Under the pieces are notes generated by a model, which searched no databases, had not been told where the DNA came from, and saw only the letters and a list, made by a program, of their open reading frames with translations. Shown here piece by piece: positions 1 to 64,000 of a DNA stretch of 64,000 nucleotides. Made by a program: the position numbers and the translations under genes. Within the stretch, counting starts at the first letter, position 1; each line of letters opens with the position of its first letter. Source of the stretch: Eledone cirrhosa (taxonomy: Eukaryota); contig CAXHJY010001127.1 in NCBI GenBank assembly GCA_964016885.1, forward strand, positions 50,775 to 114,774, written 5' to 3'.

Positions 1-69
1 TACGTCCACCATGGTACCAACGATGTTTCATATATTCTAGACATTTTGAATAATATAACCAAAATAATA

Positions 70-345
70 GTTTCTGATTTAGGCACAAGGCCAACAATTT
101 TAGGGGATAGGACAGTTGATTAAATCGGCCCCAGTGTATTACTGGTACTTTATTTTATCGACCCCGTAAGTATGAAAGGTAAAGCTGACCACGGCGTGAT
201 TTGAAATCAGAATGGAAAGGGCCTGAGTTCAAATCCCGCCGAGTTTAGTTTTGCTTTGCTTTGCTTTCATCCTTACGGAGTCGATGAAATAAAGTACCAG
301 TAATGCCCTGGGGTCGATTTAATCGACTTTCCCCATAAAATTCAA
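70..345. mobile_element. Two partial copies of tRNA-headed SINE family A in opposite orientations
   Basis: actggtactttattttatcgaccccgtaag (minus copy) followed by ctgagttcaaatcccgccgag...tttcatccttacggagtcgatgaaataaagtaccag (plus copy); matches full copies elsewhere in the window. Confidence 0.75.
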
Positions 346-433
346 GATGATGTTGGTATCGCTAAGTTAGAGTTTTTGTTAACGATGTTAATAAAATTAA
401 TGTGGATTCTTCTGATGTTGGTGTCGGGGATGA

Positions 434-546
434 TTGATGATGATGATGATGGTTATGGTCATGTTGATGGTGATGGTGATGATGATGATGATGATGACGA
501 TGACGATGATGATGACGACGCTGATGATGGTGATGATGATGGTGCT

Positions 547-603
<57 letters not shown>

Positions 604-1600
604 GGTGGTGGTGGTGGTGGTGGTGGTGGTGGTGGTGGTGGTGGTGGTGGTGGTGATGATGATGGTGCTGATGACGATAAATAACGCTTGTGGTATCGAA
701 AATGAAGATGAGATGACGATGATAATAAAGACGGGGATGGAGGAAGATGACGATGATGATGTCGATGATGATGACGGTAGTGGTGGTGGTGGTGGTGGAG
801 GTGGTCTCGATGATGATGATGATGATGGTGATTACGATGGTGAGGGTGATGATGATGGTGGTGGCGGTGATGGTTCGTGGTGGTGTTGGTCATGATGATG
901 ATGGTGTTGGTGGTGGCGCTGGTGGTGTCAATAACGATGGATATGATAATGATGGTGATGGTAGTGGTGGCGATAAGGGTGGTGGTGGCGGTGGTGATGG
1001 TAGTGTGGCGATAAGGATGGTGGTGGTGGTGGTGATGGTAGTGGTGGCGATAAGGATGGTGGTGGTGGTGGTGGTGATGGTAGTGGTGGCGATAAGGATG
1101 GTGGTGGTGGTGGTGATGGTAGTGGTGGCGATAAGGATGGTGGTGGTGGTGGTAATGGTAGTGGTGGCGATAAGGATGGTGGTGGTGGTGGTGATGGTAG
1201 TGGTGGCGATAAGGATGGTGGTGGTGGTGGCGATAAGGATGGTGGTGGTGGTGGTAGTGGTGGCGATATGGATGATGGTGGTGGTGGCGATAAGGATGGT
1301 GGTGGTGGTGGTAGTGGTGGCGATATGGATGATGGTGGTGATGGTAGTGGTGGCGAAAAGGGTGATGGTAGTGGTGGTGATGGTAGTGCTGGCGATAAGG
1401 ATGGTGGTGGTGGTGGTGATGGTAGTGGTGGCGATAAGGGTGGTGGTGGTGATGGTAGTGGTAGCGATAAGGGTGGGTGGTGGTGGTGATGGTAGTGGTG
1501 GCGATAAGGATGGTGGTGGCTGTGATGATGGTGTCAATGATGATTTTGTCGATGGTATGGTGGTGGTGGTGGTGGTGGTATCTATGGTGATGGTGAAAAT
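434..1600. repeat. (GAT)n/(GGT)n trinucleotide tract with an internal ~30-bp GGCGATAAGGATGGT(GGT)n minisatellite
   Basis: Directly visible; overlapping poly-D/G/H/V ORFs are artefacts. Confidence 0.9.
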
Positions 1601-2779
1601 GGCAGACGATCCTTCGGAAGATTATGGTCAGAATAACTTGCGGTGGTGCTGGACATAATAATGGTGGGGGTGTGGATCGGGTAAAAAGCAGAAGGAGAAG
1701 ATGCATAAAAGGAGGAGGAGAAGGAGGGGGGTGAAAAGGAAAGAAGACACGAAAGAAAGAGGCAGAAAGCATGGAAGAAAGAAAGAGATAGAGAGCATAA
1801 AAGAGAGAAAGAAAGAAAAAGAAAAACACAAAAAGCATGAAATAAAGACGTAGAAAGAAAGAGGAAGAAAGCATAAAAGATAAAGTAAAAGAAGCAGAAA
1901 GAAAGCGACAGAAAGAAAGAGGTAGAAGGAAAGAAAGAGAAAGAGGCAGAAGGAAAGAAAGAGGAACAAAGCATAAAAGAGAGAAAGAAAGAACATAAAA
2001 GAGAAAAAGAAAAATAGAGCTAAGTGTGGCGATGTGATAAGATGAAAGACTTTATGTCTTATTCAATTTCTCCAAAATGGCGGCAGGCAAAATGGACGAC
2101 ATATTGTTAAGATTGCAGCAGAGTTAACAGTGTCTTTATCAAATCACTATCGTCATTGGATTGTAACATTACAGTGGTTTACGACTGGCGGCGATAAGTG
2201 GAACTATTGCAGTGGTGTGGGTGTTGGTGGTGGTGATGGTGGTGCTGGTGGTGGTGCTGGTGGTGGGAAGTTGAACTTCTGTGGTGGCGGAACTGGTGGT
2301 GGTGGTAGTGGTTGTGGTGGTGATGGTGGTCATGGTGCTGGTGGTTGTGGCGGCAGCGGTAAATTGAATTTGTGCAGTGGTGGTGTTAGTAGTGGTGGTG
2401 GTGGTGGTGGCGGTAAGTTGAACTTGTGCAGTGGTGTTGGTGTTGGTGATGGCGGTGGTAGAAAGTGGTGGTGGTGGGGTTGGTGGGGTTGGGAAGATGA
2501 AATCTACAGTAGTGGTGGTGCAGTTACTGGGGTTGTGGTGATGCTACTGCTGGTGGTGTAGTGGGGCTTCTGCTGGTGGTGGTGGTGATAGCGGCGGGAA
2601 GTTGAACTTCTGTTGTAGAGGCTACTGTGGCAGTAGTAGAAGTAATTGCACTTGTATTGTAGTAAGCGGACGGATGGAGATAGATAGATAGAATTCGACC
2701 CTAACATTTGACTGGTATTTAATTTATGAAGAGCAAGTTTGACCTTGATGGGATTTGATATCAGAGATCAAAAAGTAGA

Positions 2780-2993
2780 CATACGCATATATATATATAC
2801 ATATATATATAAATAATATATATATATATTTATGTATATATATTTATATACCCGCATGTAGCTATGAAAATAAATCTACGTGGAGAAACACTATCCTGTT
2901 TGAAGTAATTTATAAGGTTGTAGTCACACTCTGATTATTAATATATATACTTCTGATATATATATATACAATATCTAATATGTAACATATACA

Positions 2994-3061
<68 letters not shown>

Positions 3062-3095
3062 TATTTCCTATGATATATCGCTGTTTGGTTGTCAA

Positions 3096-3138
<43 letters not shown>

Positions 3139-3198
3139 ATATATATATTCATATTATATACATTCCCCATATAATATCGCTGTTTGTTTGTCTATATG

Positions 3199-3259
<61 letters not shown>

Positions 3260-3681
3260 TTATATATATATTTATTTATATATATATTTATTTATATATA
3301 TATTTATTTATATATATATATTTATTTATATATATATATTTATTTATATATATATCTATATATTTATATTCATATATATATATATATATATATATTTATT
3401 TATTTATTTATATATATATATTTATATAAATATATATATTTTTAAGGGTATGTCAATATTTATTTATAAAACTGATCTATATTATATTTTGTCTGATGAA
3501 GGCGCGCCTTGGTTTAACTTGGTGTCCTTGAAATATGTATAATGAAATAAATATGGTTTTATAAATATAGTTTCCATTTGTTAATATCGTATGTTTACTC
3601 CAAATAATTGTTGAGTTATAAAAATATTTGCTTGTTGTATCCCAACGATTTAAATAGAACATTTGCATATATATATTTATA

Positions 3682-3742
<61 letters not shown>

Positions 3743-3773
3743 TCATATATTTATATATATATATATTTATATT

Positions 3774-3822
<49 letters not shown>

Positions 3823-3869
3823 ATATTTATATATATATTTATATATATATATATATTTATATATTTATT

Positions 3870-3902
<33 letters not shown>

Positions 3903-3907
3903 ATATC

Positions 3908-3938
<31 letters not shown>

Positions 3939-3955
3939 ATATTTATTTATATATA

Positions 3956-3998
<43 letters not shown>

Positions 3999-4046
3999 TC
4001 ATATACATTCCCCATATACATTCCCCATATAATATCTATGTTTGTT

Positions 4047-4101
<55 letters not shown>

Positions 4102-4252
4102 GTGTATATGTATATATATATGTGTATATGTATATATATATGTGTATATGTATATATATATGTGTATATATATATGTGTATATATATATGTGTATATATA
4201 TATGTGTATGTGTATATATATATGTGTATGTGTATATATATATGTGTATATG

Positions 4253-4319
<67 letters not shown>

Positions 4320-4362
4320 GTATATATATATGTATATATATATGTATATATATATGTATATA

Positions 4363-4394
<32 letters not shown>

Positions 4395-4427
4395 ATGTAT
4401 ATATATATGTATATATATATGTATATA

Positions 4428-4507
<80 letters not shown>

Positions 4508-4625
4508 CATATGTATATATGTGTGTGTCATGTTTTTCGTCAGCTGGGAGGAAATTCAATAAAGTGTCAACTATAAGGGTCTCTCGCCTACTTCACCCCC
4601 ACCACACCATCGCCTGTCGCCTTGC

Positions 4626-4672
<47 letters not shown>

Positions 4673-5110
4673 TAGATAGCTATATATATATATGTATATG
4701 GGCTAGGAAGCAATAATAATGATGATGATGATGATAATTGTAGTAAAAATAATAATAATTATAATAAAAATGATATTAGAAATAAGCAAAAGATGGAGAC
4801 AGAATTGTGTTAATATATTTGTTTGTGTGTGTGTGTATGTACGTATATGTATGTATGTACGTATATGTATTATGTTTGTGGAAGTATGTATATTTGTATA
4901 TATATGTATATAAATATATATGTATGTTTGTGCAGGTATATATATTTGTCTATATATATGTATATAAATATATATGTATGTTTGTGGTAGGTATATATAT
5001 ATATATTTATATATATATATATATAAATATATATATGTATGAATATTTATATGTATATATATATGTATGGATAGTTATATGTATATATTTTTGTGTATAT
5101 ATACACAAAT
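2780..5110. repeat. Compound (TA)n/(TATG)n microsatellite field with short inserts
   Basis: Directly visible. Confidence 0.9.
3485..3549 (+). ncRNA. Type I hammerhead ribozyme motif, family H1
   Basis: TATTTTGT-CTGATGA-(agg...cctt stem II)-GAAA-T-ATGT-A-TA-ATGAAATA; stem I 8 bp with two G-U pairs; homologues at 42061, 58297, 59305. Confidence 0.65.
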
Positions 5111-5254
5111 ATACATACGTGCCCTTATACAAAGGGTTTTATTGTTTCTTATGATTGATCATTTGAAATACTGGCTGTGTTTTTAGGGGACAGAATTATA
5201 TAACATGGCAAATATGTTATTAAATCAACGATGTCCTATATAGGGGACGACAAC

Positions 5255-5940
5255 AATAACCACAATACTGATGAAACCCACCTCCACCACCACCACCTCC
5301 ACCACCACCACCACCACCACCATCACTTACACCACCACCACCACCACCACCATCATCGTATTTGGGAAGAACAACAACAATATTGAGGACCCCATCACCA
5401 CCACCACCACCACCACCTCCACCACCACCACCACCATCACTTCCACCACCACCACCACCACCATCATCGTATTAAAAGATAACAACCTCAATAACAATAC
5501 CATGAGCAATATTAAAGAAGACAACAACAACAATGACAACAACAGCAACAACACAAACAATATTCCCGGCACCACCACCACCACCATCACCATCAACAAC
5601 ATGAAATACCACGTGACCAATATTAAAGGCAACAACAACGACAATAGCAACATCGACCACAATACCACGTGACCAATATTAAAGACAACAACAACAATAC
5701 TAAGGTCATCAACACCAGCAGCAGTATTATCAACAACAACAACACCACCACCATCAATATACAAGGGACCAACCACAATAGCAACATCAACAACTACACC
5801 ACATGACCAACGTTAAAGACAACAACAACAATAGCAACAACACCAACAACAACATGAAAAATATTAAACCTCGACACCACCAACGGCAACAACAACAACA
5901 ACAACACCATCAGCAGCGTTAACGACGATAACAATAATAA
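5255..5940. repeat. (ACC)n/(AAC)n low-complexity tract
   Basis: Directly visible. Confidence 0.85.
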
Positions 5941-5944
5941 TAAA

Positions 5945-6828
5945 TGTTTCTACATTTGGCACAAGGCCAGCAATTATCCCAGTGCATTACTGGTACTTTA
6001 TTTTATAGACCCCCGTAAGGATGAAAGCCAAAGTTAACCTCGGCGGGATTTGAACTCATATCATAAAGGGAGGTAACTCTATGCTGCAAAGCATGGCATC
6101 CGACCCTCCACCGTTACTGCCAATTCACTACCCAAATAATAATTGTTTCTACTTTAGGCGAAAGGCCAGCAATTATCCCAGTGTATTACTGGTACTTTAT
6201 TGTATCGACCCCGTAAGGATGAAAGGCAAAGTTAACTTCAGCGGGATTTGAATTCAGACCATAAAGGGCCGTAACTGTTTGCTGCAAAGCATGGCGTCCG
6301 ACTCTGATTCCATTTATTTGCCACAAGGGCCGACATGTAGGGGACAATACAAAGACAGGGACAGTGGGGGGTTACAATAAGGTCGAGTAAAAGTGCACAC
6401 TGGCAAGACTAATTTAACAATGGAGATATAAAAATATAAAATAACAACAATTGTTTCTACTTTTGGCACAAGGCCAGCAAATTACTCAGTGTATTACTGG
6501 TACTTTATTTTATCGACCCTGTAAGGATGAAAGGCAAAGTTAACCTCAGCGGGATTTGAACTCAGAATGGCAAGGGACGTAACTCTATGTGTCAAAGCAT
6601 GGCGTCCGACCCTCTACCGATTGCCATTAGATTAAATAAAACGAATTAATTATACATACATACATATATATATATATATAAAAAAAAGAAAGGTGAACAG
6701 AATAAAGGAATGAAAGAACGAAGGAATGAGAGTTTGTCTTTTTCTTCGTTTCAAATACTTCTATTCGGTTAATCCAGAATTCTTGTTCGGTTTCAAGACA
6801 ATTTCTTGATACTGCCAATCCACCGCCC
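5945..6828 (-). mobile_element. Cluster of three SINE family A copies
   Basis: Reverse complement of the A-box-like TGGCAGTATCGG, B-box GAGTTCAAATCC, central gcctttcatccttacggggtcgataaa and 3' tgtgccaaaagtagaaaca(att)n. Confidence 0.8.
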
Positions 6829-7167
6829 TAAACAATAATAATAATAATCACTCGCATTAAAAACAAGAAAAAACAGCAATATTAACATCAGCAATATTAA
6901 ACACAACAACAACAACAACAACAACAGTAGCAGCAGCAGTAGAAATATCCTAACAACTACTACAGCAAAAACAACATCAACATTATTTAAGACAACAACA
7001 ACAATAACAACAATAACTATGTGTCACCAATAAAGCAAGGACAAATATGAGAGGTGGTAATGTTTACGAGATATCCCTTTTACTAAGTAAATTGCTACAT
7101 CTACAATTACCTTCTTTTATATATATTTATTTTAATATATATCGAGTTATTTTTCATGGCCATAAAT

Positions 7168-7272
<105 letters not shown>

Positions 7273-7420
7273 GAAGGAAGTGTGGTAAGGAACCAGATGG
7301 ACCATAACGCACCAGAGTACTCAATACTTATGGTAGTAGAGTGGGTAATAGGAAAAAGTTTGACTCCGTCTGCAGAGCTCAAGCCGTTTCGATAACTACA
7401 ATCTTCCCATACAAGGAATT

Positions 7421-7477
7421 ACCCCTTGAAAAGTCCAGAAATAGCTGTCGAAACGGCTTGAGCTCTGCTGTCGGGGT
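7421..7477 (+). ncRNA. Hammerhead motif with U3:A8 variant core, family H2
   Basis: ACCCC-TTGAAAA-gtcc...tgtc-GAAA-CGGC-ttgagctct-GCTG-TC-GGGGT; stems I and III pair, stem II is weak. Confidence 0.5.
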
Positions 7478-7689
7478 CAAACTTTTTCCTATATATATAT
7501 ATATAATACAAGGACGAATTATTGGTTGGTGACGCGCGTTTCACTACTCAAGGTTCGATCTGTATAGATCTAGCCCGACTCTGGAATGAAAAGCCCGTCG
7601 TACACCTTTTGTAGTGATGACAGAATATATATATATATATGGTTGTATAATACATGTGTCCCTATATGTTTTTTGCGTGTAGGGATATA

Positions 7690-8078
7690 TACTTTATTAT
7701 TATTAATCTCCCCCCCCCCCCCCGGTCGAGATAAAATTTGGTCGTTTTGACTGCTGCTATTTATAGTGGTAGTAGATTGACCTTCCTGCCTCTGCCTTCT
7801 ATCTTTGCACACGGCACTGGACAGAATTGCTTCCACATCATTCATTCTCATCTCGGGAACAATTTTGAATAGCGCCAGTTCGTAATTCGAACTCGGGAAT
7901 TTTATATTCTCCGAGTGAAAAAACCTTCTGACGAGAGTTTATCTTTTCAATGGAGGCCCGCAAGGACTATCCATTTATTTTTGAGACTCGAAACCGTTCG
8001 GTAAAGGTAACCATAGTAAGTACAGTGAATTTTTTGAAATTTACTTTAAAACTTTTTCTTATTTGCTAAACCTTGATT
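7690..8078. mobile_element. ~390-bp non-autonomous element carrying an HHR on + and a SINE-like segment on -
   Basis: Collinear diverged homologue at 14627-15000 in opposite orientation. Confidence 0.6.
7923..8008 (+). ncRNA. Type I hammerhead ribozyme, family H3, long loop 2
   Basis: ACCTT-CTGACGA-GAGTTT...AGACTC-GAAA-CC-GTTC-GG-TA-AAGGT; predicted cleavage after GUA at 8003. Confidence 0.8.
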
Positions 8079-8081
8079 ATA

Positions 8082-8128
<47 letters not shown>

Positions 8129-8631
8129 ACATTTTCAGGAACCTGACGGCTGAGTTCCGGCCACCGTTTCAAGTAGATCCGATAACTGGTTTTTACCGCC
8201 TCCAATCTGATCTCTCTCTCTGCCCCCGCCCCTCTGTATCTCTCTCTCCCACCCACACCATCTCTTTCTCTCTCTCTCTCTCTGTGCATTCATGTGTGTG
8301 TGTGTTGTATGTGTAAGTGGATAGTTTAAGGTCTTGTCAAGATTAGAATTTTGTTGAGGTTTGATATTATAAATCCTGGAAAGAAAAGATATATTTTGGT
8401 AACACCCAATGTAAATGTAAAATAAACATTTTCATCTTCGACTCCGTCTCCTTAACTAACTACCATCAGAACGAGAATCATGGCTTTTTTTTTTATATAT
8501 ACATTTATTCATTCTTTTAATTAATTTAAATAAGATTTTTTAAAAAATGTTTAATAGAAAAAAATCCAGAAAATTTTATTTATATAAAAACATCGACAAA
8601 AAAATAACTTCGAAATGAAATAATTGAGTTT

Positions 8632-10050
8632 CGGTGGATTGGCAGTCTCGGTAGAGGGTCGGACGCCGTGCTTTCCAGCATAGTTACGTCCCTTTACGGT
8701 CTGAGTTCAAATCCCGCCGAGGTTGACTTTGCCTTTCATCCTTACGGGGTCGATAAAATAAAGTACCAGTAATGCACTGGGTAATTGCTGGCCTTGTGCC
8801 TAAAGTAGAAACAATTATTTATAATAATGAAAATAATGGTTTCTTATATAGGCACAAAGCCAGCAACTTTTAGGCGGGGAGGGGAAAGTCGACTAAATCA
8901 ACCCCAGTGTGTGACTGGTACTTTATTATATCGACCCTGTAAGGATGAAAGGCAAAGTTAACCTCGGCGGGATTTGAACTCAGATCATGAAGGGCCCTAA
9001 CTCTATGCGGCAAAGCTCTACCGATACTGCCAATCCCCCGCCCTTATAATAATTGTTTCTACTTTAGGCACAAGGCCAGCAATTACCCAGTGCATTACTG
9101 GTACTTTTATTTTATCGACCCCGTAAGGATGAAAAGCAAAGTCAACCTCGGCGGGATTTGAACTCAGATCGTAAAGGGACGTAACTATGCTGGAAAGCAT
9201 GGCGTCCGACCCTCTACTGAGACTGCCAATCCACCGCCCTCTCCCGCCCTTATAATAATGATAATAATAATTGTTTCTACCTTTGGCACAAGGCCAGCAA
9301 TCATCCCAGTGCATTACTGGTACTTTATTTTATCGACCCCCGTAAGGATGGAAGGCAAAGTTAACCTCGGCGGGATTTGAACTCAGAATGGCAAGGGCTG
9401 TAACTCTATGCGTCAAAGCATGGCGTCCGACCCTCTACCGATACTGACAACCTCTCGCCCTTATAATAATGATAATAATGATGATGATTTAATTGTTGTT
9501 GTTGTTGCTGCTATTGAATTAAATGAGAAAAGAAAATGTATATTTGTATAGATGGATTGTATTCCATGGTAGTGTTTTATTGGTACAATATATCTTCAGA
9601 TAAAATGTTTAATGGTGTTGTTGTTGTTGTTGTCATCAACTTTTTTTCAAATTTCACTTGGAAAGGAAGGTGAGGGTGGAGAGAGGAGTGCTGCCCCTCA
9701 CCCAGCAGTACATTTGATGAGAGGTCGATGAATGTGGCGAGAATTGCAATATCGGTAGAGGGTCGTATGCTATGCTTTGCAACATAGAGTTACGGGCCTT
9801 GCCATTCCGAGTTCAAATCCAGCCGAGGTTAACTTTGCCTTTCATTCTTACAGGGTCGATAAAATAGAGTACCAGTAATGCACTGGATAATTGCTGGCCT
9901 TGTGCCAAAAAAGTAGAAACAATTATTATCGATTTGTTTCTGAGTTCAAATGTCACCGAGGTTAGCTTTGTCTTTCATCCTTTCGCGGGTGAAATCGATA
10001 AATTAAAGTACCAGTAACACACTTGTGTCCATTTAATCGATTCCCCTCCA
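8632..10050. mobile_element. Cluster of about six SINE family A copies (8632-8818 +, three - copies 8838-9460, 9735-9927 +, partial 9940-10050)
   Basis: Repeated ~190-bp consensus with (ATT)n tails. Confidence 0.85.
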
Positions 10051-10147
10051 CCATACAAAAATTATATATATATATATATATGCTTATATATATATATATA
10101 AGCATCTATATACACATATATTCATACATACATCTCTCTCTCTCATG

Positions 10148-10181
<34 letters not shown>

Positions 10182-10271
10182 TATACACATGCGTGTGTCT
10201 GCCAATCACTATCTTTCGTTTTTTTTCTTTATCATTGTCTCAGTAACTGTACTCATGAATATATATATATA

Positions 10272-10334
<63 letters not shown>

Positions 10335-10735
10335 TGTGTGTGTGTGTATATACACTATATAAAACTTGATTGTGATTTCCTCATTAAAATTCCAGCAAAT
10401 ATATTCCTGTGAAGTAACAATGTACTGTTGTTTGTGTCTAGACATTCTCAAACATTCTTACTTCGTGGGTGTTTATGTGCATATAATTTATATATATATA
10501 TACATATACATACATGTCTATATACACATACATATGTACTTATATAAAAAATTATTTAAGTACCCACTTTATCTTCACGAAAAGTCTCATACATAATACA
10601 TAGTTGCATACATACATATAGATATCTCTCTCTCTCTCTCTCTCTCTCTACATATATATATATATACATACATATACATACATATATATTCATGTGTGTA
10701 TATATATATATATATATATACATACATATATATTC

Positions 10736-10766
<31 letters not shown>

Positions 10767-11305
10767 CATACATATATATTCATGTGTGTATATATCTACG
10801 TTTATATATATATATATACAGTATATATATATAGATATATATGTAAACATATATATTCACGTCTATATATATATATATGTGTGTGTGTGAGTGTGTATAT
10901 ATAATATATATGTATATATATATATGTTTATATGTGTGTGTGTATATAATATATATGTATATATGTATGTTTATATGTGTGTGTATATAATATATATGTA
11001 TATATGTATGTTTATATGTGTGTGTATAATATATATGTATATATATGTATGTTTATATATGTATGTATGTATATATACATGTATATATATAACTCGTTAT
11101 ATATATAACTCGTTCAGCGCATCGGTAGGGGTTCTCCTACATGGATATAAAGTAGTGGCCGTACTCGAAAACGAGTTGGCAGCCACCATATATACATGTA
11201 CGTTTATATATATTTATATTTATATATATTTATATATATATATATTTATATATATGTATAACATATATGTATATAGGTATAGTTATATGTGTGTTTTTAT
11301 GTATT

Positions 11306-11366
<61 letters not shown>

Positions 11367-11417
11367 ATTATATATATATTATATATATATATATATTATA
11401 TATATATTATATATATA

Positions 11418-11455
<38 letters not shown>

Positions 11456-11516
11456 TATATATATATTATATATATATATATATGTATATATGTATAGTTA
11501 TATGTGTGTTTTTATG

Positions 11517-11563
<47 letters not shown>

Positions 11564-12666
11564 ATACACACACTCGCATATGCACATGACGTCTGTGCTG
11601 GTATGTGTGTCTCCATTACAAGGCCATGAAACAAAACCAGTTAGCGACGTCGTTAATGGACAATAAAATTTATATAGTATCGCCAATAACGAAGTTCGAC
11701 TATTTATGATGAACCTGATATCAATGGCTGAAATACCGCAGCGTTTAACACTAGATAATTTACAATAGTTAAGTAGTAATCTGCACTACGTCACACTCTA
11801 TCAAATAGAGTATTAATGAGAAAATATTAGTAGAACGCACAACCACCTTATATATGTATAAACTTTATTTCTATATAGGCTTCGCAATAAACCGAGAATA
11901 TTTAAACATGGAAGTCATATATTGGCACAACATAGTGTAACAATTAATACAGAGATTACTGTGAAGTTATAATAGTAATCGTTTGACTTAATACGACATT
12001 TTGTTAAACAACACTTCCATCAGCATCAACATCGTCAGTACCAGCGTCTTGTTTTTGCTTAATACATCCTTTTTCAAATTCCGCTAATGCTAGAAGATTT
12101 AAAGTCAGTTATCAAGTATAAGCATACTTTTTGCACCAATTTCATTTTTTATTTTTTATTTTATTTTTTATTTTTATTTTATTTTAATTTTATTTTAATT
12201 TTAATTTTTATTTTAATTTTTATTTTAATTTTTATTTTTATTTTTATTTTTATTTTTATTTTTATTTTTATTTTTATTTTTATTTTTATTTTTTTATTTT
12301 TATGGTTCTCCAGTTAATGTGTCGAAATCCCTTTGACCATTTCAGTTGGCAGCTACTGAGTGCAGTTCAGATGATTTGCGTCTTGAATTTGTTTTATTTT
12401 ATTCTCTTAAGATTACGTTTCTTGATCTCTTGTGAAGCTTATATATATATATATATATATATAAAATCTTTTCCTGAGTCCTCTATTTTCGTTGCTCTGG
12501 TGATGCGACTGGACTGCCGATCGCTATATTTGATTTGCTAAGCTGTCTAAATGTATTGTTATTACTCTGGGGTATTTTTCCCCCATCCGAGTGCTAAAGC
12601 TACATACCGAATTTGCATTCGTTAGCTTGACCGCGAACTAAAGTTTCGTTAATGCTGTACTAAGAT

Positions 12667-12714
<48 letters not shown>

Positions 12715-12724
12715 TTAATATAGA

Positions 12725-12779
12725 TGAGATTCTACAGGACTAGAACTGTTTCATTCATTAGAAATCATCAGGAATCTCA
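12725..12779 (-). ncRNA. Type I hammerhead ribozyme, family H4
   Basis: Minus strand TGAGATTC-CTGATGA-tTTCtaatGAAt-GAAA-CAG-ttctagtc-CTG-TA-GAATCTCA; 8-bp stem I, 4-bp stem III. Confidence 0.75.
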
Positions 12780-12832
12780 ATGTATTGAGTACCTTACTTA
12801 CTGTGGTTACCTCCGACTCAACCCGGAATAAC

Positions 12833-12873
<41 letters not shown>

Positions 12874-13087
12874 CATACACTCACAACAGTGACATGTACA
12901 GGTACTTATGTTTCGTTAGGTTCTGGACCCTAACTCATTCAGCCTGTCATAAGAAACACCTTAAGTACCTGTTTATGTGACTGTTGTGATTATTCATAGT
13001 AAACTCGTCCTATGGACTGAGTGCTCTTACCCTTGGATATTTCTACCAAATCTTTACTACAGCATATATATATTTTTTTTTTTTGGA

Positions 13088-13299
13088 ACGATCGACTTTC
13101 GTCAAATCGGACCGAGGGAACAATGTTTCCGTTGGTCTTTCCAATTGCTAATACTATCTATCGGTCGCAACTCCAGGTAGAAGGAGCAACGTGAAATAAA
13201 GTGTCTTGCTCAAGGACATAACGCATCGCCTGGTCCAGGAATCGAACTCGCAACCTTACGATTGCGAATCCAATTCTCTAACCACTCAGCCACACGCCT
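13088..13299 (-). mobile_element. CORE-type tRNA SINE (family B)
   Basis: Minus strand GGCGTGTGGCTGAGTGGTTAGA...GAGTTCGATTCC...tgtccttgagcaagacacttt (CORE-like); close homologue at 43098-43307. Confidence 0.75.
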
Positions 13300-13306
13300 T
13301 CGCTAG

Positions 13307-13355
<49 letters not shown>

Positions 13356-13537
13356 AGAGAGAGAGTAGCTAAATGTCCTTCATACTACATAGCTTACATC
13401 ATCTTATTAAAACGAAGCGTGGGATGTGATAAACGTAGTTATATTTGAATTGATCAATCGATCTTGTAGAAGTAGTAATCATATGTCCTTTACATCATAC
13501 CCTGAACGTCATCAACATCATTGTCACTATTATCATA

Positions 13538-13825
13538 GATTGGCAGTATCGGTAGAGGGTCAGACACAATGCTTTTCAACAAAGAGTTATGACCCTTTAT
13601 GGACTGAGTTCAAATCTCGCCGAGGTTAACTTTGCCTTTCATCCTTACGGGGTCGATAAAATAAAGTACCAGTAATGTACTGCGATAATTTCTGGCCTTG
13701 TGCCAAAAGTAGAAAGAATTATTTTACGGGGTCGATAAAATAAAGTACCAGTAATGTACTGGGTTCGTTTTAATCGAATTTCCCCTGGCCCAAACATTGT
13801 TGGCCTTGTGTCTAAATTAGAAACT
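13538..13825 (+). mobile_element. SINE family A copy plus duplicated 3' half
   Basis: ttggcagtatcggtagagggtc...gagttcaaatc...gtcgataaaataaagtaccag. Confidence 0.8.
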
Positions 13826-13973
13826 GTTATTATTGTTGTTGTTGTTGTTATAATTATTAGTGATGGTGGTGGTGGTGTTGTTGGTAGTGGTGGTGGTTGT
13901 CATGGTGTTGGAGAAATTAATAAGTAAATTGTATAGTTTTTATTTAACACGTATTGCTGATGTTGAACTGCGG

Positions 13974-14018
<45 letters not shown>

Positions 14019-27230: not shown

Positions 27231-27563
27231 ATCCATTATCCTTCTAAACTGGGATTAAACAATTTTGGTAAATAATGTAGGAGTTCAATGAACTGTTAAA
27301 GTCAGTTCCAAGGAGAATATTATTAGGAAGAACTGAGGCGCGAATGATATGGATATAGTTTCGCGTTGTACCTAGGAAGTCTGGCTTCGTACCGTGATTA
27401 CTTCTTTCGCATCGTATGTTCTTAATTCAGAATTTATATATGTATATACGTATGTATGTGTGTATATATAGATATATGTATATATGTATGGGTGTATATA
27501 TATATATATACAGTATATATATGTGTGTGTGTATTTGTATGTATTTGTATATATGCTGGTATG

Positions 27564-27595
<32 letters not shown>

Positions 27596-27972
27596 GACAG
27601 AGAGAGAGAGAGAGAGAGATATGTGTATATAAATGTGTATGTATGTATATATATGTATGTATGTATATATGGGTGTATATATACATATGAATGTATGTAT
27701 GTATATGTGTGTATATATATATATGTGTGTGTATGTATGGGTGTATATATATATATATATATATATGTATATTTATATGTATATATATATATATATATGT
27801 ATATTTATATATATATATGTATATTTATATGTATATTTATATATATATATATGTATATTTATATATATATATGTATATTTATATGTATATAAATATGCAT
27901 ATTTATATGTATATATATATATATTTATATTTATATGTATATATATATATTTATATGTATATATATATATAT

Positions 27973-28012
<40 letters not shown>

Positions 28013-28046
28013 ATATATATATATGTGTGTGTGTATGTATGTAGGT

Positions 28047-28083
<37 letters not shown>

Positions 28084-28479
28084 CATACATACATACACAT
28101 ACACACAGCTATATACGTACGTGTGTGTGTGTGTGTTTGTGTTTGTATGTGTATGTGTGAATGGAATAAACCCATAGCTCATTGGCGCGGAGAAACTACA
28201 CACAGACGTGTTTGCTTTTGTATTTCCTTGTACACCGACTGTTCTAGAAGTGTGTGTGTGTGTGTGGGGGGGGGGGGGGGGTTATAGATCAACCCGGTAG
28301 AGTGCATCCTTCATACGGGCTGCTTACTAAAGAATTGATCGTGAATCTAAGTGCAGCAACCTTTCGCTCAGTTGAGTAGATTATGCGAATTTTATTTAAA
28401 CTACATTTATTATATCATAATGAGGGAGATGGATTGTCAGGATCGGAAGAGCATCGGATAATATGTTTTGCGGTATAGT

Positions 28480-29100
28480 ATTATGGTCCTTTATGTTTTG
28501 AGTTCATATCCCACCGTGTTTAGCTTTGTTTTTCAACATGACGAGGTCTGTATGTTTGTGAATGTGTGTGTGTGTGTATAGAAACAAATGAGTACCGGTA
28601 GGGGCCTCAGAAGCCGTGCTTTGCAGCATAGAGATATGGCCCTTTACGGTCTGAGTTCAAATCCCGCTGAGGTCAACTTTGCCTTTCATCCTTACGCAAT
28701 CGATAAAATAAAGTACCTGTAATGTACTGGGGTAATGGCTGGTCTTGTGCCAAAAGTAGAAACAATTATTAAGGGTGATGAATTGGCAGTATCGGTAGAG
28801 GGTCGCACGCCGTGCTTTGTAGCACAGAGTTACTGCCCTTTACGGTTTGAGTTCAAATCCCGCCGAGGTTAACTTTGCCCCTCCTTGCGGAGGTCGATAA
28901 AGTAAAGTATCAGTGAATTAATTGCGGGCCTTGTGCCAAAAATAGGATTTACAGAATTGCTTGAGCGTCGGACATGATTTGCAGCATAGAGTTTTGGCCT
29001 TTTACGTTCTGGGTTCACAACCCAGCGAGGTTAACTTTGTCTTTCATCCTTACGCGGGTTGATAAAATAAAGTACCAGTAATGCACTGGTGTTGTTTTAA
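28480..29100 (+). mobile_element. Head-to-tail SINE family A copies
   Basis: Repeated B-box and gtcgataaaataaagtacc core. Confidence 0.8.
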
Positions 29101-29476
29101 TTGAACTTCCTCTCTCCTATAAATGGAATCTACGGGACTACAAAGGTGAGTTCTTTTGAATGAAACAGTTCTAGTCCTGTAGAAGCCATTCCTGTATTGA
29201 ACATGATTATCTCTCTCTGTCTTTCTCGCTCTCTCTCTCGCTCTCCCTCTCTCTCTCTCGCTCTCCCTCTTTTTCTCTCGCTCTCCCTCGCCCTCTCTCC
29301 TCTCCTTCGCTCTCCCTCTCCCTCGCTCCCTCTCTCTCTCACTCCCTCTCTCTCTCACTCCCTCCCTCTACCTCTCACTCCCTCCCTCTCCCTCTCACTC
29401 ACTCCCCTCTCTCTCCCTATCACTCTCACTCCTCCCTCTCTCTCCCTCCCTCTTTCAACTTCTATCTCTCTTTCAA

Positions 29477-29534
<58 letters not shown>

Positions 29535-29728
29535 CGTATATAGATATCTCTGTCTCTCACTCTCTCTCTCTCTTCATATCTATATATGTATTATATATAC
29601 ATATATACATAAACGGAGACACCTTATAGTGATACCCGACCATTTTCCAACTCACTCAACAAACTTTAGGAAATGCCGGAGTATATTCCCAATTAAACGT
29701 TTGGGACGCTAACTATATTGTATTGTGT

Positions 29729-29762
<34 letters not shown>

Positions 29763-29766
<4 letters not shown>

Positions 29767-29950
29767 AAGTATGACCCCGACGGCAGAGCTCAAGCCGTTA
29801 CGACGGGTAATTCAGTCCAGAAATAGCCGTCGAAACGGCTTGAGCTCTGCCGTCGGGGTCATACTTTTTCCTATTTCCCACTCTACTACCCTAAGTATTG
29901 AGTACTCTGGTGCGTTATGGTCCACCTCGTTCCTTACCACAATTCCTTTG
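29763..29950. mobile_element. H2 family element fragment with fold-back of the HHR 3' half
   Basis: gaccccgacggcagagctcaagccg / cgaaacggcttgagctctgccgtcggggtc; shared tail gagtactctggtgcgttatggtccacc. Confidence 0.7.
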
Positions 29951-30011
<61 letters not shown>

Positions 30012-30012
<1 letters not shown>

Positions 30013-30383
30013 TATTTCGTTTCTGAATTTGTTTAGCAAGATTCTTTATCTGAAATCGTGTGTTGAAACCGATATTGTTATACTTTGGGAGGGTCATGTC
30101 TGAGCACACAACACACACACAGAAACAAAATGGCGTGGGTCAGAACAAAGGAGAGGCACAGAAACAAAGAAAGGAACCCCCAGTCACTGAACAGGTCACA
30201 GAGTGCGTGACGAAATAACTATGACTATATGTAAACAACTATCTGGTTGGGGAACCAACGAACCAACCAGAAATTTATAAATTTATAAATTTATAAATTT
30301 ATAAATATATAATAAATTGAAGTGAAAGCAACTGGTGCCTGTGTTTCTTATTGGCAACATGACCCGCCCAAAGTATAACAATA
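30012..30383 (+). mobile_element. H6 family element; HHR at 30182-30226 has a mutated core (CTGAACA)
   Basis: Reverse-orientation homologue of 23835-24228. Confidence 0.7.
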
Positions 30384-30525
30384 TATATATATATATATAT
30401 ATAGAAGTGGTTACACAACAGTTAGTTCACCATACCGAGAACAATTGTTTCACCTTAGCGGATCCTCATATTTATATATATATATTTAAATATATATATA
30501 AATGGATATATATATATTGTGTGTG

Positions 30526-30563
<38 letters not shown>

Positions 30564-30602
30564 TGTAAATGGATATATATATGTGTATATATATATATTG
30601 TG

Positions 30603-30665
<63 letters not shown>

Positions 30666-31110
30666 GTGTATATATATACACCAAGTTTGCTGTTGTGATA
30701 TAAATTTCCAATTTTCTTCTCCTCCACACTCCCCCCCCCCCCTCTCTCTCGTTATATATATATATATGAGGTGTACTCTAATTCTGTTCCTCTGTTCTAT
30801 ATTTCCATTCCTGTACACAACATACCTTCTCATCATTGTGTTCACTTAATCTTTGAATACTTGTTCAGTCACCTATTGTCTGTGATAGCTTCTCTCCATA
30901 GCATTGATACACACACGCAGAGAAACTCACACACACACGAACACACACACACACACGCGCACACACATATATATACACGCAAGCACACGCATACAAATCC
31001 AGTATATGTAATATATATACTGGCATACAAATATACTTACCTGTATATATATCTACGCAAGTACATACATATAGACATGCCTACACACACACATATATAT
31101 ACATGCATAC

Positions 31111-31149
<39 letters not shown>

Positions 31150-31498
31150 CAGACACATGTATACATACACACATATATGCGTACGTACTCAAACGCATAC
31201 ATACACATATACATACACTCAAACATACATACTTACGTCTAAGCATACATATGCATACATATATGTATATACATACACAATCAAATATACACTTACACAC
31301 ATACATACACACATACATACATATATATATATATATATACATACATATACATATATTTACACACTGTTACCAATTATCCCCCCCCCCCCCCCTTACACAG
31401 TTTACCTACCTGGTTTGAATTTCTTATAATATTCTCTTTTTTCTTCATAATTTTTTCAATGACAATATATTCATTACACACACACATATATATATGTA

Positions 31499-31532
<34 letters not shown>

Positions 31533-31720
31533 CATACATATATATGTATACACCAATACATATATGTATATACATACATATATATGTATATATATAAATA
31601 TATATACACACATACAAATATATAAACATATATATACACACACACATACATACATACATATATATATATATATAAATGAAAAGTATAGAAATTATTGTAG
31701 CAAGAAGCCAAGAGTATTCC

Positions 31721-31759
<39 letters not shown>

Positions 31760-31789
31760 AGAATATATATTTTTTGTGTCAACTTTAAT

Positions 31790-31821
<32 letters not shown>

Positions 31822-32065
31822 ACGGAAATACTTCATTCACACACACACATTCACACACACACAGACACAGACACACACACACACACTATTAGAACTACAA
31901 CCACCATCATCATCACCACCACCACCACCACCACCACTACTATACACCAATCATCATATTCTACATCATTGCTCACCTATGTTCTGTACCCTGCTGGGCT
32001 GTGTTGACTGATAACGGAATTTCAGGTGAAATTCTTGCGATTTTCTTTTACTTAGTCACACAAGA

Positions 32066-35000
32066 TGGTCTTCTCTACTGTGGCTCATTCCTCTCTCTCT
32101 TTCTCTCCTCCTTCAGTATAGTTCACTCATTCATTGGTTCTCTCTACTGTGGCTCATTCCTCTCTCTCTTTCTCTCCTCCTTCAGTATAGTTCACTCATT
32201 CATTGGTCTTCTCTACTGTGGCTCATTCCTCTCTTTCTTTCTCTCCTATTTAAGTATAGTTCACTCGTTCATTGGTCTTCTCTACTGTGGCTCATTCCTC
32301 TCTTTCTTTCTCTCTTATTTAAGTATAGTTCACTCATTCATTGGTCTTCTCTACTGTGGCTCATTCCTCTCTTTCTTTCTCTCCTTCTTCAGTATAGTTC
32401 ACTCATTCATTGGTCTTCTCTACTGTGGCTCATTCCTCTCTTTCTTTCTCTCCTATTTAAGTATAATTCACTCATTCATTGGTCTTCTCTACTGTGGCTC
32501 ATTCCTCTCTTTCTTTCTCTCCTATTTAAGTATAGTTCACTCGTTCATTGGTCTTCTCTACTGTGGCTAATTCCCCTCTTTCTTTCTCTCTTATTTAAGT
32601 ATAGTTCACTCATTCATTGGTCTTCTCTACTGTGGCTCATTCCTCTCTTTCTTTCTCTCCTTCTTCAGTATAGTTCACTCATTCATTGGTCTTCTCTACT
32701 GTGGCTCATTCCTCTCTTTCTTTCTCTCCTATTTAAGTATAATTCACTCGTTCATTGGTCTTCTCTACTGTGGCTCATTCCTCTCTTTCTTTCTCTCCTT
32801 CTTCAGTATAGTTCACTCATTCATTGGTCTTCTCTACTGTGGCTCATTCCTCTCTTTCTTTCTCTCCTTCTTCAGTATAGTTCACTCATTCATTGGTCTT
32901 CTCTACTGTGGCTCATTCCTCTCTTTCTTTCTCTCCTTCTTCAGTATAGTTCACTCATTCATTGGTCTTCTCTACTGTGGCTCATTCCTCTCTTTCTTTC
33001 TCTCCTTCTTCAGTATAGTTCACTCATTCATTGGTCTTCTCTACTGTGGCTCATTCCTCTCTTTCTTTCTCTCCTATTTAAGTATAATTCACTCATTCAT
33101 TGGTCTTCTCTACTGTGGCTCATTCCTCTCTTTCTTTCTCTCCTATTTAAGTATAGTTCACTCGTTCATTGGTCTTCTCTACTGTGGCTAATTCCCCTCT
33201 TTCTTTCTCTCTTATTTAAGTATAGTTCACTCATTCATTGGTCTTCTCTACTGTGGCTCATTCCTCTCTTTCTTTCTCTCCTTCTTCAGTATAGTTCACT
33301 CATTCATTGGTCTTCTCTACTGTGGCTCATTCCTCTCTTTCTTTCTCTCCTATTTAAGTATAATTCACTCGTTCATTGGTCTTCTCTACTGTGGCTCATT
33401 CCTCTCTTTCTTTCTCTCCTTCTTCAGTATAGTTCACTCATTCATTGGTCTTCTCTACTGTGGCTCATTCCTCTCTTTCTTTCTCTCCTTCTTCAGTATA
33501 GTTCACTCATTCATTGGTCTTCTCTACTGTGGCTCATTCCTCTCTTTCTTTCTCTCCTTCTTCAGTATAGTTCACTCATTCATTGGTCTTCTCTACTGTG
33601 GCTCATTCCTCTCTTTCTTTCTCTCCTTCTTCAGTATAGTTCACTCATTCATTGGTCTTCTCTACTGTGGCTCATTCCTCTCTTTCTTTCTCTCCTATTT
33701 AAGTATAGTTCACTCATTCATTGGTCTTCTCTACTGTGGCTCATTCCTCTCTTTCTTTCTCTCCTATTTAAGTATAGTTCACTCATTCATTGGTCTTCTC
33801 TACTGTGGCTCATTCCTCTCTTTCTTTCTGTCCTTCTTCAGTATAGTTCACTCATTCATTGGTCTTCTCTACTGTGGCTCATTCCTCTCTTTCTTTCTCT
33901 CCTCCTTCAGTATAGTTCACTCATTCATTGGTCTTCTCTACTGTGGCTCATTCCTCTCTTTCTTTCTCTCCTCCTTCAGTATAGTTCACTCATTCATTGG
34001 TCTTCTCTACTGTGGCTCATTCCTCTCTTTCTGTCTCTCCTCCTTCAGTATAGTTCACTCATTCATTGGTCTTTTCTACTGTGGCTCATTCCTCTCTTTC
34101 TTTCTCTCCTCCTTCAGTATAGTTCACTCATTCATTGGTCTTCTCTACTGTGGCTCATTCCTCTCTTTCTTTCTCTCCTCCTTCAGTATAGTTCACTCAT
34201 TCATTGGTCTTCTCTACTGTGGCTCATGCCTCTCTTTCTTTCTCTCCTCCTTCAGTATAGTTCACTCATTCATTGGTCTTCTCTACTGTGGCTCATTCCT
34301 CTCTTTCTTTCTCTCCTCCTTCAGTATAGTTCACTCATTCATTGGTCTTCTCTACTGTGGCTCATTCCTCTCTTTCTTTCTCTCCTCCTTCAGTATAGTT
34401 CACTCATTCATTGGTCTTCTCTACTGTGGCTCATTCCTCTCTTTCTTTCTCTCCTCCAGTATAGTTCACTCATTCATTGGTCTTCTCTACTGTGGCTCAT
34501 TCCTCTCTTTCTTTCTCTCCTCCTTCAGTATAGTTCACTCATTCATTGGTCTTCTCTACTGTGGCTCATTCCTCTCTTTCTTTCTCTCCTCCTTCAGTAT
34601 AGTTCACTCATTCATTGGTCTTCTCTACTGTGCCTCATTCCTCTCTTTCTTTCTCTCCTCCTTCAGTATAGTTCACTCATTCATTGGTCTTCTCTACTGT
34701 GGCTTATTCCTCTCTTCCTTTCTCCCCTCCTTCAGTATAGTTCACTCATTCATTGGTCTTCTCTACTGTGGCTCATTCCTCTCTTTCTTTCTCTCCTCCT
34801 TCAGTATAGTTCACTCATTCATTGGTCTTCTCTACTGTGGCTCATTCCTCTCTTTCTTTCTCTCCTCCTTCAGTATAGTTCACTCATTCATTGGTCTTCT
34901 CTACTGTGCCTCATTCCTCTCTTTCTTTCTCTCCTCCTTCAGTATAGTTCACTCATTCATTGGTCTTCTCTACTGTGGCTTATTCCTCTCTTTCTTTCTC

Positions 35001-37200
35001 CCCTCCTTCAGTATAGTTCACTCATTCATTGGTCTTCTCTACTGTGGCTTATTCCTCTCTTTCTTTCTCCCCTCCTTCAGTATAGTTCTCTCATTGATTG
35101 GTCTTCTCTACTGTGGCTCATTCCTCTCTTTCTTTCTCTCCTCCTTCAGTATAGTTCACTCATTCATTGGTCTTCTCTACTGTGGCTCATTCCTCTCTTT
35201 CTTTCTCTCCTCCTTCAGTATAGTTCACTCATTCATTGGTCTTCTCTACTGTGGCTCATTCCTCTCTTTCTTTCTCTCCTCCTTCAGTATAGTTCACTCA
35301 TTCATTGGTCTTCTCTACTGTGGCTCATTCCTCTCTTTCTTTCTCTCCTCCTTCAGTATAGTTCACTCATTCATTGGTCTTCTCTACTGTGGCTCATTCC
35401 TCTTTTTCTTTCTCTCCTCCTTCAGTATAGTTCACTCATTCATTGGTCTTCTCTACTGTGGCTCATTCCTCTCTTTCTTTCTCTCCTCCTTCAGTATAGT
35501 TCACTCATTCATTGGTCTTCTCTACTGTGGCTCATGCCTCTCTTTCTTTCTCTCCTCCTTCAGTATAGTTCACTCATTCATTGGTCTTCTCTACTGTGGC
35601 TCATTCCTCTCTTTCTTTCTCTCCTCCTTCAGTATAGTTCACTCATTCATTGGTCTTCTCTACTGTGGCTCATTCCTCTCTTTATTTCTCTCCTCCTTCA
35701 GTATAGTTCACTCATTCATTGGTCTTCTCTACTGTGGCTCATTCCTCTCTTTCTTTCTCTCCTCCTTCAGTATAGTTCTCTCATTCATTGGTCTTCTCTA
35801 CTGTGGCTCATGCCTCTCTTTCTTTCTCTCCTCCTTCAGTATAGTTCACTCATTCATTGGTCTTCTCTACTGTGGCTCATTCCTCTCTTTCTTTCTCTCC
35901 TCCTTCAGTATAGTTCACTCATTCATTGGTCTTCTCTACTGTGGCTCATTCCTCTCTTTCTTTCTCTCCTCCAGTATAGTTCACTCATTCATTGGTCTTC
36001 TCTACTGTGGCTCATTCCTCTCTTTCTTTCTCTCCTCCAGTATAGTTCACTCATTCATTGGTCTTCTCTACTGTGGCTCATTCCTCTCTTTCTTTCTCTC
36101 CTCCAGTATAGTTCACTCATTCATTGGTCTTCTCTACTGTGGCTCATTCCTCTCTTTCTTTCTCTCCTCCTTCAGTATAGTTCACTCATTCATTGGTCTT
36201 CTCTACTGTGGCTCATTCCTCTCTTTCTTTCTCTCCTCCAGTATAGTTCACTCATTCATTGGTCTTCTCTACTGTGGCTCATTCCTGTCTTTCTTTCTCT
36301 CCTCCTTCAGTATAGTTCACTCATTCATTGGTCTTCTCTACTGTGGCTCATTCCTCTCTTTATTTCTCTCCTCCTTCAGTATAGTTCACTCATTCATTGG
36401 TCTTCTCTACTGTGGCTCATTCCTCTCTTTCTTTCTCTCCTCCTTCAGTATAGTTCTCTCATTCATTGGTCTTCTCTACTGTGGCTCATGCCTCTCTTTC
36501 TTTCTCTCCTCTTTCAGTATAGTTCACTCATTCATTGGTCTTCTCTACTGTGGCTCATTCCTCTCTTTCTTTCTCTCCTCCTTCAGTATAGTTCACTCAT
36601 TCATTGGTCTTCTCTACTGTGGCTCATTCCTCTCTTTCTTTCTCTCCTCCAGTATAGTTCACTCATTCATTGGTCTTCTCTACTGTGGCTCATTCCTCTC
36701 TTTCTTTCTCTCCTCCTTCAGTATAGTTCACTCATTCATTGGTCTTCTCTACTGTGTCTCATTCCTCTCTTTCTTTCTCTCCTCCAGTATAGTTCACTCA
36801 TTCATTGGTCTTCTCTACTGTGGCTCATTCCTCTCTTTCTTTCTCTCCTCCAGTATAGTTCACTCATTCATTGGTCTTCTCTACTGTGGCTCATTCCTCT
36901 CTTTCTTTCTCTCCTCCTTCAGTATAGTTCACTCATTCATTGGTCTTCTCTACTGTGGCTCATTCCTCTCTTTCTTTCTCTCCTCCTTCAGTATAGTTCA
37001 CTCATTCATTGGTCTTCTCTACTGCAGCTCATTCCTCTCTTTCTTTCTCTCCTCCTTCAGTATAATTCACTCATTCATTGGTCTTCTCTACTGTGGCTCA
37101 TTCCTCTCTCTCTTTCTCTCCTCCTTCAGTATAGTTCACTTATTCATTGGTCTTCTCTACTGCAGCTCATTCCTTTCTTTCTTTCTCTCCTTCTTCATTC
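32066..37200. repeat. 69-bp tandem satellite, roughly 75 units
   Basis: Unit ggtcttctctactgtggctcattcctctctttctttctctcctccttcagtatagttcactcattcatt, with 66-bp deletion variants. Confidence 0.97.
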
Positions 37201-37379
37201 CTCTCTCTTTCGTAACATTTAACAGCGAATCTTTATGTTATAAGATCAAATCCCTTGAAGGTTAATTTTGTTCATCCTAGTGAGGTCGATAAAATTAGGG
37301 GCCAATGAGAAAGTGTTGTGTTCTTTAGAATCATACTTCATTTTATGTTGCTCTCGAATGTATGACAGCTCACACCTAT

Positions 37380-37605
37380 GCAGGTTTAGCTGGCCTCCTC
37401 CATGGTATATCTAATTGGCGGTGTCTTGTGTAATTTAATGATAGGGACCCCAGTCATATCATCTCATTTCTACAGCTGAGGAAACTGGAGCAACGTGAAA
37501 TAAAGTGTCTTGCTCAAGGAAACAACACATCACCTGGTCCGAGAATTGAACTCACAACCTTTCGATTGCAAGCCCAATGCTCTAACCACTAAGCCATGCA
37601 CCTTA
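37380..37605 (-). mobile_element. CORE-type SINE
   Basis: ggagcaacgtgaaataaagtgtcttgctcaagg...ctctaaccactaagccatgcacc. Confidence 0.7.
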
Positions 37606-37796
37606 ACATGGTAAAGTTGCTCCAGTATACTCAGCTGAAAATGAATACCAGAAATAGCTGGGGGTTTAATCCTGCGATAGACTGGCGTCCTGTCCCGGGG
37701 GGCACGTCAGGTACTCTCAAACGCTTCGTGGTAAGGACTGGCGAGGTGAGCTACTGGGCTCGAGAGTGATTTAAGAATTTCAGAATGTATTTGTGA

Positions 37797-38010
37797 AGTC
37801 GCGTGCCTTAGTGGTTACAAAGATGGTTTCGCAATCGTGAAGTTGCAAGTTCAATTTTCGGACAAGGTGATGCGTTGTGTCCTTCAGCAAGACACTTTAT
37901 TTCACGTTGCTGTTACTCATTTTTCCAGAGGTTGCGACCAGTAGATAACATCAGCAATGGATACACCGATGGAAACATGATTTTCTTGGTCAGATTTGAC
38001 GAGGTCCACC
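37797..38010 (+). mobile_element. CORE-type SINE family B, diverged
   Basis: cgtgccttagtggtta...gttcaatt...tgtgtccttcagcaagacactttatttcacgttgc; 3' part homologous to the 13088 copy. Confidence 0.7.
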
Positions 38011-38452
38011 CCGCTCGGTAAACTAGTGAGGTTTCGCTGGAATCTTGTTTATCGATCAGAGATAGAGGACAAGAAAGTATTGGAAACGGTGCCATTGATT
38101 TTCCAATCATACTAAGATTGCTGCCCCCCCTCCCCCTGTACTTAAATTCAAAACAATTATAGGTCCTTTGTTGTCATTACTGTTTTGACACTAGTACTGG
38201 TGGTAGTAGTAACAGTAGTAGTGGTGGTGGTGGTGTTGGTGGTGGTGCCAATGGTGGTGTTGGTACCAGTGGTGGTGGTGGTGGTGGTGGTGGCGGTGCT
38301 CGTTGCTGTCTTGCAGTCAACAACATTCCACTTTTTCAAAAGCAGCATGTATACATAACTTCGCATATGACTCACAAAGAATCATACACACGCATGTATA
38401 CACCTCATATATGTATACGCATTTTAATGCGAATGTATATGTACATACTATA

Positions 38453-38511
<59 letters not shown>

Positions 38512-39056
38512 GCACACACATATATATCTCTTGTAAATTCAAACATTTATGCATACATATGCGCATATATAATTATATATATATATATGCGTAGATATAG
38601 AAATACATATATATATATATATATATATTATATTTATATATATATTTATATATATATTTATATATATATTTATATATATATATATTTATATATATATACA
38701 CACGTTGAGGTTCACAATCAGTTGCACAAAACATACATATGTGCATAGATTGAAACTTTGCAAGACATGCAATGCGCATGCACATACATACATAAGTGAC
38801 ACACAATAAACATGTTTACATCCACACACACACACACACAGGTGCACTTATATACCACATCAGTGCACACTTATAACGCATATATTCACACAATACAATT
38901 ACATACAAATGCATTGCAACTTAAATGCAGCGACGTGCACAGTCATACATTCACACGCCATAAAAAAATATTTCCGCTAATCGCATACATATGCCACAAA
39001 AATGCTTCTGTAGACAGACACACAAAGACACACACACACACACACACACACAGACA

Positions 39057-39125
<69 letters not shown>

Positions 39126-39139
39126 AGAGACAGACAGAC

Positions 39140-39182
<43 letters not shown>

Positions 39183-39457
39183 TGTTTGTCTGTGTGACAG
39201 AGAAAGTTTAAATATATATATATGTATGTATGTATAAATATATTTATATATATATATACGTCTGTATATATATGTGTATATATGTATATGTATATATATG
39301 TATGTATATGTATATATATCTATGTATATATATGTATGTATATATGTATATACATGTATATATATATATATATGTGTATATATGCGTGTGTGTATATATA
39401 TATATGTATATAAGTATATGAATACGTATATATATATATATGTATATAAGTATATGA

Positions 39458-39499
<42 letters not shown>

Positions 39500-39612
39500 A
39501 TATGTATGTATATATACATGTATATATGTATATGCATATATATGTATATGTATATATATGTATATGCATATATAAGTATATGTATATATATATATGTATA
39601 TGGATATGTATA

Positions 39613-39657
<45 letters not shown>

Positions 39658-39779
39658 GTGTATATATATGAATATATATATGTGTACATATATGTTTATA
39701 TATATATGTGTGTATATATATATATATGTATATATATGTATATAGACACGTATATATATATGGGTGTATATAAATATAT

Positions 39780-39817
<38 letters not shown>

Positions 39818-39853
39818 CTACATATATATGTATATATATATGTATATAGACAC

Positions 39854-39895
<42 letters not shown>

Positions 39896-40250
39896 GTTTA
39901 CATAGTCAAAGCAGTATATTTATCCATGTCTAATGTATAGGTATCGGTGATGCGTATATTGAAGAGACGTACAGCGACATCTACACCTGGAGTCAGATAA
40001 TCCCTTTCTACCTATACGACTATATATATAATACAGATTTATATACACACACGTGTGTGTCTGGAGTAGGGGTGTGTATTATATAGAAGAGACACAGACG
40101 GCTGAGCTCATGCTTTTATAACATCTACTTCCAGAGTTTGGAACTAGATGTTGCATCTCGTCTCTCTATAATATAACCATACTCTACTGCACCAAGTATT
40201 GAGTACTGTGTTGAGTAATGGTCTAACTAGTTCATCACGTAATCCATCCT

Positions 40251-40284
<34 letters not shown>

Positions 40285-40318
40285 TTACAATAATCAAAGT
40301 TCAGTTTAAATCATTTAT

Positions 40319-40367
40319 TTGCTTACAATTGTTTCCTCCAAACCGAGGTTTGGATTCTTCGGAGCAA
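40319..40367 (-). ncRNA. Hammerhead motif with CCGAAGA core
   Basis: Minus strand TTGCT-CCGAAGA-aTCCAAAC-ctcg-GTTTGGAg-GAAA-C-AATT-G-TA-AGCAA. Confidence 0.65.
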
Positions 40368-40660
40368 CTATTTAGTGATCTATAACATACTTGACCTCCT
40401 TTTCAACACAAGAGACATATAAAAACATATGCATATATTGACCCACAGTGGGTTGACATCCATCATAATGATATAGCATGGCAATTTACATATAAAGGTT
40501 AAAGGATTAAAATAAAAATAAAAATAAAAATAAAACATTGGCAGTTTATGAAGATAAAGCAAGAGGAAAGTTTAGAGTAGTCAGTGTATGAAACAATCTC
40601 ACGTGTGGCATGCACGCGTGTCTCATTTATACAGGATTAGAGTATATATGTATCCTTAAT

Positions 40661-40696
<36 letters not shown>

Positions 40697-40698
<2 letters not shown>

Positions 40699-40820
40699 CA
40701 ATAAAGGTATGGTAAGACACAAGGTGGAGCACGACGCACCAGAGTACTCAATACTTAGGATACTTCAGATCTAGCTACCGAAACGACCGAAGTTCTGCCG
40801 TCGGGGTCCTGACTCTTTTC

Positions 40821-40873
<53 letters not shown>

Positions 40874-41064
40874 ACAGAAACTAATTAGTTGGAGTGAAAA
40901 TGTTAGTAAGTAAGTTGATTTTTAAATTTTAAAATTTTCTTATTTTACGTCTTTCATATAATTGTTCTGCATCCCCCTGCATAGAACCACAAAGGTACTA
41001 AGACATAACATATATATTTGCTAGCATAGGTGAACATCTGTACACATATGTTGGTAAATGTACT

Positions 41065-41157
<93 letters not shown>

Positions 41158-41563
41158 ATAATACTAATATATATGTAGTAAGAAACACAGTAAATCGTGT
41201 GTCTAATATTACGAGGGTTGAAAGACTACATTTGTTTGAAATATTTAACCAAGTTAAATATTTCAAACAAATGTAGTCTTTCAACCCTCATAATATTAGA
41301 CACACGATTTACTGTGTTTCTTACTACATATATATTAGTATTATTATAATGCTCAGTATTTATACTTTGAGCTTATTGATTACAGGGTTTCAGTATGAGT
41401 TATTAACTCTAACTTTCATTTATATATATATATATATATAACAATGAGGGTATGGTAAGACACTAGGTGGAGCATAACGCACCAGAGTACTCAATACTTA
41501 GGATACTTCAGATCTAGCTATCGAAACGGCCGAAGTTCTGCCGTCGGGGTCCTGACTCTTTTC

Positions 41564-41603
<40 letters not shown>

Positions 41604-41725
41604 CAATGAGGGTATGGTAAGACACAAGGTGGAGCATAAAGCACCAGAGTACTCAATACTTAGGATACTTCAGATCTAACTATCGAAACGGCCGAAGTTC
41701 TGCCGTCGGGGTCCTGACTCTTTTC

Positions 41726-41728
<3 letters not shown>
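40697..41728 (+). repeat. Three ~127-bp H2-family units (40697-40823, 41441-41567, 41602-41728), each bounded by (TA)n
   Basis: acaatgagggtatggtaagacac...cgaaacggccgaagttctgccgtcggggtcctgactcttttcatt. Confidence 0.85.
41154..41348. repeat. Near-perfect ~195-bp palindrome
   Basis: Arms are reverse complements around aaccaagtt at about 41251. Confidence 0.9.
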
Positions 41729-41770
<42 letters not shown>

Positions 41771-41975
41771 GAAAGTCAACAACACAAAATATAACCACTC
41801 CATTACCAAATGTTTCTGGATGACAGACGATAATCAGATAATATAAGTCTGGATTGGTCATCAGCCAGAGATATTATAACAATAGATCTATTTTGTGTTG
41901 TTCACTTTCTAATTAAATAGCTCTGTTCTATACATAGAGCACTCTTTTTTTCTTTTGCTTTTCCTTCGGAATTAC

Positions 41976-42022
<47 letters not shown>

Positions 42023-42060
42023 ATATTAACAAATGGAAACTATATTTATAAAACCATATT

Positions 42061-42126
42061 TATTTCATTATACATATTTCAAGGGCCACCTAGGCAGATT
42101 ATGGTGCGCTTTCATCAGATAAGATA
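42061..42126 (-). ncRNA. Hammerhead motif, family H1
   Basis: Minus strand tatcttat-CTGATGA-aagcgcacc...ggtggccctt-GAAA-T-ATGT-A-TA-atgaaata. Confidence 0.6.
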
Positions 42127-42249
42127 TAGTATAGATTAGTTTTATAAATAAATAAATATTGACATACCCTGAAAAATGCAACCTTCACGAAGTATGTATA
42201 ATGAAATAAATATGGTTTTATAAATATGCTTCAAGTAAACTACAACTTC

Positions 42250-42309
<60 letters not shown>

Positions 42310-42354
42310 TATATATATATATAGTGTATAAAAAACAACAATACAATATAATTA

Positions 42355-64000: not shown

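What the first reader, a model, noticed from the sequence alone, without database searches (positions are those of the whole stretch)
7690..8078. Two-faced element: HHR on one strand, SINE-like module on the other
Seen: two diverged copies (here and 14627-15000) join an H3 ribozyme to an oppositely oriented segment with a B-box-like GAGTTC(G/A)AAT, a ta(g/t)aaatagcagcagtc motif and an (AAT)n end. Stems change in a compensated way between copies (ACCTT/AAGGT vs GCCTT/AAGGC; GAGTTT/AGACTC vs AGCTCC/GGAGCT). Inference: a SINE-derived piece captured by a PLE-type terminal repeat and then amplified as a unit.
Basis: partly seen in the sequence, partly recalled or inferred. Interest (0 to 1): 0.7.

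Follow-up and report, generated by a model that had tools for sequence, protein, structure and literature searches.

The report
Hammerhead retrozyme, not a SINE chimera
These are two copies of a 487-base non-coding repeat, found thousands of times in this animal genome, that carries a predicted self-cutting RNA and is likely spread by Penelope-type jumping genes; the supposed SINE half is likely an inherited part of that same RNA strand, so this is a new family of a known kind.

Summary
The sequence features are real; the SINE reading mostly fails. Both stretches are copies of a 487-bp tandem unit (three or more subfamilies, 72-94% alike) with a type I hammerhead. Its 3'-end word occurs 2,615 times, and arrays reach about 19 units. 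Hammerhead-strand 3' ends fall at two fixed sites that join (TA)n, while 5' ends scatter: a Penelope-like footprint. The (AAT)n 'SINE tail' is the second of those ends, on the other strand. The module does not travel alone (28 of 30 module-picked loci run through the ribozyme; 0 hits in 600 kb). Its motif is a G-U-rich hairpin of the hammerhead strand with a variable loop, kept at the same place in sister hammerhead families. The B-box word is absent from the youngest subfamily. No RNA data and no partner element were found. The scan has noted many such families elsewhere in this genome, but not this sequence.

The parts
7637..8077 (+). Copy 1 (subfamily A): 5'-truncated monomer, about positions 51-487 of the 487-bp unit, (TA)n on both sides
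7693..7705 (+).
   Evidence: 48 of 161 segment 3' ends at unit positions 101-130
7724..7782 (+). Block conserved in sister hammerhead families, just 3' of the second fixed end; candidate binding site of the copying enzyme (inferred)
   Evidence: fold z -4.3 on + against -0.9 on -
7750..7773 (+).
7885..7894 (-). B-box-like word; overlaps the 5' arm of a conserved hairpin; absent in subfamily C and the youngest array
7891..7916 (+). Conserved hairpin just before hammerhead stem I (22 of 26 neighbouring columns invariant in four subfamily sequences)
7923..8008 (+). Type I hammerhead with long stem II; predicted cut between 8003 and 8004
14510..15016 (-). Copy 2 long arm (subfamily B): unit positions about 82-487 plus a tail of positions 1-122 ending in (TA)n
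14578..14635 (+).
   Evidence: 13.9 bits against 21.7-26.5 for host genes; 3 of 400 shuffles
14691..14772 (-). Type I hammerhead of copy 2, U-U at the base of stem II, palindromic short stem III
14802..14811 (+). B-box-like word of copy 2
14923..14944 (-). Motif hairpin of copy 2; 14 bases match an old SINE-like repeat antisense
15017..15156 (+). Copy 2 short inverted arm, starts inside stem II, ends at the main fixed 3' end in (TA)n
24300..24900 (-). Copy of a distant sister family with the same order of parts (motif hairpin 24829-24843, hammerhead 24615-24693); boundaries approximate

Best explanation
This is a 487-bp non-coding tandem repeat with a type I hammerhead fold, present in thousands of pieces, that is likely transcribed on the hammerhead strand, predicted to self-cleave into monomers or circles, and likely pasted into (TA)n by a Penelope-like reverse transcriptase starting at two fixed internal sites; the 'SINE-like module' is likely an inherited part of that RNA. 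Shown: unit length, copy number, arrays, two fixed 3' ends, scattered 5' ends, inverted arms, compensated hammerhead stems, co-occurrence of the halves, and a conserved block in sister families. Inferred: transcription, cleavage, circles, the enzyme, and the role of the conserved block (AAT tract, then hairpin) as the enzyme's binding site just 3' of its start point, by analogy with the lizard element PAc.
For: Unit and arrays. Ends: 102 of 161 segment 3' ends at unit position 471-487/1-10 and 48 at 101-130, mostly followed by TA-rich sequence; 5' starts spread over the unit (the first peak is inflated by how loci were picked, the second was not selected). 138 of 161 segments span the predicted cut site and 6 start within 4 bases of it, about 3 expected if even, so the template was a circle or an uncut multimer. 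One two-armed array has 10 of 10 full units identical. Core intact in 43 of 55 A, 38 of 41 B, 5 of 5 C pieces. Motif hairpin: commonest pairs in three subfamilies are 20 Watson-Crick, 8 G-U, 1 A-C, 1 other of 30, which favours the hammerhead strand; the loop differs in all four subfamily sequences. Module fold z -2.3 to -3.4 on the hammerhead strand against -0.2 to -1.8 on the other for 5 of 6 group sequences. Of 15 other motif sites, 6 have a hammerhead descriptor match downstream on the same strand (one poor), 0 on the opposite strand, background 17 per 1,000. Tail, inverted arms and (TA)n bias are Penelope traits (PMC8557442 passages); internal start with the binding region extending 3' of it is shown for PAc (PMC11167929 passages).
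Against: No autonomous partner found: 70 GIY-YIG loci (400 kb, of 150 listed and 10,595 candidates) had no match to the tail profile. No A-to-G strand bias in 106 grouped copies. Subfamily C shows no fold preference in the module (z -0.15 against +1.1, five copies), and the B-box region folds equally on both strands (z -2.5 each). The hammerhead strand has 6-10 runs of four or more T, so its promoter is unexplained. Rfam does not recognise the ribozyme. Eight of nine predicted frog retrozymes did not cleave in vitro (preprint 10.64898/2026.07.22.740005), so activity cannot be assumed.
Confidence: 0.8

Rival explanations
1. One reading: a piece of a tRNA-derived SINE was captured antisense by a Penelope-type terminal repeat, giving the B-box, the motif and the (AAT)n end.
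For: The exact B-box-like word appears in only 11-13 of 2,000 shuffles. Subfamily B has three short blocks colinear with an abundant tRNA-type SINE, reached by 4-8 of 300 random genomic stretches.
Against: A and C score at chance against that SINE (51-76 and 41-269 of 300); its profile gives E 2.3 or worse for B and nothing for A or C; no clean A-box; B-box word lost in C and in the youngest array; the tract is a hammerhead-strand end; no module-only copies.
Confidence: 0.07
2. Ancient borrowing: about 40-50 bases around the hairpin were exchanged between an old, abundant (AAC)n-tailed SINE-like repeat and the ancestor of the whole retrozyme group, antisense, and were then kept as a functional hairpin. 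This is compatible with the best explanation.
For: The old repeat's profile matches several sister families antisense over 18-40 bases (E 3e-5 to 0.03); with the motif excluded, three copies of sister family D still match the flank (0, 2 and 7 of 150 shuffles); 851 exact copies of the 19-base word exist.
Against: 30 of 63 training copies were picked by the motif, so one search is partly circular; in the element itself only 14 (B) or 10 (A) bases match and the downstream flank is at chance (40, 61, 87 of 150); the old repeat shows no clear tRNA boxes or Rfam match; direction unknown.
Confidence: 0.3
3. Two-faced in another sense: a U6-type promoter in the tail fires antisense, reads the T-poor strand through the module, and in two-armed insertions crosses the junction to make hammerhead-strand RNA.
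For: The best match to a matrix of four host U6/U6atac promoters is at the same antisense place in all six group sequences (13.6-16.4 bits; 1-4 of 400 shuffles); the antisense strand has 2-4 T-runs against 6-10; this stretch is the most conserved (44 of 48); bidirectional Penelope promoters have been proposed (PMC3846280 passages).
Against: Host genes score 21.7-26.5; 23 sites in 600 kb score as well as the best copy; the TATA is also the (TA)n junction; the test was post hoc; the same stretch is a compensating-free hairpin that can be conserved as an RNA signal.
Confidence: 0.12
4. A satellite spread by DNA recombination, with the hammerhead as a relic.
For: Arrays of about 19 units exist; no RNA evidence and no editing scar.
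Against: Dispersed, 5'-truncated copies with two fixed 3' ends and inverted arms; in the old array adjacent units are about as different as distant ones (9.9% against 11.0%; 232 private against 89 shared variants).
Confidence: 0.04

Closest known systems
Metazoan non-LTR retrozymes (Cervera and de la Pena 2020, PMC7229834; parts 2-3 of 6 and passages read)
   Same: Type I hammerhead in a short, AT-rich, non-coding tandem repeat, thousands of copies, no LTR features; subfamily B has the U-U at the base of stem II described for axolotl HHR_Amex2 and a palindromic stem III loop like HHR_Amex1.
   Different: 487 bp is above the 170-400 nt given there; expression, cleavage and circles are untested here; no target-site duplication can be read in (TA)n.
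Retrozymes as non-autonomous Penelope derivatives (bioRxiv 10.64898/2026.07.22.740005; parts 2-3 of 5 and passages read, supplements closed)
   Same: Monomers, dimers and multimers; size within the 51-972 bp range; co-occurs with Penelope-like elements in the genome.
   Different: No homology to a pseudo-LTR of a coding element was found in 70 loci; that study did not cover cephalopods (0 occurrences of the word).
Penelope-like element insertion structure (Craig et al. 2021, PMC8557442; Frangieh et al. 2024, PMC11167929; passages read)
   Same: Partial tandems, inverted 5'-truncated arm, tail at one end only, (TA)n targets, no pile-up of ends at the ribozyme cut site.
   Different: No reading frame; the tail is about 110-120 bases, against 30-40 described.
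tRNA-derived SINEs (definition recalled, not from a call)
   Same: A B-box-like word and a short simple-repeat tract lie in the expected order on one strand.
   Different: No clean A-box or tRNA fold, no free copies, the tract is not a 3' end on that strand, and the B-box word is dispensable.

Membership tests
Non-LTR retrozyme | Type I hammerhead with conserved core and helices | tested here: met
   core intact in 86 of 101 pieces; compensated stems I and II
Non-LTR retrozyme | Short non-coding tandem unit, dispersed and in arrays | tested here: met
Non-LTR retrozyme | Self-cleavage of the RNA | not testable with these tools
   needs in vitro transcription
Non-LTR retrozyme | Expressed as linear and circular monomer RNA | not testable with these tools
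   no RNA holder listed; genomic ends fit a circle or an uncut multimer
Penelope-mobilised non-autonomous element | Fixed 3' ends, one-sided tail, inverted truncated arm, microsatellite target | tested here: met
Penelope-mobilised non-autonomous element | Terminal homology to a coding Penelope-like element | tested here: inconclusive
   none in 70 of 150 listed GIY-YIG loci, 10,595 candidates
tRNA-derived SINE (module) | A-box and B-box at tRNA spacing | tested here: not met
   B-like word in A and B only; no A-box at one mismatch or fewer; the A-box pattern was also strict for one control
tRNA-derived SINE (module) | Independent dispersed copies ending in the simple-repeat tail | tested here: not met
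   28 of 30 run through the ribozyme, 2 stop earlier inside the unit; 0 hits in 600 kb against 114 for a SINE control; 1 of 161 ends at the tract on that strand
tRNA-derived SINE (module) | Homology to a SINE family of the genome | tested here: inconclusive
   weak for B only against the tRNA-type SINE; 10-14 bases against the old repeat, longer in sister families; no curated repeat library was available
Type III hammerhead | Helix III is the open end | tested here: not met
   helix I is open; helix III is closed by a 3-4 base loop
U6-type promoter-bearing retrozyme (earlier notes of this scan) | Host U6 upstream box plus TATA just ahead of the ribozyme on its strand | tested here: not met
   best sense-strand score 3.5-6.7 bits; the only notable match is antisense

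The most novel reading that the evidence does not exclude
A group of large hammerhead retrozymes shares one RNA hairpin, placed just behind the reverse-transcription start, that is the Penelope enzyme's docking signal and was taken antisense from an ancient SINE-like repeat; in this family an antisense U6-type promoter in the tail drives transcription across two-armed insertions, so the mirror-image structure itself is the transcription unit.
Probability: 0.08. Interest if true: 0.65.

Novelty: new member of a known kind. Interest (0 to 1): 0.3.

Why it matters
As it stands it adds one more retrozyme family to a genome in which the scan has noted many. Its useful content is a concrete, testable candidate for the signal that Penelope enzymes read on passenger RNAs: a block conserved across otherwise diverged families and lying just 3' of a fixed insertion end. 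A young array with 10 identical units gives a clean substrate for cleavage and circle assays. A true SINE-retrozyme chimera, or an antisense promoter that needs the two-armed structure, would be more surprising, but the evidence for either is weak.

Tried and rejected
RNA evidence: no RNA holder listed; contigs of two runs of unknown kind cover the stretch but cannot show strand or ends. Rfam: no ribozyme, tRNA or snoRNA match to the unit at gathering or E up to 10, only simple-repeat noise. A-to-I editing scars as a strand marker: none (A>G 8.8 against T>C 8.1 per kb in A; 6.7 against 8.4 in B). A second, HDV-like ribozyme on the antisense strand: read by eye, no room for P3/L3 ahead of the hairpin; the old repeat's best-kept copies share nothing upstream that could give P1, and Rfam found no such family (the script stopped with an error after printing the loci). 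Autonomous partner: none in 70 GIY-YIG loci; the hammerhead hit beside a coding element in L371 is a separate (TA)n-bounded 459-bp dimer of a sister family. A loose tail pattern returned only this family among the 100 listed of 1,214 matches. The alignment had two wrongly placed rows and was not used. The 'OLD' label mislabelled three family-D copies; counts were redone by row. A possible pairing between the bases before stem I and the stem II internal loop was seen by eye and was not counted, so it stays open. Literature searches for a retrozyme or SINE-hammerhead chimera in cephalopods gave no such report in their listings; subscription papers and supplements were not seen.

Full report
Observation. 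The two stretches align at 76% over 408 bp in opposite orientation. The stem I swap is real. The B-box-like word, the motif and the AAT tract are at the stated places. The element is longer than flagged: copy 1 starts at 7637, and copy 2 is a two-armed insertion from 14510 to about 15156.

The family. Searches of the 3.0-Gb genome gave 2,915 and 2,690 candidates for the two copies, of which 40 each were scored. The unit is 487 bp. Exact words occur 2,615 times for the 3' end, 1,214 for the tail pattern and 433 for the module, with controls at 0. Of 117 pieces of 300 bases or more, 57 and 49 fall into subfamilies A and B (83% alike, each about 4% from its majority), with a smaller C group and 11 pieces left out of the mutation count. 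One array has about 19 old units; another, of C type, has 10 of 10 identical full units on two arms. Earlier notes call the host octopus-type; I did not determine it.

Which strand is the element. In 161 distinct segments from 120 loci, hammerhead-strand 3' ends lie at unit position 471-487/1-10 (102) or 101-130 (48), mostly running into (TA)n, and 5' starts are spread. Locus choice inflates the first peak but not the second. 138 segments cross the predicted cut site and 6 start near it, so the copied template was not a cut linear monomer. Partial tandems, an inverted truncated arm, a one-sided tail and (TA)n targets are described for Penelope-like elements (PMC8557442, passages). For the lizard element PAc, copying starts inside the RNA and the needed RNA extends 3' of that start (PMC11167929, passages).

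Do the halves travel alone. Of 30 loci picked by the module word only, 28 continue to position 473 or beyond and 2 stop at 337 and 389. The module had 0 hits in 600 kb of evenly spaced genome, where an abundant SINE of the window had 114. A module profile run over 1.04 Mb of non-family loci found nothing better than E 0.08.

What the motif is. On the hammerhead strand it is a ten-pair hairpin. The commonest pairs in three subfamilies are 20 Watson-Crick, 8 G-U, 1 A-C and 1 other; G-U pairs become mismatches on the other strand. The stretch folds at z -4.3 against -0.9 in copy 1 and -1.9 against -1.1 in copy 2. The four-base loop, the centre of the 'SINE motif', differs in A, B, C and the young array. 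The weak profile hits proved to be sister hammerhead families with the same order of parts: tail hairpin, A/T tract, conserved block with hairpin, and a type I hammerhead 137-160 bases on; one lies at about 24,300-24,900 of this window and another in L371. Two sister copies also end at the A/T tract (read by eye). I infer that the block is the binding site of the copying enzyme, just 3' of its start; this is untested.

The B-box. But no A-box is found at one mismatch or fewer (a strict pattern: one SINE control also gave only two-mismatch matches), the word overlaps the arm of a conserved hairpin that has a compensated change in C, and it is absent from C and from the youngest array, so it is not needed for recent spread.

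SINE homology. Against the tRNA-type SINE, B scores above 292-296 of 300 random stretches through three short colinear blocks, while A and C are at chance and the profile gives E 2.3 or worse. An old repeat of about 220 bp with an (AAC)n end carries the motif near its 5' end (851 exact words; 25 profile hits in 600 kb). It matches B over 14 and A over 10 bases only, but sister families over 18-40 bases, partly outside the motif. An ancient exchange of that short piece is possible; its direction is unknown, and the old repeat shows no clear tRNA boxes.

Promoter. Prompted by earlier notes, I built a matrix from four host U6 and U6atac promoters. This family has no sense-strand match ahead of the ribozyme, unlike sister families found. 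The best match is antisense, in the tail, at 13.6-16.4 bits against 21.7-26.5 for host genes left out in turn; 1-4 of 400 shuffles and 23 sites in 600 kb reach it. It is a lead, not a finding.

What failed. No RNA holder was listed, no editing bias was seen, and no coding partner was found in 70 GIY-YIG loci.

Comparison and verdict. It works like, and by the testable features belongs to, the animal non-LTR retrozymes (PMC7229834, parts 2-3 of 6 and passages; bioRxiv 10.64898/2026.07.22.740005, parts 2-3 of 5 and passages). Cleavage, expression and circles were not testable. Searches listed no report of this family or of a SINE-hammerhead chimera in cephalopods; only listings were seen for the other papers, and no supplements. 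New member of a known kind; interest 0.3.

Noticed in passing
window 24300-24900 (-); L065, L080, L104, L073: Distant sister hammerhead family with the same order of parts; it also has a U6-box-like word on its sense strand followed by TATA at a much shorter spacing than host U6 genes. No look-alike in earlier notes.
   Followed up: partly
window 21971-22176 (+); L151-L180, L363-L369: Old, abundant ~220-bp repeat with a fixed 5' start, a GAAA-capped hairpin near it and an (AAC)n end; no clear tRNA boxes, no Rfam match; its head recalls part of an HDV-type fold but lacks P1.
   Followed up: partly
L303:2034-7840 (G000:C1 near 149.205-149.211 Mb): Very young two-armed array of this family, 10 identical full units, both ends at the two fixed sites in (TA)n.
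   Followed up: yes
window 7915-7922 and 7944-7950 (+): Bases just before hammerhead stem I are complementary to the 5' side of the stem II internal loop, and subfamily B seems to change both sides together; a possible loop-loop pseudoknot, seen by eye.
   Followed up: no
L108:about 890-9770 (-): 556-bp tandem array with a hammerhead-like core that shares the 3' part and the tail hairpin with this family but has an unrelated middle.
   Followed up: partly
L371:5500-6420 (+); L109: 459-bp dimer of another sister family nested in the (TA)n after a coding Penelope-like element; its hammerhead matches this family's profile at E 2e-7.
   Followed up: partly
window 7250-7505, with relatives at 29746-29972, 45470-45694, 40677-41740, 57424-57567: Abundant inverted-repeat element beside copy 1 (67 hits in 600 kb) with a degenerate hammerhead-like stretch; a separate Penelope-type passenger.
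   Followed up: no
window 31900-37000: Tandem array of a 69-bp unit, about 74 copies, 92-100% alike.
   Followed up: no
window 3488-3546 (+) and 18957-19013 (+): Two more type I hammerhead descriptor matches in other (TA)n-flanked repeats.
   Followed up: no
L089, L131, L147, L076, L183: Further (TA)n-flanked repeats that carry the same hairpin and conserved block but no standard hammerhead core within 330 bases.
   Followed up: partly
L313-L332 against L271-L273, L305: Host U2 genes lack the upstream box shared by U6 and U6atac genes at that position.
   Followed up: no
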